Assembly (NCBI GenBank): GCA_027348385.1
Contig: DAIEPO010000001.1
Coordinates: 1-54,960 of the forward strand
Length of the DNA: 54,960 nucleotides
Direction: 5' to 3'
Source of the DNA: a bacterium
GTDB lineage: Bacteria > Patescibacteriota > Doudnabacteria > UBA920 > VMFF01
Shown: positions 1 through 54,960 of the stretch, piece after piece
Numbering within the stretch: the stretch's first letter is position 1
How the letters are laid out: the number at the start of each line of letters is the position of its first letter
Program-made: the position numbers and the translations under genes
The notes under the pieces: generated by a model
Database searches by the model: none
Told to the model about the DNA's origin: nothing
Seen by the model: only the letters and a program-made list of their open reading frames with translations

Positions 1-566
1 TTTGCCAAATCTGGCGTTATGATGGGCACAAAGCCTTCTTTAGCAAGTAATCTAAAAGCATATTCAACTAAAGCAAATTCAAGGAATACAATATCCCCAA
101 GAAGAAAATAAAATTGAGAACCAGTAACTTTCGCACCTGCTTCAAAATTTAAGAGACCAAGAGCTTTCCCCAATTCAAAATGTGTTTTTGGTTTAAAAGC
201 AAAGCTCGGCTTTGTGCCAAAAGTTTTTAATACCTTGTTATCATTTTCGGTTTCCCCTATTGGTACGTCGTCAAAGGGTAAGTTTGGAATTCCATTAAGT
301 AATCGCGAAACCTGTTCTTCTTTTTCCTTAAGAGTACCTTCTAGCCCTTGCAAAGCAATTTTAATTTGTTTTGCTTCTTCACGGTTGGCATCAGTTATTG
401 ATATTTCATTACGGCGTTTTCTCAAGTCCTCAGACTCTGCTAACAATTTTCTATACTCTAAATCTGCCACTATAAAATTATCAACCATTGATGGGTCGTA
501 TCCTTTGGTGGCTATTTTCTTTTTTACTAACTCTTTATTATCTCGTACAAATTTAATATCTATCAT
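1..566 (-). CDS. serS: seryl-tRNA synthetase, N-terminal part (gene continues past the left window edge)
   Basis: Own reverse-strand translation from ATG at 566-564: MIDIKFVRDNKELVKKKIATKGYD...FEAGAKVTGSQFYFLLGDIVFLEFALVEYAF..GFVPIITPDLA. This is the SerRS coiled-coil arm plus the start of the class II core. It is absent from the ORF track because it is open at the edge. Confidence 0.85.
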   Translation of the reverse strand, partial: MIDIKFVRDNKELVKKKIATKGYDPSMVDNFIVADLEYRKLLAESEDLRKRRNEISITDANREEAKQIKIALQGLEGTLKEKEEQVSRLLNGIPNLPFDDVPIGETENDNKVLKTFGTKPSFAFKPKTHFELGKALGLLNFEAGAKVTGSQFYFLLGDIVFLEFALVEYAFRLLAKEGFVPIITPDLA

Positions 567-687
567 ACAATTTTACTCACGACTAGCGAGTCTTGTTAAA
601 TTATTATTGAATTGACATCAGAATAAGCTACTCTCCAAATTTTTACAAATGTAATCAATACTATACAGTATCATCGTAGTAATCGTG

Positions 688-883
688 CTACCTTACTCTT
701 TTCACCCTTTCTGCGACAACCTCAATCGGTGTCTTTAAATTAATTCCCAGATGGTATCGCTCTGTATTGTAGAAAAGAATGTATTCTTGGTAAACCCTGA
801 CTAAGAGCATGATCCTTTGATGACGCGTCTGCAATCACCTAGCGTTTAACAGGAGTGAGTTTAATCCATTTGTGTATTTGCAT
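688..883 (-). pseudogene. decayed DDE transposase/integrase remnant (C-terminal rve-type tail plus possible N-terminal stub)
   Basis: Minus-strand frame ending at TAG 690-688 reads ...QEYILFYNTERYHLGINLKTPIEVVAERVKRVR*. This is the FYN-x-x-R-x-H-x-x-L-x-x-x-TP-x-E signature found at the C-terminus of IS3/IS481/IS30-type integrase cores. The frame is closed by a stop about 48 codons upstream. A separate 14-codon stub MQIHKWIKLTPVKR* starts at 883. No catalytic core is present. Confidence 0.45.
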
Positions 884-950
884 ATTGTTGCTTACACTTT
901 ACCTTAAGTTAAAAGTGTTAACAACGCGATTAATTCTTACAAATAACGAC

Positions 951-1459
951 ATGAAAAAATCCATTATTTTCATCTGCAACGGCAACATAGAACGGTCAGC
1001 AATAGCCACACAGTGTTTAAATAACCTTTTTTAAAAAAAGCGATTAACTGCAAAATACAAAACAGATTCCTTTGGTTTGCAGGGCACCAAAAATACTCCT
1101 AAGCCACTGCATAAGAAACTTAGTCAATACCCAAAAGAATACAAAGCGGCGTATCCAACACAAAAAAATTAAAGCTTGATATCAGTGAACATAATTACAA
1201 AAAAATAACTTTGTCTGCAATAAACTCTGCGACAACAATAATCGCAATGGACAAAAAAGTATATTCTTCAGCAAACAACTCCCTTTTAAAACAATTTCCT
1301 TTTGCTAAGAAAAAAATTCATATTTTTTCAGAAATAACCATCAAGCATAAAAATGTAAAAGATCCTCACGGTAGTGGAAGCTATAAAACTCACGAACAGG
1401 TTATACAACAAATTCAAAAAGCAATAAATAAAAACTACAAAGAAATTCTCCGCTGGTAA
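951..1459 (+). pseudogene. low-molecular-weight protein-tyrosine phosphatase / ArsC-like, disrupted
   Basis: ATG at 951 gives MKKSIIFICNGNIERSAIATQCLNNLF, which contains the C-x5-R-S P-loop. An in-frame TAA follows at 1032-1034 beside a T6A7 run. Homology continues (DSFGLQG) to a second stop at 1170-1172. The reading frame shifts at the A7 run 1162-1168, and the new frame gives KLKLDISEHNYKKITLSAINSATTIIAMD...DPHGS, the D-P loop, ending at 1459. Confidence 0.75.
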
Positions 1460-1496
1460 GAATAAACTTTTACTATCATAGATAAGAGAACAGCCC

Positions 1497-1548
1497 AAAA
1501 AACAAGCAAAGACCGTTCACACCTGGAGGGCATGAACGGTCTTGCTTG
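1497..1548 (-). terminator. rho-independent terminator of the GC-rich lipoprotein gene
   Basis: Near-perfect inverted repeat CAAGCA(A)AGACCGTTCA (1503-1519) / TGAACGGTCTTGCTTG (1533-1548). On the minus strand it is followed by TTTTTT (1502-1497). Confidence 0.75.
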
Positions 1549-1569
1549 AAGGAATATCTAATAGCGTAA

Positions 1570-2559
1570 CTATGGCCGGAGTCGCAGGATGAACCATAGT
1601 GGCACTTCGTTACGTTCCGAGTTCTTGAACCATTGGTAAACGTCGAGCGCGTAGTTCGCTGGGGGACCGATATGTCCGAACCAAAAAACGAAGTGATTCG
1701 GATCTTGAAATGACCCAGCACCGCTCCAAAAACTCGCATCGCCTGGGATTACTTGCGAAGTGAAAGAAAGAGTGCCCATCGTTCCCTTGAAATCAACGCC
1801 GTTGACCGACGTTACCGAGTTGCCCGTGCAAGTGACGGTCAGTTGACCCGTCCAAGCAACGTTTACACTGTCCGGTGACATACCAGAACACTTCAACGTC
1901 GGCACAATCAACGACTTGGTGATACTGGCCGAGACAAGTGAGCCGTCCTGACCAATGCAAGAAACCGTGATGGTAACCTGTCGCTTGCCATTCACAAGCA
2001 CAGGCATCGTACTGCCAGGCGTGTAGACAAGCGTGTCGCCGTCCACCGAAGCCGTAGCTTTCACGGTCTTCGGATCAGCCGTTGTTGGTGTGCCGTTGAA
2101 GACCGGCGCGCTGCAAGAGCTGATGTTCTGCTTTACGAGCGGGAACTTCGCGCTGGAGTTCAGAACGATCCCCGAATCAGGGACCAAACTTCCACTGATC
2201 ACCAGCGTCGGCTTCCCGACAACGTTGACCATGAGCGAAAGCGAGACCTTCTGCGCACCCTTGCCGTTGCCGACGAAAGTGTAAGCACTCGTCTTGGAAG
2301 GCGAAAGCTGTAGAGTCGTGTCTGACGCAACATTCACGCCAGTCTGATACTTAACGTCATTATCAGAAGTGACCGTGACGCTCGAGCAATTGCTGAAGCT
2401 GAGCTTAACCTGCGTGGTCTGACCAGCGCTGATCGTCACTTGCGACGACGGGCTGATCGATCCACTGCAAGTCTTGATGACGGGGTCGGTGATACCGGGT
2501 TCCCCGCCACAAGCCGAAAGAAACAGGCTCGCCGAGAGCAACAAATAGATATTCCGCAT
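1570..2559 (-). CDS. GC-rich lipoprotein with Cys-framed Ig-like beta repeats (compositional island)
   Basis: ORF track 339 aa. I start it at Met11 (MRNIYLLLSASLFLSAC-GG, lipobox L-S-A-C) because AAGGAGGG lies 5 nt upstream of that ATG. The body is Ser/Thr/Val-rich with paired Cys. Sampled lines are 50-58% GC, against 35-42% in the flanks. Confidence 0.7.
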   Translation of the reverse strand: MRNIYLLLSASLFLSACGGEPGITDPVIKTCSGSISPSSQVTISAGQTTQVKLSFSNCSSVTVTSDNDVKYQTGVNVASDTTLQLSPSKTSAYTFVGNGKGAQKVSLSLMVNVVGKPTLVISGSLVPDSGIVLNSSAKFPLVKQNISSCSAPVFNGTPTTADPKTVKATASVDGDTLVYTPGSTMPVLVNGKRQVTITVSCIGQDGSLVSASITKSLIVPTLKCSGMSPDSVNVAWTGQLTVTCTGNSVTSVNGVDFKGTMGTLSFTSQVIPGDASFWSGAGSFQDPNHFVFWFGHIGPPANYALDVYQWFKNSERNEVPLWFILRLRP

Positions 2560-2601
2560 GTGCCCTCCTTTTAAGGCTGCGGGGTTCATGTTGGCACTGC
2601 A

Positions 2602-2654
2602 ACAATGCAGACCAATCGTGTCTGCATTGTAGGATATTATTTAATTTTTGTCAA
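2602..2654 (-). promoter_or_regulatory. consensus sigma70-type promoter plus overlapping inverted-repeat operator candidate
   Basis: Minus strand reads TTGACA (2654-2649), a 17-nt spacer, then TACAAT (2631-2626). An 11-bp inverted repeat ACAATGCAGAC (2602-2612) / GTCTGCATTGT (2620-2630) overlaps the -10 and the predicted +1. Confidence 0.6.
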
Positions 2655-2711
2655 GTTTGCGTTTTTTATCCCTATTTTTACCACTATGTTAAACGGGATT
2701 TTTGCTGTATT

Positions 2712-4181
2712 TTAATACACTTGTAACACGGCTTTAGTTTGTGCTTGTAAATTTAAAGTAACAATTGACCCAGCAGTTGCTGTTTTAGAATCTGAGTAAG
2801 CAGTAGCTTTCCAAACTTGCCCATTAACCAAAACGCGAACAGAACCATCTTGACCAGGCTTTGCTATTATCGAATAAGTTCCTGGACTCAAATTGCTAAA
2901 AGTTCCTGTAGAACTACCAGGTATTGTACTAACTCCACTAATAACAAATCCATCGGGAAATGCTGCAGCAGAAACAACTACTCCATTAACTATAGCATTG
3001 ACGTTTACTGTTACATTTGACACTGGTGTATAACTAGCAACCGCGACTCGTTCAATTGCTATAGTACCATTTGGTGCAGTACTCCAAGCATCAATGAAAT
3101 AAGTCATTGATGTCACGGTGCTAGACACTTCATTGGCAGCAGTAGTTGCTGTTAAGACGCCGGTATAATTTGAAATTTGAGACAATTGCGATGTGCCATT
3201 AAAGCCAAAGTACCCACCGGTAATTTTTGCATTGGTACAGTTAGCAACAGAAAAACTTACTGTTACGCTTAGGTTAGCATTAACTGTAGCAGATTGATTT
3301 GTAATTTCACAAGCAGCTGTTTTAATAATAGTCACTTTTTGTCGTGGTTCATTCGGAGCTGTAAATAGATAATAATCTGTACTGTTCGCAGTGACATTCA
3401 CGAGATAACCATCTGTTGGATTATTCACAGGGACAGGAATAAAACTATTAGTAGGATCAATTATATAAGCATTAGTGCAATTGGTCGTTGTCCAATATAA
3501 CCTGCTGGCGTCAGTCGTAGGGTTAGGCGACGCTGTGAAAGTGTTTATCGCACAGGAAGCGGAACTAACAGTAATGGTAACTGAAGCAGTTGCAGCACCA
3601 AAAGACCCTGTTATGGTATAAGTTGTAGTGGCTGTTGGAGTCACAGATTTACTTGTAAGCCCAGTAACATCACCAACACCATTATCAATAGACAAGGTGG
3701 AACAATTTTGAGCTGACCATGTTAAGAGCGCAGATTGACCACTACTAATCGTTAAAGATGTTGATGTGAAATTGCTCAAAACACACGAATTACCTCCTTG
3801 AGTAACAGGGATGGTAATACTAGCTACAGTTGTACCAGTTTCATCTACCAAGAGATAGGTCGGATTGGTGCCTGTATATAGCAAGGGAGCAGTGGTGTAA
3901 CTGTCTATTGGATAAACGCTTGTATACAAAGGGTCTGTCAAAAAACGGCTAGACTGTAAATAAATGGTTACTGATGCGCATCCTGTTTGTGTCCAACCAA
4001 TTGTTGCAATGTTCCCTGAGGCAACGACACTAGGAGTTGCTAGAAGCGAATTAATGACACAGCTATTGGCTTGAGCAGATTTGGGTGCAAAATCAAAAGA
4101 GCCTAAAAACAAAGCTAAAATAATAAACAAAAATATATTTGGTTTAAAAAGTTTTTTAAACATAAGATTAAAAGATTGCAT
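2712..4181 (-). CDS. secreted repeat protein: four Cys-framed Ig-like modules plus C-terminal PEGA/carboxypeptidase-regulatory-like domain
   Basis: ORF track 489 aa. Signal peptide is MFKKLFKPNIFLFIILALFLGSFDFAPKSAQA-NS. Four modules begin at SC/AC and close at NC(S/T): CVINS...WTQTGCASVTI, CVLSNF..TISSGQSALLTWSAQNCSTLSI, CAINTF...WTTTNCTNAYI, CEITN...FSVANCTNAKI. The tail reads GTFSNLSPGTYSIIAKPGQDG. Confidence 0.7.
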   Translation of the reverse strand: MQSFNLMFKKLFKPNIFLFIILALFLGSFDFAPKSAQANSCVINSLLATPSVVASGNIATIGWTQTGCASVTIYLQSSRFLTDPLYTSVYPIDSYTTAPLLYTGTNPTYLLVDETGTTVASITIPVTQGGNSCVLSNFTSTSLTISSGQSALLTWSAQNCSTLSIDNGVGDVTGLTSKSVTPTATTTYTITGSFGAATASVTITVSSASCAINTFTASPNPTTDASRLYWTTTNCTNAYIIDPTNSFIPVPVNNPTDGYLVNVTANSTDYYLFTAPNEPRQKVTIIKTAACEITNQSATVNANLSVTVSFSVANCTNAKITGGYFGFNGTSQLSQISNYTGVLTATTAANEVSSTVTSMTYFIDAWSTAPNGTIAIERVAVASYTPVSNVTVNVNAIVNGVVVSAAAFPDGFVISGVSTIPGSSTGTFSNLSPGTYSIIAKPGQDGSVRVLVNGQVWKATAYSDSKTATAGSIVTLNLQAQTKAVLQVY

Positions 4182-4184
4182 CGA

Positions 4185-4640
4185 TTATCTTCCTTTCTTC
4201 ACGGTGCTAATAATGATCTGTGTAGTTGTCTCTGTTAATTGTTGTATGAGAACATTAACATCGCCTTCGGATTTTGTACCATATATGTTGGCAACTGTTG
4301 GTTGTAATCTTTGATTAACGATCACATAATTATTATCCCTAAGATATTTATCTGCTTTTAAATAGGCAATAATCACTTTATCTTTAGATACATACTCTGC
4401 TGTATATTGCTTGGCAGAACGGCCATAATCAATTGAGTAGCTTTCTGTAATTTTTTTAGCATCAAAAACTAAATCTACCGGAAAACCAGAGATAACCTGA
4501 CCCTCTGCTGCATCAGTTCTAGGAAAAACTTTTGGTTTGTTAGCTTGGTTGTACCAATATGTTAATCCTCCCAAAAGCACAATCAAAACAATGATTGCCA
4601 AAAAACGCATTAGTTGCGTATTTTTACCTGTATATTCCAT
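4185..4640 (-). CDS. N-terminally membrane-anchored hypothetical protein, translationally coupled to the repeat protein
   Basis: ORF track 151 aa. One TM helix (FLAIIVLIVLLGGLTYWY). Its stop lies 3 nt before the next start. Confidence 0.6.
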   Translation of the reverse strand: MEYTGKNTQLMRFLAIIVLIVLLGGLTYWYNQANKPKVFPRTDAAEGQVISGFPVDLVFDAKKITESYSIDYGRSAKQYTAEYVSKDKVIIAYLKADKYLRDNNYVIVNQRLQPTVANIYGTKSEGDVNVLIQQLTETTTQIIISTVKKGR

Positions 4641-4769
4641 ATGGCGATGTTATGATGATGTTTAATTTTATGTTTGTGTCGCTTGTCCCTCTAAACTACG
4701 CCTGAAATATACCATAGAAAACTGCAAAACCACAAACTATGAACATCCAGACCTTTTTAAACCCCTTGG

Positions 4770-6377
4770 TTATACCAGCTTTTCTTCTAGAATTGGTATT
4801 AAACTGACTCCTGTCATCTGCTCTGGTTTAGGCATACCAAAGAGTTCAAGAATTGTTGGTGCAATATCAGAAAGTGCTCCTTCTGGCATAAACCCAGCTA
4901 GAGTGTCATATTCAACACTCGCCGGTTTTGGTCTTTTAAACTCATTTGCAATTAAAACAAAAGGAACTGGTGAAGTGGTATGATCTTTGTTAATCTCCCC
5001 CGTGTTTACGTTGTTCATCAGCTCTGCATTACCGTGGTCTGCGGTTATAATTAAAACGCCTTGGAGGGGTAAGATTGCTGCTGCAATTTTACCAATCTCT
5101 TCATCCATCGCCTTTATCGCATCAATTGTGGCGTTAAGATTTCCCGTGTGTCCTACCATATCTGCGTTGGCAAAGTTTACAACATAGAAACTGTCATCAC
5201 CGTGATTAATGCGATCAATTAAAGTATCAGCAAGTCTGGCGACTGACATTTCTGGTCGATCAGCATAGTTGTTTGAGTTATCAGGGCTTGAAATGATCAC
5301 GCGCTCTTCTCCTACTAGTGGATCCATTTTACCACCATTGAAAAAAGATGTGACGTGTGCGAACTTTTCACTCTCTGCAGCATGGAATTGTTTTAAGCCT
5401 GCTTTTGAAACAAGACTTGCAATATCATTGTCAATTGTAATTGGTCCAAAAGCAACATCTACCTTTAAATCGGGCATGTATGAAGTCATTGTCACAAAAC
5501 AAAGATTTTCTAAAGCTTGATGTCTTTGTGGTAGCTCCATTTTTTCAGGCGCAACAAAAGCAACAGTTAACTGCATTGCACGATCTTGTCTAAAGTTAAA
5601 GAAAATAACTGCATCGTTTGCTTCAATTTTTGCAACAGGTTTATCACCTTCCATGATTACTGTAGGCTTAATCATTTCATCAAAAACACCCTTAGCATAG
5701 TTGGTTGCAATTGCATCCATCGGGCTAATTGATTTTTCACCAACTCCATTGACCATCGCGCTATATGCCATTTCTGTTTGCTGCCAATGCCCGCCTCTGT
5801 CCATGGCATAGAATCTACCAGAAATTGTTGCAACTTTACCAACACCGATTTGTGCTACTTTGTTGTGTAGTTTCTCTAAGGTTGAAAGCGCAACTTTTTC
5901 ATCTGTGTCTCTACCATCTGTAATCATGTGAATGTAGGTATTTTGAATACCTTGCTCTGCAGCTAGCCCAAGCAATGCAAAAAGATGTTCGTCATAGCTA
6001 TGCACACCACCTGGACTTACCATGCCCAAGAGATGCAGCTTGGAATTGTTTTTCTTAACATGCTCGCATGCTTTTAAAAACATCGGGTTTTTAAAAAACT
6101 CTCCGCTTTGAATGCTTGCTGTAATACGTGGTAAATCTTGGGCTATGATTCTGCCTGCTCCAATGTTTAAGTGTCCAACCTCTGAATTACCCATTTCACC
6201 CCAAGGCAAACCAACTAAAGGTCCTGATGCTTGTAAAGTAATACTAGGGTAATTTGCCAGTAGGTTGTTTAAATGCGCAGGACTAGCCTGAGAAATGGCA
6301 TTACCTCTTGATTTGGAAGCAACACCAAAACCATCAAGTACAAGTAAAACTATTTTTTTGTAATGTGGTATTTCCAT
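4770..6377 (-). CDS. gpmI: 2,3-bisphosphoglycerate-independent phosphoglycerate mutase
   Basis: 535 aa; LLVLDGFG, NSEVGHLNIGAGR and ITADHGNAE motifs. Confidence 0.93.
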   Translation of the reverse strand: MEIPHYKKIVLLVLDGFGVASKSRGNAISQASPAHLNNLLANYPSITLQASGPLVGLPWGEMGNSEVGHLNIGAGRIIAQDLPRITASIQSGEFFKNPMFLKACEHVKKNNSKLHLLGMVSPGGVHSYDEHLFALLGLAAEQGIQNTYIHMITDGRDTDEKVALSTLEKLHNKVAQIGVGKVATISGRFYAMDRGGHWQQTEMAYSAMVNGVGEKSISPMDAIATNYAKGVFDEMIKPTVIMEGDKPVAKIEANDAVIFFNFRQDRAMQLTVAFVAPEKMELPQRHQALENLCFVTMTSYMPDLKVDVAFGPITIDNDIASLVSKAGLKQFHAAESEKFAHVTSFFNGGKMDPLVGEERVIISSPDNSNNYADRPEMSVARLADTLIDRINHGDDSFYVVNFANADMVGHTGNLNATIDAIKAMDEEIGKIAAAILPLQGVLIITADHGNAELMNNVNTGEINKDHTTSPVPFVLIANEFKRPKPASVEYDTLAGFMPEGALSDIAPTILELFGMPKPEQMTGVSLIPILEEKLV

Positions 6378-7591
6378 TATTCTCCTAATGCTTTTAACCC
6401 AGGTAAACTCTCACCTGCTAAATATTCTAAAGTTGCCCCACCTGCTGTTGAAACAAAATCAATTTGTTCTAAAAGTCGTGCTTTATTTAATGCATCTAGT
6501 GTATCTCCGCCCCCAACAATGCCGTAAGCAAAGCCTTTGCAGCGTGCTGCAAAGATTAAAGCTAGGCTCATTGTGCCGTGTGAAAACTTCTTTTCTTCAA
6601 ACAAACCCATTGGTCCATTCCAAACCATTTTTTTAGACTCCTTAACAATCTTTGAAAAAAGCAGAGTTGTTTGTGGCCCAATATCTAAAATTGCCTCATC
6701 TTTTAAAACCTCTGTTGGTTTACAAACTCTAACCTGTTCATGGTCTGTTGCTTTTGCAACAACAACGTCAACCGGTAAAACAATTCTGTCTTTGTAATTA
6801 CGCATTAAATCACTAGCAACTTCTAACTCCTCTTTTTCACAAAGTGACTGACCGATTTCAAAGCCTTGGCTTAAGAAAAAAAGATTTGCAGGTCCTCCAC
6901 CAACAAGCACATACTGCGCGCTCTTCCCCAGGTTTTTTATGGCACCAACTTTGTCTGATATTTTAGCACCTCCAATAATTACAGTGAAAGGATTTGCTTG
7001 GAGTGTTAAAAGTTTGTTTAAAGCATTTAATTCTTTTTCAACATTTAAACCAGCAAAGCTAGGAATATATTTAGGTAATAAAGAGATTGACGCTTCATTT
7101 CGATGCATCATTGCAAAAGCATCGTTTACAAATATTTCAGCAAGACTTGAAAGTAGTTTTGCGAATACAGGGCTTGGTTCTTCTTCTTGTGTATAGAAGC
7201 GAAGGTTTTCTAGAATGACAATGTTTTTCTTAGAAAGTTTTTTAACAGTTTCGACTGATCCTTCTTTAGATATATCTCCCTCAAAAAAAACAACCTCATT
7301 AAAATACTGATCAGAATATTCTTTTGTTGAAACAAAGTTCTTAGAAAGAAGTTTTGCAAGATATTCTGCAATTGGTTTTAAAGAATATTCTTCTAGCCAA
7401 CCTTTTGGTCTACCACTTTTTGAAATGATAATTAAAGCAACGCCCTGTTTAACTAAGTACTCAATACTTGGTATTGCTGCCTTTATTCTAGAATCATCCA
7501 AAACCTTAATAGCTTCTCTGGGCACATCTAAATCAGCGCGCAAAAGCACGCTTTTTCCAAGGAGACTGTTTTGGGAGCTTAAAAACTTCAT
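6377..7591 (-). CDS. pgk: phosphoglycerate kinase
   Basis: 404 aa; RADLDVP..DDSRI, GRPKG and GGGDT..A motifs; overlaps the gpmI start. Confidence 0.92.
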   Translation of the reverse strand: MKFLSSQNSLLGKSVLLRADLDVPREAIKVLDDSRIKAAIPSIEYLVKQGVALIIISKSGRPKGWLEEYSLKPIAEYLAKLLSKNFVSTKEYSDQYFNEVVFFEGDISKEGSVETVKKLSKKNIVILENLRFYTQEEEPSPVFAKLLSSLAEIFVNDAFAMMHRNEASISLLPKYIPSFAGLNVEKELNALNKLLTLQANPFTVIIGGAKISDKVGAIKNLGKSAQYVLVGGGPANLFFLSQGFEIGQSLCEKEELEVASDLMRNYKDRIVLPVDVVVAKATDHEQVRVCKPTEVLKDEAILDIGPQTTLLFSKIVKESKKMVWNGPMGLFEEKKFSHGTMSLALIFAARCKGFAYGIVGGGDTLDALNKARLLEQIDFVSTAGGATLEYLAGESLPGLKALGE

Positions 7592-7596
7592 AGGGG

Positions 7597-8616
7597 CTAT
7601 TTCCCTGCTACCATAATCACTTCTTCAACCAAACGGTTAGAATACCCAAATTCATTGTCATACCAGGCAACCACCTTAACAAAGTCCCCATCAATGACCT
7701 CTGTAAGGCCTAAATCTACGATTGCTGAGCTTGGATTGCCAACTATGTCAGAAGATACCAAAGGCTCATTAGAAACGCTTAAAATGCCTTTAAAACGGCT
7801 CTGTTTAGAAGCATCAATGAATGCCTGATTTAGCTGTTCTTTTGTTGTTTTTTTCTTAAGTAAAACAACGAAATCTGAAAGAGAACCTACTGCTGTTGGC
7901 ACACGTATGGAAAGACCATGGAATAGCCCTTTTAGCTCTGGAATTGCCTCAGTTGCAGCAATGGTTGCGCCTGTTGATGTTGGTACAATGTTTTGTGCAG
8001 CTGCTCTGGCTCTACGTAAATCTTTTGAGTGCCCTCCTGGAGGAGGTCCATCAACTAAGTTTTGCTCAGCTGTGTATGAATGTACTGTTGTCATCATTAT
8101 CTTTTTAACCCCAAACTTCTCTGTTAAAATCTGAACTACAGGAGTGATACAGTTTGTTGTGCAAGATGCATTTGAAATGATTTTTTCACCATTATAGTCC
8201 TGGTCATTAACTGAAAGCACAAATGTTTTTGTTTGAGAATCTTTTGCTGGTGATGAAATGACAACTTTTTTAGCACCTGCTTTAATATGCGCGCCTGCTG
8301 TTTCTGCAGTGGTAAATCTACCTGTTGATTCAATGACAACATTTACTTTCATTTTAGCCCAAGGAAGTCTGCTTGGATCTTTTTCTGAGAGAACCAAGAT
8401 CTTTTTACCATCAACTATGATGTGTTTTTCATCAAAGCTTACTTCCTTGCTGTAAATTCCGTAATTACTGTCATATTTTAAAAGATGTGCTAATATCTCT
8501 GGACTTGTTAAATCATTGATCGCAACTACTTCTATTTCTTTTTTTTCAAAAGCAATTTTAAAAGCCTGTCTGCCGATTCTGCCAAAGCCATTTATCGCAA
8601 TATTTATTTTCTCCAT
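7597..8616 (-). CDS. gap: glyceraldehyde-3-phosphate dehydrogenase
   Basis: 339 aa; INGFGRIGR, active-site SNASCTTNC and WYDNEFGYS. Confidence 0.95.
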   Translation of the reverse strand: MEKINIAINGFGRIGRQAFKIAFEKKEIEVVAINDLTSPEILAHLLKYDSNYGIYSKEVSFDEKHIIVDGKKILVLSEKDPSRLPWAKMKVNVVIESTGRFTTAETAGAHIKAGAKKVVISSPAKDSQTKTFVLSVNDQDYNGEKIISNASCTTNCITPVVQILTEKFGVKKIMMTTVHSYTAEQNLVDGPPPGGHSKDLRRARAAAQNIVPTSTGATIAATEAIPELKGLFHGLSIRVPTAVGSLSDFVVLLKKKTTKEQLNQAFIDASKQSRFKGILSVSNEPLVSSDIVGNPSSAIVDLGLTEVIDGDFVKVVAWYDNEFGYSNRLVEEVIMVAGK

Positions 8617-8623
8617 TTTTTTG

Positions 8624-9622
8624 TTATTTAATTATTTTTGCTTGAAAGTTTTTGTGTGCTTTTAAATCTTTTTGCATTTGAGAAAGCTTAACCAAGCCAA
8701 CTTGTGGTCCAATCTTTGTTGCAACTGAAGCGCCGTTTCTTGAACCCCAACGCAAAGCCTCAGGAACAGAAAGGTCGTGTACTCTTGCTGAAGTAAAACC
8801 AACTGCATAGGCATCACCGCAACCTGTGGCTTCGTATGGCGTGTGTGGGTATATACCCATGTAATAGAAAGCATTGCCGTGTAAGCAGTATGAGCCGTTT
8901 AACCCATCAGTAATGACAACAGTTTTTGGTCCGTGTTTATGCAGTCTGTTTGCCAGTTCTCTAAAATCATCTGTTTTGCCATCAACCAACATTTGTGCCT
9001 CTTCTTTGTTAACAAAAAGAATTTCAGTGTGTTTTAAAAGCGGTTTTAATTTAGCAAGACCTAAGCGCAACTGGTATGTTCCCGGATTAAAAGCCATTTT
9101 AATATTTGGGTTCTTTTTCAAAAAATCAACAATTTCAGTATGTAATTTCAACCCTCTTGGACCAACTGTTGAAAGATATATCCATTTGGTGGAATTAATA
9201 CCTGCTGGAAGTTTGTATGTGTATGGTTGGTGTTTGATGAGTATAGTGCGATCTTTTTTGTACCAAAGCACAACATGAAAGTTTGTTTGAGCATGTTTTT
9301 GAATACTCATTAAATCTCTAGAAACGCCCTCATCTCGAAGTTTGTTTAAAATGACATGCGAGTTATGATCTCCACCGACCGTTCCGTAATATCCTGCTTT
9401 TAAACCCAAACGTGAAGATCCAACCGCTACATTGTTACAGTTTCCTGCTGAAAGAATTGTTAAACTCTCGTAAGGGATCTTGTCACCGTAATTAAAGCTT
9501 AGCTTCTTTCCATTTTTGGTATTATGAACTTCTGCTTCTTCAATGTGCAAAAAAGCATCAATTGTACAATCCCCGATTGAGACAATATCAAACTTTGTTT
9601 TTTTTGATGAGGCTTTAACCAT
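8624..9622 (-). CDS. PfkB/ribokinase-family sugar (phosphate) kinase
   Basis: 332 aa; the C-terminal GCGDAYAVGF anion-hole motif and the TDGLNGSY region are typical of the PfkB family. The substrate cannot be determined from sequence. Confidence 0.75.
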   Translation of the reverse strand: MVKASSKKTKFDIVSIGDCTIDAFLHIEEAEVHNTKNGKKLSFNYGDKIPYESLTILSAGNCNNVAVGSSRLGLKAGYYGTVGGDHNSHVILNKLRDEGVSRDLMSIQKHAQTNFHVVLWYKKDRTILIKHQPYTYKLPAGINSTKWIYLSTVGPRGLKLHTEIVDFLKKNPNIKMAFNPGTYQLRLGLAKLKPLLKHTEILFVNKEEAQMLVDGKTDDFRELANRLHKHGPKTVVITDGLNGSYCLHGNAFYYMGIYPHTPYEATGCGDAYAVGFTSARVHDLSVPEALRWGSRNGASVATKIGPQVGLVKLSQMQKDLKAHKNFQAKIIK

Positions 9623-10619
9623 TTTTTACCTTTCTTTGAATTACTTTTAAAATTGCATTTTTAATAGCGGGGGCATCCATACCAAACTTTTCAAGCAGTT
9701 GTGCTGGTTCTCCGCTTTCACCAAAAGAATCAGGCATACCAACCATTTCAACTGGTACAGGATAATTCTTAGACAAAACTTCGCAAACAGCACTGCCTGC
9801 TCCAGCATTAATTTGATGTTCTTCTAAAGTAACAACTGCGCCGCATTTTTTAGCTGCTGCAATTATACTCTCACTATCAATCGGCTTTATCGTGTGGTTA
9901 TTCAAAACCATGACACTAATTCCCTGTTTTTCTAACTCAGCTGCTGCTAAAAGTGCATTGTACAAAACAGGACCAGAACCAATGACAACAACATCTTTCC
10001 CTTCTTTAAAAACCTGTGCTTTACCAATTTCAAAACCAGTTTCAGGAAGAGTCATCACAGGGGTTTTCTCTCTTGTAAATCTAAAATATACAGGTCCTTT
10101 AAAAGCTGCAGCAGCAAGAGTTGCTTGTTTTGTCTGAAGATAGTCACAAGGAACTAAAACCACAAGACCTGGCAAAACCCTGGTTATGGCAATGTCTTCC
10201 AAGGCTTGGTGTGTTGCACCATCTGGACCAACTGAAACACCAGTGTGCGCCCCGGCAATCTTAACATTTGCCTGACTGTAAACAACACTTACTCTAAGCT
10301 GATCCCAGTTTCTTCCCGGAGAAAATGTAGCATATGACGAAACAAAAGGAATTTTTCCTGCAAGAGCCAAGCCTGCTGCAATACCCATCATGTTTTGTTC
10401 AGCAACACCAATTTCAAAAAATCTTTCTGGAAATTTCTTTTGAAAAGCCTGGGCTCTAGTTGATTCAGAAAGGTCACCTGTTAAAACAACAACATTTGGA
10501 TTTTTCTCACCAAGTTCAACTAAAGCCTCACCATAGCCATCTCTGGTTGGTTTTTGCTCAATATCTGCTGCACCAATTTTTTCAGAAATTTTTACTGGTT
10601 CTAAATTTGTTTGAGACAT
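9615..10619 (-). CDS. transketolase, C-terminal (pyrimidine-binding) subunit
   Basis: 334 aa; R.GYGEAL..LG, FFEIGVAEQNM and the C-terminal transketolase domain; overlaps neighbours. Confidence 0.9.
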   Translation of the reverse strand: MSQTNLEPVKISEKIGAADIEQKPTRDGYGEALVELGEKNPNVVVLTGDLSESTRAQAFQKKFPERFFEIGVAEQNMMGIAAGLALAGKIPFVSSYATFSPGRNWDQLRVSVVYSQANVKIAGAHTGVSVGPDGATHQALEDIAITRVLPGLVVLVPCDYLQTKQATLAAAAFKGPVYFRFTREKTPVMTLPETGFEIGKAQVFKEGKDVVVIGSGPVLYNALLAAAELEKQGISVMVLNNHTIKPIDSESIIAAAKKCGAVVTLEEHQINAGAGSAVCEVLSKNYPVPVEMVGMPDSFGESGEPAQLLEKFGMDAPAIKNAILKVIQRKVKNG

Positions 10620-11470
10620 TACTGGTGTTCTCCTTGAATCATTCCTCTTAATGTCCTTAAATCATTTAAAGCTTGGTTTGCCTGTTCTTTGTTTGGCGGG
10701 CTGCCGTGCCATTTGTAATCATATTCCATGAAACCAACGCCTTTACCAGGAATGGTGTGTGCAATGATTATTGTTGGCTTTTCATAGATTGCTCTGGCTT
10801 CATTGCATGCATCAATGATTTGCTGATAGTTATGACCATCAACTTCAATGACATGAAAGTTAAATGCTTCATATTTATCCTTCAATGGTTCAAGTGGCAT
10901 AATATCTTCTGTGTATCCATCAATTTGAATGTTGTTGCGATCTAGAATGACAGTTAAGTTATGCAGTTTGTTTTTTCCAGCAAACATTAAAGCTTCCCAA
11001 ATCTGACCCTCGTCTTGTTCCCCATCACTGCATACTGCATAGATTCTGCCAGTTGTACGATCTAAACGAGAAGCTAAAGCCATACCAACAGCTTGAGACA
11101 AACCCTGGCCTAGTGGTCCAGAAGAATTTTCAAGCCCAGGAAGTGCTAAGTTGTGTGGATGCCCATGTAATCTTGTACCTAGTTTTCTTAGAGTCTTTAA
11201 TTCTTCTTTTGGAAAATATCCAGCCTCTGCCATAGTTGCATAGAGCACAGGACAGATATGTCCACAGGACAAAACAAGTTTGTCGCGATCAACCCAACTT
11301 GGGTTTTGTGGGTCATGTCTTAAAATATTGAAATACAATGTTGCAAAAACATCCGCCATACCTAAAGGCCCGGCTGAATGTCCGGATTTAGCTTCCAAAA
11401 GCATTTCAATGATATCTTGCCTAATATCATTTGCTTTTAATTGAAGTTGTTGTGCTGTTAGTTTTTGCAT
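10619..11470 (-). CDS. transketolase, N-terminal (TPP-binding) subunit
   Basis: 283 aa; GHSAGPLGMADV and CSDGEQDEGQIWEA (the TPP GDG-type motif). Confidence 0.9.
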   Translation of the reverse strand: MQKLTAQQLQLKANDIRQDIIEMLLEAKSGHSAGPLGMADVFATLYFNILRHDPQNPSWVDRDKLVLSCGHICPVLYATMAEAGYFPKEELKTLRKLGTRLHGHPHNLALPGLENSSGPLGQGLSQAVGMALASRLDRTTGRIYAVCSDGEQDEGQIWEALMFAGKNKLHNLTVILDRNNIQIDGYTEDIMPLEPLKDKYEAFNFHVIEVDGHNYQQIIDACNEARAIYEKPTIIIAHTIPGKGVGFMEYDYKWHGSPPNKEQANQALNDLRTLRGMIQGEHQ

Positions 11471-11477
11471 TTTTGTT

Positions 11478-12275
11478 TTAGTGTGGAAAAACTTTAAATA
11501 CTACATAAACAAGTATGAATATGGCGATGCTAATTGCAGTTAAGACTTTAAACCGTGAACCAATGTCTTTGTTGCGCTGTTCTTCTGTTGCAGAAAGCAT
11601 TTCAATATAGAAAAGTCGGATGAAGTTACTTTGTACTAAGCCTAGGTATATTATCAAAAACAAGAGTAAGATGCCGACAAAAAGCTGTGTGGAGATCAAG
11701 AAGACAATTGCAACTAAAAGTAAAACATACCCTATCGAAAGGAGACCCAGTGTTCTTGCAAGCACAAACCAAGCAAGTCCTCTGGAAAGTTCTCTGCTAC
11801 GTTCTCTGCCTCTTTTCCAATCCAGATTTTCATAGACAAAAAGAAATGGACTAAAGATGAAATTGTTTCTTGCAAGGAAACAAGGACAAGCAAGTAAAAC
11901 TTGTCCAAAAAACAAGATTACTCCAGCTCCTAAAGCATTTGCAAAGAACTTCCAACCTAAACGAACTGATTTTTGAACAATCTCTGAAACCTTAGTTTCT
12001 CCTTGAGAAAGATATGTATATACTAGTCCTAAGCTACCGTTATATTTCAAAAACCAAAACAAGAAATATACCAAGGAAAGTATTTCAAAAACCAATCCTG
12101 CTGGTTCATTTTTCTTGGAGATATAGTAACCAAAGGCAAGTAAAGCTGCTGCGAAACTTAAATCACGCAAAGCGTACAAAAAAAGGAGCATCCCCGCTTG
12201 TAAAAGAACAAGTAACTGTTTGTTGGTGCGGCTGATACTCGTTGATAGATTTTGCCAAAAACTAGAGAATTGCAT
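11478..12275 (-). CDS. multi-pass membrane protein, unknown function
   Basis: 265 aa with about 6 hydrophobic segments. Wedged between rpe and tkt; overlaps the rpe 3' end by 14 nt. Confidence 0.6.
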   Translation of the reverse strand: MQFSSFWQNLSTSISRTNKQLLVLLQAGMLLFLYALRDLSFAAALLAFGYYISKKNEPAGLVFEILSLVYFLFWFLKYNGSLGLVYTYLSQGETKVSEIVQKSVRLGWKFFANALGAGVILFFGQVLLACPCFLARNNFIFSPFLFVYENLDWKRGRERSRELSRGLAWFVLARTLGLLSIGYVLLLVAIVFLISTQLFVGILLLFLIIYLGLVQSNFIRLFYIEMLSATEEQRNKDIGSRFKVLTAISIAIFILVYVVFKVFPH

Positions 12276-12924
12276 TACTCAGATCCCTGAAATTATCCGC
12301 AGGAGTCTTCTCACCTTCCAAGCCGGTATCAAAGAGTGCTGAGTTAGCTATTAAAAGGTCTGCTCCGGCTGCGGAAAGTTCCTTAATGTTGCTAATTTTT
12401 ACGCCGCCATCCACCTCTAATATACCATTTTTGTAAGCTTTTCTCAATTCTTTAACTTTTTCAACAGTTCCAGGAAGTTCAGGCTGTCCTTTTTCTCCGG
12501 GTTCAATGCCCATTACAGAAATTTGTTTAAAAGAATCAAGGTAAGGCGTAACTTCGGCAATGCTTGTTTCTGGGTTAATGACTAAACCAGCAGTAAGTTT
12601 CAAAGCATCAAGTTCTTCTGCTAATTTCGGGATTTCTGATTTGTCTGATACTGCTTCATAATGGAAAAGAACTGTTGTAAAGCCAACTAATTTTGCATCA
12701 AAAAAATATGCTCTGGGATCTTTAACCATTAAATGCGCTTCCCATTCAAAAGCAGGGTTTAATATATCAAGCTCTGAAATCTGTAAATCCTTGTGCGCGG
12801 TAAATTGACCATCAGAAAAATCAACCTGGATCCTTTTAACTCCAGGGATTTTCATGATTGCTTCTAAACGATTTTTAAAACTGCTCCAGTCATCCTCAAG
12901 GATTGCTGGAACTACCATAGCCAT
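12262..12924 (-). CDS. rpe: ribulose-phosphate 3-epimerase-like TIM-barrel protein (divergent)
   Basis: 220 aa; pattern VDFSDGQF..HLMV..VINPET..MGIEPGEKGQ..EVDGGV parallels Rpe DxMDGxFV..HLMV..NPxT..PGFGGQ..DGG but with substitutions. Sits between rpiB and tkt. Confidence 0.6.
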   Translation of the reverse strand: MAMVVPAILEDDWSSFKNRLEAIMKIPGVKRIQVDFSDGQFTAHKDLQISELDILNPAFEWEAHLMVKDPRAYFFDAKLVGFTTVLFHYEAVSDKSEIPKLAEELDALKLTAGLVINPETSIAEVTPYLDSFKQISVMGIEPGEKGQPELPGTVEKVKELRKAYKNGILEVDGGVKISNIKELSAAGADLLIANSALFDTGLEGEKTPADNFRDLSNAIL

Positions 12925-13364
12925 TATTTTAAATTGTTAATTTCTTTTATTCTTCTAATAAATCGGGGTTCGAAAGAAAACTTGGTTGTTAACCAAAACC
13001 AAACTATGTCTTCTGCCGTTTCTGTAGAAACAAAATCTGCAGGCAAACAAAGAATATTTGCATCATCATCGTGTCTGGAATGCTTGGCTGCATGCTCATT
13101 CCAAGCAAGCGCTGCTCGAACATATTTAAAACGGTTAGCTGCAATACAAACACCCTGCCCTGAACGACAAATTAAAATTCCTTTGTTTTTAGCCGGATCT
13201 TTTTGCACAGCCCGAGCAACTTTAACAGTGTAAGGTGTAAAATCATCACCTGGTACTAATTTTTTTGCACCAACATCAACGTACTGTAATTTTGTACGTT
13301 TCAAAAACTTTTTAAGATCTTCTTTTAATTTAAACCCGCCGTGATCAGCGCCAATGTATATCAT
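12924..13364 (-). CDS. rpiB: ribose-5-phosphate isomerase B
   Basis: 146 aa; IGADHGGFKLKE and ILICRSGQGVCIAANR. Confidence 0.9.
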   Translation of the reverse strand: MIYIGADHGGFKLKEDLKKFLKRTKLQYVDVGAKKLVPGDDFTPYTVKVARAVQKDPAKNKGILICRSGQGVCIAANRFKYVRAALAWNEHAAKHSRHDDDANILCLPADFVSTETAEDIVWFWLTTKFSFEPRFIRRIKEINNLK

Positions 13365-14071
13365 ATTTTTATGGTTATGATTTGGTTAAATTCTTCTGCT
13401 TTCAAACTTGCTCCACCAACAAGCAGACCATCAATCTGACGCTCTAAAAAGCTCTGAGCATTTAGAGCATTACTACTACCACCATAGAGCACTTTAGCCA
13501 CCTTGAACTTTATCCTAACAAACATACAGATTCTTTCAGCATGATCAGGGTTTTCTATATTTTTAGTCTTGTATGGATCCCCTGTAGATATTGCCCAGAC
13601 TGGTTCATACGCTACAATAACTTTTTTTGGATCAACTGCATACAAAGCTGCTTCAAGTTGGTTTTGCAGATGCTGCATTACTTCTTCGTCAGCCATGTCA
13701 TGAGAAAGACCATAACCAACACAGAGCACTGGTGTAATCTTGTTTGCAAGGGCTGCTTTAACTTTTAAGTTAACCTCGTTATCTGTTTCTCCTAAAGCAC
13801 GTCTTTCAGAATGACCAATAATGGCATATTTAACCTTAAACTGTTTTAACATCTCTGCAGAAACTTGACCCGTAAAAGCTCCGTTATTTTGCCAGAACAT
13901 ATCTTGTGCACCTAATTCAAGTTTGGTTTTTAACAACGACAAGTAAACAAAAGGCGGACAGATAACCACATGTTGGGTTGCTTTTGTTTTGGAGATTGCT
14001 AAGACAAGCTTCTCTGCTTCTTTAAAGCTTTTTGGATTCATTTTCCAATTTGCGATGATTAGTTTTTTCAT
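13361..14071 (-). CDS. tpiA: triosephosphate isomerase
   Basis: 236 aa; IANWKMN, IGHSERR, AYEPVWAI and GGAS. Confidence 0.93.
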   Translation of the reverse strand: MKKLIIANWKMNPKSFKEAEKLVLAISKTKATQHVVICPPFVYLSLLKTKLELGAQDMFWQNNGAFTGQVSAEMLKQFKVKYAIIGHSERRALGETDNEVNLKVKAALANKITPVLCVGYGLSHDMADEEVMQHLQNQLEAALYAVDPKKVIVAYEPVWAISTGDPYKTKNIENPDHAERICMFVRIKFKVAKVLYGGSSNALNAQSFLERQIDGLLVGGASLKAEEFNQIITIKI

Positions 14072-14073
14072 AG

Positions 14074-15060
14074 CTATTTCAAAAACTTAACAGCATCCTC
14101 TGGAGGCATTGGATTAATTGGTATACCAGTAGCATATTCAAAACCAGCCCAAATGGCAATTCTAGGGAATATTACCAAGTGCCAATGATATACCTCTTTT
14201 CTATGCGCGCTGTGTCCTGCTTGTGCAAGTGGCATAGTGTGGATATAGAAGTTTAAAGGAGGATCAGAAAGTTTGATGTAAAGTCTACCTAAAACAAACT
14301 TTAAAACATTGGCTAGCTGGGACATTTCTTTTTCTGAAACCTCTTCAAAATTAGAAGCGTGTTTTTTTGGTAAAATCCAAGTTTCAAAAGGACTACGTGA
14401 GGCATAAGGAGCAAGCACAATGAAATCTTCGGTCTCATAGAAAACTCTTTCGTTTTGTTTGCGCTCTTCTTCCATGATTGCGCAATAGATGCATTTCTTT
14501 TCTGCTTGATAGTAATGGTAGCACCCGGTTATTTCATCATGGATACCATTTGGAACAAAAGGGGTTGCAATGATTTGAAAATGCGGATGAATTAATGAAG
14601 CACCCGCTTCTCTGCCATGGTTATAAAATATCTGGATGTAAGCAAGCTGCGGATGTTTAGCTAGTTCTAAGTATCTTTGTTGCAAGATTTTTAAAGTATC
14701 AACAACAGTAGTGATTGATTGTAATGCTATTGGTTCATTATGTTTTCTGGTAATGACGACTTCGTGGTCTCCTGTGCCTGATCTTGAAACATAGAACTCT
14801 TTATCAGCAGTTAAAGGAACATCTGAAAGTGCTTCAAACTTGTTTGGAATGACCCTGATCTGCCAATTTTTCCCCTTTGGATATCTTAAAATATCATCAT
14901 TTTTTGCCTCATTACCAGGACAAAAAACACACGCTGGGATTATCTCCGGCATATTCTGGGAGATGACCTGTGCTTGAGCAAACTGCTCTGGACGCTTACT
15001 GCGGTTTGGTGCAATTAAAACCCAGTGCTTTGAAATTGGATTTTGTCTAAATTGAGACAT
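14074..15060 (-). CDS. galT: galactose-1-phosphate uridylyltransferase-type HIT-family nucleotidyltransferase
   Basis: 328 aa; CVFCPGNE zinc site and HPHFQI (H-x-H-x-Q). Confidence 0.8.
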   Translation of the reverse strand: MSQFRQNPISKHWVLIAPNRSKRPEQFAQAQVISQNMPEIIPACVFCPGNEAKNDDILRYPKGKNWQIRVIPNKFEALSDVPLTADKEFYVSRSGTGDHEVVITRKHNEPIALQSITTVVDTLKILQQRYLELAKHPQLAYIQIFYNHGREAGASLIHPHFQIIATPFVPNGIHDEITGCYHYYQAEKKCIYCAIMEEERKQNERVFYETEDFIVLAPYASRSPFETWILPKKHASNFEEVSEKEMSQLANVLKFVLGRLYIKLSDPPLNFYIHTMPLAQAGHSAHRKEVYHWHLVIFPRIAIWAGFEYATGIPINPMPPEDAVKFLK

Positions 15061-15569
15061 TAGTAGATGTTAAAGTTTTTTGCAAAACGCTCTAAGTATG
15101 CAGAATGTCCGTAGATATAGAAAAGATGCGAAGAGTCTTTGACTAAAGCAACATCATAAAGGTCAGGATCAGTATCAATACGGGCTTTAATGATTGCAAT
15201 TTGAATATCGCCTCTAGCGATATTATTTTCTTTGCTAATCTTCAAAGCTTTACGCACTGCAGTTTCATCTTTTAATTTAAGTGGTACAACCACTAAACTT
15301 TCGGACAGGTCTGCTGGATTTTCAAAGATAATATTACCAAGACCGTCGCGCTCAAGCTGCCAATCGTGCGGGTATCTGGCACTGTAATTAAACTGCTGAT
15401 CCAGAAATAGCTTGTTGGTTTTTAATTCTGCAAAAACAAAATCTTTGTCAAAGTAGTATCCAGAAATGGAAATGTAAGCAAGAAGTGCTGCGCCTGAAAA
15501 CAACAAAGCAAAAATTGCCCAGATGAAATATCGGTTTGGATGCAAGATCTTTTTTAAGTTCTGATGCAT
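15060..15569 (-). CDS. membrane-anchored hypothetical protein
   Basis: 169 aa; one N-terminal TM helix (YFIWAIFALLFSGAALLAYISI). Confidence 0.55.
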   Translation of the reverse strand: MHQNLKKILHPNRYFIWAIFALLFSGAALLAYISISGYYFDKDFVFAELKTNKLFLDQQFNYSARYPHDWQLERDGLGNIIFENPADLSESLVVVPLKLKDETAVRKALKISKENNIARGDIQIAIIKARIDTDPDLYDVALVKDSSHLFYIYGHSAYLERFAKNFNIY

Positions 15570-15575
15570 TTTGTT

Positions 15576-15959
15576 TTAGTTAGTTTTTTTGTTGAGGTAA
15601 TTAGAAAGAAAAATCTGTGCAGCTAGTGCATCAATGTTCTTACTGCTTCCGGAAATATTTTCTGCCATCTTGGAACTTAAACGTTCATCTACCAATTCAA
15701 CTTCTAGCCCAGATATCTCTCGAATCTTTTTTTGAAAATCTAAGACCTCTGCTGTTTTTAAGGTTGGCTGACCGCTCATATTCAAAGGGTTTCCTAAAAC
15801 GATCTTTGAAATATTTTTTTCTTTGATTAAATGAGGCAGCTCGGTGATGATCTGCTCTGGGCTCCAGATTTCAAATTCAAAAGCAAACTTTTGCTCTTCA
15901 TCACTTAAAGCTAAGCCAATCCTTTTTTCTCCATAATCAATTGCTAATATTCTAGACAT
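15576..15959 (-). CDS. ruvX: Holliday-junction resolvase-like nuclease YqgF/RuvX
   Basis: 127 aa; ILAIDYGEKRIGLALSD and DERLSS. Confidence 0.88.
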   Translation of the reverse strand: MSRILAIDYGEKRIGLALSDEEQKFAFEFEIWSPEQIITELPHLIKEKNISKIVLGNPLNMSGQPTLKTAEVLDFQKKIREISGLEVELVDERLSSKMAENISGSSKNIDALAAQIFLSNYLNKKTN

Positions 15960-17218
15960 TATTTGCTTTCACTTAACACTACTTTAATCTTAATATTTTG
16001 TTTGTCTCTCACTACATCTAAGGTAACAGTATCTCCTGGGTTGTATTGTCTAATTAATCCAGCAAGGCTATGGCTATCATCAATCTTAACGCTATTAACT
16101 GCTGTGATTATATCCCCGTCTTTTAACCCTGCTTTATCAGCTGCACTTCCTGGTGCAACCCCTGAAACTGGACTGCCAAAATCATCAAGTCCAGTAATAA
16201 TCCAAGCACCGTGGTCAACTGAGAGGTTGTTCTGTTGTTGAATCTGCGCATTTATCAAAACATAACGAATACCTAAGTATGCCCTGACAATTCGACCATA
16301 TTTCTTGTAGCTTTGCAAAGCCTTGGAAGCATCGTTTGAAGGAATAGCAAAACCAACTGATTGGCCTTGTTGTGCCATAGCAGTATTTACTCCAATGACC
16401 TCACCATATTCGTTTAGTAAAGGTCCTCCTGAGTTTCCAGGATTAATTGCAGCATCAGTTTGAATTACCCCTTCTAAGGTTTCTGAAGTACCTGCACCGC
16501 CTGCGGTTATGGTGCGTCCTATCCCCGAAATTATTCCTGTTGTCACAGTGTTGCTGTATTCACCAAGTGAATTACCAATGGCAATTACTTTTTGACCGAT
16601 TTGGATCTTAGATGAATCAGCAAGTTTTAAATATGTTGCTCCAGTAATATTTACCTTTATAATTGCTAAATCACTTAATGGATCAAGTGCTAAAACAGTA
16701 GCGTCATATCTTTTGCCACTTGCAGTAACAACAGTAAACTTAGCGCTTGTGCTTGCGACAACATGCTTGTTTGTCATGATTAAACCATCTGAGCTTACAA
16801 AGAAACCACTACCTGCTCCTGTTTCCTTGTATTGTGGGGTTGTATTTGGTTGCTGTTGGTTCTGAAAAAATGGATCAAAGAAAAAAGGGCTACTAAATGA
16901 GTTGTACTTGTTAATATCCTCTGAGATGATTACTGAAACAACTGCAGCGCTTGCTTTCTTGATTACATCAACTGTGTTCGGAGAGCTTTGGACTGAATCT
17001 TGTTTTTGTTGGTCTGCTTTAGTCTCTGCATTTAAAACAGCTGGGGTGTTTGTTTGTGAGTTTAATCCAAAGAGTTTGCTTTTAGTAGCATATACTCCTC
17101 CGGCAAAACCTGAAAAAGCGCCTGCTAAAATGCTAATTAAGACAATGGAGATTATTAATCCATTGCCCAGTTTTTTAATGCTTTTTGATTCTAATATTTC
17201 TTTTGTTTCTTCTTGCAT
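15959..17218 (-). CDS. htrA: HtrA/DegP-family serine protease with PDZ domain
   Basis: 419 aa; N-terminal TM, TNKHV (His), D..LAIIK (Asp), GNSGGPL (Ser) and a C-terminal PDZ (GLKDGDIITAVN). Confidence 0.9.
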   Translation of the reverse strand: MQEETKEILESKSIKKLGNGLIISIVLISILAGAFSGFAGGVYATKSKLFGLNSQTNTPAVLNAETKADQQKQDSVQSSPNTVDVIKKASAAVVSVIISEDINKYNSFSSPFFFDPFFQNQQQPNTTPQYKETGAGSGFFVSSDGLIMTNKHVVASTSAKFTVVTASGKRYDATVLALDPLSDLAIIKVNITGATYLKLADSSKIQIGQKVIAIGNSLGEYSNTVTTGIISGIGRTITAGGAGTSETLEGVIQTDAAINPGNSGGPLLNEYGEVIGVNTAMAQQGQSVGFAIPSNDASKALQSYKKYGRIVRAYLGIRYVLINAQIQQQNNLSVDHGAWIITGLDDFGSPVSGVAPGSAADKAGLKDGDIITAVNSVKIDDSHSLAGLIRQYNPGDTVTLDVVRDKQNIKIKVVLSESK

Positions 17219-17264
17219 AAAACCGTCTCCTTGCTATACATCTTAGCATATTTTAAGCACGGTT

Positions 17265-18014
17265 TTAAGTAAGGATTACAGGACCATTTTTTGTTATAGC
17301 TACAGTGTGTTCAAAATGCGCGGCCAAACTTTCATCTCTGGTAGTCACTGTCCAGCCATCATCTTCAATGAAAATATCATCAGTACCTAAGGTAAACATT
17401 GGCTCAATGGCTATAACTAACCCTTCTGTTAGTTCAGGGCCTGTTCCCTTTTTGCCATAGTTGGGCACTTGCGGTTCTTCATGCACTGCATGTCCAACAC
17501 CATGTCCAACCAAGTCTCTAATTATACCCAGCTTGTTGTCATCAGCTATCTTTTGTACAGCCGCACCAATATCTCCAACTCTGTTACCTATCTTTGCTTC
17601 TGCGATACCAATGGCCAGGGCTTTTTTTGTAAGATCAAGGAGTCTTTGTGCTTCTTGCGAGATCTTGCCAACCGCAACAGTTATAGCAGTGTCTGTGTAC
17701 AAACCTTTGTATTCCATGCCAATATCTAAACCAAGAAGGTCTCCTTCTTTCAGAATCTGGTTCTTTGAAGGCACGCCGTGCACAACCACGGAATTTACAG
17801 AAGTGCAAAGTCCTGCAGGAAATAAATGCCCCTTATGACCATAGCCTTTGAAAGACGGGCGTCCACCTGCTTTAGTTATTTCTGCTTCTGCAAAGCTATT
17901 CAACTGCCATGTCGAAACACCGGGTTGCGCAAGTTTTGCTGTTTGCTCCAAAATCCGGTTCAAGATCTTTCCACCTTCCGCTATTTTCTCTATTTCTTTT
18001 TCAGTTTTACGCAT
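17265..18014 (-). CDS. map: type I methionine aminopeptidase
   Basis: 249 aa; VHGVP, D.G, GHG.G..HE and the EHTV metal ligand pattern. Confidence 0.92.
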   Translation of the reverse strand: MRKTEKEIEKIAEGGKILNRILEQTAKLAQPGVSTWQLNSFAEAEITKAGGRPSFKGYGHKGHLFPAGLCTSVNSVVVHGVPSKNQILKEGDLLGLDIGMEYKGLYTDTAITVAVGKISQEAQRLLDLTKKALAIGIAEAKIGNRVGDIGAAVQKIADDNKLGIIRDLVGHGVGHAVHEEPQVPNYGKKGTGPELTEGLVIAIEPMFTLGTDDIFIEDDGWTVTTRDESLAAHFEHTVAITKNGPVILT

Positions 18015-18624
18015 TTTTTAATATCTCTGTTATGGCTCTATCAATTCTTTTGCGCACTGCTGCCCTTGTTCCTAAACCATTAATCTCTTTGTAGCTATAT
18101 TTACTCTTGAAAAAAGAAACGACTTGCGCAATATTTTTTCTGTAATATTTAACTCTGTTATTTAAGGAATCAAAAGAATCATCAGGACGTTTAGAAAACT
18201 TTCCTTTGTAGTATTCAACTCTGTTTTTAGCGCGCTTTAAAACTTCTTTTTCTGGAATGTGTAAATACAAAGCAATGACATTTTCAGGAGTTCTTTTAAC
18301 TTGTTGCATCCATTTGTAAACAAGCTTTGCCTCACCAATCATTTTAGGTGTGCCATCAAAAAGAATACCTTTGTTTTTAGGTGCTTTTAATATCTTTTCT
18401 TTATGTATAGCCCGAACAATCGTAGTTGGAGCAAGTTTACCTTTGTTAGTTGTTTCTTTTAAGGATTTTTTTAGGGCTTTGCTTCCCTTGCCATTTAAAA
18501 TATGGCGCATTTCTTGACCCATGTCTAAGTCCAGCAGTTTATATTTTGAGATTAAAAACTTTGCTTGAGTTGCTTTGCCTGCTGCAGGATCACCTAAAAG
18601 AATAATATTTAAAGGTGCTTTCAT
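18007..18624 (-). CDS. adenylate-kinase-family NMP kinase paralogue with atypical P-loop
   Basis: 205 aa; ILLGDPAAGKATQAKFL where adenylate kinases have GxPGxGKGTQ. Short lid without Cys; FDGTPK replaces FDGFPR. Confidence 0.6.
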   Translation of the reverse strand: MKAPLNIILLGDPAAGKATQAKFLISKYKLLDLDMGQEMRHILNGKGSKALKKSLKETTNKGKLAPTTIVRAIHKEKILKAPKNKGILFDGTPKMIGEAKLVYKWMQQVKRTPENVIALYLHIPEKEVLKRAKNRVEYYKGKFSKRPDDSFDSLNNRVKYYRKNIAQVVSFFKSKYSYKEINGLGTRAAVRKRIDRAITEILKNA

Positions 18625-18625
18625 T

Positions 18626-19270
18626 TTAAAGACCTAGTGCTTGATTAATGTCTGTTCGAACTTTTTCAATTGGTTGATCCCCGTCTATTTCCACTAATCT
18701 AGTTCTTTTTTTAAGCAAATCAACAACTGGTAAGGTTTCATTTTCATAAAGATCAAGCCTCTTGCCTATTGCCTCAGGCGTATCGTCTTTTCTTATAACT
18801 AGCTTGCCGCCACACTTCTCACAAACCTGATTTGGATCAGAGTTTGAAATTGCGGGGCTCTTACAAACCTCACAAACTCTTCTTAAGCTTAGCCTTTTAA
18901 AAGTTTCTTCCCTTGGTAAACTAACATAGATTGTAGTAATATCAGTCCTGCCAACTTCTGACAGAGTCTTTAGCAAAAACTCTGCTTGTCCAATTCTTCT
19001 TGGAACTCCGTCAAAAACGATTTTTTTAGCAGCATCAACCTGAGAGAGTTTTTCTGTTAAAATCTTTTCAATATCAGAGTCAGTTAAAAGAATACCGTTG
19101 TCTATTAATCCCTTAACGTGTTTGCCAAACTCTGTTTCTTGACTAGATATTTCTCTTAATAGCCCACCCATCTCGACAAACTCTGCATCTAGTTTCTGCA
19201 CTAAGAATTTAGCCTGTGTGCCTTTACCTGAACCTTGCGGTCCGATGAATATGTATGTTGATGTGTTCAT
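18626..19270 (-). CDS. adk: adenylate kinase (zinc-lid type)
   Basis: The ORF track starts at 19288, but its first ATG overlaps a TATAAT box. I start at Met7 (MNTSTYIFIGPQGSGKGTQAKFL). Also FDGVPRR and lid Cys pairs CEVC...CEKC. Confidence 0.9.
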   Translation of the reverse strand: MNTSTYIFIGPQGSGKGTQAKFLVQKLDAEFVEMGGLLREISSQETEFGKHVKGLIDNGILLTDSDIEKILTEKLSQVDAAKKIVFDGVPRRIGQAEFLLKTLSEVGRTDITTIYVSLPREETFKRLSLRRVCEVCKSPAISNSDPNQVCEKCGGKLVIRKDDTPEAIGKRLDLYENETLPVVDLLKKRTRLVEIDGDQPIEKVRTDINQALGL

Positions 19271-19290
19271 GTTGTAGTTATTATACATCT

Positions 19291-19312
19291 AAAAAACCGC
19301 TCTTGCGAGCGG
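19291..19312 (-). terminator. rho-independent terminator between secY and adk
   Basis: Minus strand reads CCGCTC-GCAA-GAGCGG followed by TTTTTT. A TATAAT box (19285-19280) follows immediately. Confidence 0.65.
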
Positions 19313-19321
19313 CTTTGATAT

Positions 19322-20599
19322 TTAAATGGTTTCGTAATCCCGCATAACCATCTGTGCTTCAATTGATTTAATCGTTTCAATGACAACTGAAACAACGATC
19401 AACAAGCTAGTACCACCCAAAGTTAATGCTTGAGTGTTGGTGTATGCTTGAAAAACATATGGCAAGACCGCGATCAGAGCAAGGAAAACTGCTCCAAAAA
19501 CCGTAATACGATTAAGTACTCTGTAAAGATATTCAGCTGTTTGCCTGCCAGGTCTTAAACCAGGGACAAATCCACCGTTCTTTTGAATATTCTCTGAAAT
19601 CTCATCGGGATTGAAAACAATTGCGGTGTAAAGGAAGGTAAATAGCAGGACCAAAACAAAGTACAGAATTGCGTAAAAAGTTTGGTTTCTAAATATTTCA
19701 ACAATGTAATTTGCGGCATTTGCAATCATCGCGCTTTTTGCAGTCAAAAAGAAGTTGGCTATTAAGCCTGGCAAAAGCATTACAGAAATTGCAAAGATGA
19801 TTGGGATAACTCCGGCTTGATTAACACGTAGTGGTAAGTGTGTGCTGACTCCACCATAGGTTTTGTTTCCAGTCATGCGCTTAGCATATGAAACAGGAAT
19901 ATTGCGCTGCGCTTCTGTAACATAGACTACAGCTGCGATAACTAACAAAGCAGCGGCAATAAATGCAATGATCATTGGCAATTTAGAAGGATCATACAAA
20001 GCGATCATTTGTTGCAAAGCACGAGGTAATCTCGCAACAATGCCGGCAAAAATAATTAAAGAAATACCATTACCAATACCATATTCTGTAATTAACTCAC
20101 CAAGCCACATCAGCAAAATTGTACCAACAGCCACAGCAATCAAGGTTACAAACCATTGAAATGAAGTTAAGCTACCAATTGCTGCTCCGCCCTGTGCTGA
20201 CTGGAAAAGGCGAATTGTGCTGTAGCCTTGTAAGACTGCTAAAGGAACAGTTAAATATCTGGTGTACTGACTTAATTTTGCTCTGCCTGCCTCGCCTCCC
20301 TCTTTTTGAAGCTCTGTTAGGGAAGGAATGATAACTGTCAGAAGTTGGATGACAATGGATGCTGTAATGTATGGGCCAACACCAAGCATGGCAATGGAAA
20401 GGTTAGATAGGCCACCGCCTGAAAAAATATCTAAGAGGTTGAAAAGCTGATTTTGGTTAAAGAAATTCTGTAGTGATGTAGCACTCAACCCTGGAATTGG
20501 GATGTGTGCTAAGAAACGAGTCAAGATTAAAAGAACAACCATGATCAAAATCTTGTTGCGCAGGTCTTTTGTTTTCCAAATTAAAGCTAATTTATTCAT
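19322..20599 (-). CDS. secY: preprotein translocase subunit SecY
   Basis: 425 aa, 10 TM pattern, position after rplO. Confidence 0.93.
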   Translation of the reverse strand: MNKLALIWKTKDLRNKILIMVVLLILTRFLAHIPIPGLSATSLQNFFNQNQLFNLLDIFSGGGLSNLSIAMLGVGPYITASIVIQLLTVIIPSLTELQKEGGEAGRAKLSQYTRYLTVPLAVLQGYSTIRLFQSAQGGAAIGSLTSFQWFVTLIAVAVGTILLMWLGELITEYGIGNGISLIIFAGIVARLPRALQQMIALYDPSKLPMIIAFIAAALLVIAAVVYVTEAQRNIPVSYAKRMTGNKTYGGVSTHLPLRVNQAGVIPIIFAISVMLLPGLIANFFLTAKSAMIANAANYIVEIFRNQTFYAILYFVLVLLFTFLYTAIVFNPDEISENIQKNGGFVPGLRPGRQTAEYLYRVLNRITVFGAVFLALIAVLPYVFQAYTNTQALTLGGTSLLIVVSVVIETIKSIEAQMVMRDYETI

Positions 20600-20634
20600 A
20601 GGTTTATTCTATCACAAAAGCAAAGAAACGCTAT

Positions 20635-21072
20635 TTACGCGTTTACTTTACCGCCAGCCTTTTCAATTGCTGCTTTAGCAGTAGCTGATACTGGTACAAA
20701 TACTTCAACTTTCTTTTTTAGCTCTCCACCCAAAACTATTTTTACTTTCTGTTCTCTAACTCTGGTAATACCCATTTTAAACAAGGATGCTGCTGTTACT
20801 TTGTCTCCGTTATCAAACTTGTTTAGTCTGGATACTTTAACCGCAAAGGCTTCACCATGAATGCTCTTGAAACCACGGAGTTTAGGAGCCTGTCTAATTA
20901 ATGGCTGACGTCCGCCTTCAAATCCTGGGCGAACATTTCCGCTTTTTCTAGAACCTTGTCCTTTAGCACCTCTGCCAGAATATGTGCCGTGTCCAGAACC
21001 AAGTCCGCGACCTATAACTTTTCTGCGCTTGGTAGAACCCTTGTATACTTTTAGTTGGTGTAGTTTAACCAT
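20635..21072 (-). CDS. rplO: 50S ribosomal protein L15
   Basis: 145 aa; GRGLGSGHGTYSGRGAKGQ. Confidence 0.93.
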   Translation of the reverse strand: MVKLHQLKVYKGSTKRRKVIGRGLGSGHGTYSGRGAKGQGSRKSGNVRPGFEGGRQPLIRQAPKLRGFKSIHGEAFAVKVSRLNKFDNGDKVTAASLFKMGITRVREQKVKIVLGGELKKKVEVFVPVSATAKAAIEKAGGKVNA

Positions 21073-21076
21073 ATAA

Positions 21077-21577
21077 TTATTTTCTTGCAGTTCTTAATTG
21101 ATCAGATGTTTTCATTTTCTTAAATGCTTCAAAAACAGCTTTAACGTTGTTTACTTTGTTAGAAGAACCAAGCATTTTGCTTAAGATGTTTTTAACTCCT
21201 GCTAAATCCAAAACGCTTCTTAAAGCACCACCAGCGATGATACCAGTACCAGGACGAGCTGGTAGAAGAATAATTCTGCTTGATTTATACTTTAATTTAA
21301 TCTGATGTGGAATAGTGCCATTAGTTAAAGGAACCATAATCATGTTTTTCTTTGCTGCATTGACTGCTTTGTTTACTGATTCTGCAACGTCAACTCCCTT
21401 TCTCAAACCCATGCCAACTTTACCTTTTTTGTCACCAATGACTACTAAGGCTCTAAAACGCATGCGTTTACCACCAGCAACCACACGAGTAACACGCTTG
21501 ATTTCAACAACCTTTTGTTCAAAATCACGCTTGATTGGTTCTCTATTTGATCTTTCTCTTTTGTTATCTCTTGCCAT
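21077..21577 (-). CDS. rpsE: 30S ribosomal protein S5
   Basis: 166 aa; VVEIKRVTRVVAGGKRMRFRALVVIGD. Only 4 nt separate it from rplO, so there is no L30 gene. Confidence 0.93.
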   Translation of the reverse strand: MARDNKRERSNREPIKRDFEQKVVEIKRVTRVVAGGKRMRFRALVVIGDKKGKVGMGLRKGVDVAESVNKAVNAAKKNMIMVPLTNGTIPHQIKLKYKSSRIILLPARPGTGIIAGGALRSVLDLAGVKNILSKMLGSSNKVNNVKAVFEAFKKMKTSDQLRTARK

Positions 21578-21581
21578 ATAT

Positions 21582-21935
21582 TTAAAACTTTAATCCTGCT
21601 GCTCTTGCAGCATCTGCTAATGCTTTTACTCTGCCATGATATTTAAATCCACCGCGGTCAAAAACAACCTCTGAAATATCTTTTGCTAATGCTTTCTTTG
21701 CTATTGCAGTACCAACTTCTGCAGACTGATCAGATTTCTTGCCTTTGGTTTTTAGTTCCAAGGAAGAGGCTGCGACCAAGGTCTTTTGGCTTGCATCATC
21801 AATTATCTGAGCATAAATATGCTGGTTTGCACGAAAAACAACTAAGCGTGGTCTCTTAGCATCACCGGAAAGTCTAGCTCTGACACGCTTGTGTCGTCTT
21901 ACTCTTTTTGCTATTTTTAATTCTTGTCTGTTCAT
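21582..21935 (-). CDS. rplR: 50S ribosomal protein L18
   Basis: 117 aa; [18 protein letters not shown]. Confidence 0.92.
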
Positions 21936-21947
21936 ATATTTCTAAAA

Positions 21948-22499
21948 TTATTTGCCACCTACTGCTTTAACAACTTTTCCAGCTTTTCTTCTGACAACTT
22001 CATCAGAATACTTGATACCCTTACCTTTGTATGGTTCTGGTTTCTTTAAAGCTCTAACCTTTGCTGCAAATTCACCAACCGCCTGTTTATCAATGCCTGT
22101 AATTGTAATGACGTTCTTTTCCATAGTTGCAGTTAATCCATCTGGAACTTCAACAATGACTGGATGGGAAAAACCTAAAGCCAAAGTGATTGTTTTGCCG
22201 GCAATGGATCCTCTGTAACCAACCCCGTTAATTTCAAGTTTTTTTTCAAATCCTGAAACAACACCTAAAACTGCATTTGCAATCAAAGATCTGGTTAGAC
22301 CCCAGAGGGATCTTTCAAGTTTGTTGTCTTTGTTTGGTACATCAACAATGATTTCATTTTCAGAGACTGTGACTAAAACCTTTGGATGAATGACAACACT
22401 TAAGTTGCCTTTTGGTCCGGTAACTTTCAAAACAAGATCTTTTAGTTCTGCTTTGACGCCATTTGGAATTGTAACTGGTTTTTTACCTATACGTGACAT
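21948..22499 (-). CDS. rplF: 50S ribosomal protein L6
   Basis: 183 aa; MSRIGKKPVTIPNGV. Confidence 0.93.
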   Translation of the reverse strand: MSRIGKKPVTIPNGVKAELKDLVLKVTGPKGNLSVVIHPKVLVTVSENEIIVDVPNKDNKLERSLWGLTRSLIANAVLGVVSGFEKKLEINGVGYRGSIAGKTITLALGFSHPVIVEVPDGLTATMEKNVITITGIDKQAVGEFAAKVRALKKPEPYKGKGIKYSDEVVRRKAGKVVKAVGGK

Positions 22500-22517
22500 A
22501 TGTGTTAAATATTTTCT

Positions 22518-22910
22518 TTACCAAATTTGGCAAATTACTTCTCCACCGTACTTCTGCTTACGAGCTTCTTTGTCTGTCATCAAACCCTTGGATGTTGAAA
22601 GAATGGTTACTCCCAAACCACCGTTAGTTCTAGGAATCCTGTCCATTGGCACATAGATTCTCTGACCTGGTTTGCTTACTCTCTGAATCCCTGTAACTAC
22701 TGCTTCGCCGTCTGAAGCATACTTAATCTTTACTGAAAGCTGCTTTAGAGAACCTTCAATGACTTCTACTCCGGCAATGAACCCCTCACGGGCCAAGATA
22801 TTAGCAAGGCTGTGTTTTAACTTTGAATACGGCATCAAAACATCTGTCTTGTGGGCAGCTGCACCGTTTCTTATTCTAGTTAACATGTCTGAAATTGGAT
22901 CTGTAAACAT
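22518..22910 (-). CDS. rpsH: 30S ribosomal protein S8
   Basis: 130 aa; DPISDMLTRIRNG. Confidence 0.93.
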   Translation of the reverse strand: MFTDPISDMLTRIRNGAAAHKTDVLMPYSKLKHSLANILAREGFIAGVEVIEGSLKQLSVKIKYASDGEAVVTGIQRVSKPGQRIYVPMDRIPRTNGGLGVTILSTSKGLMTDKEARKQKYGGEVICQIW

Positions 22911-22926
22911 ATATTTAAATTATTCC

Positions 22927-23121
22927 TTACCAAGAAGACTTAACAATACCTGGGATCTCGCCTTTAGAAGCAAGCTCGCGGAAACAAATTCTGCACATAT
23001 CAAAGTCGCGCATATATCCACGGTTTCTGCCACATTTCCAGCAGCGTCTAACAACACGTGATTTATACTTTGGCTTTTTTCTTGATCTTAATGCTTTTGC
23101 AATTAACGATTTCTTTGCCAT
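22927..23121 (-). CDS. rpsN: 30S ribosomal protein S14, zinc-binding type Z
   Basis: 64 aa; CWKC...CRIC four-Cys motif. Confidence 0.92.
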
Positions 23122-23130
23122 ATATTTAAA

Positions 23131-23679
23131 TTATTTCTCAGCTTCCGCAAATGGGAAACCCAAGCTCTTTAAAAGTTCTCGACCTTTTTGATCATTACCT
23201 GCATCTGTTGCGATCGTAATCTGAAAACCAAAGGAATGTTCTAAACCTTCTTCTGAAATTTCTGGGAATACTGTCTGTTCTCTAATACCAATATTGTAGT
23301 TACCACGTCCATCAAAAGCATTGATATTTAAACCTCTGAAATCTCTAACACGAGGCAAAGCAATACTTATCAGCTTATCAATGAAGTCATACATTCTTTC
23401 ACCACGTAATGTTACCGCAACTCCAACAACCTGATTTTCTCTGATTTTAAAACCAGCAATTGATTTACGGGACATGGTTTTAACTGGTTGCTGACCTGTA
23501 ATCTTTTTCAAATCTTCAATGATTGATTCCAAAGACTTTGGATCTTTCAAGGTTTTACCAACTCCTGCATTAACCACTACTTTCTTAATTTGTGGCACGG
23601 CTAAAACATTAGTCAAGCCAAGCTTGCTCTGCAATTCTTTTCTAATCTGCTTATTGTATTTATCCTTTAATCTATTCAT
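23131..23679 (-). CDS. rplE: 50S ribosomal protein L5
   Basis: 182 aa; position and sequence pattern. Confidence 0.92.
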   Translation of the reverse strand: MNRLKDKYNKQIRKELQSKLGLTNVLAVPQIKKVVVNAGVGKTLKDPKSLESIIEDLKKITGQQPVKTMSRKSIAGFKIRENQVVGVAVTLRGERMYDFIDKLISIALPRVRDFRGLNINAFDGRGNYNIGIREQTVFPEISEEGLEHSFGFQITIATDAGNDQKGRELLKSLGFPFAEAEK

Positions 23680-23695
23680 ATATGTTCTTTATCGC

Positions 23696-24022
23696 TTAAA
23701 TTGCTTTTTTACATTTCTTGCAGATTCTCTGTTTCTTTCCGTTTTCCAAAATTTGATGACCAATCCTTGTTCCCTTGCCACAGTTTGGACAAACAAGAAT
23801 TAACTTTGAAGCTGACATTGGGGCAGGGAAAGAAACCTTTTGGCCACCTTTGGCACCGCGCTTTTTTTCAAATCTGGTGTGCATGTTAATAGCTTCTACG
23901 GTTACGCGCATGGTTTTACGATCAACAGAAATGATCTTACCGGTTTTACCCTTGTCTTTACCTGCTAAAACCGCTACGTTATCGCCTTTCTTTAAATTGG
24001 TGTTCTTGATTACTGTAAACAT
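23696..24022 (-). CDS. rplX: 50S ribosomal protein L24 with C-terminal four-Cys zinc-ribbon-like tail
   Basis: 108 aa; KOW motif KKGDNVAVLAGKDKGKTGKI; tail CPNCGKGTRIG...ICKKCKK. Confidence 0.9.
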   Translation of the reverse strand: MFTVIKNTNLKKGDNVAVLAGKDKGKTGKIISVDRKTMRVTVEAINMHTRFEKKRGAKGGQKVSFPAPMSASKLILVCPNCGKGTRIGHQILENGKKQRICKKCKKAI

Positions 24023-24023
24023 A

Positions 24024-24395
24024 TTAAATTACCTCTGGTGCTAAGCTGATTATTTTAGAAAACCCTTTATCTCTTAACTCTCTTGGGATTGGTCCAAAGA
24101 TACGAGTGCCTTTTGGCTCTACTGAGTCTTTGCTTACCAAAACACCTGCATTATCATCAAAACGAATGTAAGATCCATCTTTTCTGCGAACTTCTTTTCT
24201 GGTACGGACAATAACCGCGTAGACTTTGTCGCCTTTTTTAACCTGACCCTTTGGAGCTGCTTCTTTAACAGAACCAACGATAACATCACCAACACGCGCA
24301 TAGCGGCTGGCATTTTTACCGTTCACTGAAAAGACTGCAACTATCTTTGCTCCGGTGTTATCTGCGATTTTTATCCATGATCTTACTTGTAACAT
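24024..24395 (-). CDS. rplN: 50S ribosomal protein L14
   Basis: 123 aa; [10 protein letters not shown]. Confidence 0.93.
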
Positions 24396-24399
24396 ATTT

Positions 24400-24642
24400 T
24401 TAGCTGATCTTTCTGATTACTTTAAAATGCTTATCCTTAGACATTGGCTTGGTTTCTTCAATCTCTACCTTGTCACCAATGTGATATTCATTATTCTCGG
24501 AATGTGCTTTAAACTTATTTGAAACTTTATAGCTCTTCTTGTATTTAGGGTGACGCTTTAAAGAGTCAACTCGAACAACAACGGTCTTATCCATCTTGTC
24601 TGAAGTCACTGTGCCAATTTTTGTTCTTTTTGCTTGATCCAT
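24400..24642 (-). CDS. rpsQ: 30S ribosomal protein S17
   Basis: 80 aa; [20 protein letters not shown]. Confidence 0.92.
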
Positions 24643-24652
24643 ATGTTTAAAA

Positions 24653-24859
24653 TTACTTTGACTCGTTAGAACGCTGTCTTAATACTGTTAAAATTCTTGC
24701 AATGGTTTTCTTAACTTTACTCAGTTCACTATGATTCTTAAGCTCTCCGGAATTGAGCTTGAAACGCATTTCTCTGCTCTGTTCCTGAAGTGCAATTAAA
24801 TCCTTCTGCAATTCCACGTCATTCTTAGCTTTTAATTCTTTAATATCCATATTAGTCAT
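24653..24859 (-). CDS. rpmC: 50S ribosomal protein L29
   Basis: 68 aa; position between rplP and rpsQ; ELKAK..EL...L..L..E..RFKL pattern. Confidence 0.88.
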
Positions 24860-25262
24860 TCTTAGTTATGAACTTAGTCTTGATCGGCAACTTGTATGAT
24901 GCCAAGCGCATTGCTTCTTTAGCAAGTTCCAATGGAACTCCATCCATTTCAAACAAAATCTTTCCGCGTTTAACAACTGCCACGAAATGGTCAACAGCAC
25001 CTTTTCCGCCTCCCATTGGAGATTCATTACCGTGTACTGTAACTGGTTTGTCTGAAAAAACTCTGATCCAAACTTTACCACCTCTTTGAATATATCTGGT
25101 CATGGCTCTTCTAGCAGCTTCAATCTGTCTTGCTGTAATCCAAGAGTTTTCAAATGCTTTTAAAGCATAGGCACCAAAAGCAATCTCATTTCCTGCCATT
25201 GCTTTGCCTTTGGTATGACCGCGGTGATGTTTGCGGTGTTTAAGTTTTTTTGGAATCATCAT
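24852..25262 (-). CDS. rplP: 50S ribosomal protein L16
   Basis: 136 aa; [15 protein letters not shown]. Confidence 0.93.
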
Positions 25263-25277
25263 AATCGTTATTCTATA

Positions 25278-25979
25278 TTACTTGGTCTCTCGCTTAGCTC
25301 TAAACGCTGGTCTTGGTGCATGTGCTTCGCTAGTGGTGGTGGGTTTTTCAAAAACCTCGCCTTTGTTAATCCAAACCTTAACACCAACAGTGCCGTATGT
25401 AGTAAATGCTGTAGCTCTTGCAAAATCAATATTAGCGCGAAGTGTGTGTAGCGGAAGTTTTCCTTGTGATAGCCATTCAGTTCTAGCAATCTCGGCTCCA
25501 CCTAAACGTCCACCAATTGCAATCTTTACGCCCTTTGCTCCAGCATTCATGATCTGTTCTATTGATTGCTTCATTAATCTTCTGTAGGAAACGCGTTTTT
25601 CTAGAGAATCTGCAATGTTTTGAGCAATAGCTGCGGATTGTAAGTTAATATCTCGGACTTCTTCAATATTTACTTTAACGTCTTTCTTTAAACCAATCTT
25701 TACTTTGAGCTTCTTTTTTAAATCTTCAATACCATTACCACCTTTTCCGATGATCATGCCTGGCTTTGTTGATTTAATGATTACTGTAACTCCACCGTCG
25801 TTTAATCTTTCAATATCAATTCTAACCAAGCCTGCTTTTTTCAAGAGAGTATTCAAGTATTCACGAATGCGGACATCTTCGCGCAAAGTCTGTGCAAAGT
25901 GAGTCTTGGAAAACCATCTGGATTTCCAGGTCTCGGTAATGTTCATTCTTAAGCTTGTTGGGGAAATTTTATGTCCCAT
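25278..25979 (-). CDS. rpsC: 30S ribosomal protein S3
   Basis: 233 aa; MGHKISPTSLRM and the KH domain GKGG. Confidence 0.93.
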   Translation of the reverse strand: MGHKISPTSLRMNITETWKSRWFSKTHFAQTLREDVRIREYLNTLLKKAGLVRIDIERLNDGGVTVIIKSTKPGMIIGKGGNGIEDLKKKLKVKIGLKKDVKVNIEEVRDINLQSAAIAQNIADSLEKRVSYRRLMKQSIEQIMNAGAKGVKIAIGGRLGGAEIARTEWLSQGKLPLHTLRANIDFARATAFTTYGTVGVKVWINKGEVFEKPTTTSEAHAPRPAFRAKRETK

Positions 25980-25989
25980 ATATTTCTAA

Positions 25990-26568
25990 TTAAACTCCGC
26001 TCTTTCTATTAAATAGTCTACGCTTTTGGGTAACAGTACCTTTTTTAATATCCTGCTCCCCTTTATCAATTTGATTACGTGTTGATGGCTTGTTTACTTC
26101 TTCTGCCAATTCTTCCTTAGAAGTCTTTGCTTCACTTGTTTTTTCAGACTTCTCTTTTTTCTCAAAACCTAATCCTGCAACAGTATGTCTTGCTTTTCCA
26201 GCTTTTTCCTCTAAAAGAACATTAATATGACTAAAAGGTTTTCTTAATTCCGAAGCTCTGCCTTGTGCTCTTGGCATGTAACGCTTTAGTTTTGGTCCAC
26301 CATCAACAGTAATGCTTTTAATGAAAAGGTGTTCTTTCTTTAACTTAAAGTTATTAGCTCCGTTGGCAACAGCTGATTTAATAACATCAGCGATGATTGC
26401 AGCAGCTTTCTTGTTTACAAAGCGCAACTGAACTAAAGCATCTAAAGCAAACATGTTTTTAACAAGGTTTGTGACTAAACGTGCTTTGCGTGGGCTCATT
26501 CTAACAAAACGAGCATGTGCTTCAGCTGTTTTAGGAGTATTCTTTTTTTCTGTAATCTTCTTTGCCAT
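25990..26568 (-). CDS. rplV: 50S ribosomal protein L22 with long Lys/Glu-rich C-terminal extension
   Basis: 192 aa, where L22 as I recall it is about 110-120 aa. Core ARFVRMSPRKARLV; about 65 extra C-terminal residues. Confidence 0.9.
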   Translation of the reverse strand: MAKKITEKKNTPKTAEAHARFVRMSPRKARLVTNLVKNMFALDALVQLRFVNKKAAAIIADVIKSAVANGANNFKLKKEHLFIKSITVDGGPKLKRYMPRAQGRASELRKPFSHINVLLEEKAGKARHTVAGLGFEKKEKSEKTSEAKTSKEELAEEVNKPSTRNQIDKGEQDIKKGTVTQKRRLFNRKSGV

Positions 26569-26586
26569 ATATATTAAAGCGTGGGG

Positions 26587-26919
26587 TTATTTCTTTTTCT
26601 CCGGTTCTTTTGCTGCTTGCATCTTTGCTTTTTCAGCTTGTGCTGCCGCTGCTTCTTGTTCTTTTGCCATCTTACCACCGTGTCTGAAGAACTTACGAGT
26701 TGGAGAAAATTCACCTAGTTTGTGACCAACCATGTTCTCTGTAACAAATACTGGTACGTGGGTCTTACCATTGTGCACTTCAAAGGTGAAGCCTACCATT
26801 TCCGGAAAAATAGTGGACTCGCGAGACCAGGTCTTAAACTTTGAGCCAGGTTTTGCACCGGTCAATCTTTTTAAGATTCTCTCATCTATGTATGCGCCTT
26901 TTTTAAGTGATCGTGACAT
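26587..26919 (-). CDS. rpsS: 30S ribosomal protein S19 with Ala/Lys/Glu-rich tail
   Basis: 110 aa; [18 protein letters not shown]; tail [26 protein letters not shown]. Confidence 0.92.
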
Positions 26920-26920
26920 A

Positions 26921-27757
26921 TTATTGGTATCTTCTCTTAACTATAAACTTGGAGCTTGGCTTTTTCTTGTCTCTGGTTCTGACACCCATGGCATGTTTGC
27001 CCCATGGAGTCTTTGGATATTTCATACCGATTGGGTTATGACCTTCTCCTCCACCGTGTGGGTGGTCTACAGGGTTCATTGCTTTACCTCTGACAACTGG
27101 TCTTCTACCCATCAAACGAACTCGGCCTGCTTTTCCGATTCTAACATTCATCCAGTCAGTGTTTGAAACCTGACCCATGGTTGCCAAGCTATTTTCTGAA
27201 ACCTTACGAATCTCTCCGCTTGGCATCTTAAGTAAAGCATGACCATCTTCAACTGTTTGTAAAATTGCGTAGCTACCTGCGCTTCTAGCAACTGCACCCT
27301 TTTTTCCAGGGATCAACTCAACGTCATGTACAAATGAACCTGATGGAATATTCTTTATTAACATTCTGTTACCAACCTGAGGTTCTGCTTTTGCTGAAGT
27401 AATAACTGTCTGACCGACTTTTAAGCCATGTGGAGTGATGATAAATCTCTTTTCACCATCTTTGTATGAAAGCAGAGAAATGAAAGAAGATCTTCCCGGT
27501 GCGTATTCAACGCTTAAAACCTTTGCTGGAATATCCATTTTGTCAGCACGAGAATAATCAACTAGTCTAACGATTTTTTTGAAACCGCCGCCTCTGTGTC
27601 TTACTGTGATCTTTCCAGAAAAATTTCTGCCACCGCTCTTTGATTTTGAAAGCATCAGATTCTTTGGAGTCTTTGCGCGCTTGTTCAAAACAGAGTAATC
27701 AGTTACTGAATGTATTCTGCGTCCATTGCTTGTTGGTTTGTAGAGTTTAACTGCCAT
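26921..27757 (-). CDS. rplB: 50S ribosomal protein L2
   Basis: 278 aa; [12 protein letters not shown]. Confidence 0.95.
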
Positions 27758-27778
27758 ATTCTTTAAGTTATCTAAAGC

Positions 27779-28162
27779 TTAATTAGCCTGAGGGATTGTC
27801 TGCCCTGGTCTTAATGTTACGATTGCCTTTTTCCAATCTGAAGTACGACCTGCAATTTTTCCTCGAGCTATTGCTTTGCCATGAACACTAATAATGTTCA
27901 CGCGCACAACTTTAACATCATAGACTTTTTCAACTGCGTTTCTAACTGAAATCTTGTTTGCCTTTTTGCTTACTTTAAAAACATACTGACCCTTTGCCAT
28001 ACCTTTAAAGCTTTTTTCTGTTACTAAAGGCTTAACTAAAACCTTGTAAGCATCACCGGTATTTTCTTTGGACTTTACAGCCTTGGTTTCAGACACTTTC
28101 AAATCAGCCTCTGCTGGCTTGTTTGCTTCTTTTTCAGTTTTGCTTTTTGAAAATATAGCCAT
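27779..28162 (-). CDS. rplW: 50S ribosomal protein L23 with N-terminal extension
   Basis: 127 aa; core YKVLVKPLVTEKS preceded by about 38 charged residues. Confidence 0.9.
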   Translation of the reverse strand: MAIFSKSKTEKEANKPAEADLKVSETKAVKSKENTGDAYKVLVKPLVTEKSFKGMAKGQYVFKVSKKANKISVRNAVEKVYDVKVVRVNIISVHGKAIARGKIAGRTSDWKKAIVTLRPGQTIPQAN

Positions 28163-28172
28163 GGCTTTTAAA

Positions 28173-28814
28173 TTACTTTAAGTAAGTCTTCTCAATGATA
28201 GGTAGGGATCCTTGGGTTGCTAGGACTGCATCAGAGTTCATAATATCAACAACATTTAAGCTGTTTGCAAAGATAACCTTAACGTTCTTTAGATTGTTCG
28301 CTGACTTAACGATTGCTTCGTTATTCTTTGGAATGACCAACAAGAATTTCTTTGCGCTCTTTGCGATATTCTTTGAAATATTGCTTACCCATGCGCTCAT
28401 CTCTTTAGTCTTAGGGGCTTTCATTTCTAATTCTGAAAAAACCAAAAAGTTTTTCTCAGCTGCTTTGTCAGAAAGAGTCATATACAATGCTTTTCTCCAT
28501 TGCTTCTGGTTCATCTTCATTTCATGATTGCGGTTTGCACGAGGTCCGAAAGTAATACCACCGTGTCTCCAAATTGGGGATCTGATAGATCCAGCTCTGG
28601 CATTACCAGTACCCTTTTGTTTCCATGGTTTCTTTCCACCACCGCGAACTTCTCCGCGAGTCTTGGTGTTTGCAGAACCCTGGCGGGCATTAGCAAGTTG
28701 AATTCTAACAGCTAGCTGCATCAATTCAACAACTGGGGTAATTTCAAAGATCGCTGGATTTAATTCCAATTCTCCTGTTTGCTCTAGTTTCTGGTTATAT
28801 ACTGTAGTCTTCAT
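28173..28814 (-). CDS. rplD: 50S ribosomal protein L4
   Basis: 213 aa; RGGGKKPWKQKGTGNARAGS. Confidence 0.93.
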   Translation of the reverse strand: MKTTVYNQKLEQTGELELNPAIFEITPVVELMQLAVRIQLANARQGSANTKTRGEVRGGGKKPWKQKGTGNARAGSIRSPIWRHGGITFGPRANRNHEMKMNQKQWRKALYMTLSDKAAEKNFLVFSELEMKAPKTKEMSAWVSNISKNIAKSAKKFLLVIPKNNEAIVKSANNLKNVKVIFANSLNVVDIMNSDAVLATQGSLPIIEKTYLK

Positions 28815-28817
28815 ATG

Positions 28818-29474
28818 CTATTTCTTCTTCTCTTTCTTTTCGACTTTCTTAACTTCCAAATCCTTAATCTTTCCTGTTGAAACAATTTCAACAAGACCAT
28901 TTCTGTGTCCAGGAACAGCTCCGCTTACAGCGATTAAGTGTCTCTTTGGATCAACATCAATAATTTGCAAGTTCTTTACAGTAACACCAACTCCACCCAT
29001 TCTTCCGGCCATTCTTAAACCTTTACGAACGTGTTGTGGGAAACGCTGACCAATGGAACCTACAGCGCGTGGCTTGTCATGTCCGTGAGATGCAGGCATA
29101 CCACCGAAACCGTGTCTTTTGATTGCACCAGCAAAACCACGGCCTTTCATAATGCCGGTTACATTTACCATCTCGCCTACTTGGAAATCAGTAATATCAA
29201 TTTTCTTACCTACTTCAAACTGAGCAAGATCTTTAACTTTAAACTCTTTAACAACAGCAAAATTACCTAGTCCTTTGAAATGACCGGCTAATGCTTTGGA
29301 ATGATTCTTCTTTTTTCCATAACCAACCTGAACTGCTTCGTATTTATCCTTTTCTTTGTTCTTAATCTGAGTAACGGTAACAGGCCCAGCATGCAGGATG
29401 GTTACAGGTATAACCAAGCCTGATTCTAGGAAGTGTGAAGACATGTTTAATTTTTTTGCGATTGTGAACTTCAT
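28818..29474 (-). CDS. rplC: 50S ribosomal protein L3
   Basis: The ORF track begins at GTG 29504, inside a hairpin. I start at ATG 29474 (MKFTIAKKLNMSSHFLESGLVIPVTIL), which aligns with the usual L3 N-terminus (x-G-K-K-x-G-M-T-x-x-F). Confidence 0.9.
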   Translation of the reverse strand: MKFTIAKKLNMSSHFLESGLVIPVTILHAGPVTVTQIKNKEKDKYEAVQVGYGKKKNHSKALAGHFKGLGNFAVVKEFKVKDLAQFEVGKKIDITDFQVGEMVNVTGIMKGRGFAGAIKRHGFGGMPASHGHDKPRAVGSIGQRFPQHVRKGLRMAGRMGGVGVTVKNLQIIDVDPKRHLIAVSGAVPGHRNGLVEIVSTGKIKDLEVKKVEKKEKKK

Positions 29475-29480
29475 TGTTTT

Positions 29481-29556
29481 AAACAAAAAACCAAGACGAG
29501 CCACTTGGCCAGAGATATCAACTATTGTTGATATCTGGCAAACGAACCGTCTTGGT
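29481..29556 (-). terminator. long terminator-like hairpin with U-tract 7 nt upstream of rplC (attenuator candidate)
   Basis: Minus strand: the outer stem is CCAAGACG (29555-29548) / CGTCTTGG (29498-29491). The inner stem is CCAGATATCAA / TTGATATCT(C)TGG. TTTTTTGTTT (29490-29481) follows. Confidence 0.55.
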
Positions 29557-29713
29557 TCTTTAAAGTGTTTTCGTTGTGATGCAGCTTTTTAAGCTGCGGG
29601 GAAAGTTTTTAATCTTCTCTTAGAATTTTGTTGGTTCAGAAGTTATCCTTATTTAGGAACTATTCTGTAACAACTCATTCTATTTGCTTTTGCCTTTTTA
29701 GGCTCTAAACAAT

Positions 29714-30031
29714 CTAATTCATCTTTATCTCAACATCTACTCCTGCTGGAAGATTCAAATTTGTTAGTGAATCTACTGTTTTAGGTGTTGGATCTGTAAT
29801 ATCAATTAATCTCTTATGAACACGCATCTCAAACTGTTCTCGGCTATCCTTGTGCACAAAAGTTGAACGAAGTACTGTATACTTGGTTTTTTCTGTTGGC
29901 AAAGGAATAGGACCGGTGATAGTTGCTCCGCTTCTCTTTGCGGTGTCTACAATCTGTTTTGCAGACTGATCAATCAATTTGTGGTCGTATGCTTTGATCT
30001 TTATTCTGATCTTGCTCTTAGAAGCGTCCAT
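29714..30031 (-). CDS. rpsJ: 30S ribosomal protein S10
   Basis: 105 aa; [16 protein letters not shown]. Confidence 0.93.
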
Positions 30032-30076
30032 TTTAGATGTGTTAAGTTGCGGGATTAGTTGATTAATTACTTGCTT

Positions 30077-30105
30077 ATTTTAAACTAAAGCCTTGATTTT
30101 GTCAA
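30077..30105 (-). promoter_or_regulatory. sigma70-type promoter of the S10/spc array
   Basis: Minus strand reads TTGACA (30105-30100), a 17-nt spacer, then TAAAAT (30082-30077). Confidence 0.6.
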
Positions 30106-30122
30106 AGGTTTCAAAAATTACC

Positions 30123-30461
30123 TTAGGAAACCATTCTTGGGGTCTTTTTTCTAGCACCTATAACCTGCTTGTTTTGGTCTAAAATGAGCTCTAAATATGG
30201 GATTCCAGGCATTTCATGATAGGTAAACCCATTTGTATTGATTTCTTCCTCATCTGGGTGCTCTTGGGCATGCTTGAGAACGAAAGATTCCAAGTACATG
30301 AGTGGGTAATCAGATAGCGTTAAAGCTTCAACCAATCGAGCTAAATCCTCGTTTTTCTCCCAACTCGCTACTGCATCACTAATCTCAAGCTCAGCTTTCA
30401 AGGCTGGGGTTTTGCTAAGCTCTCTGTCCATGTCTGCTTTTGGTTGAAAGTCTTGATGCAT
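30123..30461 (-). CDS. orphan acidic hypothetical protein between tuf and rpsJ
   Basis: ORF track 112 aa. No motif I recognise. Starts 7 nt after the tuf terminator and ends just before the S10 promoter. Confidence 0.5.
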   Translation of the reverse strand: MHQDFQPKADMDRELSKTPALKAELEISDAVASWEKNEDLARLVEALTLSDYPLMYLESFVLKHAQEHPDEEEINTNGFTYHEMPGIPYLELILDQNKQVIGARKKTPRMVS

Positions 30462-30467
30462 AAGGCT

Positions 30468-30502
30468 TTAAAAGAGACCCCTTAAAAACAAGGGGTCTCT
30501 TT
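30468..30502 (-). terminator. tuf terminator hairpin
   Basis: Minus strand reads AAAGAGACCCCTT-GTTTTT-AAGGGGTCTCTTT, followed by TAAAG. The U-tract is short. Confidence 0.6.
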
Positions 30503-30513
30503 CCTAAATATGA

Positions 30514-31704
30514 CTACTTAGTGATTTTTGTTACAACACCTGCACCAACAGTGTGGCCACCTTCGCGAATAGCGAAGCGGAGCTTGTCTTCCAAGGCTAC
30601 AGGAGTGATCAATTTAACATTGATCTTAACTGTGTCACCAGGCATTACCATTTCCTGACCCTCTGGCAAAATAACTTCACCAGTTACGTCAGTTGTTCTG
30701 ATGTAGAACTGTGGCTTGTAACCCTTAAAGAATGGGGTGTGTCTACCACCTTCTTCTTTGGTTAAGATGTATACTTCACCTTCAAATTCAGAGTGTGGAG
30801 TAACAGATCCTGGCTTTGCTAAAACCTGACCGCGTTCAACTTCATCTTTCTTAGTACCGCGGAGCAAAATACCAGCATTGTCACCAGCTTGACCTTCATC
30901 CAACTGTTTGTTGAACATTTCAATACCAGTAACTGTAGTTTTTGCTGTTGGTCGAATACCAACAATTTCAATTTCTTCACCAATCTTGATCATACCTCTC
31001 TCAATTCTACCGGTAACAACAGTTCCACGGCCTTCAATTGAGAAGATATCTTCAATAGGCATTAAGAATGGCTTGTCTGTTTGTCTAACTGGGTCTGGGA
31101 TGTATGTATCCAAGGCTTCAACAAGCTTCATAATAGATGGCTCACCCATTTCTGATGTGTCGCCTTCCAAAGCTTTCAAAGCCGAGCCGCGGATAATCGG
31201 GGTGTCTTTGCCCGGAAATTCGTATTTGGTCAAAAGGTCGCGGATTTCTTCTTCAACCAAGTCAAGCAATTCCTTGTCCTGGACCATATCGCACTTGTTC
31301 ATGTAAACAACAATGTGTGGCACACCAACCTGGTATGCAAGCAAAATGTGCTCTCTTGTCTGAGGCATTGGACCATCAGTTGCAGAAACAACCAAGATAG
31401 CGCCATCCATCTGCGCAGCACCAGTGATCATGTTTTTAACATAGTCAGCGTGTCCTGGACAGTCAACGTGAGCATAGTGTCTCTTATCAGATTCGTATTC
31501 TGCGTGAGAGGTGTTAATAGTAATACCACGTGCCTTTTCTTCTGGAGCATTGTCAATGCTGTCATATGCACGAGCTTTAGCCTTGCCTGATTTGGCAAGA
31601 ACTGTAGTAATAGCTGCAGTCAAAGTAGTCTTACCGTGGTCGACGTGACCAATGGTTCCGACGTTGACGTGCACCTTATTACGTTCAAACTTTCCTTCTG
31701 CCAT
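30514..31704 (-). CDS. tuf: elongation factor Tu
   Basis: The ORF track extends to 31749. The real start is Met16 ([27 protein letters not shown]) with AAGGA 9 nt upstream. Also DCPGH and NKCD. Confidence 0.95.
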
Positions 31705-31805
31705 TGTGCTTTCCTTTACTGCCCGAGCATTTTCTGCTCTCCAGGGCATTACAATTAATTATTTTTTGGGGAAATAAAATTACGCGTTATGTATAACGCG
31801 TAAAG

Positions 31806-31834
31806 ATATTAACAAATATGCCCTGTTTTGTCAA
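31806..31834 (-). promoter_or_regulatory. sigma70-type promoter of tuf
   Basis: Minus strand reads TTGACA (31834-31829), a 17-nt spacer, then TAATAT (31811-31806). It is followed at about +1 by the hairpin TACGCGTTAT/ATAACGCGTA (31802-31781). Confidence 0.6.
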
Positions 31835-31848
31835 AACTAAGAGATTTG

Positions 31849-31862
31849 TCCACAGCTGTGGA
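31849..31862. promoter_or_regulatory. perfect 14-bp palindrome TCCACAGCTGTGGA
   Basis: Self-complementary 14-mer, 7 nt after the 70-aa ORF stop and 15 nt upstream of the tuf -35. Confidence 0.4.
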
Positions 31863-31868
31863 ATTCGG

Positions 31869-32081
31869 TTAATTTAGCTCAGAAACCGCCTCGTCTATTT
31901 CACGATCAGCCCAGGCCTCAGTATGCTGCATTTCTTTGCTTAAAGCTGCTAAACCAACATCTGATTCTCTAATCCCCTTATCTAAGTCATCAATTAGCTG
32001 GGCGGTCTTTTGCATAAACTGCGCGTTTGCCTGTTGCAAATTTGTACCAATATTATTTAATTCTGTAACTGTAATATTCAT
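31869..32081 (-). CDS. small helical hypothetical protein
   Basis: ORF track 70 aa. Its ATG starts 1 nt after the stop of the 679-aa ORF, suggesting translational coupling. Confidence 0.55.
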   Translation of the reverse strand: MNITVTELNNIGTNLQQANAQFMQKTAQLIDDLDKGIRESDVGLAALSKEMQHTEAWADREIDEAVSELN

Positions 32082-32082
32082 A

Positions 32083-34122
32083 TTATTTTTTCTTTTTTAA
32101 ACCCCATCGCCTTATTAAAAATCTACTAAACCAACCTGTGGTCTTTTTCTCTTTGTTCTTGTCGTAACGAGGCAAAGTTTTCTTTCTGTAACTACCAACT
32201 GCTTCCAAGAAAGTTCCAGTATCTAAAGTAGTTTTACCTTCTGCTAAAACATTCGGCTCAAAATCTTTTAATTTCTCTGGTGTAACTTCATCATCAGCAT
32301 CATCTGAAAGATCGTTCCAAAGATCACACAAACTTGCAATCTCTGTTTCTTGATCATAAAACTCTGCGCTTTCGGGGTCTGCGTAACCGTCTAGTTTACC
32401 AATTTGGTTTTCAATGAATGCTGCCCTAAATTTTTCTATGCTTTCTTTAAATGCTTCGATCTCTTCTTTCCTAGCACCAACGGCTCCAGAAGTTAAATGT
32501 GCAAACTGATTCTCAACAATATTTTTAAAATCACGCATTGTTAAAAGCTTTTTGTTTTTCCTGTCAGGAAACATTGATTCCGCATCTTCTTCAAATGCTT
32601 TTGGATCTAAAGCGAATTCTTTTGAGAACCTTTCATTCCAAGCAGCAACAAGCTGCCTAATACCAAAACCTTGATAATTAAATCTCCTTAACTTTCGTTC
32701 AATTGGTTCAAGCTCTCTATCAGTACTTCCTTCTTCTTCAGAGGCTTCTTCTGGGACAACAATCGCATCTTCAACATCTGTTTCCCCTGATTGACCTTGT
32801 GGGGTAGCTGGTTCTGGCATTTCCCCTGCTGGTTCAATAACAACATCGGAAGCTTCCTCTTCTAGATGTTCTCCAGTCACTGATTGTGCAGGTGCTTCTA
32901 CAGGCTTGATCTGTTTTGCTTCCGATAGTTTTATGGCTTCATCTGCAAAAATATCCCAATCGCTCTCTGAAATTTTTTGGTTAGTAAGTTCCTCAACTAT
33001 CCTTCTGAAGGTTCTGTGGTTAATACCTTCTTGTCTTTGTTGAGGGCTGACAAAAGAATTAAAAAGTTTAGAGGATATTTTTAACTTACTTCCAAAAAGG
33101 GCATTCCAAAGCTTCAACATTTTTTCAGGATCAATTTTACCTTTGTTTCTTAGTTGTTCTCTTTCTTCAGGGGTTAATCCTTGTAACCTGGCTCTGACAT
33201 CTTGCATCTTTTCTTCATCAACATCTTTTTGATGATATTTGGATTGACGAGCTAAAACTTGCTCATATTGACCACGTCGTCCTTGCCAAGCAACAACCTT
33301 CTTAGCTATGAGCTCTAAAGATTTTTCTAAACGTTCAGACTCTTTAACTCTTTGGTCTAAGTTTCTGTTGTAGTCTCTGAGTTGTAATTCTAAATCTCGT
33401 AACTCTTCTCTGTATGCGTCTTTATCAAAATCAAACTCCGCCTGGGAATGAACCTTTCGAACTTCCGCAAGCATAGCCTCTGCTTGTTCAATACTTGTTT
33501 TAAATGTTGATATTTCAGAATCAAGTTGTTGTTTTCTTGCTGTCATCACAGCCATTCTTGTTTCCAAAGGCTGTAGGTGTTCGTTTACGCGAGCAACAAC
33601 TTCATGTGCAATATCTTTATTCTTTTTCTCGTAAACTCGCTTTTTGTAATTAACACTTTCTAGATTTAACCTCGCTATTTCTCTTTCGTTTTTAGCCTGT
33701 TCAATCCTGTTTATCAAGGTCTGACGATCTTTTTGAAATTTCTTGGAATGTTCAGCTCTTACTCCAAAGGTAAGTTGCATGTCTGCTTCAACAACATCTT
33801 GTCGTCTGACACGTTCCTCTAAAGCATGTATTTCTCTGTTTCGGCTTTCGTATTCTGAAGATAGCTGATCTGCTTTTTGATCTTGTTTTCTGTACCTATT
33901 ATCATTCCACCAGGTCTGCAAACGCTCAACAGTACCAATACGAGCTGTTGTTTTTACAGAACCAACAAACTCCCGTGTGTTATTCCTGACCCGTTCAAAA
34001 AACCCCGGCTGGTTATTAATATCCAGGTCTTCTGGTATCTCTGTTCTTTGATTGTCGTTTGTTTCAGGATGATTGTCCGGTGCAGCTTGTGGCTGATGCT
34101 CCGGCCCATGTGTATTGGACAT
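32083..34122 (-). CDS. large coiled-coil hypothetical protein with triple W-N repeat and basic amphipathic C-terminus
   Basis: ORF track 679 aa. The N-terminus is disordered and acidic. Heptad-rich charged region spans about aa 85-330. Three modules follow: LKLWNALF...TFRRIVEE, LVAAWNERF...TMRDFKNIVEN and LCDLWNDLS...TGTFLEAVGS. The tail is GWFSRFLIRRWGLKKKK. Confidence 0.65.
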   Translation of the reverse strand: MSNTHGPEHQPQAAPDNHPETNDNQRTEIPEDLDINNQPGFFERVRNNTREFVGSVKTTARIGTVERLQTWWNDNRYRKQDQKADQLSSEYESRNREIHALEERVRRQDVVEADMQLTFGVRAEHSKKFQKDRQTLINRIEQAKNEREIARLNLESVNYKKRVYEKKNKDIAHEVVARVNEHLQPLETRMAVMTARKQQLDSEISTFKTSIEQAEAMLAEVRKVHSQAEFDFDKDAYREELRDLELQLRDYNRNLDQRVKESERLEKSLELIAKKVVAWQGRRGQYEQVLARQSKYHQKDVDEEKMQDVRARLQGLTPEEREQLRNKGKIDPEKMLKLWNALFGSKLKISSKLFNSFVSPQQRQEGINHRTFRRIVEELTNQKISESDWDIFADEAIKLSEAKQIKPVEAPAQSVTGEHLEEEASDVVIEPAGEMPEPATPQGQSGETDVEDAIVVPEEASEEEGSTDRELEPIERKLRRFNYQGFGIRQLVAAWNERFSKEFALDPKAFEEDAESMFPDRKNKKLLTMRDFKNIVENQFAHLTSGAVGARKEEIEAFKESIEKFRAAFIENQIGKLDGYADPESAEFYDQETEIASLCDLWNDLSDDADDEVTPEKLKDFEPNVLAEGKTTLDTGTFLEAVGSYRKKTLPRYDKNKEKKTTGWFSRFLIRRWGLKKKK

Positions 34123-34177
34123 GGAGTATATATTAATTACCTTTTAATTATACAATATTCTGTTCAAAACGCATAAT

Positions 34178-34513
34178 TTAAATATCTTCTAACTCAGCTC
34201 TGTTTTGCATGTCTGAAGAAACTTCCTCTGGTTCAAATGAAAAGGTTGAATCAATAACCTCAGAAACCAACTCTTCATGTGCTGCCTGTCTTTCATTTTG
34301 AGTTTGATCTCCTTGTTTTTGCGCTTGGATAATCTTCTGGTTAATCTCTTCAATGTCTTCAAGCTGGTTTTGAACCTTTTTTAACAATACTTTTTCATAC
34401 TCATCAATACCCATAATTACTAGGACTGGGTTGCCCTGCTCGTCAATTACGAAAAACTTACCCCCGTCTGCTTTTGATATATCAATTAGTTTCTTAAGGT
34501 TATCCATGGGCAT
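34178..34513 (-). CDS. small acidic protein with weak Phd/YefM-like N-terminus
   Basis: ORF track 111 aa. GGKFFVIDEQGNPVLVIMGIDEYEKVL resembles the antitoxin-type beta-alpha N-domain; the remainder is a charged helix or disordered. Confidence 0.5.
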   Translation of the reverse strand: MPMDNLKKLIDISKADGGKFFVIDEQGNPVLVIMGIDEYEKVLLKKVQNQLEDIEEINQKIIQAQKQGDQTQNERQAAHEELVSEVIDSTFSFEPEEVSSDMQNRAELEDI

Positions 34514-34542
34514 ATTCTATGCCTAAGAGCTTTTCCCTGCAA
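34514..34542 (-). promoter_or_regulatory. candidate promoter of the three-gene cassette (near-leaderless)
   Basis: Minus strand reads TTGCAG (34542-34537), a 17-nt spacer, then TAGAAT (34519-34514). The -10 abuts the annotated ATG (34513), so the transcript probably starts near the second ATG (34507). Confidence 0.4.
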
Positions 34543-34582
34543 ATTGACAAAAGACCGTCTTTTTTTGATAATGCGGGCAAAG

Positions 34583-34618
34583 AAAAAGCCGACAAGCGCA
34601 GCATCTGCGTCTGTCGGC
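34583..34618 (-). terminator. fusA rho-independent terminator (bidirectional shape)
   Basis: GCCGACAAGCGCAG-CATC-TGCGTCTGTCGGC (34588-34618), flanked by A5 on one side and T-rich sequence on the other. Confidence 0.75.
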
Positions 34619-34640
34619 TCTTTTTCTTTTCTAAAAGTTT

Positions 34641-36758
34641 TTAGATTTGACCCTTACGAGCATTAATAGATGCTCTTGCTTCAATGATTCCGGAAGCTAC
34701 GTTCTTTGGAACTTCATCGTAGTGATCAAATTCCATGGCATAATTTCCTTGACCTTGGGTCATGGAACGCAATGCTGTTGCGTAACCAAACATTTCAGCA
34801 AGTGGTACAAAGGCATCAACAATCTTTAAGTTTCCACGATCATTCATTTCTTTGACTTGTCCACGTTTAGAGTTGATGTCTCCAATGACATCACCCATGA
34901 AAGAATCTGGAATTGTTACTTCAACTTTCATGATTGGTTCAAGCAGAATTGGATCTGCTTTCTTGACACCATCTTGGAAAGCTTTTGAAGCTGCAATTTT
35001 AAAAGCGACTTCAGAAGAGTCAACATCATGGTATGAACCATCGTAGACTGCACAGTGGAAATCAATAACTGGGAAACCAGCAATGACACCGTTTTCAGCA
35101 GCCTCTTTAACTCCTTTTTCAATTGGAGCAATGAACTCTCTTGGAATAGATCCACCAACAACCTCTGATTCAAAAGTAAATCCTGAACCTGGTTCTTTTG
35201 GTTCCAAACGAATCCAGCAATGACCATATTGTCCCTTACCACCAGATTGTTTAATGAACTTACCTTCTGATTCAATGACTTTCTTGAATTTTTCTTTGTA
35301 AGCAACCTGTGGTTTACCAACGTTAGCTTCAACTTTAAATTCACGCTTCATACGATCAACAATGATTTCAAGGTGTAACTCACCCATACCTGAGATAATT
35401 GTCTGACCGGTTTCTTCATCGCCTTTAATATGGAATGTTGGATCTTCTTCACCAAGTTTGTTTAAAGCAATACCCATTTTTTCTTGGTCTGCTTTAGTCT
35501 TTGGCTCAATAGCCATGGAAATGACTGGTTCTGCAAACTTAATGCTTTCTAATCTAATTGGATGATCAACATCACAGAGTGTATCACCGGTGAATGTATC
35601 TTTAGGTCCGACTAATGCAGCAATGTCTCCAGCATATACTTCTTTAACGTCTTCTCGATCATTTGCTTTCATCAAAACAATACGACCAACACGTTCTTTG
35701 TTTCCTGAACGAGTGTTTAAGACATATGAACCAGCAGCAAGTTTACCTGAGTAAACTCTAAAGAATGCTAGTTTTCCAACGAACGGGTCAGTTGCAATTT
35801 TGAAAGCCAGTGCTGTAAATGGTTCTTCGTCGCTTGGTTGTCTGATAATCTTATCAGCTGCTTCTACGTCAGCTTCTTTAACCTTTGGATTAACACCGAT
35901 GATGTGTGATTTTTCCATAGGTGATGGCAAAAAGTCCGTAACTGCATCTAATAGTTTATGCACAATGACACCACGACCATCTCCACCTAAAACAGCATAC
36001 ATATTTCCAGCAATAATTGCTTTACGCAATCCTGTTAAGATTTCAGTTTCTGAAAGTTCTGCACCAGAAAGATACTTTTCCATTAATGTATCATCTGACT
36101 CAACAAGTTTTTCAATGAGCTGGTGTCTGTACTGTTTTGCTTTCTCAAGCATTTCAGCAGGGATTTCGCTTTCAACTAAACTCTTATCGTGAAAATCAGT
36201 GTAGGTGTATGCTTTCATTTTTATCAAATCAACTACACCGTTTATATCTTTTTCAAAACCTATTGGTAATTGAATTGGATAAGCATTTGGTGAAAGACGT
36301 TTATGAATTGAATCAAGTGACTTGTAGAAGTCCCCGCCAGTTTGGTTGATTTTGTTGATGAAACAAATTCTTGGAACCCCATATTTATCAGCTTGTCTCC
36401 AGACTGTTTCAGATTGAGGTTCTACACCCATCTTGCCGTCAAAAATGACACAAGCACCATCTAAGACACGCAAAGAACGCTCTACTTCAACAGTGAAGTC
36501 AACGTGTCCTGGGGTATCAATGATGTTAATCTTGTTGCCTTTCCAGTAACAAGTAACAGCAGCAGCAGTAATAGTAATACCGCGTTCTCTTTCTTGTTCC
36601 ATCCAGTCAGTAACAGTTTCACCTTCGTGCACTGCACCAATGTTATGTGTCACACCAGTCTGATACAAGATTCCTTCAGTGATTGTGGTTTTACCGGCAT
36701 CAATGTGCGCGATAATACCGATATTTCTAGTTTTTTCGATTGAATATTCTCTAGGCAT
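34641..36758 (-). CDS. fusA: elongation factor G
   Basis: 705 aa; [17 protein letters not shown] and NK.D. Confidence 0.95.
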
Positions 36759-36769
36759 TTATTTATATG

Positions 36770-37270
36770 TTATCTTCTTTGGAATTTAGCAAAATGCGCA
36801 AAAGCTTTGTTTGCTTCAGCCATTCTGTGCGTATCTTCACGCTTCTTTATTGCTGCCCCAATCTTGTTGTATCCGTCCATTATTTCAGCAGCAAGTTTTT
36901 CATGCATTGGTGCGCCTTTTCTGGATTGAGCTGCTGCAATCAACCACTTCATACCAATAGCGGTTTTTCGTGGTTCAACAACTTCCATAGGCACCTGGTA
37001 GTTTGCACCACCGATTCTGCGGCCTTTGACTTCAACAAGCGGAGAAATATTTCTTAATGCTTGTTCAAAGATTTGCTTGCCTTCAACTGGTTGTTCTGCA
37101 GTAGACATTTTCTTTGAAACTTCTTCTAACGCCATGTAGAAAATCTTTTGAGCAACATTTTTCTTTCCGCGTTGCATGAGATAGTTTATGAATTTACCAT
37201 ATTTAGCATTACCGAACATTGGATCGGGATTTGCTGGATGGCGATTTACTGAACGTGCTTTTCTTGGCAT
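36770..37270 (-). CDS. rpsG: 30S ribosomal protein S7
   Basis: 166 aa; position and S7 pattern (VEVKGRRIGGANYQVP). Confidence 0.93.
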   Translation of the reverse strand: MPRKARSVNRHPANPDPMFGNAKYGKFINYLMQRGKKNVAQKIFYMALEEVSKKMSTAEQPVEGKQIFEQALRNISPLVEVKGRRIGGANYQVPMEVVEPRKTAIGMKWLIAAAQSRKGAPMHEKLAAEIMDGYNKIGAAIKKREDTHRMAEANKAFAHFAKFQRR

Positions 37271-37274
37271 AAGT

Positions 37275-37682
37275 TTATGATTTCTTTACTCCATATTTAC
37301 TTCTGCTGCGTTTACGACCATCAACGCCAAGAGTGTCGAGTTTTCCTCGAACAATGTGATATCTAACACCAGGAAGATCTTTAACTCTTCCACCACGAAT
37401 CATAACCACAGAGTGTTCCTGCAAGTTATGTCCGATTCCAGGGATGTAGGCTAAGACTTCCATACCATTAGTCAAACGAACCTTTGCAATCTTACGCAAA
37501 GCTGAGTTTGGTTTCTTTGGTGTGGTTGTATATACCTTTAGACAAACTCCACGCATAAAAGGGCTTGGACGCCATACGGTCTGTCCCTTTATTACGTTAA
37601 TACGTCGTTCTAGAGCAGGAGTTTTGGATTTGCTCTTGAGCGGGGTGCGTCTTCTACGCACCAACTGATTTATTGTAGGCAC
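37275..37682 (-). CDS. rpsL: 30S ribosomal protein S12 (GTG start)
   Basis: 135 aa; PTINQL.R..R and [10 protein letters not shown]. Confidence 0.95.
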
Positions 37683-37701
37683 TCTGCTTATCCTTTCTAA
37701 A

Positions 37702-37760
37702 GACGGTGGCGTGGGATTGGAACCTCACTGCTCTTTCACCCGTGCGATGGGTTACTCCGT
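37702..37760 (-). promoter_or_regulatory. structured, GC-elevated element in the rpsL 5' leader
   Basis: Minus strand: outer pairing ACGG/CCGT encloses hairpin ACCC-ATCGCAC-GGGT and the T-arm-like hairpin GTG(A)GG-TTCCAAT-CCCAC. The element ends about 10 nt upstream of the AAGGA SD. Confidence 0.4.
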
Positions 37761-37804
37761 ATTTAGTGATTAATTAATTGATATCGAAATGATATACGTG
37801 TCTA

Positions 37805-37833
37805 ATTATACGACCATCCAAGCAAAATGTCAA
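37805..37833 (-). promoter_or_regulatory. perfect-consensus sigma70 promoter of rpsL-rpsG-fusA
   Basis: Minus strand reads TTGACA (37833-37828), a 17-nt spacer, then TATAAT (37810-37805). Confidence 0.7.
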
Positions 37834-37851
37834 AGCCCTCAAAAACCCTAT

Positions 37852-37879
37852 TTGTCTTTTTTGTTTCTTAGTATACAAT
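37852..37879 (+). promoter_or_regulatory. candidate promoter of the GC-rich 100-aa ORF, back-to-back with the rpsL promoter
   Basis: TTGTCT (37852-37857), a 16-nt spacer, then TACAAT (37874-37879). GGGGGG lies 3 nt upstream of ATG 37925. Confidence 0.45.
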
Positions 37880-37924
37880 GCATGGGATAGCAGAAAACAG
37901 CACGACAACCATACAGGGGGGCCC

Positions 37925-38227
37925 ATGGTAGGAAGAGCTTTGTTTGCGAGTGATCAATTCACTTTCACCGAGACCCCAGACGGTCTCCTGGAAGTGAAGG
38001 TCGATGGGTCAGTGAGAAACAGAGAGAAGCTTCTCAGTGACCTCTTCCGTGCCCTGAGTGGCACGGCACCGAAAACGCATTGCCTTTTCGGTCTCCGGAG
38101 CTTTCATCCGGAATTTGCTGGCCCGCTCCTGGCGCTGGCAAATCACATCGACTGGCGTCCGGTGACGGACGTCACCTTCAACGAAGGAGTGCTGAGCGCG
38201 AAGCTCCCCCCACGCGCAGCGGATTGA
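37925..38227 (+). CDS. GC-rich orphan hypothetical protein (compositional island)
   Basis: ORF track 100 aa. Sampled lines are 53-60% GC. It has its own promoter-like, SD-like and terminator signals, and no motif I recognise. Confidence 0.5.
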   Translation: MVGRALFASDQFTFTETPDGLLEVKVDGSVRNREKLLSDLFRALSGTAPKTHCLFGLRSFHPEFAGPLLALANHIDWRPVTDVTFNEGVLSAKLPPRAAD

Positions 38228-38250
38228 CCGCCACGCAATACAAACAACAA

Positions 38251-38283
38251 GGCCCGCTGGAAACAGTGGGCCGCAACGTTTTT
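38251..38283 (+). terminator. GC-rich terminator hairpin shared by convergent genes
   Basis: GGCCCGCTG-GAAA-CAGTGGGCC, then GCAACG and TTTTT. The minus-strand side is followed by TTGTTGTTTG. Confidence 0.6.
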
Positions 38284-38288
38284 AAATA

Positions 38289-38912
38289 CTAAGTGATTCC
38301 AAAAATTCTAAAGAAAAAACCTATAATTGGCATCATCAAGTGCTGAAATGCACCAGTGAAAAAGAGAAGATAGATTAAGATTAAAAAAGGCAAGATTCCT
38401 GCAAGACCTCGCATCTCAATGTTCATAATCCAATTTATTGCACTTTCTCCAAAGAGTGCTGCCAACACTTTTGATCCATCTATTGGTGGTATTGGAATCA
38501 TGTTAATGACTGCTAAAAGAATGTTAATCTGAGCAACTAAAATGAAGATAGACTGAACAGTTTCAGGCAAAGGCAGCACTCTAACAAAAAGTGCAAAGAT
38601 CATAGCCAGAAAAAGGTTTGTTAAAATACCGGCAATTGAAACCCAGAAAACACCCCAGCGAAAATTCCTTAAGTTATTGTAGTTAACAGGAACTGGTTTT
38701 GCTGCTCCAAAGATTATAGGAGAGCCTGACATGTACAAAACAATCGGGATTAAAAAACTAAAGTACAAGTCTAAATGTACCAGCGGGTTTATCGTAATTC
38801 TACCCATGGCCCGAGCAGTATCATCGCCAAAATACTCAGCAACCGAACCATGCGCAATCTCATGCAATATTGCGGAAAACAAAAGAATAGCCAGTGATAT
38901 GATTAAATCCAT
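38289..38912 (-). CDS. M50-family (site-2 protease-like) membrane zinc metalloprotease
   Basis: 207 aa; HEIAHG (HExxH) in the first TM region; multi-pass; PPIDGSKV-type second motif. Confidence 0.8.
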   Translation of the reverse strand: MDLIISLAILLFSAILHEIAHGSVAEYFGDDTARAMGRITINPLVHLDLYFSFLIPIVLYMSGSPIIFGAAKPVPVNYNNLRNFRWGVFWVSIAGILTNLFLAMIFALFVRVLPLPETVQSIFILVAQINILLAVINMIPIPPIDGSKVLAALFGESAINWIMNIEMRGLAGILPFLILIYLLFFTGAFQHLMMPIIGFFFRIFGIT

Positions 38913-38935
38913 GTTCTTTAATTATTTATCAATGC

Positions 38936-38964
38936 TTGATTATTATACCAAAACATGTTAATAT
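38936..38964 (+). promoter_or_regulatory. sigma70-type promoter of rpmB
   Basis: TTGATT (38936-38941), a 17-nt spacer, then TAATAT (38959-38964). Confidence 0.55.
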
Positions 38965-38994
38965 ACCGAAGTTATTAAAACATCTAGAAGATAT

Positions 38995-39183
38995 ATGCCA
39001 AGAATGTGCGCAATCTGCGGTAAAGGATATTCCAAGACAATCAAGCGCAGCCACTCCATGCGAGCTTCCATAAAAAGACTATTACCAAACTTACAATGGA
39101 CTAAGCACGAAGGTCAGAGAGTAAAGGCTTGCACAAGCTGTATTAAAACTAAATCAAAGAGATTAGCTAAAGCAACTGTCTAA
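38995..39183 (+). CDS. rpmB: 50S ribosomal protein L28
   Basis: 62 aa; MPRMCAICGKG...SHSMRASIKRLLPNLQ. Confidence 0.9.
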   Translation: MPRMCAICGKGYSKTIKRSHSMRASIKRLLPNLQWTKHEGQRVKACTSCIKTKSKRLAKATV

Positions 39184-39199
39184 ACCTATACTGCAATTT

Positions 39200-39230
39200 A
39201 AATCCCCCATTTCGGGGGATTTTTCATTTT
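39200..39230 (+). terminator. rpmB rho-independent terminator
   Basis: AAATCCCCC-ATTTC-GGGGGATTT, followed by TTCATTTT. Confidence 0.8.
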
Positions 39231-39296
39231 AATCTTTTCTTAACGAAAAGTTAATCATTTTAGAGTATTAATATCAGGAAAAGAAAATCCTGATCT

Positions 39297-39366
39297 GGGG
39301 ATGGCAGGTTCGCGAGTAACGAACCTTATCAATTTGTTCTTGTGGGTTCGAGTCCCACCATCTCCA
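39297..39366 (+). ncRNA. 70-nt tRNA-like element: Ala/tmRNA-type acceptor (G3:U70, A73) and canonical T arm, non-canonical core
   Basis: GGGGATG (39297-39303) pairs with CATCTCC (39359-39365), giving G3:T70. The discriminator is A (39366). The T arm is GTGGG-TTCGAGT-CCCAC (39342-39358). Between them lie a 7-bp hairpin AGGTTCG-CGAGTAA-CGAACCT and a 15-nt unpaired stretch. There is no D arm, no U33 and no encoded CCA. Confidence 0.45.
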
Positions 39367-39432
39367 TAATTGACAGGTCGGATTAAATTAAATACGATTG
39401 TATTGGTAAGGTTCGTTTCCGTGACCTGTTTT

Positions 39433-39458
39433 AAAGCCCCGAATTTCTTCGGGGCTTT
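39433..39458. terminator. bidirectional terminator-like hairpin after parB and the tRNA-like element
   Basis: AAAGCCCCGAA-TTTC-TTCGGGGCTTT; only short T/A tracts on each side. Confidence 0.55.
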
Positions 39459-39461
39459 AAA

Positions 39462-40412
39462 TTATACTGTAAAGTATTCTGTGCTATCTTTTTTGTTGTT
39501 AGCAATCTTGTCCATTAAATCATGTAATTCTTCTTCAGAAAAGAATTCAATCATTATCTTTCCACCACGGCCTTTCTTTTCTATCTTTACTTTAGTTCCG
39601 AGTTTGCTTCTAAGTTCATTTTCCCAAGCAAGAGTATTTGGATCAGGACCAGCTGCTTCTAGTCTTGGACGTGCCATCAATTCACGAACCTTTGCTTCAA
39701 CCTGACGCACATTTAATCCTTGATCAACGATCATTTTGTAAAGCGCAAGTTGTCTTTCCATACCAGCAAGTCCTAGTATTGCTCTGGCATGCCCTTCTGA
39801 TATCTTTCCTTCAATGATTGCTCTTTGAATTTCGGCTGGAAGGTTCAACAAACGAACTGTGTTTGCAATTGCAGGTCTTGATTTACCGACTTTTTGAGCA
39901 ACCTTTTCTTGAGTTAAACCAAAGTTATCCATTAACTTCTGGTATGCTTGCGCTTCCTCAATCGGGTTTAATTCCTGTCTTTGAATGTTTTCTATTAAAG
40001 CAACTTCAAGCTTGGTCTGATCTGCCATACCCTGTTTAATAATTACAGGGACCTTTTTTAAACCAGCAAGCTGAGAAGCACGAAATCTTCGCTCACCCAC
40101 GACAAGCTCATAACCTGAAGGAGTTTTGTTAACAACCAAGGGTTGGATGACACCATGTTCTTTGATGGAATCAGCAAGCTCTTGGAGATGCTCTTGGTTA
40201 AAAACCTTTCTTGGTTGAAAAGGGTTTGCAACTATATCTTCTATCGGAACTTCCTGTACTGAGGCGTCTGAATATGAGATACGCTCCGTTAATTCAGGGT
40301 CTTTATGAATTTCAGGCAACGAAAAAGACTGCGTCCCGTTAGACTCCTGATTTTGGGTTGGAGTCGGATTTGCAGCCTGTGTATTTAAATTTTGATTATC
40401 AGTATCAAACAT
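39462..40412 (-). CDS. parB: chromosome-partitioning protein ParB/Spo0J
   Basis: The ORF track (360 aa) reads through tRNA-Leu. The real start is Met45 (MFDTDNQ...). Motifs: NPFQPRK, the GERRFRA box, HTH, and a low-complexity Q/N/T N-terminus. Confidence 0.88.
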   Translation of the reverse strand: MFDTDNQNLNTQAANPTPTQNQESNGTQSFSLPEIHKDPELTERISYSDASVQEVPIEDIVANPFQPRKVFNQEHLQELADSIKEHGVIQPLVVNKTPSGYELVVGERRFRASQLAGLKKVPVIIKQGMADQTKLEVALIENIQRQELNPIEEAQAYQKLMDNFGLTQEKVAQKVGKSRPAIANTVRLLNLPAEIQRAIIEGKISEGHARAILGLAGMERQLALYKMIVDQGLNVRQVEAKVRELMARPRLEAAGPDPNTLAWENELRSKLGTKVKIEKKGRGGKIMIEFFSEEELHDLMDKIANNKKDSTEYFTV

Positions 40413-40430
40413 TTTTGTATTTATATTCTC

Positions 40431-40517
40431 TGGTGCCGGTGGTGGGAGTTGAACCCACATGAGGGTAACCTCACACGATTTTGAGTCGTGCGCGTATGCC
40501 AGTTCCGCCACACCGGC
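40431..40517 (-). tRNA. tRNA-Leu (anticodon CAA), class II long variable arm, CCA encoded
   Basis: Minus strand folds by eye as GCCGGTG-TG-GCG-GAACTGGCATA-CGC-G-CACGA-CTCAAAA-TCGTG-TGAGGTTACCCTCAT-GTGGG-TTCAACT-CCCAC-CACCGGC-A-CCA. Confidence 0.9.
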
Positions 40518-40534
40518 TCGAAAATTACTCCCTG

Positions 40535-40563
40535 ATTTTATCATATTGTTCTGTGTTTGTAAA
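40535..40563 (-). promoter_or_regulatory. sigma70-type promoter for tRNA-Leu/parB
   Basis: Minus strand reads TTTACA (40563-40558), a 17-nt spacer, then TAAAAT (40540-40535). Confidence 0.55.
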
Positions 40564-40574
40564 ACATATATAAT
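40546..40574 (+). promoter_or_regulatory. candidate promoter of uppP, overlapping the divergent tRNA promoter
   Basis: TTGTTC (40546-40551), a 17-nt spacer, then TATAAT (40569-40574). The ATG at 40581 is only 6 nt downstream, which implies a leaderless mRNA. Confidence 0.45.
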
Positions 40575-40580
40575 TCAAAT

Positions 40581-41363
40581 ATGTCATATATACACGCAAC
40601 CATTTTAGGGATTGTTGAAGGGCTTACTGAGTTTCTTCCAATCTCCTCAACCGCTCATTTAATCCTCGCTTCAGATTTAATGCACCTGGTTCAAAGCGAG
40701 TTCAACAAAAGCTTTGAGATCATTATTCAAATGGGTGCTATCCTTTCTGTTGTTTTCTTGTATTACAAAGATCTCTTTAAGTGGTCAATGATTAAAAAGC
40801 TTTTTGTTGCTTTTGTTCCAACTGCAATCATTGGTCTTTTGCTTTACAAATTCATTAAAGGATATCTGATCGGTAATACTGTTGTTGTGCTCTGGACCCT
40901 TGCTCTGGGTGGTATTTTATTAATCGTCTTTGAGAGAGTTTTTGCAAAACGCATTGCCTTAAATGAATCCGAAGATTCTAGTTTAAGCGAAATATCCTAC
41001 AAACAATCCTTTGTTGTAGGTTTATTTCAATCACTAGCTGTGATCCCAGGGGTTTCCCGTTCTGCAGCAACTATAATCGGGGGTATGCTCTGGGGAGTCA
41101 AAAGAAAAGCAATAGTGGAGTTTTCTTTTTTGCTTGCAGTACCAACTATGGTTGCAGCAACTGGCTTAGATATTTACAAGAACATGAATGCCTTCACTCA
41201 TAGCGATTGGAAAGTTTTGTCAGTTGGATTAATTGTTTCTTTCATAACTGCGATTTTGGCTATTAAATTTTTCATCGCATATATTCAGAAGAACACCTTC
41301 AGTGCTTTTGGTTGGTACAGAATACTTCTGGTTATTATCTTTGCGATAATCTTCTTTGGGTAA
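40581..41363 (+). CDS. uppP: undecaprenyl-diphosphate phosphatase
   Basis: 260 aa; GIVEGLTEFLPISSTAHL and PGVSRSAATI. Confidence 0.92.
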   Translation: MSYIHATILGIVEGLTEFLPISSTAHLILASDLMHLVQSEFNKSFEIIIQMGAILSVVFLYYKDLFKWSMIKKLFVAFVPTAIIGLLLYKFIKGYLIGNTVVVLWTLALGGILLIVFERVFAKRIALNESEDSSLSEISYKQSFVVGLFQSLAVIPGVSRSAATIIGGMLWGVKRKAIVEFSFLLAVPTMVAATGLDIYKNMNAFTHSDWKVLSVGLIVSFITAILAIKFFIAYIQKNTFSAFGWYRILLVIIFAIIFFG

Positions 41364-41365
41364 AG

Positions 41366-41395
41366 AAAAACGCTGCAGTAGATGCAGCGTTTTTT
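41366..41395. terminator. bidirectional terminator between uppP and glyA
   Basis: AAAAACGCTGCA-GTAGA-TGCAGCGTTTTTT. Confidence 0.8.
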
Positions 41396-41399
41396 AAAT

Positions 41400-42650
41400 C
41401 TAGGCTATTCCTGGAACCGGAAACTTTAAACTAAAATCAATAACTGCTTGTTTAACCTCATCAAGCTTTGCTTGATCGTTTCTGTTTGCAATTGCTCGAT
41501 CAATTAAGTCTGCAACAACATCCATCTCAACCTCTTGCATACCTCTGGTTGTTAAAGCAGGAGTACCTAAACGAATTCCTGATGGGTCCATTGGTTTTCT
41601 TTGATCATACGGCACCATATTTTTGTTAACAGAAATACCAACTTGTTCTAAAACTTTCTCTGCTTCTTTGCCAGTGACACCCTTACTACCAAATACATCC
41701 ACCAACATCAGATGATTATCAGTACCACCTGAAACAATGCGATACCCTTTTTCTGAAAGCTTTGCTGCTAATCTCTTTGCATTTATAATTATCTGTTTGG
41801 TGTATGTTTGATACTCTGGTTTTAGAGCTTCAGCAAAAGCAATAGCTTTAGCAGCATTAATGTGATCATGTGGACCACCTTGAACTCCTGGAAACACTGC
41901 TTTGTCTATTGCTGATGCAAACTGTTCTTTACACATGATTATTGCGCCTCGTGGACCACGCAGAGTCTTATGCGTTGTTGTTGAAACAACATCAAAATAT
42001 GGCACCGGGCTATCAAGTTGTTTTCCTGCAATCAAGCCTGAGATATGTGCAATATCTGCAAAAGTATATGCCCCAATTTTATCCGCTATTTCTTTGAATC
42101 TTTTCCAGTCTAAAGTTCTGGAATATGCAGAAAATCCTGCAATTATCATTTTTGGTTTTTCTGCTAAAGCAATTCTTTCAACCTCGTCCATATCAACTTC
42201 TTCTGTTTCTTTGTTTACTGTGTATGGAATGATATTGAAAAGTTTTCCCGAAAAATTCATTGGATGACCATGGGTTAAATGTCCGCCTTGGTCTAGAGAA
42301 AGACCGAGCACCTTGTCCCCTGGTTGCAAAAGCGCAAAGTAAACAGCAATGTTAGCAGGACCTCCTGAAAGTGGTTGAACGTTAACGTGTTCTGCACCAA
42401 AAAGCTCTTTGGCACGATCAATGGCTAAAGTTTCCGCTTTATCTATTATTTCATTACCGCCGTAATATCTTTTACCAGGGTATCCTTCTGAATACTTGTT
42501 TGTTAAAATACTTCCCATTGCTTCTAATACAGCTTCAGAAACATAATTCTCAGAAGCAATTAACTCTAAGCCTTGCTTCTGTCTTTTTTCTTCTTCTTTG
42601 ATTATTTCGTACAAGACTGGGTCTTGTTTTTGAATGTTTGAATAGTTCAT
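41400..42650 (-). CDS. glyA: serine hydroxymethyltransferase
   Basis: 416 aa; ELIASENY, and the TTTHKTLRGPRG PLP-lysine motif. Confidence 0.95.
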   Translation of the reverse strand: MNYSNIQKQDPVLYEIIKEEEKRQKQGLELIASENYVSEAVLEAMGSILTNKYSEGYPGKRYYGGNEIIDKAETLAIDRAKELFGAEHVNVQPLSGGPANIAVYFALLQPGDKVLGLSLDQGGHLTHGHPMNFSGKLFNIIPYTVNKETEEVDMDEVERIALAEKPKMIIAGFSAYSRTLDWKRFKEIADKIGAYTFADIAHISGLIAGKQLDSPVPYFDVVSTTTHKTLRGPRGAIIMCKEQFASAIDKAVFPGVQGGPHDHINAAKAIAFAEALKPEYQTYTKQIIINAKRLAAKLSEKGYRIVSGGTDNHLMLVDVFGSKGVTGKEAEKVLEQVGISVNKNMVPYDQRKPMDPSGIRLGTPALTTRGMQEVEMDVVADLIDRAIANRNDQAKLDEVKQAVIDFSLKFPVPGIA

Positions 42651-42736
42651 TGGATTTTAAAATTAAAAATCTTGTGGTTCTTTGTATGTCTTTCTTTTCT
42701 GTTTTTTAAGAATTAGCTCATTTTAAAAATCTCCAA

Positions 42737-43405
42737 TTATTTTAACGCTGCAAATATTTGTTTCTCTGAAATCGGTCCTGCCCTTAAAACCTCTAAATCA
42801 ACTTCCTGCTGGTTTCCTTGGCCTTTTGTTGATAGTTTTACAAAGGTTGAAGGCTTAACTTTCTTAAGCTTCCCTGCATCTATAATTATATCAGGTTTGT
42901 GTTTTTTGTCGCTAAATTGCTTAAGGAGATCTTTAGAAGAATATGAATCAAAACCTCCCTTTGCTGAAGCAAGATTAGCGCTTGTTGCAGTGATTGGCCC
43001 TGCTTTTTTTGCAAGATCTAAAGCAAAGTTATTCTTAGCAATACGGATTCCCAAATATCCAGTACCTGCAGTTAACTTTTTAAGTACTTTATTTTTTGAT
43101 TTCAAAGACAGCGCCATTGAAAATGGTCCAGGAAGAAACCTTTTTGCTAATTTTTCTGCAACACCGTTCCACTGAACATATTTTTTAGCAACAGAAACTG
43201 AAGCAACAAAAATATGAACTGGTTTATTAAAACCCCGCTCTTTAATTTTGTAAAGCTTTGTAATCGCTACTTTGTTTGAAATTAAAGCAGCCAAACCATA
43301 CGACGTGTCTGTTGGGTAGACCACGGTCTTTCCTTTTTTTAAGGAATTAACCGCAAACCTTAAAACCTTACTGTAATTAGTTTTAGTTAGTTTAAGGATT
43401 ATCAT
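42737..43405 (-). CDS. tsaC: L-threonylcarbamoyladenylate synthase, YrdC/Sua5 family
   Basis: 222 aa; VVYPTDTSYGLA, KIKERGFNKP and ATSANLAS. Confidence 0.85.
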   Translation of the reverse strand: MIILKLTKTNYSKVLRFAVNSLKKGKTVVYPTDTSYGLAALISNKVAITKLYKIKERGFNKPVHIFVASVSVAKKYVQWNGVAEKLAKRFLPGPFSMALSLKSKNKVLKKLTAGTGYLGIRIAKNNFALDLAKKAGPITATSANLASAKGGFDSYSSKDLLKQFSDKKHKPDIIIDAGKLKKVKPSTFVKLSTKGQGNQQEVDLEVLRAGPISEKQIFAALK

Positions 43406-43419
43406 GACGTCAGTATATC

Positions 43420-43451
43420 AAAAAAGCGGACTGCCGCACTAGGCAATCCGC
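43420..43451 (-). terminator. leuS rho-independent terminator
   Basis: Minus strand reads GCGGATTGCC-TAGTGC-GGCAGTCCGC, followed by TTTTTT. Confidence 0.8.
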
Positions 43452-43459
43452 TTTTGTAT

Positions 43460-46348
43460 TTAAACCACAAAATTAATTAGCCTTTCAGGCACAAACACTA
43501 TTTTCTTAACCTTCAAAGCTCCTATAGCATTGCGCACGGTTTCAATTTTTGAAGCTTCTTCCTTTACATCTTCCTCTGAAGATCCTCTGGCTATTGCAAG
43601 ATTTCCTCTAAACTTTCCATTAACCTGGATAACATAGGAAGAAATTTGGCTTTCTAATTTTTTAGGATCAAAAGTTGGCCAAGGCTGGGTTGTAACGCTT
43701 CCTTTTCCAGAAAGCATTTTCCAAAACTCTTCGGCAATGTGTGGCGCAAACGGTGCTAGGGTAATAGCAAACTTTTTTAAGGTTTCTTTGGAAATACTTT
43801 CTCCTGAAACTGCATTGATAAATTCCATGAATGAAGAAACTGCGGTATTAAACTTCATTTCCCTAACAGCCTCTTCCACTCTTTTTATAACTCTTGCGAT
43901 TTCAAACAAGACTTTTTCTGAATCCTTGTTTTTTGAAGATACATTATCTGAAACTAAATACCAAGAACGCTGTAAGAAACGATATACACCGACAACACCT
44001 TTTTCGTTCCAAGAAATAGTTTGCTCATGTGGTCCTAGGAATAGCTCAAACATACGCAAGGTATCAGCGCCGTATTGTTTAATAATGGCATCTGGGTTTG
44101 CAACATTTCCTCTTGATTTGGACATTTTTTCACCATCTTCGCCAAGAATAATGCCGTGAGGCTGACGACGTTTGTATGGCTCACTCATTGGTACTAAACC
44201 CTGGTCAAACAAGAACTGATTCCAAAAACGAGAATACAAAAGATGTAAAGTGGTATGTTCCATGCCACCAAAATATATGTCTATTGGCAACCAATACTTT
44301 AAGCTCTTTAAATTAGCAAATTGTTTTTTGTTTTTAGGGTCTGCATATCTTAAGAAGTACCAAGAACTTCCAGCCCATTGTGGCATGGTGTTAGTTTCTC
44401 TTTTTGCACTAGAACCGCATTTTGGACACTTTACATTAACCCAAGAATCAATGGCTGCAAGCGGTGATTCTCCAGTACCAGTTGGTTCATATTTCTTAAC
44501 CTTAGGGAGTTTAACAGGCAGTTCTTTTTCAGGAACAGGAACAGTTCCACAGTCCGGACAATGAATTAAAGGGATTGGTTCGCCCCAATACCTTTGTCTC
44601 GAAAAAACCCAATCACGAAGTTTGTAAGTGACTTTGCTATTTCCAAATTTTTCTGTAATTTTCTTTTTTGCTACTTCAAAATCTAAACCACTAAACTCGC
44701 CCGAATTTTGAAGCTTTCCTTTTTCATTCACAACCATGCGTATTGGTAACTGATATTTTTTTGCAAACTGCTCATCACGAAGGTCATGACTTGGCACAGC
44801 CATGATTGCACCAGTACCATATTGAGGCAAAACATAATCTGCAATCCAAACAGGGATCTCTTCTTTAGTTGCTGGATTAATAACCTTAAGACCTTTAAGC
44901 TCCACCCCTGTTTTTTCTTTATCAGTTGCCAAGCGAATTATTTCATTTTTTTTCTTAGTATCTTCAACATATTGTTCAATTTCATTTTTGTTATCCGATT
45001 TTTTCATTCGACTTTGGACATAAGGGCTCTCTGGTGCTAACACGACATAAGTAGCACCGAAAATAGTTTCTGGTCTTGTCGTAAAAACTTTTATATTTGG
45101 TAAAAGTTCATCAAGCAGCAATGGCTCTTTTTCCCCATTAAAGTGCGGGCTATTAGCAGCAACAATTTTACAATATGCGCCTAGATTGTCTGCTAAAATT
45201 TTCCCGTCTTCATGCGGAACTACAGAATCTGTTGAGTCTGAAATGACCCTGAAATAATCAGACTGTTTTTTTATTTTTCCATAATCAAAACCTTTTTGCA
45301 CAGCTTTTGTAACGGAATGTCGTGGTTTTCCATCTAAAAACTTACCTGTCGCAGGAGTTGCTACCAAAACAACTCCGTGCACTTTTATTCCTCGTTCGAG
45401 TAAACGTAGAGCAACCACCCCACCCATTGAATGACCAACTATTACCGTCCCTTCATCTAAATCGTAATTACTTTGAACATAATTCGCTTGTTCTTCATCG
45501 TCCGGCTCTGGAATACCCGGCATTTGCGGAACTTCCACTTTGAAGCCACGCTTTTCCAATTCTTTTTTTAGCCAGGGGTAAAAATTATTATCAGGTGTGC
45601 TAGCTCTGCCGTGTAAAATTATGAATTTTTTTACTCGTGGATTAACCACGGGGAACTCAATCTCAGCACCCTCACTCCTACCAATCCAATTTTCTTGCTG
45701 TAATTTAACAGCTTCTGGCCAATCTAAGGATTGAAGGCCATCTATTAACTTTTGAGCATACTTTGTAATCCTTAAATACCACTGACGCATTTCTTTCTTT
45801 TCAACAACAGTGCCGCAGCGCTCACACTTTCCATCAACGACTTCTTCATTAGCAAGCCCAGTTTTGTCCTTAGGACACCAATTAATTAAAGATTCTGCTT
45901 CGTATGCCAAGCCTTTTTTAAAAAACTGTAAGAAAATCCACTGGGTCCATTTGTAATAGTTTGGATCTGTGGTATTTACTTCTCTGGACCAATCAAAACT
46001 TAAACCAAGGGAGTTAATCTGTTTTTTGAAGTTCTTAATGTTCTGTTTAGTAGAAACTTCTGGCTGTACGCCCATTTTAATGGCGTAGTTTTCAGCAGGT
46101 AATCCAAAAGCATCCCAACCTAAAGGAAACATTACTTCATTGCCTTGAGCTCTTAAAAACCTTGATGTAACGTCTGCTGCTACGTATGAGCGAAGATGCC
46201 CGGTGTGTAAACCAGCACCGGACGGATATGGAAATTCAACTAAAATATATTTTTTGGGTTTCTTTGAAAAATTCTTTGAATGATAAACCTTTTTCAAAGA
46301 CCAAAATTTCTGCCATTTTTTCTCTATTTTTCCAGGAGTATATTTCAT
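43460..46348 (-). CDS. leuS: leucyl-tRNA synthetase with an inserted RBBP9/YdeN-type alpha/beta serine hydrolase domain
   Basis: 962 aa. Motifs: HIGH (HTGH), KMSKS, the CP1 motifs VFTTRPETIFGATY and GTGAIMAVPSHDLRD, and Zn Cys pairs. About 180 extra residues (aa 238-418) carry GHSMGG, STDSVVP and PHF. Confidence 0.93.
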   Translation of the reverse strand: MKYTPGKIEKKWQKFWSLKKVYHSKNFSKKPKKYILVEFPYPSGAGLHTGHLRSYVAADVTSRFLRAQGNEVMFPLGWDAFGLPAENYAIKMGVQPEVSTKQNIKNFKKQINSLGLSFDWSREVNTTDPNYYKWTQWIFLQFFKKGLAYEAESLINWCPKDKTGLANEEVVDGKCERCGTVVEKKEMRQWYLRITKYAQKLIDGLQSLDWPEAVKLQQENWIGRSEGAEIEFPVVNPRVKKFIILHGRASTPDNNFYPWLKKELEKRGFKVEVPQMPGIPEPDDEEQANYVQSNYDLDEGTVIVGHSMGGVVALRLLERGIKVHGVVLVATPATGKFLDGKPRHSVTKAVQKGFDYGKIKKQSDYFRVISDSTDSVVPHEDGKILADNLGAYCKIVAANSPHFNGEKEPLLLDELLPNIKVFTTRPETIFGATYVVLAPESPYVQSRMKKSDNKNEIEQYVEDTKKKNEIIRLATDKEKTGVELKGLKVINPATKEEIPVWIADYVLPQYGTGAIMAVPSHDLRDEQFAKKYQLPIRMVVNEKGKLQNSGEFSGLDFEVAKKKITEKFGNSKVTYKLRDWVFSRQRYWGEPIPLIHCPDCGTVPVPEKELPVKLPKVKKYEPTGTGESPLAAIDSWVNVKCPKCGSSAKRETNTMPQWAGSSWYFLRYADPKNKKQFANLKSLKYWLPIDIYFGGMEHTTLHLLYSRFWNQFLFDQGLVPMSEPYKRRQPHGIILGEDGEKMSKSRGNVANPDAIIKQYGADTLRMFELFLGPHEQTISWNEKGVVGVYRFLQRSWYLVSDNVSSKNKDSEKVLFEIARVIKRVEEAVREMKFNTAVSSFMEFINAVSGESISKETLKKFAITLAPFAPHIAEEFWKMLSGKGSVTTQPWPTFDPKKLESQISSYVIQVNGKFRGNLAIARGSSEEDVKEEASKIETVRNAIGALKVKKIVFVPERLINFVV

Positions 46349-46351
46349 GAT

Positions 46352-46753
46352 CTAAATCTTTCTCTTTGGGCGAATGACCATACCAGCAAAAGCATTAATA
46401 AGGATTGCTAAAACAGACATATATATTAAACCAACGACATAGATATATGCAGGATCAGTCTGCAAAGTATCAAGTCTTGAATATATTACCCACAAAGCAA
46501 CTAACAATGTGTAAACGTATGAGCTTTGTCTAAAATGATACTTCCACTTAAAGTCTCTATGGTCTTCTAAAGTAATTACTGCAAAATTACCGATCAAAAG
46601 AAAAACACCACCTATAACCACTAGCAGAGATAGGTATGAGGTGTTTGGATGCCAAAGAGTTCCTAAATCAGTACCATACGCAATTAAAAATGTATCGACA
46701 ATTGCAATTGGGAATACAAAAAAAAGATAGAATATTGGAGTGAGTTTTTTCAT
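46352..46753 (-). CDS. small multi-pass membrane protein
   Basis: The ORF track starts at 46813, overlapping tatD. I start at Met21 (MKKLTPIFYLFFVF...), which removes the overlap. About 4 TM segments. Confidence 0.55.
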   Translation of the reverse strand: MKKLTPIFYLFFVFPIAIVDTFLIAYGTDLGTLWHPNTSYLSLLVVIGGVFLLIGNFAVITLEDHRDFKWKYHFRQSSYVYTLLVALWVIYSRLDTLQTDPAYIYVVGLIYMSVLAILINAFAGMVIRPKRKI

Positions 46754-46757
46754 AGCT

Positions 46758-47591
46758 TTAAACTTTAAAAAGTGCTTTTGCGTTTGAAGTTGTTTGTTTA
46801 CAAACTTCCTCAAAACTTAAACCCTTAACTTCTGCAATATATCTTGCAACATACTCAACATAATTTGGCTGGTTTCTTTTGCCACGATATGGTGCTGGTG
46901 CAAGGTAAGGCGCATCTGTCTCTAAGACTATGCGCTCTAGTGGGCAATTTTTCACAACCTCTTTTAAAACCCCGCTTTTATCAAAGGTAATTATACCATT
47001 TAGACCAATGTATCCGCCAAGCTCTAAAAACTTCTCTGCAATGCCCCAATTGCTTGTGAAGCTATGTATTTCAAAGCGTGAGGGTTTTTCCAACCTTAAT
47101 ATCTCTAAAATATCTTCATAGGCATCACTTGAATCCTTCTGAGTACGGCAATGAATGACCAGCGCTTTATCAAGCTCTTTCGCTAATTTTATCTGCTGCA
47201 AGAAAGCTTCTTTCTGAATTGTCTTAACTTCTTCCAAAGTCTTATCCTCTGGCAGACGATAGTAATCAAGACCACATTCCCCTATACCAACTACTTTAGG
47301 GTCTTCTGCCAGTGCTTTGTAATATGCATAATCAAACTCTTCTTCACGACTTATGAAATGCGACTCCTCTTCGTCAACGTCTTGGGAAATAGTATGCACT
47401 GGATGCAGACCAACAACCGCATAAACATTATCAAATTCTTTTGCTAGATCAAAAGCTTTCTTGGAAGTATCTTTTTGTGTACCAACGTTATTAACAATCA
47501 CAGCGGCTTGCTGTGCTTGTTTGATTATTTCTTTATAGTCTTCTTTAAACGCAGCAAGATTAACATGCGCGTGAGTATCATACAGATTCAT
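46758..47591 (-). CDS. tatD: TatD-family metal-dependent hydrolase
   Basis: 277 aa; YDTHAHVN, GECGLDY, IHCR and ETDAPYL. Confidence 0.9.
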   Translation of the reverse strand: MNLYDTHAHVNLAAFKEDYKEIIKQAQQAAVIVNNVGTQKDTSKKAFDLAKEFDNVYAVVGLHPVHTISQDVDEEESHFISREEEFDYAYYKALAEDPKVVGIGECGLDYYRLPEDKTLEEVKTIQKEAFLQQIKLAKELDKALVIHCRTQKDSSDAYEDILEILRLEKPSRFEIHSFTSNWGIAEKFLELGGYIGLNGIITFDKSGVLKEVVKNCPLERIVLETDAPYLAPAPYRGKRNQPNYVEYVARYIAEVKGLSFEEVCKQTTSNAKALFKV

Positions 47592-48189
47592 TTGGTTGTT
47601 CTAGTTTCTTTTTAAATTTTACTAAAAACCTTCTGCCCATAACTTCGGCATGGGTATAAACACGACTTGCATGGATATTATATTGGGCTATCTCTTTTTT
47701 CCATTTCTCTTCATCGTCCTGTGTGACTAAATCGACAATTTCAAAACCCTGTTTATCTAATATCCCAGGGAGCTCATCAAGATTAAATGTCGCCGCTTTA
47801 GGAGTCAAAGTTTCCGCGACTACTATTTGTCCATTGTCAGAAAGAATTCTTTTTAACTCAGGAAACAACTCTAACTTCAAACTTTGATTTCTTGAAGGCT
47901 CTCCAAAAAGATTCCCTACATATACTTCATCAATTGAACCATCCGCGATTGGCAAACTTCTACCGTCTGCTTCTACAAAATGAAAATTGTTTGGATATTG
48001 AACATTGTTCAGATGCTGATTTATATCAACTCCGACATACATTTCATCTGCAGGGATTTCTTTTAAACCTGTTTCGGGAAAAGGAAAGACAAAGTTACCC
48101 AAATCGAGATATATTTTACGTGGCTTTAAACCACGCTTCTCTCTTTCAGAGACAATCCGATTATATTGATTACGATTCTCTGGCATCAT
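47578..48189 (-). CDS. putative class I SAM-dependent methyltransferase
   Basis: 203 aa; YLDLG..., VGVDIN, ADGSIDEVYVGN and LKRILSDNGQIVV resemble methyltransferase motifs I, II and post-II. Weak. Confidence 0.5.
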   Translation of the reverse strand: MMPENRNQYNRIVSEREKRGLKPRKIYLDLGNFVFPFPETGLKEIPADEMYVGVDINQHLNNVQYPNNFHFVEADGRSLPIADGSIDEVYVGNLFGEPSRNQSLKLELFPELKRILSDNGQIVVAETLTPKAATFNLDELPGILDKQGFEIVDLVTQDDEEKWKKEIAQYNIHASRVYTHAEVMGRRFLVKFKKKLEQPNESV

Positions 48190-48191
48190 GG

Positions 48192-49619
48192 CTATTCTAC
48201 CCTCGGAAAAAGTGGTTCAATTTTAGTTATTGCGTCGCTTTCGAAAGCTTTACGGATTTTTTCAGCAGTTTGGGGCATGAAAGGAGCAATGGACAACCCA
48301 ATGAGTTTAACTTCAGCACCAAGTACTGACAAGACCGCTTCTAACTTTTCTTTGTTAACATCATCTTTTGCTAAATCCCAAGGCTTTGTTTCATCGATAT
48401 ATTGGTTCGCCCAAGCGATTGCTTCCCAAATTCTTGCTAATGCTTCATGGAAACGAAAACCCTCAATCATTTCAACAACGCCCCCTAACTTATCATGCGG
48501 TTCTACAATATTTGGTATTTCACCATGCGAATACTTTTCAATCATGTTAGTCAAACGAGAGACTAAATTACCTAAACCATTGGCTAAATCCCCGTCATAT
48601 CTTGCTTTGATCTTTTCTTCTGAAACATCACCATCTTGTCCAAAAGCAATTTCTCTCATCAAGAAATATCTTACGGCATCACTGCCGTATTTAGTAACCC
48701 AGTCATTTGGATCAATTACATTTCCAATACTCTTACTTATCTTCTGGTTGTTCGCGGTTAAATATCCATGTGCGACAACACCGCCTGGCATTTCAATACC
48801 CGCTGCTAAAAGCAAAGCTGGCCAGATAATACAATGGAATTTGATAATGTCTTTACCAACAACATGCCATTTTGCCGGCCAATATTTTTTAAACAGTTCT
48901 TTATCGCCATGGTATCCAACACCTGATATGTAATTTATTAAAGCATCAACCCAAACATAGACTGTCTGATTTTCATCCCAAGGTAATGCAATGCCCCACT
49001 TAACATTTGGCCTGCTGATGGCAATATCGTTAAATCCTTGGGAAAGCAAACTTAAAACTTCCCTGCGATGTGCTTCTGGCCAAATCTTGAACTCGTCTTT
49101 CTCAATCTTTTCTTTAATCTTCTCTGTAAAATTGGAAACTTTAAAAAACCAGTTTTTTTCTCTGATTAGTTCTGGCTTTGTTTGGTGCTCTGGACAAAGA
49201 CCGTTTACTAAATCTTTTTCAGTTAAAAAAGCTTCGTGTCCAGTACAGTACAAACCAGAATATTCTGCCTCATAGAGGAATCCATTTTCTTTGATCTTCT
49301 TTAAAATATCAGCAACAGTTGCTAAATGATCAGGGTCTGTTGTGCGAATAAAACGGTCAAAAGAAAGATCAAGATTTTTCCAAGCATCTTCAAAATACTT
49401 GTAAGTTTGATCAGCAAAAGCTTGAGGTTCTAAGCCTTGTGCTTTGGCATAGTCTGCTATCTTTGCACCATGTTCGTCTGTACCTGTTAAAAAGAAAACC
49501 TGCTCTGCATTAAAACGGTGCAAACGAGCTAAAACATCAGCAGCCACCTTTTCGTAAGAGTGGCCAATGTGTGGTTTCCCATTTATATAGTCTATGGCTG
49601 TGGTAATGTAATACTTCAT
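48192..49619 (-). CDS. metG: methionyl-tRNA synthetase, short form
   Basis: 475 aa; the HIGH region PHIGHSYE and KISKSIGN (KMSKS). No C-terminal EMAPII-like domain. Confidence 0.93.
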   Translation of the reverse strand: MKYYITTAIDYINGKPHIGHSYEKVAADVLARLHRFNAEQVFFLTGTDEHGAKIADYAKAQGLEPQAFADQTYKYFEDAWKNLDLSFDRFIRTTDPDHLATVADILKKIKENGFLYEAEYSGLYCTGHEAFLTEKDLVNGLCPEHQTKPELIREKNWFFKVSNFTEKIKEKIEKDEFKIWPEAHRREVLSLLSQGFNDIAISRPNVKWGIALPWDENQTVYVWVDALINYISGVGYHGDKELFKKYWPAKWHVVGKDIIKFHCIIWPALLLAAGIEMPGGVVAHGYLTANNQKISKSIGNVIDPNDWVTKYGSDAVRYFLMREIAFGQDGDVSEEKIKARYDGDLANGLGNLVSRLTNMIEKYSHGEIPNIVEPHDKLGGVVEMIEGFRFHEALARIWEAIAWANQYIDETKPWDLAKDDVNKEKLEAVLSVLGAEVKLIGLSIAPFMPQTAEKIRKAFESDAITKIEPLFPRVE

Positions 49620-49621
49620 AG

Positions 49622-50647
49622 TTATGCTCTGCTTTTAAGGGTTTCCCATTCTTCAATGATAACCTGGATTACAGCAACCACAGGCACTGCCAGCAAGATT
49701 CCAAAGATTCCCGCAAGCTTAAAACCAATTAATATTGCAAGCAAAATAACTAGTGGGGAAACACCAACAGTTTTTTGCATGATCTTAGGAACTAAAACAT
49801 ATCCTTCAATCTTTGACAGCACTATATACATAATCATTACAACAACCGCTAGAGTTGGACTTTGTAAGAAAGCAAAGAAGATAGCAGGAATTGCCGCAAC
49901 AAATGGACCAATGTATGGAATGAGTTCAAAGAAACCACTTAAAATTGCCAAAACTAATGCATATTTAATTCCCAAGACTGTCAAAGCAATAAAAGTGATT
50001 GCAAAAATAATCGCAGAAACAATAATCTGACCAATCATCCAAAGTCCGATCTTTTTTTGTATTCTTGTAACAATGTGTAAAATCTTTGGTTGACTTTCCT
50101 TTGGCGCAAGGGTGTATACGAAGTTCTTCATGCCGTTTTTTTCAGCTAGCAAATAGAAGGAAACAACTAAAACCGTAACTATTTCTATGAAACCGTTGAA
50201 AACACCAAGAGTTCTGCTAAAAAAGTTTTCTGAAAGCGCGTTAAATTGATTTGCCAAAGATTGAACATTCTTACTAACAATCTCTGTAAGATTAAACTCT
50301 CTTAAGAAACTGTTCGGTCCAATCTTATTAGAAATTTCACTTGCAAGAAAATCATTGTTTGTCACTTGCTGAAATTGTTGAACAACCGGAGGTGTTACCA
50401 AAAAACCAATTAAAACTACAAAAGCCAGAGCAACTATATATACTGCAACAACGCTGACGCTTCTTGGAATACGCCATTGCAAAAGCATCTCAACCAAAGG
50501 TTCAAGTGCTGACGCTAGGGTTATTGAAATCAAAAGCAAAATTAAAATATCCTTGATTGTCCATGCAAAAAACAGGATCAAACCAAGGATTGTGATCTTT
50601 ACAAGAGTTGATGTAGCTAAGCTAATATCTGTGTCTCTGTTAAACAT
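49622..50647 (-). CDS. AI-2E/PerM-family (UPF0118) membrane transporter
   Basis: 341 aa; 7-8 TM segments; IPYIGPFVAAIP motif region. Confidence 0.75.
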   Translation of the reverse strand: MFNRDTDISLATSTLVKITILGLILFFAWTIKDILILLLISITLASALEPLVEMLLQWRIPRSVSVVAVYIVALAFVVLIGFLVTPPVVQQFQQVTNNDFLASEISNKIGPNSFLREFNLTEIVSKNVQSLANQFNALSENFFSRTLGVFNGFIEIVTVLVVSFYLLAEKNGMKNFVYTLAPKESQPKILHIVTRIQKKIGLWMIGQIIVSAIIFAITFIALTVLGIKYALVLAILSGFFELIPYIGPFVAAIPAIFFAFLQSPTLAVVVMIMYIVLSKIEGYVLVPKIMQKTVGVSPLVILLAILIGFKLAGIFGILLAVPVVAVIQVIIEEWETLKSRA

Positions 50648-50654
50648 TAAACTC

Positions 50655-51506
50655 TTACTTTCTAAGCTTCTTTAATAGCTTGATATCCTCTCTCACTTTA
50701 TCATGTTCTGTCTCCAAAATCAAAAGCTTTTGCTGCTTATCTTTCTTCTCTAAAGACTTGAAAAATGAGAGAATTTCAGTAAAACCTTTTTTACCAATTA
50801 AACCCTCGTCGATGTGTTCATGGCGATCTTTGCGACTTCCAAGTTCAACCTTCGAGTCATTGAAATGCGACATTCGTAAATACTTTAAACCAATCTTTTT
50901 ATCAAAATCCTCAAAAGTTTTTTTAACTGCCTTCTTGTCTCTTAAGTCATAACCACTGGCAAAAGCATGCTGCGTGTCAAAACAAATACCACCAAAGGTT
51001 TTGTATTGCTTTAACGCCTTAACAAATCTTGCAAGCTCTTCAAAGCTATCACCAATAACTTGACCTGCTCCCGCTGAAATTTCAAGCAAAAACAAGGTCT
51101 TTCCTTTGTAACCATCCAAAACTTTTTTAAGACCTTTGATGACTTGTGCTTCGCCTTGTTTTTGACCAAGATCTTTGAAACTTCCCAAGTGTACCATTAA
51201 ATATGAAGCGCCAAGTAAACTTGCTCGTTCTAATTCTTCTCTGACTAGAGAAATTGAACCATAGAATGTTCTGTTGTTTGAACTGCCAAAATTTATGAAA
51301 TATGGCGCATGCACAACAAAATATTCAAAGCCGTATTTCTTCATCTCTGACTTGAATTCTTTTAAAACGCTCTTTGTTAATTCTGGAGCTTTGCCACCCT
51401 GAGGTGAACGTGTAAAAATCTGAAATGTCTCGCAACCCAAATCATGTGCGCGTTGTGGTGCATTAACAACTCCTCCAGCAATGGATACGTGTGCGCCTAT
51501 CTTCAT
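50655..51506 (-). CDS. nfo: endonuclease IV
   Basis: 283 aa; MKIGAHVSIAGG and the HAPY..N, HLG, DTQH and RHEHIDEG metal ligands. Confidence 0.9.
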   Translation of the reverse strand: MKIGAHVSIAGGVVNAPQRAHDLGCETFQIFTRSPQGGKAPELTKSVLKEFKSEMKKYGFEYFVVHAPYFINFGSSNNRTFYGSISLVREELERASLLGASYLMVHLGSFKDLGQKQGEAQVIKGLKKVLDGYKGKTLFLLEISAGAGQVIGDSFEELARFVKALKQYKTFGGICFDTQHAFASGYDLRDKKAVKKTFEDFDKKIGLKYLRMSHFNDSKVELGSRKDRHEHIDEGLIGKKGFTEILSFFKSLEKKDKQQKLLILETEHDKVREDIKLLKKLRK

Positions 51507-51508
51507 GG

Positions 51509-52780
51509 CTATATCTTTAATTCTTTTTCAAAAGAATTCTTTTCTTTAAATGGCCCGATTATGGCTAGACTCATATTCTGCTCTTGAAATATTTCTTTAG
51601 CAAGTTTCTGAATGTCTTTTACACTAACCTTTTCCATTTCAACAAGAAAACTTTCTATGCTTTTTACTTTGCCCGTGAATGCAAAATGATCCATAAACCA
51701 ATCAAGGTTTCGGTGTCTGTTTTCAAAAGCCAAGGCAAGCTTTCCACGAATGAAATCTTTAGCTCGCTTTAATTCTTTTACACTCACGGAAGTATTTTTA
51801 ACATCTTTTAATTGGTTTAATATTTCAATTAAAGCACTTTTAGCTTTTTCAACTTGAAGCCCCGCATGAATCGTAAAATTACCAGTATCATGATATGGCG
51901 TGTTTGCAGCAGAAATATGGTATGCTAAACCCCTTTTTTCTCGAATCTCAACAAAAAGTCTAGAACTCATATTACCCCCTAAAACATTGGCTAAAAGCAT
52001 TAGAGCAGGATTTTTCTTTGAAACATGATCAAAACTTTTAAAGCCTAAGGCAAAGTGTGCTTGCTGTGTATCTTTGTAAATGACTGTAAGGTTTGGTTTA
52101 TTCTGCTTTGTTTCTTTGTGCTTATGTTTTGGAGTTTTTTTATTCTTTAACTTACCCCAAGTATTTTCAATTTTCTTTAAAGCTTCTTTGGTGTCAAAGT
52201 TTCCGCTAATGCCTAAAATGATGTTTGAGGGTTGGTAAAAAGAATTTTTGTATTTTAAAACACTAGAGCGTTGCATTTTTTGAATGCTTCGTCTGGTACC
52301 AAGTATTTCCCAGCCAAGTGTTGATTCTGGCCACATTATTTTTTCCAGATGATTTTCAACCTGACTTGCTGGTATATCTTCATACTGATTTATCTCCTCT
52401 ACAACCACACCCTTTTCTTTGTTTAACTCCTCTTCCTTGAAAAGCGGATTTAAAACCATGTCTGAAAGGACATCAAAGATTAAATTAAAATGATGTTTTT
52501 CTGCTTTAATGTAAAACTCAGTTGCTTCTTTAGAAGTTGAGGCATTAAAGTCTCCACCTATTGCATCTACAATCTGGGAGATATCTGTAGGCTTGGGATA
52601 TTTTTTACTGCCCTTGAAAAAAACATGCTCTAAGAAATGCGAGACTCCTGAAACCTCTTTAGTTTCATACCTGCTACCCACTTTAACCAGTATTGTAAAA
52701 AGCACTGACTTTGAGTCAGGCAAGTTTACTAGAAGCACATTTAAACCGTTTTTTAAAGTTTTGTGTGTTAATTGCATCAA
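51509..52780 (-). CDS. M16-family (pitrilysin/insulinase-like) zinc peptidase
   Basis: 423 aa; inverted zinc motif HFLEH followed by FKGS. Confidence 0.88.
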   Translation of the reverse strand: MMQLTHKTLKNGLNVLLVNLPDSKSVLFTILVKVGSRYETKEVSGVSHFLEHVFFKGSKKYPKPTDISQIVDAIGGDFNASTSKEATEFYIKAEKHHFNLIFDVLSDMVLNPLFKEEELNKEKGVVVEEINQYEDIPASQVENHLEKIMWPESTLGWEILGTRRSIQKMQRSSVLKYKNSFYQPSNIILGISGNFDTKEALKKIENTWGKLKNKKTPKHKHKETKQNKPNLTVIYKDTQQAHFALGFKSFDHVSKKNPALMLLANVLGGNMSSRLFVEIREKRGLAYHISAANTPYHDTGNFTIHAGLQVEKAKSALIEILNQLKDVKNTSVSVKELKRAKDFIRGKLALAFENRHRNLDWFMDHFAFTGKVKSIESFLVEMEKVSVKDIQKLAKEIFQEQNMSLAIIGPFKEKNSFEKELKI

Positions 52781-54108
52781 TCTTCTAATCTTTCTTTAAA
52801 ATATTTTTCTAGATCATCTAACGCAACCCTTTCCTGGAGCATAGTATCTCGATCACGTACTGTTACTTTTTTGTCTTCTAAGGAATCAAAATCATAGGTC
52901 ACGCAATATGGTGTGCCAATCTCATCTTGTCTGCGATATCTCTTACCAATGGAACCAGTCTCGTCATATTGCACATACCAATATTTACGTAATTTGTTAG
53001 CAAGCTCTTTTGCTGGTTTAGAAACCTCATCTTTTTTAGAAAGTGGCAAAACCGCAATCTTAACTGGCGCTATCTTTTTGTCCAGTTTCAAGAAAACCTC
53101 AGTTTCTTTGATACTTTCTGTGGTTGTAGAACGGCCACCTTCAATCTCTGTATATGCTGAAAGTAAAACAGCTAAAAAGGTTCGATCTACACCAAAGGTT
53201 GGTTCAATGACATGTGGTAAAAACTTCTCACCGCTTTCAGGATCTCTGTATTCCAAATCTTTCTTAGACGCATTCTGGTGCTGATTTAAGTCATAGTCTG
53301 TTCTGTATGCAATGCCATAGAGCTCTTTTTGCCCAAACGGATAATCAAACTCAATATCAACGGTTCGCTTAGAGTAATGTGCGCGCTCACCATCTGGAAT
53401 ATCAACATAGTGTAACTTTGAAGCATCAACGCCAATATCAGAAAGCCAAACCTTAATTTGTTCAAGCCAATATTCAAAATATTTCTGCCAGTCACTTTCT
53501 TTAATGAAATATTCGATTTCCATTTGTTCAAACTCGCGAGTTCTAAAAATGAAGTTCCCTGGAGTTATTTCATTCCTGAAAGCCTTGCCCACCTGCGCTA
53601 TACCAAAAGGAATTCTCTGTCTTGATGTTTCTAAAACTTGAGGGAAATCAACAAACATTGCTTGAGCTGTTTCTGGTCTAAAATATACAACGTTTGCTTC
53701 TTCCTCAGCAGGACCCATAAAAGTTTTAAACATCAGGTTAAACTCTTTTGCTGCCGTAAATTCTGTTCCTTTACAGTTTGGACATTTTTCCTGATCAAAT
53801 GTGTCTGCTCTAAAACGGGTGTGGCATTTCTTACATTCAATCAAAGGATCAGAAAAATTAGAAATATGTCCGGAAGCTTGCCAGACCTTTGGGTTCATCA
53901 TTAAAGCAGCATCAATTCCAACCATATCATCTCTTTGCTGAACAAACTTTTTCCACCAAAGCTTTTTAATATTATTCTTTAACTCAACTCCTAAAGGACC
54001 GTAATCCCAAGAGTTTGCCAGGCCACCATAAATCTCACTGCCTGGGAAAATGAATCCACGGCGCTTGCAAAGACTTACCAATTTTTCCATCAAATCGTTT
54101 TCACTCAT
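52777..54108 (-). CDS. glyQS: glycyl-tRNA synthetase, alpha2 type
   Basis: 443 aa; RGFIFPGSEIYGG; class II motifs FRNEI.P and the FGVDR region. Confidence 0.92.
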   Translation of the reverse strand: MSENDLMEKLVSLCKRRGFIFPGSEIYGGLANSWDYGPLGVELKNNIKKLWWKKFVQQRDDMVGIDAALMMNPKVWQASGHISNFSDPLIECKKCHTRFRADTFDQEKCPNCKGTEFTAAKEFNLMFKTFMGPAEEEANVVYFRPETAQAMFVDFPQVLETSRQRIPFGIAQVGKAFRNEITPGNFIFRTREFEQMEIEYFIKESDWQKYFEYWLEQIKVWLSDIGVDASKLHYVDIPDGERAHYSKRTVDIEFDYPFGQKELYGIAYRTDYDLNQHQNASKKDLEYRDPESGEKFLPHVIEPTFGVDRTFLAVLLSAYTEIEGGRSTTTESIKETEVFLKLDKKIAPVKIAVLPLSKKDEVSKPAKELANKLRKYWYVQYDETGSIGKRYRRQDEIGTPYCVTYDFDSLEDKKVTVRDRDTMLQERVALDDLEKYFKERLED

Positions 54109-54147
54109 ATATATGAAAGTATATCAAACATTAACCTCTTCTAGAAG

Positions 54148-54960
54148 CTATTCTTTAATCTCTTTAAAACCCTCTGCAAATTCCGTAAAATACTCGTTTT
54201 CCAATGCGGTTCGTATTTTTTTCATTAAGTTTAAATAAAACTTGATGTTGTGCATTGTTGCCAAACGGATTGAAAGTGGCTCATCAGCAGCAAAAAGATG
54301 ACGCAGGTATGCCCTGGTATGGCTTAAACAACCATAACAATCACAGTCATTGTCTACTGGAGTAAAGTCCTCTGCAAATTCTGCTTTGCGTATATCAATG
54401 GTTTTGTAAACTTCCCGTCCTTGCTGATCTCTTGCTGAAATATATAGTTTGGCATGTCGGGCTTCTCTGGTTGGAATAACACAATCAAAAGAATCACAAC
54501 CCCTTAAAACTGCTTGGACAATATCATATGGCGTACCAACTCCTAACAGATGCCTTGGTTTTTCTTCTTCGAGATGCGGAATTGCCATATCCACAGCCTT
54601 TAACATTTCCTCTGTTGGTTCGCCGACTGCAACACCACCAATGGCATAACCAGGAAAATCTAAAGCACGAATTTCTTTAGCACTTCTTTCTCTCAAATCA
54701 GGAAAAGATGCCCCTTGAACAATACCCCAAAGTTTTTGTCCTGGATTAACTGGAGAATCACTTTGTTGAATTCTTTCAAATTCTCTTTTAGCACGTTCAG
54801 CCCAACGCGTAGTTTGTTCAATTGCTTGTTTAGTTCTGTCGTACTCAAAAGGAAAACCTGGAAAGTCATCAAGAATCAAAGCAACATCACTACCTAAATT
54901 AGATTGAATCTGAATTGATTTTTCAGGAGAAAGGATTGCAGACTTTCCATCCATATCAAA
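54148..54960 (-). CDS. tgt: tRNA-guanine transglycosylase, C-terminal two thirds (5' end beyond the right edge)
   Basis: The frame is open to the window end. Motifs: ILDDF, GYAIGGVAVGE, LLGVGTP and the zinc site CDCYGC...H. Confidence 0.9.
   Translation of the reverse strand, partial: FDMDGKSAILSPEKSIQIQSNLGSDVALILDDFPGFPFEYDRTKQAIEQTTRWAERAKREFERIQQSDSPVNPGQKLWGIVQGASFPDLRERSAKEIRALDFPGYAIGGVAVGEPTEEMLKAVDMAIPHLEEEKPRHLLGVGTPYDIVQAVLRGCDSFDCVIPTREARHAKLYISARDQQGREVYKTIDIRKAEFAEDFTPVDNDCDCYGCLSHTRAYLRHLFAADEPLSIRLATMHNIKFYLNLMKKIRTALENEYFTEFAEGFKEIKE

Follow-up and report, generated by a model that had tools for sequence, protein, structure and literature searches.

Where an AT-rich genome contains a GC-rich island, HGT is the usual interpretation; in the episymbiotic CPR bacteria, such islands are taken for host-derived genes. 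Locally high GC in an AT-rich genome also marks an RNA that needs a stable structure, and Klein et al. reportedly screened AT-rich hyperthermophiles for ncRNAs by GC content in 2002. Among lipoprotein mRNAs, that of E. coli lpp is the classic unusually long-lived example. In the hok/Sok type I toxin system, the tac/fbi fold-back stem closes the full-length mRNA, which is stable and has an inactive initiation region (PMC9841398). The hok mRNA is about 400 nt long, encodes a toxin, has an antisense partner and is activated by 3′ trimming (PMC9841398). The phage moron, by the definition cited in PMC2920897, is a single gene that carries a promoter and a terminator of its own, deviates in GC content and is inserted between unrelated genes. 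Finally, a hypervariable surface-protein gene of a Gracilibacterium shows extreme local variation in an otherwise uniform genome, with synonymous variation within its PTD repeat (Sieber et al. 2019, PMC6851277).

The island analysed here is a single lipoprotein gene lying in a 54,960-nt contig stretch of a Patescibacteria genome (hereafter the window). Like hok, its mRNA has a long-distance 5′–3′ pairing over the translation start region that is kept by covariation, here as a computed pairing. Unlike hok, the mRNA is 1.1 kb long and encodes a 329-aa Ig-like protein rather than a small toxic peptide, an intact terminator hairpin follows its 3′ arm, and its 5′ arm consists of codons 2–5 instead of the extreme 5′ end. 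While hok has an antisense partner and is processed, no counterpart is known for the lipoprotein mRNA, and the locus has no Rfam match at the gathering level; raising E up to 5 gives chance-level matches alone. The likeness to lpp, a lipoprotein mRNA as well, is one of description. In contrast to the structured ncRNAs, the GC-rich RNA is a full-length coding mRNA, whose protein is under purifying selection (dN/dS about 0.2). As in a moron, the island has its own promoter, a possible operator, a terminator and a GC content unlike that of its surroundings. However, it is located outside any prophage, flanked by serS, glycolysis genes and a surface cassette; both the gene and its location are conserved within the genus, and the deviant GC is a conserved property and not a mark of recent entry. 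Like the Gracilibacterium gene, it is a CPR surface gene that fragments assemblies, as its second copy lies in two pieces, on contigs C29 and C32. For the Gracilibacterium gene, neither a GC island nor a closing helix nor excess folding of the mRNA is described (PMC6851277).

The lipoprotein gene, its signals and its cassette

The preliminary description of this DNA had proposed a self-contained single-gene unit between a promoter and a terminator. Both ends were located, and the orthologs share the signals. The sigma-70-type promoter TTGACA-17-TACAAT (2626–2654, minus strand) matches at 11 of 12 positions and is invariant across orthologs. A perfect palindrome, ACAATGCAGAC-N7-GTCTGCATTGT (2602–2630), with 11-nt arms at 2602–2612 and 2620–2630, overlaps the −10 box and +1, and its copies in the genome are confined to the two copies of the lipoprotein gene family. 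From this sequence we infer that the conserved repeat, previously noticed as a possible site of repression, is probably the operator of the lipoprotein gene. The stretch from the −35 box to about +45 is almost invariant, while the proteins are just 60–70% identical.

The 5′UTR of about 60 nt (2560–2619, minus strand), which is almost invariant among orthologs, includes a 5′-proximal hairpin (2591–2615, minus strand; helix 1 of the consensus fold described below). The Shine-Dalgarno (SD) sequence AAGGAGGG (2563–2570, minus strand) lies 3 nt upstream of the ATG and is conserved in orthologs. As had been supposed, strong SDs are scarce among native genes: 8% of the bulk genes carry one, as compared to 46% of the GC3-rich genes. 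The intrinsic terminator (1497–1550, minus strand) was also found as predicted, with a long GC-rich stem followed by T6 (1497–1502). Its core stem (1543–1509) has 15 pairs and the T-run. In the consensus fold the stem extends to about 1503–1550 and forms helix 35; this helix has 18 pairs, two of them with compensatory double changes in orthologs, and 98.9% of its cells are paired. The terminator loop in this genome reads GCCCUCC, the complement of the SD. A pairing between the two was considered and set aside: the 7-nt complement is merely partial in most orthologs, and such a pairing would be a pseudoknot, which RNAfold cannot score.

The CDS (1570–2559, minus strand; dN/dS 0.19–0.33) encodes the 329-aa protein, with three predicted Ig-like β-sandwich domains and a C-terminal β domain. 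The signal peptide MRNIYLLLSASLFLSAC (2509–2559, minus strand) ends in a lipobox (LSAC), which fits the pattern [LVI][ASTVI][GAS]C; Cys17 is invariant in the family, and A16 and C17 are invariant across 17 homologs. The genome encodes both Lgt (PF01790, E 4.6e-68) and signal peptidase II, LspA (PF01252, E 7.2e-20), each above the curated cut-off. The earlier assignment as a lipoprotein thus holds, and the island product is, as judged from its sequence, a membrane-anchored surface lipoprotein with a predicted lipid modification of the Cys residue. The AF2 model (pLDDT 75) has an Ig-like β-sandwich fold and matches tandem-Ig proteins in Foldseek (E 4e-8 to 1e-6), with low TM-scores because the inter-domain angles differ. 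This predicted Ig-string fold is common among tandem Ig-like adhesins and S-layer proteins (titin-like Ig strings, SiiE, Deinococcus HPI, GhpA), and module 1 matches the adhesin repeats of the T9SS giants that bear Pfam Ig_7 and PKD repeats. Unlike those adhesins, the lipoprotein has just three modules, a predicted lipid anchor, a family-specific C-terminal domain and no Pfam family at threshold.

The gene belongs to a conserved three-gene cassette, in which it follows an AT-rich gene for a 151-aa membrane-anchored protein (4185–4640, minus strand) and an AT-rich gene for a 489-aa secreted protein of Cys-framed Ig-like modules (2712–4181, minus strand; hereafter the neighbour). Pfam gives nothing above the gathering threshold for the three cassette proteins; the sub-threshold matches are Cupredoxin_1, at 15 bits, and DUF6023. 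The shared module reported between the lipoprotein and the neighbour was recovered as a weak similarity above chance (BLASTP E = 0.002; hhalign probability 65%, E = 6e-5, 89 columns), which suggests that the first Ig-like module of the lipoprotein is remotely related to the modules of the neighbour. The C-terminal ~110 residues of the neighbour are hypervariable between close strains, and this part of the gene is still AT-rich. Hypervariable, multi-copy and tightly regulated, the surface-protein cassette is a promising candidate for interactions with a host or phages in this uncultured lineage.

A GC-rich block that coincides with the predicted transcript

We examined the extent of the GC-rich block by segmentation. 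The best two-change-point segment is 1511–2626, with a GC content of 0.539 (54%) as compared to 0.315 and 0.377 (32–38%) in the flanks, so that the jump announced between promoter and terminator is real; one end of the segment lies in the terminator stem and the other at the −10 box. Consistently, 300-nt windows have GC of 0.50–0.56 across 1501–2550 and 0.30–0.40 on either side. By parts, GC is 0.54 in the CDS and 0.53 in the 5′UTR, and 0.29 in both the promoter and the spacer. The GC-rich block therefore coincides with the predicted transcript, from the TSS to the terminator, which is new in this analysis, as are the excess folding and the pairing of the mRNA ends described below. Codon usage is also atypical, as the sliding-window and codon-usage check proposed earlier was meant to reveal: GC3 is 0.65, as compared to a genome median of 0.30, and by codon usage deviance the gene ranks 10th among 438 genes, with other GC-rich genes in ranks 1–9.

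How widely is the gene distributed? It is present in four of the nine genomes of one Patescibacteria family, while 136 other genomes of the order contain no full-length homolog. The sole match in these other genomes covers 40 residues (E 8e-6) and falls within a 1,612-aa protein of genome G084. Among 1.84 billion representative proteins, a library without taxonomy, about 23 full-length relatives were found, and a pattern scan of 185,579 species genomes gave no homolog outside the clade. The named protein matches are all from Patescibacteria MAGs, most matches having no name; the genome searches match genomes of this family exclusively, some of them under wrong or generic database labels.

Within the genus, the gene occurs in three of the four other genomes and in several metagenome relatives. 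In the relatives it always lies directly after the same neighbour gene, and the cassette order (151-aa protein, neighbour, lipoprotein) is conserved at no fewer than two loci per genome. The sister-genome check suggested for the foreign-composition reading thus turned against it. At least 12 homologs were examined, and all are GC-rich beside AT-rich neighbours. In the close clade, orthologs have GC3 of 0.65–0.72 and their neighbours 0.25–0.35; the distant paralogs have a GC3 of about 0.50, and GC-richness is kept in a different genus at 30% identity. Of the features by which genomic islands are recognised, the atypical composition is present, but the gene is not absent from relatives, and it has neither donor homologs nor mobility signatures. 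There are no significant direct repeats flanking the island and no integrase in the loci of relatives. The island is best read as an old, lineage-specific and vertically inherited gene of one Patescibacteria family. A conserved compositional deviation that ends at the transcript boundaries, together with an over-structured mRNA, shows that the HGT reading of GC-rich islands can be wrong.

Folding of the mRNA

The MFE of the full transcript is −437.5, as compared to −404.2 ± 7.2 in synonymous shuffles (z = −4.6). For the CDS alone, eight homologs, including a 28%-identical paralog, give z from −3.3 to −9.2 against synonymous-codon shuffles, and z remains at −3.5 to −6.4 when codons are shuffled within 25-codon blocks. 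In the same tests, the AT-rich neighbour gives z of +0.6 and +2.3, and 14 bulk genes average z = −1.0, with none below −2.8. The consensus fold contains 205 pairs, and 31 of them have double changes, as compared to 22.3 ± 3.1 in shuffles, in a structure derived from the same sequences on which it is scored. Against the RNA-level reading, the RNAalifold covariation term is small (−3.2 kcal/mol). Moreover, between genomes G000 and G004 the d4 of the lipoprotein gene (0.91) is not below the genome median (0.82, near saturation), so that the specific pairs are not strongly frozen.

The predicted fold is closed by a helix between the two ends of the mRNA. Its 5′ arm GGAAUAUCUA (2546–2555, minus strand) comprises codons 2–5, and its 3′ arm UAGAUAUUCC (1551–1560, minus strand) lies 12 nt past the stop codon, directly 5′ of the terminator. 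The base-pair probabilities are 0.86–0.999, and the helix is in the MFE fold of all seven other homologs tested. The arms vary yet stay complementary (GGAATATCTA, GGAAGATT and, in the paralog, AAGATACT): one pair is swapped from G-C to U-A, and G·U wobbles occur, which function solely in the sense RNA. Codons 2–5 are thus predicted to pair with the 3′UTR, and the predicted pairing covaries in the homologs. The duplex z of −3.65 is the strongest among 20 GC-rich genes. In the cell, a helix with a range of 1 kb has to compete with translating ribosomes, which counts against closure. We also considered a DNA inversion switch acting through the 10-bp inverted repeat and rejected it, since about 15 assemblies have one orientation, the arms vary, and the G·U pairs are sense-only.

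Explanations of the GC-richness

We propose the following reading. The gene would be its own transcription unit, with a native-type sigma-70 promoter, the palindrome, a strong SD and an intrinsic terminator. Its mRNA of about 1.1 kb, written in G/C-ending codons, would fold more stably than the protein sequence and composition require, and the closing helix between codons 2–5 and the 3′UTR would seal it beside the terminator. Such a very stable, closed mRNA may be long-lived, and it may be translatable mainly during its synthesis, or only once something opens the closing helix. The protein itself evolves rapidly, and divergent alleles pass between closely related strains, which is natural for a component exposed at the surface. 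From the computed structures we infer that the mRNA is closed in vivo, that this affects its translation and stability, and that it is the cause of the GC-richness. That selection at the RNA level keeps the lipoprotein gene GC-rich has, in our view, a chance slightly short of even, while the whole reading, an old family-restricted gene kept GC-rich through selection on an mRNA with a closed and stable fold, is about as probable as all else together. If confirmed, it would provide a testable long protein-coding mRNA gated by 5′–3′ closure, beyond the type I toxins, and HGT screens in Patescibacteria would need correction.

Ancient HGT is an unlikely explanation. The gene, or the whole GC-rich class, would have passed from a GC-rich donor into the ancestor of the family, with amelioration still unfinished and the folding as a by-product. 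This would suit the strongly atypical composition and codon usage, the strong SDs that are typical of GC-rich genes and not of native ones, the accessory nature of most GC-rich genes (G004 has orthologs of only 7 of the 26) and the intermediate GC3 of the distant paralogs (0.50). Parsimony-polarised synonymous changes on the two youngest branches are mostly GC to AT, which is compatible with GC3 decaying slowly in this clade; however, the outgroups are close to saturation, which biases the polarisation in that same direction, so that this excess carries little weight. On the other hand, neither of the large searches gave a homolog outside the clade, and neutral amelioration would need an ancestral GC3 above 1, given that G000 and G004 differ by a bulk d4 of 0.82. 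The persistence of GC-richness in another genus, the exact ending of the GC block at the transcript ends next to a native, AT-rich promoter, and the composition-controlled folding excess argue against it as well.

GC-biased gene conversion is slightly less probable. The cassette would be a hot spot of allele exchange, in which biased mismatch repair raises the GC content of the exchanged tract. Exchange itself is evident: between L009 and L013, the d4 of the island is 0.80 and that of the flanks 0.03–0.25, which means that a divergent allele was swapped in. The conserved promoter and terminator could act as homology arms, each genome has at least two paralogous copies, and a downstream gene, also GC-rich, shows 99% identity between strains; it is less divergent than the background and was thus recently exchanged. 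However, the C-terminal 110 residues of the neighbour are more variable in the same strains, yet AT-rich, and gene conversion predicts neither boundaries at the TSS and terminator nor a folding excess over synonymous shuffles.

Selection at the codon level, by which G/C-ending codons tune the speed or accuracy of translation of the secreted protein and RNA structure is incidental, is improbable. The extreme preference for AAG (0.94), ATC (0.87) and NCG is what it would produce, and the products of several GC-rich genes are exported or lie in the membrane; but the secreted neighbour in the same cassette uses AT-rich codons, the untranslated 5′UTR is GC-rich too, and the folding energy is lost in shuffles that preserve codon usage. 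Nor does the remainder of the genome fit, as the main GC3 mode takes in 478 of the 504 genes, and the few GC3-rich genes that Pfam recognises encode a cytidine deaminase and an EamA transporter, with no ribosomal or translation genes among them.

That a higher-GC host or partner recently donated a variant of the surface protein is very improbable. The preliminary description pointed to such a donor on the basis of the sharp compositional jump; against it stand the conserved synteny in the relatives searched, the GC-richness of every copy, and the failure to find outside homologs or flanking direct repeats. A chimeric assembly joining the DNA of two organisms can practically be dismissed: the island is 1.5 kb from the contig end and the MAG has small GC-rich contigs (e.g., C31 and C34), but AT-rich sequence lies on either side within one contig, the identical protein and both junctions are found on four independently assembled contigs from different samples, and the NCBI, ENA, JGI and Logan assemblies of relatives have the same architecture.

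Returning to selection on the mRNA, does it extend beyond this gene? The GC3 distribution of the genome is bimodal, with about 26 GC3-rich genes, which are mostly orphan. The other GC-rich genes have a weaker folding excess (mean z of −2.4 vs −1.0, Mann-Whitney p = 0.05). The closing helix was rejected as a general trait of GC-rich genes, being significant only here and in the cassette at C22:28607-29026; nearly all other GC-rich genes have no end-to-end complementarity, so that RNA structure may not explain the entire class. Ribosomal RNA was likewise rejected as a cause of the GC-rich blocks, the MAG having no SSU or LSU rRNA. We therefore suggest only tentatively, and with the odds somewhat against it, that Patescibacteria recode fast-evolving, mostly orphan surface and accessory genes into GC-rich, hyper-structured mRNAs, some of them sealed at their ends through a covarying 5′–3′ helix; the literature searched has no account of GC-rich, structured mRNAs in these bacteria. 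If true, GC-rich single-gene islands in such AT-rich genomes would reflect control at the RNA level over how long mRNAs last and how they are translated, not HGT, and would constitute an uncatalogued layer of post-transcriptional regulation in CPR. G004, of the same genus, has the same bimodal GC3, and the GC3-rich orthologs remain GC-rich (0.65–0.76) across the bulk d4 of 0.82.

The GC-rich block and its regulatory signals

The window is an entire contig (C11) of the source genome (G000), which comprises 555 kb in 50 contigs with 38.2% GC. The lipoprotein gene (1570-2559, minus strand), hereafter called the island gene, is found 1.5 kb into the contig, with a decayed stretch beside serS on one side and an AT-rich gene run on the other. 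In 300-nt windows, the GC content is 0.50-0.56 across 1501-2550 and 0.30-0.40 on both sides. A maximum-likelihood two-change-point fit places the block at 1511-2626, the terminator stem marking one end and the -10 box the other, with a GC content of 0.539 against 0.315 and 0.377 in the flanks. The gene has a GC3 of 0.65, as compared to the genome median of 0.30, and ranks 10th of 438 genes in codon-usage deviation (AAG, 0.94 vs 0.31 in the comparison; ATC, 0.87 vs 0.22; ACG, 0.52 vs 0.06). These analyses confirm the sharp GC jump of the preliminary description and show that codon usage deviates as well. An assembly artefact is rejected, because independent assemblies of different samples contain the identical 329-aa protein on four contigs, three with AT-rich flanks on both sides and one with the upstream flank, and because the same architecture is present in the relatives' NCBI, ENA, JGI and Logan assemblies.

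All of the signals that had been described for the block were found: the promoter (TTGACA-17-TACAAT), the GC-rich terminator, the Shine-Dalgarno sequence (SD; AAGGAGGG), the lipobox (LSAC, read off the sequence) and the 11-nt perfect inverted repeat. The stretch from the -35 box to about +45 is nearly invariant among orthologs whose proteins are just 60-70% identical. Within it, the palindrome ACAATGCAGAC-N7-GTCTGCATTGT spans the -10 box and +1, and in G000 it occurs only at both copies of the lipoprotein family. This perfect, conserved palindrome is a plausible operator, in line with the earlier suggestion of repression. A 5′-proximal RNA hairpin overlaps its right arm. In G000, a strong SD precedes 8% of the bulk genes (any candidate start was allowed, at a distance of up to 20 nt), vs 46% of the GC3-rich genes; this agrees with the proposal that most native genes lack one. 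Translation of most native genes appears to be SD-independent, and that of the GC-rich genes SD-led.

Distribution and evolution of the island gene

The lipoprotein has 15 matches among 5.8 billion proteins, most of them unnamed, and the only named ones are from Patescibacteria MAGs. Among 1.84 billion representative proteins there are about 23 full-length relatives; the other matches are Ig_7/PKD repeats of giant adhesins, which align to module 1 only. Within the genus, the proposed search of sister genomes detected homologs in 3 of the 4 other genomes. Elsewhere in the family, one sister genus has a homolog in 1 of its 2 genomes, and the remaining three genera have none. A further 136 genomes of the order yielded no full-length homolog.

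The gene invariably follows the same two genes. The first encodes a protein of ~150-170 aa that is membrane-anchored at its N-terminus, and the second a secreted protein of ~470-500 aa built from several modules (in the window, 4185-4640 and 2712-4181, respectively, both on the minus strand). At least two loci per genome hold this three-gene cassette, iPGM/serS lying close to one and prfA/rpsB to another. All lipoprotein homologs are GC-rich beside AT-rich neighbours: the GC3 is 0.65-0.72 in the orthologs and 0.25-0.35 in the adjacent genes; a copy from a different genus, at 30% identity, has 0.65, and paralogs at 28% identity have ~0.50. The clade-only homologs, the fixed cassette position and the GC-richness of every homolog speak against a recent foreign insert. 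The original observation was right, while its reading as acquisition from a higher-GC donor or host is not supported. The architecture fits the phage moron definition (PMC2920897), apart from the absence of a phage and the conserved position.

The second lipoprotein copy of G000 is split over two tiny contigs, C29 (1-750) and C32 (1-650). Its promoter and palindrome are identical to those of the island gene, its terminator is near-identical, and identity between the coding sequences drops from 71% at the N-terminal end to 47% at the C-terminal end. The assembly breaks within the coding sequence of this copy, which suggests strain-level hypervariability. In one sample (L031; ENA ERZ27237050 contig), the identical lipoprotein and its 489-aa neighbour, which the family alignment shows to be 100% identical, follow prfA-rpmE and a 163-aa gene, rather than iPGM and the 151-aa gene as in window 1-4700. 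This arrangement could stem from recombination of one cassette locus with the other, or from an assembler confusing the two. The 151-aa protein (4185-4640) combines its membrane anchor with a sub-threshold staphylococcal nuclease match (PF00565, E 0.002, 19.1 bits; cut-off 21).

Two main rivals would account for the GC-richness without recent acquisition, the first being ancient transfer. The crude four-fold-site divergence (d4) between G000 and the near-complete G004 genome from the same genus is 0.91 for the island gene, with a bulk median of 0.82. Given that d4, the ancestral GC3 would have to exceed 1 under an F81-type decay to the genomic value. Therefore, the GC-richness is maintained, not left over. 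The lipoprotein is under purifying selection (dN/dS 0.19-0.33), and nonetheless evolves faster than the bulk.

The second main rival is GC-biased gene conversion. In the close strains L009 and L013, the d4 of the lipoprotein gene is 0.80, far above the 0.03-0.25 of its flanks, and therefore divergent alleles have been exchanged between lineages. Along this locus, a variable neighbour C-terminus is followed by a 98-100% conserved promoter and 5′UTR, an increasingly divergent lipoprotein coding sequence and a 98-100% identical downstream region. The DNA for the C-terminal ~110 aa of the neighbour (2712-3050) is 31-65% identical between strains, as compared to ~90% in the rest of the gene, yet this equally hypervariable segment remains AT-rich, which argues against recombination alone. 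Its variation together with the lipoprotein may reflect an interaction of the two proteins. A hypervariable CPR surface gene is known in a Gracilibacterium (PMC6851277).

In L009 (2794-5159) and L013 (2702-5067), the lipoprotein gene is followed by a GC-rich carbamoyltransferase gene (GC3 0.58) and a 193-aa gene (GC3 0.52). These two are 99% identical between the strains, and their d4 of 0.03, vs 0.25 for serS, indicates a recent exchange. Both are missing from G000, where the corresponding stretch (~600-1500) appears decayed.

Predicted folding of the mRNA

A 10-nt perfect inverted repeat brackets the coding sequence, with one arm at codons 2-5 (2546-2555) and the other in the 3′UTR directly before the terminator (1551-1560). 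In the fold of the whole 1,120-nt transcript, the arms of this predicted closing helix pair with probabilities of 0.86-0.999, and the minimum free energy (MFE) folds of 7/7 other homologs tested contain a closing helix of 11-21 pairs. The arms vary in sequence while complementarity is kept (GGAATATCTA / TAGATATTCC; GGAAGATT / AATCTTCC; GGAAGAT plus TTGTTGCT / AGCAACAA; and, in a 28%-identical paralog, AAGATACT / AGTATCTT). In the MAFFT alignment, 85% of the helix cells are paired, vs 44-58% with a slid partner; G-C is replaced by U-A at one pair, and several pairs are G.U wobbles, possible in the sense RNA only.

The MFE of the transcript is -437.5 kcal/mol, vs -404.2 +/- 7.2 for shuffles preserving protein and codon usage (z=-4.6), while the AT-rich neighbour gives z=+0.6 in the same test. 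The coding sequence alone gives z=-3.3 to -9.2 across 8 homologs, and 25-codon-block shuffles give -3.5 to -6.4 (neighbour, +2.3). The mean z is -1.0 for 14 bulk genes (minimum -2.8) and -2.4 for 14 other GC-rich genes (Mann-Whitney p 0.05). The RNAalifold consensus comprises 205 pairs; double changes occur in 31 of these, vs 22.3 +/- 3.1 in shuffled data. The terminator is conserved in the orthologs, with compensatory changes.

We tentatively regard RNA-level selection on a self-closing mRNA as the likeliest cause of the GC-richness, at slightly short of an even chance. The nearest mechanistic analogue of the closing helix is the tac/fbi fold-back of the hok mRNA (PMC9841398). A literature search turned up no account of coding mRNAs from Patescibacteria that are both GC-rich and hyper-structured, and the predicted closing helix and excess folding of the island gene are new here.

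In the terminator loop (1519-1533), the 7 nt GCCCUCC are complementary to the SD GGAGGGC (2563-2570). Orthologs retain a CC(C/A)UCC loop, with only a partial match to their own SD. A loop-SD kissing interaction may extend the 5′-3′ closure.

Proposed expression, the product and other GC-rich genes

Transcription from the native promoter, which a repressor bound to the palindrome probably controls, would yield a GC-rich, very stable mRNA. Once transcription is complete, the 3′UTR is predicted to lock the start region at codons 2-5, a local hairpin partly holding the SD, so that translation would be mainly co-transcriptional or follow the opening of the closing helix. We infer the promoter gating, mRNA locking and translation timing from the sequence and its folding. 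The protein would then be exported, lipidated and displayed alongside the two other cassette proteins.

With Lgt and LspA encoded in G000, the product is most naturally read as a lipid-anchored surface protein. AlphaFold2 on the family alignment (pLDDT 75) predicts three Ig-like sandwiches and a less confident C-terminal beta domain. Foldseek returns generic tandem-Ig proteins only, e.g., titin, SiiE, HPI S-layer protein and GhpA. The proposed kinship of the first module with a neighbour module holds at the domain level, where the similarity is weak but real (BLASTP E=0.002; profile-profile E=6e-5, probability 65%, 89 columns).

The island gene belongs to a wider class. GC3 is bimodal among the 504 ORFs of G000, with 478 in the main mode (about 470 below 0.40) and 26 at 0.50-0.78, and likewise in G004. 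The GC3-rich genes form ~0.5-1.4 kb blocks within AT-rich contigs, such as C22:48637-49182, C33:38191-39123, C44:23503-24555, C49:14724-15413, C15:3453-3971, C7:1797-2651 and window 37925-38227. rRNA is rejected as their cause, since the MAG holds none. Between G000 and G004, reciprocal best matches link 390/473 bulk genes (median 87% amino-acid identity) vs 7/26 GC3-rich genes (median 65%), whose G004 partners are again GC3-rich (0.65-0.76). Pfam domains are absent from 8/10 of the larger GC-rich genes, and most GC3-rich genes of G000 can be considered orphans. Contig C31 of G000 (654 bp, GC 0.53) carries a SecA-like N-terminal fragment, only 60% identical to the G004 SecA, and may have entered the bin as contamination from a different organism.

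Complementary ends are no shared trait of the GC-rich genes: only the island gene and one other cassette have them. In the latter (C22:28607-29026), the 5′ leader (-82) and the 3′ trailer (+55) share a 10-nt exact complement (p=0.005 vs shuffles), and this cassette may produce a second end-paired mRNA.

Follow-up and report, generated by a model that had tools for sequence, protein, structure and literature searches.

The fusA–tuf interval of a Patescibacteria str operon appears to combine a conserved fusA-linked gene with a separate scaffold-like gene pair

Results

The window, i.e. the whole 54,960-nucleotide stretch of DNA analysed, carries on its minus strand a fusA–tuf interval of 2.9 kb with three genes, encoding proteins of 111, 679 and 70 residues (ORF111, 34178..34513; ORF679, 32083..34122; ORF70, 31869..32081). 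We somewhat favour the view that this interval holds two evolutionarily separate things in one transcription unit, i.e. ORF111, from an unnamed Patescibacteria family with its gene just after fusA, and ORF679 plus ORF70, a long helical protein that belongs to another unnamed family (family X) and its small helical partner.

Gene order and conservation

The order rpsL (37682-37275), rpsG (37270-36770), fusA (36758-34641), the three ORFs and then tuf, all on the minus strand, is as originally predicted, as is the start of ORF70, the ATG of which lies 1 nt past the ORF679 TAA. A consensus promoter (37833-37805) precedes the uninterrupted rpsL-rpsG-fusA genes, with tuf and the S10 genes downstream on the same strand. 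The mechanically called tuf ORF begins at 31749, whereas the true start codon is the ATG at 31704, preceded by AAGGAAAG; this gives a 396-residue EF-Tu (30514..31704, minus strand), the length at which orthologues are also called.

The order fusA-111-679-70-tuf, with or without one extra gene after fusA, is identical in every relative recovered, i.e. in all of at least 15 related contigs. The dN/dS values for ORF111 (0.04-0.08), ORF679 (0.11-0.13) and ORF70 (0.05-0.10), compared with 0.02-0.07 for fusA/tuf, indicate that all three are real coding genes under purifying selection. The original prediction treated the separation of fusA from tuf as an exception and the three genes as a lineage-specific orphan cassette. 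Neither view is sustained; interruption is the norm in this group, ORF111 is present in lineages without ORF679 or ORF70, and the X pair is also found at other loci. The accompanying proposal that the proteins belong to no recognisable family holds for curated libraries, but not more widely, with at least 304 clusters for ORF111 and 78 representative clusters for ORF679. Matches in Pfam, NCBIfam, PADLOC and PHROGs were at noise or sub-threshold level for ORF111, ORF679, ORF70 and ORF112; a literature search found nothing on the cassette genes.

Transcription signals and the tuf leader

An intrinsic-terminator-like hairpin with a U-run follows fusA (34578..34620, minus strand; stem 34620-34587), and its predicted fold (-28.1 kcal/mol, z = -5.0, equalled by none of 200 shuffles) bears out the strong terminator proposed previously. 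The hairpin could work in both directions, because there is an A-tract upstream. The promoter-like elements predicted before ORF111 (TTGCAG-17-TAGAAT, 34514..34542, minus strand) and tuf (TTGACA-17-TAATAT, 31806..31834, minus strand) are both present. In the former, both hexamer blocks are kept in five orthologous loci (L001, L005, L009, L015, L020), the spacer varying; the latter matches in layout an element upstream of tuf in distant lineages, TTGACA-N17-TTTAAAAT, also written TTGACA-N17-T(T/A)TAAAAT. A scan for promoter-like sites found 21, compared with 18 expected, so that the ORF111 and tuf sites taken alone are not above chance.

The -10 hexamer of ORF111 abuts its first ATG, so the mRNA likely has little or no leader and is translated from the second ATG (34507); gene callers start some ORF111 orthologues at MDNLK. 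Separate transcription signals for fusA, the cassette and tuf are plausible. The fusA transcript would end at the terminator, ORF111-ORF679-ORF70 would be transcribed from their own promoter, and tuf would be expressed from its own conserved promoter with a structured leader.

Folding and comparison identify a 10-bp hairpin with a U-run just past the tuf -10 hexamer (31772..31803, minus strand), which may terminate the ORF111-679-70 unit or, alternatively, open the tuf leader as its first hairpin. At the matching site L016 has a hairpin of different sequence with a T-run, and distant lineages have a variable hairpin; the order of promoter, hairpin, AU box and leader upstream of tuf is conserved across lineages. 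An interpretation of the hairpin (31803-31780) as a cassette terminator only, with the tuf promoter in doubt, was dropped after cross-lineage comparison.

Separately, a covarying three-way-junction RNA was observed upstream of tuf, to which it is specific in these Patescibacteria. The full motif, with conserved UGGA, A-rich and GAUCGAU segments, occurs in other lineages and a minimal version in the window (31720..31748, minus strand), comprising P1 (GCCC/GGGC) and UGGA with a single hairpin; covariance model R1 scores it at 13.3 bits (E 7e-4, 251 nt searched). MAFFT with RNAalifold on the tuf leaders gave P1 only, the fuller motif coming from a hand-specified structure and a covariance model. 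No Rfam 15 family matched the leader, and a literature search on the Patescibacteria tuf leader found nothing. The RNA is a candidate for regulating EF-Tu synthesis in cis, and one that lends itself to testing.

ORF111

The ORF111 family comprises at least 304 homologous clusters from Patescibacteria, 40-97% identical and ~100-130 residues long, its taxonomic breadth being drawn from metagenome contigs. The gene lies directly 3' of fusA in every related locus with upstream sequence and usually before tuf, which follows 0.1-1.8 kb on in most loci outside the X-bearing clade; this arrangement persists where EF-G is as little as 73% and EF-Tu as little as 87% identical. An N-terminal block, AKADGGKFFVIDE, and a C-terminal motif, EVID(S/P)(T/S)F(S/D)FE, show little or no variation across the family, and the window protein has both, together with the family length (~105-130 residues) and the position right after fusA. 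Its layout is helix, beta hairpin, long helix, variable linker, SEVIDSTFSFE and ELEDI-COOH, the last two being acidic-aromatic peptides that hardly vary, and its AF2 model (mean pLDDT 66.7) has a helix, two strands, a long helix and a disordered tail.

The weak Phd/YefM-like N-terminus noted in the original prediction is present (PF02604, E 4e-4, 20.4 bits, under the gathering cut-off of 29.8). Of 24 family members, 14 give sub-threshold PhdYeFM matches at E <= 0.01, the best being 5.5e-5, the gathering cut-off having been compared for the window protein only, and weak RelB-like matches in 10 of the 24. Foldseek searches of the PDB with the ORF111 model gave no match at E <= 0.001, YoeB-YefM chains appearing at E 1.2-2.8 only, and a PDB profile search with the family returned no relevant match, neither YefM nor Phd.

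ORF679 and ORF70

The N-terminal motif of ORF679, PGFFERV...TVERLQTWWN (residues 38-75; 33898..34011, minus strand), is nearly invariant in the clade and common to the wider family, the representative matches of which begin at profile positions 30-42. The following charged helical, coiled-coil-like region (residues 76-320; 33163..33897, minus strand), with motifs such as LESVNYKKRVYEKK, is the part matched by most of the 78 representatives. It had been described as heptad-like, which a crude periodicity test neither supports nor opposes. The SMC model TIGR02168 matches residues 67-314 only, at 19.5 bits compared with a cut-off of 567.

C-terminal to this region are two small helical modules, here termed WN domains, detected with an HMM trained solely on other family members and not on ORF679. 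WN domain 1 (residues 329-390; 32953..33138, minus strand; i-E 2.2e-10) is a helical domain in the AF2 model, with pLDDT 71-85 per 10-residue block, and WN domain 2 (residues 486-565; 32428..32667, minus strand; i-E 3.6e-9) has pLDDT 71-87 on the same basis. Between them lies an acidic, proline-rich linker (residues 404-478; 32689..32913, minus strand; 22 D+E versus 4 K+R; pLDDT < 35) that is poorly conserved and variable in length. Of the three module copies proposed originally, those at residues 329-377 (2e-10) and 489-551 (4e-9) are recovered; that at 596-643 is not matched directly by the HMM, and a degenerate third WN-like module (residues 596-650; 32173..32337, minus strand), of low pLDDT, is recognised only via its equivalents in the homologues P0127 and P0130, at ~1e-3. 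Self-BLAST of ORF679 found no internal repeats, which are seen only with the family HMM.

Among 35 WN modules there was no recurrent Pfam family, and PDB profile matches were at E 0.5 or worse; Foldseek with the C-terminal model of ORF679 (mean pLDDT 55.8) found no PDB match at E <= 0.001. This model, like that of ORF111, is of no more than moderate confidence. One candidate identity, that of an EF-hand pair, based on the calmodulin-loop-like appearance by eye of EGKTTLDTGTFLEAV, was rejected (hhalign against an EF-hand alignment, probability 3.8%).

ORF679 ends in a basic-aromatic tail, TTGWFSRFLIRRWGLKKKK (residues 661-679; 32086..32142, minus strand), of net charge +7. The basic amphipathic tail that had been predicted, GWFSRFLIRRWGLKKKK, is indeed present and nearly invariant in five orthologues, but its amphipathicity is modest (hydrophobic moment 0.20-0.21 compared with 0.27 for Escherichia coli MinD and 0.57 for FtsA), and P0127 and P0130, which are distant homologues of full length, have no such tail.

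Family X comprises 78 representative clusters at E < 1e-3 (39 at E < 1e-10), with matches mostly spanning profile positions 37-380 and finishing in one WN domain. Overall, its members are helical proteins with 1-4 WN domains and a partner gene for 70-94 residues located 1-13 nt downstream. ORF679 conforms to this family pattern: it begins with the N-terminal motif, continues with the charged helical region, has at least one WN domain towards its C terminus, and is followed by the gene for the small helical partner. All five distant X genes (L016, L080-L083) have a gene for 78-86 residues 3-13 nt downstream, and in L017 a 94-residue gene lies ~24 nt past a split X gene. ORF70 is homologous to the 78-86 residue partners (hhalign 88.6%, E 2.7e-6; HMM 14-26 bits).

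Discussion

We infer functions for the three proteins from sequence and gene position. ORF111 probably acts as an adaptor or regulator linked to translation; most likely it would be dimeric, with its tail docking on a partner common to all these lineages, for which the fixed gene position makes the elongation factors, the ribosome or the tuf control region the best candidates. In Patescibacteria the genomes are tiny, the ribosomes are reduced, and the majority of conserved hypothetical genes have no explanation. ORF111 is constrained approximately like EF-Tu and fixed between elongation-factor genes, making it a candidate lineage-specific translation component or regulator. ORF679 and ORF70 probably form a structural scaffold, most likely non-enzymatic, in which ORF70 would be the translationally coupled, acidic helical partner and the ORF679 tail would bind membrane or another polyanion. 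In this clade, the X pair lies between ORF111 and tuf, and would have gained additional WN domains, acidic linkers and the basic-aromatic tail. The WN domain and the gene pair are new, and could belong to a poorly known episymbiont cell architecture.

The separateness of ORF111 and the X pair may be questioned, since their recurrent adjacency in several lineages could mean that they work together. All three proteins might form one translation-linked complex, with ORF111 tethering the scaffold of ORF679 and ORF70 to ribosomes or to EF-G or EF-Tu, e.g. for translation at the membrane. The tight packing of the three genes, the apparent translational coupling of ORF679 and ORF70, and the likeness of the conserved ORF111 tail to a docking peptide are consistent with this proposal, as is the finding that, in four or more lineages, X-family genes adjoin ORF111 even though the genes have been reshuffled (the gene order differs in L016, L017 and L019). 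We nevertheless regard a single complex as unlikely. The ORF111 tail is equally conserved in many lineages with no X or ORF70 gene nearby, and insertions are common in general between ORF111 and tuf, a hotspot that elsewhere carries predicted lipoprotein genes. Further, the X pair in L081 is away from fusA, after a gene with an ABC-transporter (FtsX/MacB-type) permease-like C-terminus, as judged by eye; three further distant pairs (L080, L082, L083) are on contigs of 2.5 kb or less, i.e. are seen without wider context.

It is similarly doubtful that ORF111 is a Phd/YefM-type DNA-binding regulator of tuf and/or its own operon, possibly acting via an AATTAAT(T) box upstream of the tuf leader, with its C-terminal motifs binding a co-regulator. 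Phd/YefM N-domains are dimeric DNA binders, and the recurrent sub-threshold Phd/YefM and RelB-like matches in the family, together with conservation of an AATTAAT-containing box before the tuf leader in ORF111-carrying lineages, point in this direction. The fold match, however, is not significant (Foldseek E >= 1.2), the ORF111 model is without the beta strand with which the Phd/YefM fold begins, and the AT box may just be part of the RNA leader or promoter.

A more specific role, which we consider distinctly improbable, is that ORF111 is a Patescibacteria-specific translation factor, a dimer with flexible acidic-aromatic C-terminal peptides (EVIDSTFSFE ... ELEDI-COOH) that recruit or regulate EF-G or EF-Tu, and which with the tuf-leader RNA would constitute a phylum-specific control circuit for elongation-factor supply.

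The cassette might instead be what is left of a toxin-antitoxin system, defence system or mobile element inserted in the str operon, with ORF111 as antitoxin, but this is largely refuted and very improbable: the only curated-library signals for ORF111 in this direction are the weak Phd/YefM match and a PHROG 'antitoxin' match (E 0.005), whereas PADLOC gave no match for ORF679/ORF70 and a chance-level Cas12a match for ORF111 (E 0.0024, 13.8 bits), PHROG gave none for ORF679 and weak matches (E >= 0.004) for ORF111 and ORF70, phage records gave no match for ORF679 and plasmid records none for ORF111, no repeats flank the cassette, the sole tRNA gene in the window is ~6 kb away, cassette GC content equals that of the flanks, and across deep divergence the genes keep a fixed position and are under strong purifying selection. 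In ~60 loci the ORF111 neighbours are fusA upstream and tuf, lipoprotein genes or an X gene downstream, with no known toxin family and no PADLOC toxin match. ORF111 is thus not the antitoxin of a toxin-antitoxin pair and works outside that context, and its weak Phd/YefM match should not be annotated as a toxin-antitoxin system.

Comparison with known systems

With the two-part reading of the interval preferred, the locus may be compared with the canonical str operon, rpsL-rpsG-fusA-tufA. The first three genes are likewise contiguous, with tuf and the S10 genes beyond them in the same orientation. By contrast, fusA is not directly followed by tuf in one transcription unit, in none of the related loci examined do the two adjoin, ORF111 lying between them each time, and tuf has its own promoter-like site and structured leader. 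In being a structured 5' UTR between promoter and Shine-Dalgarno sequence of a translation gene, that leader is like the L10, L20 and S15 leaders of Rfam, although it fits no Rfam 15 family.

ORF111 shares with the Phd/YefM type II antitoxins (PF02604) its small size, a helix-hairpin-helix N-terminal segment (KFFVIDE.G.P.LVIM..EYE) with recurrent weak PF02604 matches, and, towards the C terminus, disorder together with a conserved binding-type motif. It differs in scoring below the gathering cut-off with no significant fold or PDB match, in having no adjoining toxin gene in ~60 loci, and in its fixed, EF-Tu-like constrained position between fusA and tuf. Were it a translation factor, it could be likened in layout to the archaeal/eukaryotic P-stalk proteins, with a dimerisation domain, a hinge and a conserved acidic-hydrophobic tail.

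ORF679 resembles coiled-coil scaffolds, including SMC-like rods and EzrA/DivIVA, in its ~250 charged helical residues, its weak SMC and archaeal SMC-related matches, and in having no enzymatic domain. However, it has no SMC head or hinge, scores far under the cut-off, and has no transmembrane segment, while bearing WN domains, which are unique, together with an obligatory small partner gene. Any resemblance of its tail to the membrane-targeting helices of MinD and FtsA is, in functional terms, speculation only; the tail is at the extreme C terminus and is short, basic, aromatic and strongly conserved in the clade, but its moment is modest, it is absent from distant family members, and ORF679 has neither the ATPase (none in Pfam) nor the actin-like domain of those proteins.

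Gene order and coding potential of the str region

The separation of fusA from tuf by three minus-strand genes (ORF111, ORF679 and ORF70, named by their length in amino acids) is real, and the genes are conserved and uncharacterised; the literature searched contains no description of any of them, or of the RNA leader of tuf. The original prediction of an orphan three-gene cassette should, nonetheless, be replaced: ORF111 belongs to a widespread family located after fusA, and ORF679 and ORF70 form a separate module.

All genes of the region are on the minus strand, i.e. rpsL (37682-37275), rpsG (37270-36770), fusA (36758-34641), ORF111 (34513-34178), ORF679 (34122-32083), ORF70 (32081-31869, with its ATG, as predicted, 1 nt past the ORF679 stop codon), tuf (31704-30514), a further unannotated gene, ORF112 (30461-30123), and rpsJ (30031-29714), followed by rplC, rplD and rplW. 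GC content is level throughout (0.35-0.40). The mechanically called tuf ORF extends back to 31749; the true start is the ATG at 31704, preceded by AAGGAAAG, as this agrees with the 396-aa orthologues.

Comparison of the window with four orthologous loci by the Nei-Gojobori method gave dN/dS values of 0.04-0.08 for ORF111, 0.11-0.13 for ORF679 and 0.05-0.10 for ORF70, as compared with 0.03-0.07 for tuf and about 0.02 for fusA; judged by these substitution patterns, all three are genuine genes. ORF679 has just four further clusters (at 90% identity) among 5.8 billion proteins, 56-90% identical to it, and every contig carrying them has the order fusA, with or without one opposite-strand gene, ORF111, ORF679, ORF70, tuf, a gene of about 105 aa, and rpsJ. 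The opposite-strand gene encodes 207-248 aa with an N-terminal hydrophobic segment, and is present in three related loci (L001:8849-9472, L009:7265-7891 and L015:1844-2590, all minus), being absent from the window, L005 and L020. The fusA-ORF111 spacer is thus also an insertion site, which explains the need of ORF111 for its own promoter.

Other parts of the region also vary. ORF112 is lineage-specific, with 42-87% identity within the window's clade (alignment A4) and no family match; a promoter-like TTGACA-17-TAAAAT (30105-30077) lies after it, ahead of rpsJ. The tuf-rpsJ gap measures 1-3 kb in other lineages and thus also contains variable genes. Between rpsG and fusA of a single distant contig lies a gene for 122 aa with a 23S_rRNA_IVP domain (PF05635; L017:4007-4375), and fusA itself is called there as two ORFs (213 and 496 aa; L017:4430-6543), which suggests a frameshift or assembly error. 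Related records carry no organism names other than "uncultured Candidatus Saccharibacteria", "Candidatus Doudnabacteria" and "Patescibacteria group", and many of the contigs derive from groundwater metagenomes.

A mobile-element or defence origin for the three genes finds little in its favour: PADLOC gave no match for ORF679 or ORF70 and a chance-level Cas12a match for ORF111 (E 0.0024, 13.8 bits), and PHROG gave none for ORF679 and weak matches for ORF111 and ORF70 (E 0.004 or worse). Phage records yielded no match to ORF679 and plasmid records none to ORF111, no direct or inverted repeats were found bracketing the genes, and the window has a single tRNA gene, some 6 kb from them. By these searches the genes are neither mobile nor defence-related.

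Transcription signals and the tuf leader RNA

The predicted terminator after fusA is borne out by RNA folding (stem 34620-34587, then UUUUUCUUU; -28.1 kcal/mol, z = -5.0). The promoter-like sites proposed for ORF111 and tuf are both present in the sequence; such sites alone are no better than chance (21 found, 18 expected), but cross-locus conservation makes both credible. Thus, at ORF111 both hexamer blocks are kept in five orthologous loci, with a variable spacer, and at tuf TTGACA-N17-T(T/A)TAAAAT occurs at the equivalent position in many distant lineages. The -10 element of ORF111, TAGAAT (34519-34514), abuts the first ATG and in several orthologues the gene call begins at the second Met, so translation likely starts at 34507, the mRNA having no leader or almost none. 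The proposed arrangement is that the str promoter (37833-37805) would drive rpsL-rpsG-fusA, ending at the fusA terminator, that the conserved site at 34542-34514 would enable expression of ORF111-ORF679-ORF70, and that tuf would be expressed from 31834-31806 via a structured leader. A hairpin with a U-run (31803-31772) begins 2 nt past the tuf -10 element and may block read-through out of ORF70; more speculatively, transcripts initiating within its 5' arm would evade termination. Other lineages also have a hairpin here, where it serves just as the leader's first element.

A AATTAATT box is present in the DNA upstream of tuf. In related lineages the order 5' of tuf is promoter, variable hairpin, AAUAAUUAAU box, three-way junction, further hairpin and Shine-Dalgarno site, the junction comprising P1 (GCYC/GRGC), single-stranded UGGA, P2 (UUCC...GGAA, with variable inserts), an A-rich strand and P3 (GAGAUA(A)ACCCUYGG, with a GAUCGAU loop). 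The same shape emerged from unaided folding of five longer leaders (z -4.2 to -6.2), and the shortened leader of L016, a distant locus, has the same layout (z = -1.4). Searched against 387 kb, a covariance model derived from five sequences gave one full-length match per locus, always immediately 5' of tuf (28 loci, E <= 2e-9). A stray weak match on the plus strand just after fusA (L060:5809-5881; 20.5 bits, E 0.007) is probably due to chance.

When covariation was tested with 26 sequences and 500 shuffles, on an alignment that was itself fitted to the model's structure, 91.7% of cells were paired (81.7% in shuffles), 16 pairs had changed on both sides (10.0 in shuffles) and the covariation score was 0.354 (0.166 in shuffles), none of the 500 shuffles reaching the observed value on any measure; the score drops to 0.06-0.12 when the 3' partners are shifted by 1-3 columns. 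No family in Rfam 15 matches the leader. In the window (leader region 31720-31834, minus) it is minimal, with P1, UGGA and one hairpin at 31748-31720 (13.3 bits, E 7e-4 on 251 nt); the full form is found in L030-L079, e.g. L049:1510-1593 and L034:7452-7537.

ORF111 as a widespread family following fusA

The label "orphan" does not hold for ORF111: with a profile of six orthologues, at least 304 clusters were retrieved, with lengths of about 100-130 aa and 40-97% identity. In all three of the distant long contigs first examined, a homologue directly follows fusA, with differing neighbours. Sixty further loci from metagenome contigs were screened with HMMs for rpsL, rpsG, fusA, tuf, rpsJ, rplC and the window ORFs, and an ORF111 homologue lies downstream of fusA in every screened locus with upstream sequence. 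The gap between the two is mostly <110 nt and rarely >1.2 kb, reaching 1.9 kb in L016, where an ORF679/ORF70-like pair precedes ORF111. In most loci outside the clade bearing ORF679 homologues, tuf lies 0.1-1.8 kb past ORF111. Identity to the window's EF-G and EF-Tu falls as low as 73% and 87%, respectively, in these loci.

The family has an N-terminal helix, a AKADGGKFFVIDE.G.P.LVIM..EYE block (a predicted beta hairpin) and a long helix, followed by a variable low-complexity linker, a near-invariant L.SEVID(S/P)(T/S)F(S/D)FE and an acidic C terminus with a hydrophobic last residue (ELEDI, EIDDL). Matches to PF02604 (Phd/YefM) are sub-threshold in 14 of 24 members (20.4 bits for the window protein; cut-off 29.8), the family profile has no relevant match in the PDB, the ORF111 model retrieves YoeB-YefM chains in Foldseek at E 1.2-2.8 only, and a toxin gene is found beside ORF111 at none of the loci. 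ORF111 is thus regarded as Phd/YefM-like in its N-terminal layout, and as lying outside the antitoxin family. It may comprise a Phd/YefM-like, probably dimeric, N-terminal domain, a long helix and a flexible hinge. This architecture, together with C-terminal peptides that are conserved with or without an ORF679 homologue, suggests that ORF111 is an adaptor or regulator, which would dock onto something universal in these lineages; given the fixed fusA-tuf position, our best guesses are the elongation factors, the ribosome or the tuf control region.

The ORF679/ORF70 module

An exhaustive profile search of 1.84 billion representatives gave 78 relatives of ORF679 (the X family) at E < 1e-3, 39 of them at E < 1e-10. 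Most are of 410-460 aa and match profile positions of about 37-380, a span that takes in the conserved N-terminal motif, the charged helical region, in which motifs are shared, and a single C-terminal copy of a small helical module, the WN domain, (Y/F)I..WN.YFGS.L.I....F. P0127 (827 aa) and P0130 (686 aa), both distant, are related to ORF679 over the full length and have four modules each. The original prediction proposed three copies of the module in ORF679. An HMM trained solely on single modules from other X-family members detected those at aa 329-377 (2e-10) and 489-551 (4e-9), and did not detect the one at aa 596-643, the counterparts of which, placed last in P0127 and P0130, score at about 1e-3. 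By these HMM results the repeat is real, with a degenerate third copy. AF2 predicts two moderately confident helical domains at WN sites (pLDDT about 63-87 in 10-residue blocks), with the acidic linker and C-terminal third disordered; nothing similar to the model was found in the PDB.

The basic-aromatic tail, GWFSRFLIRRWGLKKKK, is present as described and nearly invariant across the window's clade, and is missing in P0127 and P0130; its helical hydrophobic moment (0.21) is near that of MinD and far under that of FtsA. At the other end, aa 1-14 (34122-34080) read M(S/T)..H(G/S)PEHQPQA, invariant in all five orthologues, within an otherwise acidic, proline-rich, disordered-looking stretch, and a related DPEH is present in P0130; the extreme N terminus may be a short functional motif.

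A gene for 78-86 aa lies 3-13 nt after the distant X gene in L016, L080, L081, L082 and L083, and one for 94 aa about 24 nt past the split X gene of L017. These partners are homologous to ORF70: an hhalign comparison gave a probability of 88.6% at E 2.7e-6, and an ORF70 HMM scores them at 14-26 bits. ORF679 and ORF70 are, at the level of sequence, a separate two-gene module. Its placement differs between contigs: it adjoins ORF111 in L019 and in L017 (both fusA-ORF111-X, with X in two pieces in L017) and in L016 (fusA-X-partner-ORF111), and lies elsewhere in L080-L083, of which the contigs L080, L082 and L083 are of <= 2.5 kb and have little bearing on fusA proximity. By eye only, the gene before the pair in L081 (3-476) has a C terminus like that of FtsX/MacB-type ABC-transporter permeases, and the pair in L083 lies between an M23-peptidase-like gene (2-172) and one with peptidoglycan-binding-like repeats (1979-2482), the product of which reads as secreted. 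These neighbours hint, anecdotally, at a link to the envelope or to division.

In most of the lineages with ORF111, the space between it and tuf is taken up by genes for predicted lipoproteins (lipobox LLA(A/S)(G/A)C) instead of the X pair. One or two, with signal peptide and lipobox, are encoded there in L030, L037, L042, L046, L049, L054, L058, L060, L064, L066, L071, L073 and L075; the proteins form several weakly related groups. With the X pair or lipoproteins present according to lineage, the gap is one where lineage-specific genes have landed repeatedly.

Comparison with known systems

No enzymatic signature is seen in ORF679 or ORF70; the pair resembles a rod-shaped scaffold that bears small helical domains for interaction and has an obligatory small partner. 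In the window's clade, the basic-aromatic tail of ORF679 could bind membrane or nucleic acid. Although features that define the nearest known systems are either lacking or not established here, the N-terminal region of ORF111 most closely resembles the Phd/YefM antitoxins, and ORF679 is closest to coiled-coil scaffolds and to proteins with MinD/FtsA-type tails.

What the first reader, a model, noticed from the sequence alone, without database searches (positions are those of the whole stretch)
39273..39458. 70-nt tRNA-like element with alanine/tmRNA identity features but no D or anticodon arm
Positions 39297-39366 form a 7-bp acceptor stem, GGGGATG/CATCTCC. It contains the G3:U70 pair that defines alanyl-tRNA synthetase recognition in tRNA-Ala and tmRNA, with discriminator A. 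The T arm is textbook: GTGGG-TTCGAGT-CCCAC.

The interior is only 38 nt. It consists of one 7-bp hairpin (AGGTTCG-CGAGTAA-CGAACCT, G where U33 should be) plus 15 unpaired nt. The 5' end, GGGGAUGGCAGGUUCG, resembles the conserved tmRNA 5' end (GGGG-N3-...-GG-N-UUCGAC). There is no tag ORF or pseudoknot region, and no CCA is encoded, whereas the nearby tRNA-Leu does encode CCA.

It follows a small hairpin (39273-39294). A long hairpin ACAGGTC...GACCTGT and a terminator-like stem (39433-39458) follow it, so the transcript may be about 160 nt.

Possible interpretations:
- A minimal tRNA-like domain RNA.
- An internally deleted ssrA.
- An unusual tRNA.
- A tRNA-mimic used by a mobile element.
Basis: partly seen in the sequence, partly recalled or inferred. 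Interest (0 to 1): 0.6.

Follow-up and report, generated by a model that had tools for sequence, protein, structure and literature searches.

The report
tRNA-like RNA with private antisense partner
The odd "tRNA" is real: it is an alanine-type tRNA look-alike that sits next to a tiny, separately promoted RNA built to base-pair with it, a two-RNA module present five times in this ultra-small bacterial genome and found in no paper or RNA database I could search.

Summary
The acceptor stem (G3:U70, A73) and the T arm are at the stated coordinates. The interpretation needs revision.

- **Not the genome's tmRNA.** smpB is present, and three congeners carry a normal 384-nt ssrA.
- **One of five paralogs.** 63 unique tRNA-like RNAs ("T") were collected from this order of Patescibacteria (Candidatus Doudnabacteria-like).
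- **Conserved features of T.** G1:C72, G2:C71, G3:U70, A73 and usually CCA are near-invariant. T has a tiny D-like hairpin and a long anticodon-like arm. Its loop reads U-N-R-N-C-A and lies exactly 12 nt before the T stem, as in real tRNAs.
It holds a consensus promoter (TTGACA-17-TACGAT, 39370-39398). This drives a ~55-nt RNA ("S") whose first ~28 nt are antisense to T positions ~7-36.
- **Co-variation.** The pairing co-varies in 60 of 63 modules and is specific within the genome.

Most likely S unfolds and silences an alanine-accepting T that acts in translation. The function remains inferred.

The missing CCA is also specific to this copy. Earlier agents of this scan reported the same module in at least 36 other genomes. 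I found no publication.

The parts
39240..39272 (+). Upstream control region of T. It holds the palindrome TTAAC-GAAAA-GTTAA (39240-54) and a -10-like box TATTAA (39266-71). There is no consensus -35.
   Evidence: An alignment of 24 genus modules gives the 80% consensus TAAT.A..A.TTAAT-N10-TAT. The promoter scan finds no consensus + strand promoter here. The start site is not determined.
39273..39294 (+). Leader hairpin ATCAGGA-aaagaaa-TCCTGAT in front of the mature 5' end. It is presumed to be removed by RNase P.
   Evidence: Seen in the sequence. It is kept in the three orthologs but not in other paralogs. It may be only partly transcribed if the -10 box is read correctly.
39297..39366 (+). 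T RNA, an alanine-type tRNA-like RNA of 70 nt. Layout: acceptor 39297-303/39359-65 (G3:U70); D-like connector 39304-13; anticodon-like arm 39314-41 with loop CUUAUCA at 39325-31; T arm 39342-58; discriminator A39366.
   Evidence: (78 bits with model R1).
39367..39369 (+). TAA where orthologs and 57 of 63 relatives encode CCA.
   Evidence: The genome encodes a CCA-adding enzyme. At least 4 of 34 canonical tRNAs also lack an encoded CCA.
39318..39333 (+). X: the segment of T (5' strand of the anticodon-like stem plus the loop) that is complementary to the 5' end of S.
   Evidence: 16 pairs including one U:G. The predicted duplex extends to T 39303-39334 (32 pairs, -44.6 kcal/mol).
39370..39398 (+). 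Promoter of S: -35 TTGACA (39370-75), a 17-nt spacer, -10 TACGAT (39393-98). It starts directly after the T 3' end.
   Evidence: Flagged by the promoter scan with 10 of 12 matches. The same architecture is found in 60 of 60 modules.
39402..39461 (+). S RNA, about 55-60 nt, with an inferred start near G39405. It comprises X' ATTGGTAAGGTTCGTT (39402-17), an extension complementary to the D-like region of T (39418-30), and a palindromic terminator-like stem AAAGCCCCGAA-TTTC-TTCGGGGCTTT (39433-58) shared with convergent parB.
   Evidence: The terminator stem is seen but not flagged. The ends are not mapped experimentally.
39372..39429 (+). GACCTGT). It can form only in read-through T-S transcripts and encloses the S -10 box and X'.
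   Evidence: It is present in the orthologs, with one compensatory inner pair change CGGA/TCCG to CGAA/TTCG. It is not a family-wide feature: observed median 5.25 vs shuffled 5.0.

Best explanation
Positions 39297-39366 encode T, a compact tRNA-shaped RNA that carries the complete alanine identity set.

The 90 nt after it encode S, a small RNA with its own consensus promoter. The 5' tail of S docks on the U-turn loop of T's anticodon-like arm. Pairing then extends for about 28 nt along the 5' strand of that arm and through the D-like hairpin.

In the paired state the core of T is unfolded, so T cannot act as a tRNA-shaped molecule, and the long duplex is a likely RNase III substrate. S is therefore a dedicated off-switch (antidote) for T.

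T itself is most likely charged with alanine and acts on the translation machinery. Its loop triplet (UAU here) is not an alanine anticodon, so free T would be harmful or at least tightly rationed. That would explain why every copy carries a private inhibitor.

**Shown:** the two genes, their complementarity and co-variation, the promoter, and the identity elements.

**Inferred:** separate transcription of S, alanylation, inhibition by S, and the role in translation.
For: **A family, not a one-off**
- Five paralogs in this 0.55-Mb genome share the same layout.
- 63 unique T-RNAs were collected from the order. 60 have a complement of 9 nt or more, lying 33-58 nt past the CCA. The median score is 14.5, against 6.5 upstream and 7.5 with non-cognate partners.

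**Pairing**
- S is the reverse complement of T positions ~7-36, with a median of 25.5 aligned nt.
- Cognate duplexes have a median of -41 kcal/mol against -20.8 for non-cognate ones.
- In the 5x5 matrix for this genome, cognate pairs score -38 to -46 and non-cognate pairs -17 to -30.

**Co-variation and strand**
- Orthologs differ in X with matching changes in X', for example AACGAACCTTA / AACCAGCCTCA / AACAAACCTTA.
- Mismatches are G:U-type 70 vs A:C-type 32, p = 2e-4. This points to RNA pairing on this strand.

**S promoter**
- TTGnnn-16/17/18-TAnnnT is present in 60 of 60 modules, with TTGACA exact in 34.
- The -35 box starts 0-6 nt after the CCA in 48 of 60.
- The gap from the -10 box to X' is mostly 5-6 nt, which puts the start at the first bases of X'.

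**Alanine identity**
- G1:C72 in 62 of 63, G2:C71 in 63 of 63, G3:U70 in 62 of 63, A73 in 61 of 63, CCA in 57 of 63.
- AlaRS, a CCA-adding enzyme and RNase III are encoded in the genome.

**tRNA geometry**
- The loop motif U-N-R-N-C/U-A is found in 61 of 63.
- Exactly 12 nt separate the triplet from the T stem in 48 of 61, the canonical tRNA value.

**Not a required decoder**
- A 100%-complete congener has canonical tRNAs with anticodons UAC, CAC, UAU and CGA.
Against: - The RNA ends, charging and abundance of T and S are unknown.
- There is no terminator between T and S. Every T transcript may therefore carry S in cis, and 3' maturation of T is unexplained.
- Position 37 is a pyrimidine (C in 55 of 61). 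This is very unusual for a decoding tRNA. It may simply pair with the initiating G of S.
- The middle purine of the triplet is equally explained by the YUNR U-turn motif of antisense target loops.
- The triplet is not conserved between orthologs (UAU, UAC, CAC).
- This copy lacks an encoded CCA, and its minimum-energy fold differs from the family fold, so it may be drifting.
- The direction of control (S silences T) is assumed from topology, not shown.
Confidence: 0.55

Rival explanations
1. Roles reversed or outside the ribosome. T is a stable tRNA-scaffolded regulator or an alanine donor for a non-ribosomal enzyme, for example the Fem-type peptidoglycan bridge transferase. S is its target, sponge or throttle.
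For: - The topology matches IS10 RNA-OUT/RNA-IN, where the stable stem-loop RNA is the regulator (established knowledge).
- A FemAB-family gene is present in this genome.
- AlaRS needs only the acceptor stem (established knowledge).
Against: - FemAB occurs in 141 of 146 genomes of the order, but the module in at most 44. There is no association.
- S has no coding potential, and neither X nor X' has another genomic match within 2 mismatches.
- In the window, S faces a convergent gene, so it is not a leader.
- An acceptor-only donor would not need the fixed 12-nt anticodon-arm geometry.
Confidence: 0.15
2. Mini-tmRNA. T is a tRNA-like-domain-only derivative of ssrA, like the one in mycobacteriophage DS6A. 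It binds SmpB and modulates or replaces trans-translation.
For: - The acceptor stem GGGGAUG/CAUCUCC is identical to that of the genus tmRNA.
- The D-like AGGYUnGCGA resembles tmRNA GGAUUUUGACA.
- The tmRNA model gives 26-38 bits on T-RNAs.
- TLD-only RNAs are reported to inhibit tmRNA (PMC4131195, PMC11915505).
- A 159-nt short tmRNA-like gene exists in the order.
Against: - T carries a full-length anticodon-like arm exactly where SmpB sits on tmRNA (established knowledge from the tmRNA-SmpB structures).
- All scores are below the Rfam cut-off of 47.
- Many paralogs have tRNA-Ala-like acceptors (GGGCC...).
- Five to seven copies per genome, each with a private antisense RNA, are not explained.
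Confidence: 0.1
3. One structured ~165-nt transcript. The 'promoter' is coincidental, and X:X' is an intramolecular long-range helix of a single RNA or a processing signal.
For: - There is no terminator between T and S.
- The minimum-energy fold of the co-transcript pairs T 7-36 with X' (-64.6 kcal/mol).
Against: - A -35/-10 pair with 16-18-nt spacing, placed 2-8 nt before X', is found in 60 of 60 divergent modules. This is hard to explain at the RNA level.
- The hairpin spanning the promoter is not family-wide.
- An intramolecular duplex would destroy the conserved tRNA fold and bury its chargeable end region.
Confidence: 0.1
4. No function: a decaying ssrA or tRNA-Ala pseudogene, or a DNA-level inverted repeat such as a recombination site or mobile-element scar.
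For: - This copy has lost CCA and folds differently from its relatives.
- Inverted repeats can be homogenised by gene conversion (established knowledge).
Against: - There is strong stem co-variation with invariant identity pairs.
- The G:U over A:C bias is specific to the sense strand.
- Both promoters are conserved.
- The locus is syntenic in congeners without mobile genes.
- X differs between paralogs, unlike recombinase sites.
Confidence: 0.04

Closest known systems
tRNA-Ala and compact-core tRNAs (tRNA-Pyl-like, mitochondrial tRNAs with reduced arms)
   Same: - 7/5 acceptor/T branch, G3:U70, A73, CCA and a canonical T loop.
- A loop with a U-turn placed 12 nt before the T stem.
- ARAGORN's mitochondrial mode can fold it.
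   Different: - The D arm is reduced to a 2-5-bp hairpin.
- The anticodon-like stem has 6-10 layers, and the variable region is 0-2 nt.
- Position 37 is a pyrimidine, and the triplet is not an alanine anticodon.
- Bacterial tRNA detectors do not find it.
- It is always paired with an antisense gene.
tmRNA tRNA-like domain and TLD-only ssrA of mycobacteriophage DS6A (PMC4131195; PMC11915505)
   Same: - Alanine identity without an alanine anticodon.
- The acceptor stem is identical to the genus tmRNA.
- About 70 nt long, with no tag reading frame.
   Different: - It has an anticodon-like arm in the space SmpB would occupy.
- It is multi-copy.
- It has a private antisense partner.
- A normal ssrA coexists in congeners.
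Allo-tRNAs (Mukai et al. 2017, PMC5389517)
   Same: Irregular bacterial tRNAs whose identity elements (Ser or Ala) do not match the anticodon. They are suspected to be regulatory or linked to toxin-antitoxin loci.
   Different: - Allo-tRNAs have 8/4 or 9/3 acceptor/T branches, whereas T is 7/5.
- A term search of that paper found no mention of 'antisense' or 'complementary'.
Antisense pairs that use 5'-tail-to-loop recognition with a YUNR U-turn (IS10 RNA-IN/RNA-OUT, hok/sok, CopA/CopT), and all-RNA (type VIII) toxin-antitoxin pairs such as SdsR/RyeA
   Same: - A single-stranded 5' tail nucleates on a YUNR loop and pairing runs down one strand of the stem.
- A strong promoter drives the presumed antidote.
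- Multiple orthogonal copies are present.
   Different: - S lies downstream on the same strand, not opposite its target.
- The target is a tRNA-shaped RNA, not an mRNA.
- Toxicity of T is untested.
- The C4 antisense RNA model (RF01695) was not among the matches listed at E <= 10.

Membership tests
Canonical elongator tRNA (Rfam RF00005) | 7-bp acceptor stem, 5-bp T stem and 7-nt T loop | tested here: met
   Seen. The stems are 99% paired with compensatory changes across 61 sequences.
Canonical elongator tRNA (Rfam RF00005) | D arm (3-4-bp stem, 7-11-nt loop), 5-bp anticodon stem, 7-nt loop with U33 and purine 37 | tested here: not met
   The window has a 2-bp/6-nt D-like hairpin at best, an anticodon-like stem of about 10 layers, and C at position 37. 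C/U37 occurs in 61 of 61.
Canonical elongator tRNA (Rfam RF00005) | Recognised by tRNA detectors at their thresholds | tested here: not met
   ARAGORN default and -ps find none. Rfam finds nothing at gathering score. None of the five T loci of G004 is among its 41 tRNA-model hits at E <= 1e-3.
tmRNA (Rfam RF00023) | tRNA-like domain with G3:U70, A73 and CCA | tested here: met
   G3:U70 and A73 are present. CCA is replaced by TAA in this copy but present in the orthologs.
tmRNA (Rfam RF00023) | mRNA-like domain with resume codon, tag reading frame and pseudoknots between the two halves of the tRNA-like domain; score above the cut-off | tested here: not met
   Only 38 nt lie between the acceptor and T stems. 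The score is 30.9 bits against a cut-off of 47. ARAGORN tmRNA mode finds none. Full-length ssrA is present in congeners.
TLD-only ssrA (phage DS6A type) | Little more than the tmRNA tRNA-like domain, with no anticodon-arm analogue; acts through SmpB | tested here: inconclusive
   The size and identity elements fit. The long anticodon-like arm argues against it. SmpB binding is not testable here, and the DS6A sequence was not compared.
Allo-tRNA (8/4 or 9/3) | 12-bp acceptor/T branch divided 8/4 or 9/3 | tested here: not met
   The division is 7/5 in all aligned members.
YUNR-loop antisense control pairs | Target hairpin loop with a YUNR U-turn and an antisense RNA with a complementary single-stranded 5' tail | tested here: met
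   The window loop is C-U-U-A-U-C-A. The motif is found in 61 of 63. X' lies at the inferred 5' end of S in 60 of 60.
YUNR-loop antisense control pairs | Antisense RNA encoded opposite its target (cis-antisense), and the target is an mRNA | tested here: not met
   S lies downstream on the same strand. The target is a non-coding tRNA-like RNA.
All-RNA (type VIII) toxin-antitoxin pair | The RNA effector is growth-inhibitory and is neutralised by the partner RNA | not testable with these tools
   Only the pairing and promoter logic are shown. Toxicity needs expression tests.

The most novel reading that the evidence does not exclude
T-RNAs are alanine-charged, ribosome-competent tRNA look-alikes whose loop triplets read Val, Ser, Thr, Leu or Ile codons. 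Each is caged by a private antisense RNA. Release of T, for example when the short-lived S decays after transcription shut-off or phage attack, would cause a burst of alanine misincorporation or ribosome jamming. This would be an RNA-only, programmable 'mistranslation switch' or toxin-antidote system in bacteria with ultra-small genomes.
Probability: 0.25. Interest if true: 0.92.

Novelty: categorically new. Interest (0 to 1): 0.8.

Why it matters
**If T and S work as inferred**
- This would be the first case of a tRNA-shaped, probably aminoacylated RNA controlled by its own dedicated small RNA.
- A 0.6-Mb genome keeps 5-7 mutually orthogonal copies, which is a large investment for so small a genome.

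**Questions it makes testable**
- Do bacteria deliberately keep tRNAs whose identity and anticodon disagree?
- How is such a molecule kept safe?
- What RNA-only regulation looks like in Patescibacteria, a group whose small RNAs I found no report of in the searched papers.

**Practical use**
- The pairs are naturally orthogonal, compact RNA-RNA switches built on a tRNA scaffold.
- That makes them of practical interest for synthetic biology.

**For annotation**
- These genes are missed by tRNA, tmRNA and Rfam pipelines.
- They can be mistaken for broken ssrA or tRNA genes.

Tried and rejected
1. **It is the genome's tmRNA.** Rejected. smpB is present. Congeners have a 384-nt ssrA scoring 130-134 bits with a tag frame. 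The incomplete assembly (89%) simply lacks it.
2. **T fills a gap in the tRNA set.** G000 seemed to lack tRNAs with UAC, UAU and CGA anticodons. Rejected. The 100%-complete congener G004 has canonical tRNAs for all of them.
3. **T acts on T-box leaders.** There is no Rfam T-box match in the genome at E <= 0.01.
4. **Link to the Fem transferase.** FemAB is near-universal in the order, so it is uninformative.
5. **Link to RqcH alanine tailing.** No NFACT_N match above the cut-off.
6. **Other targets of X or X'.** None within 2 mismatches in the assembly.
7. **A conserved neighbouring protein gene.** None across 26 loci.
Not better than shuffled controls.
9. **Phage homologues.** No blastn match in 50,697 phage records.
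10. **Spread beyond the order.** Model R1 hit only the own order in an even sample of 151 genomes of the phylum. The model may be too narrow.
11. **Literature.** Five searches found no description.

Full report
**1. What is in the sequence**

Positions 39297-39366 read GGGGATG GC AGGTTCGC GAGTAACGAAC CTTATCA ATTTGTTCTT GTGGG TTCGAGT CCCAC CATCTCC A, followed by TAA.
- ARAGORN finds only tRNA-Leu in the window. Rfam at gathering thresholds also finds only that tRNA.
- In a permissive Rfam search of the region, the only related hit is a weak tmRNA match.
- Over the whole genome, the tmRNA model aligns the element end to end at 30.9 bits, against a cut-off of 47.

**2. It is not the genome's tmRNA**

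- The assembly is 555 kb in 50 contigs and 89% complete. It encodes SmpB.
- No tmRNA is found in it.
- Three congeners each carry a canonical 384-385-nt ssrA scoring 130-134 bits, with a tag reading frame. The window genome's ssrA is therefore most likely in the unassembled 11%.
- The genus tmRNA has exactly the acceptor stem of the window element (GGGGAUG/CAUCUCC, A, CCA).
- By SHMT similarity, the closest named relatives are Candidatus Doudnabacteria / Patescibacteria MAGs.

**3. It is one of a family**

The tmRNA scan also picked up four other ~72-nt elements in the same genome that ARAGORN does not call:
- C33:21496-21568
- C2:382-454
- C22:45037-45108
- C33:1844-1914

All four have G3:U70, A73 and CCA. 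All five, including the window copy, are followed by three things:
- TTGACn, then 16-17 nt, then TAnnnT.
- A 13-17-nt stretch complementary to their own interior.
- A terminator hairpin.

The window locus is conserved at 86-87% identity over all 186 nt in three congeners, between the same genes, rpmB and parB. Those orthologs encode CCA, so TAA is peculiar to this copy.

**4. Family-wide evidence**

A covariance model from 15 members hits up to 44 of 146 genomes (17 of 67 genera) of the order. This is an upper bound, because a few of the lowest-scoring hits are genuine tRNA-Ala (for example L080). The genus carries 5-7 copies per genome. In an even sample of 151 genomes of the phylum, the model hits only the own order.

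From the fetched loci I collected 63 unique T-RNAs.

*Identity elements:*

| Element | Count |
|---|---|
| G1:C72 | 62/63 |
| G2:C71 | 63/63 |
| G3:U70 | 62/63 |
| A73 | 61/63 |
| CCA | 57/63 |

*Structure:*
- Acceptor pairs 4-7 and the T stem vary with compensatory changes and are 99% paired. No shuffle out of 500 reached the observed co-variation score.
- The shared fold is a 7-bp acceptor, a 2-5-bp D-like hairpin with GG in its loop, a 6-10-layer anticodon-like stem, 0-2 variable nucleotides, and the T arm.
- The loop carries U-N-R-N-C/U-A in 61 of 63.
- The distance from the triplet to the T stem is exactly 12 nt in 48 of 61, the canonical tRNA value.
- ARAGORN's mitochondrial mode folds 39296-39367 as a tRNA with reduced arms and triplet UAU.

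**5. The partner RNA**

*Complementarity:*
- In 60 of 63 modules a complement of 9 nt or more lies 33-58 nt after the CCA. Of the three exceptions, two sit at contig ends.
- The median score is 14.5, against 6.5 on the upstream side and 7.5 with non-cognate partners.
- Alignment that gives G:U no credit shows S to be the reverse complement of T positions ~7-36, with a median of 25.5 nt.
- Among the mismatches, 70 are G:U-type and 32 are A:C-type (p = 2e-4, not corrected for relatedness). This is expected if pairing is selected at the RNA level on this strand.

*Energies:*
- Cognate duplexes have a median of -41 kcal/mol against -20.8 for non-cognate ones.
- Within this genome the five pairs are orthogonal.
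- The window pair forms 32 predicted pairs at -44.6 kcal/mol.

*Promoter:*
- All 60 modules have a sigma-70-type promoter between T and X'. TTGACA is exact in 34, and TTG is present in all.
- The spacer is 17 nt in 35 modules, 16 nt in 17 and 18 nt in 8.
- The gap from the -10 box to X' is mostly 5-6 nt, so transcription should start at the first bases of X'.
- In the window this is TTGACA-17-TACGAT at 39370-39398, which the promoter scan also flags.

*Other targets and neighbours:*
- Neither X nor X' has another match in the assembly.
- No protein gene recurs beside the module.

It is kept in the orthologs but is not a family feature.

**6. Mechanism**

*Shown:* two adjacent RNA genes whose products are extensively and specifically complementary and co-evolve. 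One is tRNA-shaped with an invariant alanine identity set.

*Inferred:*
- T is processed like a tRNA and charged by AlaRS. The genome encodes AlaRS, a CCA-adding enzyme and RNase III.
- The 5' tail of S nucleates on the U-turn loop, as in IS10 or hok/sok-type antisense control (established knowledge).
- Pairing then extends through the D-like hairpin, unfolds T and probably exposes it to RNase III.

Invariant charging determinants, a canonical T loop and tRNA-like geometry would be superfluous for a mere antisense scaffold. I therefore favour an action of T on the translation machinery.

A complete congener has canonical tRNAs for UAC, CAC, UAU and CGA. T is thus not a needed decoder. If it decodes, it would place alanine at Val, Ile or Ser codons, which would explain the private inhibitor.

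Points against decoding:
- Position 37 is a pyrimidine.
- The always-purine middle base is equally a YUNR feature.
- The triplet changes between orthologs.

**7. Rivals**

The rival readings are:
- a mini-tmRNA acting through SmpB;
- an alanine donor for non-ribosomal enzymes;
- a single structured transcript;
- a pseudogene or DNA repeat.

Each is weighed in its own section of this report. None explains the combination of identity elements, geometry, promoter and orthogonal partners as well.

**8. Novelty**

- No Rfam family matches.
- Five literature searches and three papers read in part (PMC11915505, PMC4131195, PMC5389517) describe only TLD-only tmRNAs and allo-tRNAs, without antisense partners.
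- Earlier agents of this scan reported the same kind of module in at least 36 other genomes, and the C22 paralog in this genome. My analysis was independent and agrees with theirs.

**9. Limits**

- The T promoter is not consensus and its start site is unknown.
- It is not resolved whether the window copy, without CCA and with a competing hairpin, is fully functional.

Noticed in passing
G000:C33:21496-21568(-), C2:382-454(+), C22:45037-45108(-), C33:1844-1914(-): Four further T/S modules lie in the same genome. Each has its own complement, promoter and terminator. Their loop triplets are CAC, UAC, CAC and CGA.
   Followed up: yes
L035 (G010:C1:613380-613538, minus strand): A 159-nt tmRNA-like gene scores 60.9 bits, above the Rfam cut-off. 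It sits beside a normal 387-nt ssrA in a genome of the same order. It has no encoded CCA, and ARAGORN finds no tag frame. It may be a short, CDS-less tmRNA.
   Followed up: partly
window 39240-39254: A palindrome TTAAC-N5-GTTAA lies upstream of T and recurs upstream of several paralogs. Modules in another family of the order carry a different inverted repeat (ACTTTA-N9-TAAAGT) at the same place. These may be operator sites for a regulator of T.
   Followed up: partly
G004 tRNA set (L191-L210): The complete congener has a canonical tRNA-Ile with anticodon UAU as well as GAU. No tRNA-Phe or tRNA-Tyr was among its 41 Rfam/ARAGORN tRNAs.
   Followed up: no
G000:C50:21721-23097(-): The AlaRS match lies in an open frame of only 628 aa and covers model positions 2-436 of 552. 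It may be a shortened AlaRS or may be cut by the contig end.
   Followed up: no
window 39200-39222 and 39433-39458: Both intergenic hairpins are perfect palindromes with A-tracts and T-tracts on either side. They look like bidirectional terminators, the first for rpmB and the second shared by S and convergent parB.
   Followed up: partly
G000 canonical tRNAs (C28 Asp, C34 Gly, C45 Pro, C45 Ala): For four of 34 canonical tRNAs the ARAGORN span does not end in CCA, and the bases just downstream do not supply one. Three of these genes lie within about 400 nt of a contig start. The genome keeps a CCA-adding enzyme (C46:16837-17211).
   Followed up: partly

Follow-up and report, generated by a model that had tools for sequence, protein, structure and literature searches.

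A bacterial-type LeuRS with a domain inside its editing domain

The window, by which we mean the whole stretch of DNA that was analysed (54,960 nt), carries on its reverse strand a complete, uninterrupted LeuRS gene (Table 1). The source organism is a tiny CPR bacterium (Patescibacteria, Doudnabacteria-like) and the ORF is presumably a functional bacterial-type LeuRS, which appears to be the sole leuS of the 55-kb window and whose neighbourhood is syntenic with the loci of its relatives. The whole-protein profile TIGR00396 (leuS_bact) scores 980.7 bits against a cutoff of 548.4, its match being split in two around an insert (residues 418-962 correspond to model positions 239-842), and the Pfam families PF00133, PF13603 and PF08264 are all matched. 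The original prediction described the synthetase parts as intact, and indeed HIGH, KMSKS, GTGAIMAVPSHDLRD and both Cys pairs are all present; G50, H51 and K741-K744 are invariant among 120 LeuRS relatives. The protein has the same architecture, HIGH, KMSKS and Zn modules as the LeuRS of E. coli (4AQ7/4ARC) and T. thermophilus (2BTE/1OBC), and shares with them the Thr-rich and GTG...HD.RD motifs of CP1. However, none of the solved LeuRS structures has a domain in the first CP1 hairpin, and all matched PDB chains are of 876 residues or fewer.

Table 1. Features of the LeuRS gene and its inserted domain (nucleotide positions are those of the window)
Feature	Residues	Nucleotides	Strand	Basis or content
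Complete bacterial-type LeuRS ORF	962 aa	43460..46348	(-)	Uninterrupted; ORF list and TIGR00396
N-terminal catalytic part	1-237	45638..46348	(-)	HIGH, first Zn Cys pairs, WIGRSEGAEIEF strand into CP1
HIGH motif (HTGH)	48-51	46196-46207	(-)	
First Zn Cys pairs		45866-45880, 45812-45826	(-)	
Inserted YdeN/RBBP9-family serine hydrolase domain	238-418	45095..45637	(-)	PF06821, PDB sequence matches, Foldseek
HG motif (His246-Gly247) after strand β1, putative oxyanion-hole motif	246-247	45608..45613	(-)	
Nucleophile elbow G-H-S-M-G	305-309	45422..45436	(-)	Ser307 at 45428-45430
Asp374, putative catalytic acid	374	45227..45229	(-)	
His402, putative catalytic base	402	45143..45145	(-)	
Approximate recombinant tract	~226-500	44849..45673	(-)	Insert and first ~80 CP1 residues, ancestry unlike that of the remaining gene
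CP1 editing domain proper	419-570	44639..45094	(-)	PF13603, E=8.8e-53
Thr-rich motif FTTRPET	422-428	45065-45085	(-)	
CP1 motif GTGAIMAVPSHDLRD	511-525	44774-44818	(-)	
C-terminal catalytic half, anticodon-binding and C-terminal domains		43460..44638	(-)	
Second Zn knuckle		44546-44563, 44414-44431	(-)	
KMSKS	741-745	44114-44128	(-)	

The insert spans 181 aa between GRSEGAEIEFPVVNP (residues 223-237) and IKVFTTRPETIFGATY (residues 419-434), matching the segment of about 180 aa that had been predicted between the WIGRSEG-type strand and the Thr-rich motif. It occupies the tip of the first CP1 β-hairpin, with the strand of residues 224-234 leading out and that of residues 418-423 leading back; the latter runs up to T423-T424, where the Thr-rich editing motif begins, and the insertion point lies ~5 residues upstream of that motif. 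In the full-length AF2 model the linkers are short, at about 6 and 2 residues, and the arrangement has three levels of nesting, with the hydrolase in CP1 and CP1 in the Rossmann fold.

Could the fusion of a hydrolase gene to leuS be an error of assembly, binning or gene calling? Only the fact that the sequence comes from a metagenome speaks for this. The reading frame is, as predicted, continuous through the insert with LeuRS sequence on either side, and the composition of the insert is likewise host-like, since its GC content (0.398) lies near that of the rest of the gene (0.376) and of the window (0.385). The exact protein occurs on two contigs, loci are syntenic, and the same site is occupied by an insert in 86 homologues from NCBI, JGI, ENA and Logan assemblies, so that an artefact is effectively refuted and its probability next to nil. 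An intein, which an in-frame and patchy insertion in an essential protein might suggest, was considered and rejected as well: Pfam finds no Hint/intein family, the first residue of the insert is R238 where an intein has Cys or Ser, and the C-terminal junction (P417-N418/I419) differs from the His-Asn followed by Cys, Ser or Thr that inteins have.

The insert resembles YdeN and RBBP9 in sequence and predicted fold

A match to PF06821 (Ser_hydrolase), which the original prediction expected of a Pfam check, was found at E=3.7e-8 and 33.9 bits against a gathering threshold of 22, covering residues 243-405 (profile positions 2-156 of 172). In a PDB sequence search the insert retrieves YdeN (1uxo, E=2.3e-13) and RBBP9 (2qs9/9fcr, E about 2.5e-10), and these alignments reproduce the RBBP9 motifs that the original prediction had cited (wygwvkkelek, iiighssga, vyaivlvsa and stddpflp). 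YdeN of B. subtilis (1UXO) and human RBBP9 (2QS9/7OEX/9FCR) are, like the insert, compact α/β hydrolases of ~180 aa with the HG motif, GHS elbow, Asp and His at the same positions; sequence identity is only 22-28%, and both are free-standing whereas the window hydrolase is part of a larger enzyme.

When the insert is aligned with free-standing homologues (76 sequences), H246, G247, H306, S307, D374 and H402 all fall in invariant columns. Ser307 aligns with the invariant Ser of the family, which in YdeN and RBBP9 sits in the GHS elbow, and Asp374 with the second D of YdeN 'KDD' and RBBP9 'STDD', the latter being presumably the catalytic Asp138; His246-Gly247 is, by analogy with α/β hydrolases in general, a putative oxyanion-hole motif. 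The PDB sequence alignments reach Ser307 and Asp374, and His402 is assigned from the family alignment, in which all three predicted residues stand at the triad positions of the family. On these alignments, the insert is apparently an active serine hydrolase of the YdeN/RBBP9 type whose Ser-Asp-His triad is intact. Asp371, three residues upstream of Asp374 and kept in 85 of the 86 insert-bearing LeuRS, is an alternative candidate for the acid.

Structure prediction points the same way. The full-length AF2 model has a pLDDT of 90.7 and a pTM of 0.80, with ten-residue blocks over residues 231-420 averaging 91-98, and the PDB entries that it matches best are those of LeuRS (e.g. 4aq7, TMt 0.84, rmsd 3.3 Å). 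Modelled alone, the insert reaches a pLDDT of 90.6 and is predicted to fold independently; Foldseek matches this model to 1uxo (E=3e-14, TM 0.86/0.83) and RBBP9 (TM 0.84-0.86) with an rmsd of 2.3-2.7 Å, the next-best hydrolases following at E 1.5e-7 or weaker. The RBBP9 loop that bears the α-amine-binding Glu108 aligns poorly, and what is conserved at that place in the LeuRS inserts is F337, D339 and R343, so the substrate specificity may differ from that of RBBP9.

The catalytic residues are conserved and the editing site is untouched

A search for the same insertion point, which had been proposed as a check, found an insert at the identical site in 86 of the 120 closest LeuRS, with the other 34 lacking one; such LeuRS number dozens in public metagenome and NCBI protein sets, across several CPR groups. 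Among the insert-bearing proteins Ser307, Gly309 and His402 are invariant (86/86 each) and His306 nearly so (84/86), position 374 is D in 78 and E in 8, and the HG motif is kept as H246 in 78 and G247 in 82. This conservation of the triad holds across inserts down to ~37% identity with that of the window. Between the inserts of two relatives (P0106 and P0107), dN=0.124 and pS=0.735 give a dN/dS of about 0.04, similar to neighbouring CP1; judged by these substitutions, the insert is under purifying selection, and the retained triad (acid D/E) together with the low dN/dS argues for selection on activity.

What, then, of the editing domain that hosts it? T424, T428, G511, G513, D522, R524 and D525 do not vary among the 120 LeuRS, whether the insert is present or absent, and with the CP1 editing residues fully conserved there is no sign that the insert compensates for a degraded editing site.

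The insert is polymorphic and lies in a recombinant tract

The LeuRS without the insert include P0109-P0111, which have 90-93% core identity and lie in fully syntenic loci, and the core LeuRS tree needs at least six changes of insert presence or absence. Across the tract given in Table 1, whose breakpoints are good to about 15 codons, DNA identity to syntenic relatives (L003, L005) drops from about 0.9 to 0.5-0.65. At the protein level, the window LeuRS is 96-99% identical to P0106-P0111 in its N-terminal part and 89-97% in its C-terminal part, as against about 50% in the insert and 55-58% over residues 420-495; over those same residues, P0109 and P0106 are 91% identical to each other. The tract is matched best by P0115 and P0132, two LeuRS that in the core share only 54-72% identity with that of the window. 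These identity profiles indicate that the insert and ~80 adjoining CP1 residues arrived via homologous recombination from a distant LeuRS allele, and the hydrolase module looks like an accessory, exchangeable and optional add-on.

Such mobility raises the thought that the insert is a selfish or neutral in-frame passenger, spreading between alleles by recombination with its catalysis irrelevant or its role only that of structural decoration; it would persist because only a precise deletion removes it without killing an essential gene. The discordance of insert and core phylogenies, the repeated loss or gain, an IS200-like Y1 transposase domain that sits in-frame at the same LeuRS site in one relative (P0258), and a 16-aa deletion plus frameshift within the insert of another homologue (L001) would all fit. 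However, all 86 inserts keep the catalytic Ser and His and have D or E as the acid, the dN/dS is that of a constrained sequence, Pfam detects no nuclease, transposase or intein (Hint) domain in the insert, the junctions are not those of an intein, and there are no convincing terminal repeats around it; we consider the passenger reading improbable.

The hydrolase and other enzymes recur inside CPR housekeeping proteins

The same hydrolase domain occurs at no fewer than four LeuRS sites, within the ValRS, AlaRS and IleRS of CPR bacteria, and in CPR proteins other than synthetases, namely SecA, TsaD, EngA, UvrB, Adk and peptidase S51. Since the search query carried the LeuRS flanks, this host spectrum is biased and its proportions are not representative. 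The YdeN/RBBP9 hydrolase family is thus seen as a promiscuous guest of large CPR housekeeping proteins. Nor is it the only guest: the LeuRS or IleRS proteins that carry it also contain inserted NUDIX, GNAT, methyltransferase, HAD and histidine phosphatase domains, the first three of them often, and unrelated enzymes sit at the same LeuRS hot spots. Inserts at a second LeuRS site are confined to proteins that have the first (15/86 vs 0/34, Fisher p=0.006, uncorrected for phylogeny). Free-standing homologues of the hydrolase are common, and one follows a NUDIX gene at a distance of 4 bp, with a GNAT gene close by, which suggests a partnership independent of LeuRS.

These companions bring to mind an in-situ detoxification or self-protection role, in which the hydrolase would act at the target enzyme to inactivate natural mimics of aminoacyl-adenylates or aminoacyl esters that inhibit synthetases, with the NUDIX, GNAT and methyltransferase inserts of relatives doing the same and the patchy, recombining distribution reflecting fluctuating selection by the inhibitors. 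Mosaic alleles are typical of antibiotic-target genes, and the allele here is mosaic, with presence and absence polymorphic in a tight clade; GNAT, NUDIX and serine hydrolases are enzyme classes known to inactivate aminoacyl-nucleotide antibiotics, which are the classes found co-inserted; and the restriction of second-site inserts to LeuRS with a first, for all that it is phylogenetically uncorrected, would fit too. The case is purely circumstantial, however, with no inhibitor known in these habitats, and neither the presence of the same domain in SecA, UvrB, EngA and Adk nor the abundance of free-standing copies suits a synthetase-inhibitor story, such that we hold it to be a long shot.

Discussion

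The original prediction took the adjacency of the insert to CP1 to suggest an extra or alternative proofreading or ester-hydrolase activity. Such a second site would be a tethered esterase, hydrolysing mischarged aminoacyl-tRNALeu or misactivated aminoacyl-adenylates in cis or in trans, and would widen or back up CP1 editing in amino-acid scavengers that may face skewed pools. RBBP9-family chemistry suits α-aminoacyl esters and amides with a free amine, the insertion point is close to the Thr-rich motif, the triad is strictly conserved, and the synthetases in which the domain recurs (LeuRS at four or more sites, IleRS, ValRS and AlaRS) are all editing enzymes. Indeed, hydrolysis of the A76 aminoacyl ester is the chemistry of CP1, AlaX, YbaK/ProXp and D-Tyr-tRNA deacylase, and would be that of the insert if the proofreading reading is right; yet none of these free-standing and cis editing hydrolases is known to use an α/β-hydrolase fold or a Ser-His-Asp triad, nor is any PF06821 member known to act on aminoacyl-tRNA. 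Moreover, the fully conserved CP1 editing residues, the LeuRS with 90-93% identical cores that manage without the insert, the hosts with no aminoacyl-ester substrate (SecA, UvrB, TsaD, EngA and Adk) and the unrelated enzymes at the same hot spots leave the step from adjacency to proofreading weakly supported. Proofreading is therefore no longer the leading reading, and we think it rather unlikely.

Most likely, in our view, is that the insert is an autonomous α-aminoacyl hydrolase hosted by LeuRS, a proposal drawn by analogy to which we give about even chances. The domain would hydrolyse α-aminoacyl compounds with a free α-amine, by an RBBP9-like aminopeptidase or amino-acid-esterase chemistry; LeuRS would be mainly a permissive, constitutively expressed scaffold, and the insert would add an activity to the polypeptide, neither replacing nor modifying CP1 proofreading. 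If it acted on aminoacyl-tRNA or aminoacyl-adenylate at all, this would be an opportunistic bonus of proximity, and not the reason for the presence of the insert. Human RBBP9 is an aminopeptidase that needs a free α-amine (PMC8866121). It hydrolyses α-aminoacyl amides and reportedly also an aminoacyl nucleoside ester (PMC8866121, PMC7730578), and the second of these papers cites it as a valacyclovir-activating enzyme (Shenoy et al. 2020). Besides this chemistry, the family identity and fold, the tight nesting, selection on the triad, a CP1 that is intact regardless of the insert, the accessory and exchangeable character of a promiscuous guest, and the free-standing homologue beside a NUDIX gene are all consistent with an autonomous hydrolase. 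Against it, the proposed chemistry is carried over from human RBBP9 at a sequence identity of only 22-24%, and no bacterial member of the family, YdeN included, has a known activity or substrate. The four or more LeuRS sites, with IleRS, ValRS and AlaRS besides, could also mean a real functional affinity for synthetases beyond their size and tolerance as hosts, and access to the tRNA 3' end is geometrically conceivable, given that only ~5 residues separate the insertion point from the Thr-rich editing motif.

A broader possibility is that CPR bacteria repeatedly recruited an RBBP9/YdeN-type hydrolase, into LeuRS at four or more independent sites and into IleRS, ValRS and AlaRS, as a CP1-independent second hydrolytic site that would clear mischarged tRNA, misactivated adenylates or adenylate-mimic inhibitors. 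We find this rather doubtful; were it true, synthetases would have a new, α/β-hydrolase-based class of domains for quality control or self-protection, passed between alleles by recombination.

Few enzymes are as conserved as the aminoacyl-tRNA synthetases, and their editing domains are the textbook case of an inserted module. An inserted editing domain that in turn contains another, apparently active hydrolase has no counterpart in solved structures or in a recent survey of domain insertions. That 2026 survey lists PF13603, the LeuRS editing domain, as a guest only and counts zero events in which it is the host (PMC13114784); in the window, CP1 is itself a host. The nearest parallel is NCBIfam NF040702 ('isoleucine--tRNA ligase, N-acetyltransferase domain-containing'), which also joins a class I editing synthetase to a small-molecule enzyme domain, but differs in both guest domain and insertion site; the window LeuRS scores 73.5 bits against its cutoff of 1999, through the synthetase core only. 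Whether an α/β serine hydrolase can act on aminoacyl-tRNA or adenylates is now directly testable, as is the question of why CPR bacteria nest hydrolase, NUDIX, GNAT, methyltransferase and phosphatase domains in essential proteins and swap them by recombination. The LeuRS fusions may likewise serve as natural clues to the poorly understood physiological role of YdeN/RBBP9 proteins.

It had also been claimed that no LeuRS of this architecture has been described. A full-text literature search found no published description of a hydrolase within LeuRS, so the claim stands as regards papers; the implied rarity does not, as LeuRS with a hydrolase in CP1 are common among CPR bacteria, which form a major and uncultivated radiation. 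In databases, the insert-bearing LeuRS are labelled only 'leucine--tRNA ligase' or 'alpha/beta fold hydrolase'.

Fold and placement of the insert

The leuS product of the window is a LeuRS of the bacterial type (TIGR00396, 980.7 bits; cutoff, 548.4), matching this model in two stretches that flank the insert. Its Pfam domains are tRNA-synt_1, the LeuRS editing domain (CP1) at aa 418-567 (E=8.8e-53) and an anticodon-binding domain. In keeping with the original prediction of intact synthetase parts, none of HIGH, KMSKS, the two Zn Cys pairs and the CP1 motifs is missing. Recomputing also reproduced the predicted coordinates of the motifs, the insert and Ser307 (Table).

As anticipated, PF06821 matches the insert (aa 243-405, profile positions 2-156 of 172; E=3.7e-8) at 33.9 bits, above its gathering score of 22. 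Among PDB sequences, those matched are YdeN of B. subtilis (1uxo, E=2.3e-13) and RBBP9 of humans (2qs9/9fcr, E ~2.5e-10), and the RBBP9 motifs named at the outset are present in these alignments. Six columns are invariant against 75 free-standing homologues, namely H246 and G247 (the HG motif), H306, S307, D374 and H402, and these include the whole of the proposed triad, Ser307/Asp374/His402. Modelled on its own by AlphaFold2 (pLDDT 90.6, pTM 0.89), the insert has YdeN (TM 0.86/0.83, rmsd 2.3 A) and RBBP9 (TM 0.84-0.86) as its best structural neighbours, with other alpha/beta hydrolases trailing them by six orders of magnitude in E-value. Judged by sequence and modelled fold, the insert is a predicted serine hydrolase of the YdeN/RBBP9 family. 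An intein can be dismissed, since the insert has no Hint domain and its junction residues are not those of an intein.

The full-length AlphaFold2 model of the window LeuRS (pLDDT 90.7, pTM 0.80; mean pLDDT of 91-98 for ten-residue blocks over aa 231-420) superposes on solved LeuRS such as E. coli 4aq7 (TMt 0.84), none of which, unlike the window LeuRS, has an extra hydrolase domain. In this model, strand 224-234 exits the catalytic body and the first strand of the hydrolase (241-245) follows six residues on; the last hydrolase helix (409-415) leads, after two residues, into strand 418-423, which ends at T423-T424, where the Thr-rich editing motif begins. Given this layout, the hydrolase is predicted to take the place of the turn in CP1's first beta-hairpin, and, as estimated from chain length alone, its attachment point would be some 15-20 A away from the Thr-rich motif.

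Table. Features of the window LeuRS, its regional identity to close relatives, and hydrolase locations in LeuRS at large
Feature	Position	Strand	Remark
LeuRS ORF	nt 43460-46348	minus	962 aa, uninterrupted
GRSEGAEIEFPVVNP	aa 223-237 of window LeuRS		
IKVFTTRPETIFGATY	aa 419-434 of window LeuRS		
181-residue segment between GRSEGAEIEFPVVNP and IKVFTTRPETIFGATY	nt 45095-45637	minus	
Ser307	nt 45428-45430	minus	
Window LeuRS vs P0106-P0111	aa 1-225		96-99% identity
Insert, window LeuRS vs P0106-P0108 only	aa 238-418		~50% identity
Window LeuRS vs P0106-P0111	aa 420-495		55-58% identity
Window LeuRS vs P0106-P0111	aa 571-962		89-97% identity
Hydrolase in LeuRS	window's site		20 full-length representatives plus fragments
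Hydrolase in LeuRS	immediately upstream of WIGRSEG strand		
Hydrolase in LeuRS	straight after CP1		
Hydrolase in LeuRS	near position aligned with aa 595-600, second Zn knuckle		at least 14 representatives
Hydrolase in LeuRS	near position aligned with aa 800-817		

Spread and selection

As to phylogenetic spread, the window's insertion site is filled in 86 of the 120 closest LeuRS: the spacing between the equivalents of aa 230 and aa 422 is 186-225 residues in these, against only 13-32 in the other 34. With so many homologues carrying the insert at the same site, and an identical window LeuRS protein on two contigs, an assembly artefact is ruled out for practical purposes. Source names of insert-bearing LeuRS include Candidatus Doudnabacteria, Paceibacterota, Uhrbacteria, Minisyncoccia and Kaiserbacteria, and related architectures occur in Parcubacteria and Peregrinibacteria. 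A scan of a genome collection with the window's own insert peptides, which are highly specific patterns, gave one locus, a Kaiserbacteria LeuRS at 56% identity. One protein (P0212) has 372 residues at the site, apparently two tandem hydrolase domains; another (P0272) has an enlarged insert with two separate hydrolase matches, again apparently in tandem.

Across the 86 inserts, in which identity to that of the window falls to ~37%, Ser307, Gly309 and His402 are conserved in every case and His306 in 84; the Asp374 position is D in 78 and E in 8, and Asp371 is kept in 85. Between P0106 and P0107, two members of the window's close clade, the insert has dN=0.124 and pS=0.735 (synonymous change being saturated), giving a dN/dS of ~0.04, comparable with the 0.08 of the adjoining CP1. 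This overall pattern indicates a working enzyme and not a decaying passenger, so that a neutral or selfish insert seems unlikely. Seven CP1 residues (T424, T428, G511, G513, D522, R524 and D525) are likewise invariant in all 120 LeuRS, with or without the insert, which rules out a hydrolase compensating for CP1 degeneration; going by these alignments, CP1 is not undergoing replacement.

A related LeuRS with the same insertion (P0084, L001 4663-5694) has a 16-aa deletion and is without the equivalent of KVEVPQMPGIPEPDDE. Its insert contains a +1 frameshift after the GHSFGG elbow, and the contig ends within the domain; the damage reflects an assembly error or else decay of the insert.

Exchange by recombination

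The leuS loci of the window's relatives are fully syntenic, running from MetRS through a 203-aa gene (missing in L005/L006), TatD, a small membrane protein and LeuRS to Sua5, SHMT, BacA and ParB. Within this fixed setting the insert comes and goes: P0109-P0111 (784 aa) are without it and 90-93% identical to the window LeuRS elsewhere, and P0106-P0108 have cores 84-90% identical to the window LeuRS but inserts only ~50% identical. The divergence continues into aa 420-495 (Table), a region that is not simply fast-evolving, since P0109 and P0106 are 91% identical there. P0115 (70% and 77%) and P0132 (68% and 79%) match the insert and aa 420-495 best, yet in the core their identity is no more than 54-72%. 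Along the DNA, identity to the syntenic relatives falls from ~0.9 to 0.5-0.65 over codons ~226 to ~500. Considering this regional drop and these distant best matches, the window allele is a mosaic: a tract of ~0.8 kb that spans the hydrolase and the first part of CP1 came in from a distant LeuRS. On a neighbour-joining core tree, presence of the insert changes at least six times, mostly within the window's own clade; as dS among these 'close' relatives is ~0.6-1.1, the turnover is at species or genus level and not at strain level.

Foreign composition was excluded: the GC content of the insert is 0.398, against 0.376 for the rest of the gene and 0.385 for the window, bearing out its predicted host-like character. 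No convincing terminal repeats of a mobile element were seen at the insert boundaries in the 1.15 kb examined. An 18-nt inverted repeat (78% complementary; 45081-45098 and 45617-45634) does lie at both boundaries, and is probably due to chance, being one of 12 comparable AT-rich pairs in this 1.15 kb.

The same hydrolase in other hosts

With aa 205-440 as query, 1.84 billion cluster representatives were searched exhaustively; 3383 of them match with E<=1e-3, and 38 reach E<=1e-30. As this query carries LeuRS flanks, host proportions are biased. Mapping LeuRS segments onto the long matches placed the hydrolase at several positions in LeuRS (Table). Pfam scans found the same YdeN-like domain inserted in or fused to ValRS, AlaRS and IleRS, and also SecA, TsaD, EngA/Der, UvrB, adenylate kinase and peptidase S51 (non-LeuRS copies in P0276, P0290, P0307, P0312, P0319, P0363, P0373, P0263 and P0288); the IleRS host has a histidine-phosphatase domain as well. 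This looks like a general pattern of guest enzymes in housekeeping proteins, mainly metagenome-derived and apparently from CPR, which does not seem to have been described.

A second hot spot in LeuRS lies just past CP1, after the position aligned with aa 543 (nt ~44720), where 125-218 extra residues contain NUDIX (PF00293), methyltransferase (PF13489/PF03848) or HAD (PF13419) domains (P0124, P0125, P0130, P0132, P0139, P0140, P0142, P0147, P0159, P0162, P0171, P0180, P0184, P0186 and P0218). These occur solely alongside a hydrolase at the window's site (15/86 versus 0/34; Fisher p=0.006, phylogeny ignored); the window LeuRS has no insert at this second hot spot. In one relative a GNAT domain adjoins the hydrolase.

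A Candidatus Parcubacteria LeuRS (P0258) has an in-frame IS200-like Y1 transposase domain (aa 269-374; PF01797, E=5e-14) at exactly the window's CP1-hairpin site, and a hydrolase domain further downstream (aa 643-825), which hints that mobile DNA is able to land in frame at this site.

Free-standing and hosted hydrolases are interleaved in a neighbour-joining domain tree (~170 columns, without support values). On contig L007 (5445-6558), the gene of the free-standing homologue P0005 starts 4 bp after a NUDIX gene and has a GNAT gene ~2 kb away; the NUDIX neighbour echoes the NUDIX and hydrolase pairs inside LeuRS, and the three enzyme types on this contig are types of LeuRS inserts. No free-standing paralogue lies near leuS in the window or in L003/L004, stretches that cover only 17-55 kb per genome.

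Function and precedent

The insert is a folded, triad-bearing and selectively maintained hydrolase. It sits rigidly inside CP1; LeuRS as such can do without it, and recombination has passed it between alleles. Valacyclovir is the L-valyl ester of a nucleoside analogue. Human RBBP9 cleaves off N-terminal aromatic residues and requires a free alpha-amine (PMC8866121), and it is cited as a valacyclovir-activating enzyme in PMC7730578 (reference 5 therein). Because of this requirement and this citation, any alpha-aminoacyl-X compound – peptide, ester, aminoacyl-tRNA, adenylate or adenylate mimic – would be a plausible candidate substrate. We rank first, at about an even chance of being right, an autonomous nested alpha-aminoacyl hydrolase with a chemistry like that of human RBBP9, since some of the hosts are proteins with no link to aminoacylation. 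These same hosts weigh against proofreading by the hydrolase in cis or trans, the role suggested at the outset, which we consider doubtful even though the domain recurs in LeuRS and other editing synthetases; the architecture would be of much greater importance if the hydrolase were indeed a second editing or protection site. Perhaps the hydrolase detoxifies inhibitors, a role that we hold to be improbable.

Both parts belong to known families (LeuRS and PF06821), and all tests of sequence and fold agree with these assignments; their combination is missing from solved structures. A 2026 domain-insertion survey lists the LeuRS editing domain as never a host (PMC13114784), and, in line with the original prediction, we found no description of this architecture in the full-text literature, although subscription literature may hold one. 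Synthetases with guest enzymes are already a known kind, since NCBI model NF040702 describes an IleRS with an embedded GNAT domain, where the window LeuRS hosts a hydrolase instead.

Neighbourhood of leuS

About 3 kb downstream of leuS, and like it on the minus strand, is a tRNA-Leu(CAA) gene (40431-40517). As it falls within the first 38 codons of a 360-aa ParB-like ORF (39462-40544), parB itself probably starts further downstream than called. In the syntenic locus L005, where ParB is called at 316 aa, a 229-aa ORF that weakly matches LAGLIDADG comes after the tRNA (15831-15917); the tRNA is intact, which rules out an intron in it that carries this ORF. MetRS (48192-49619, minus) and LeuRS form one co-directional cluster, with the 203-aa gene, a TatD-like nuclease and the small membrane protein between them, and, except for the absence of the 203-aa gene from L005/L006, this order is kept in L002-L006.
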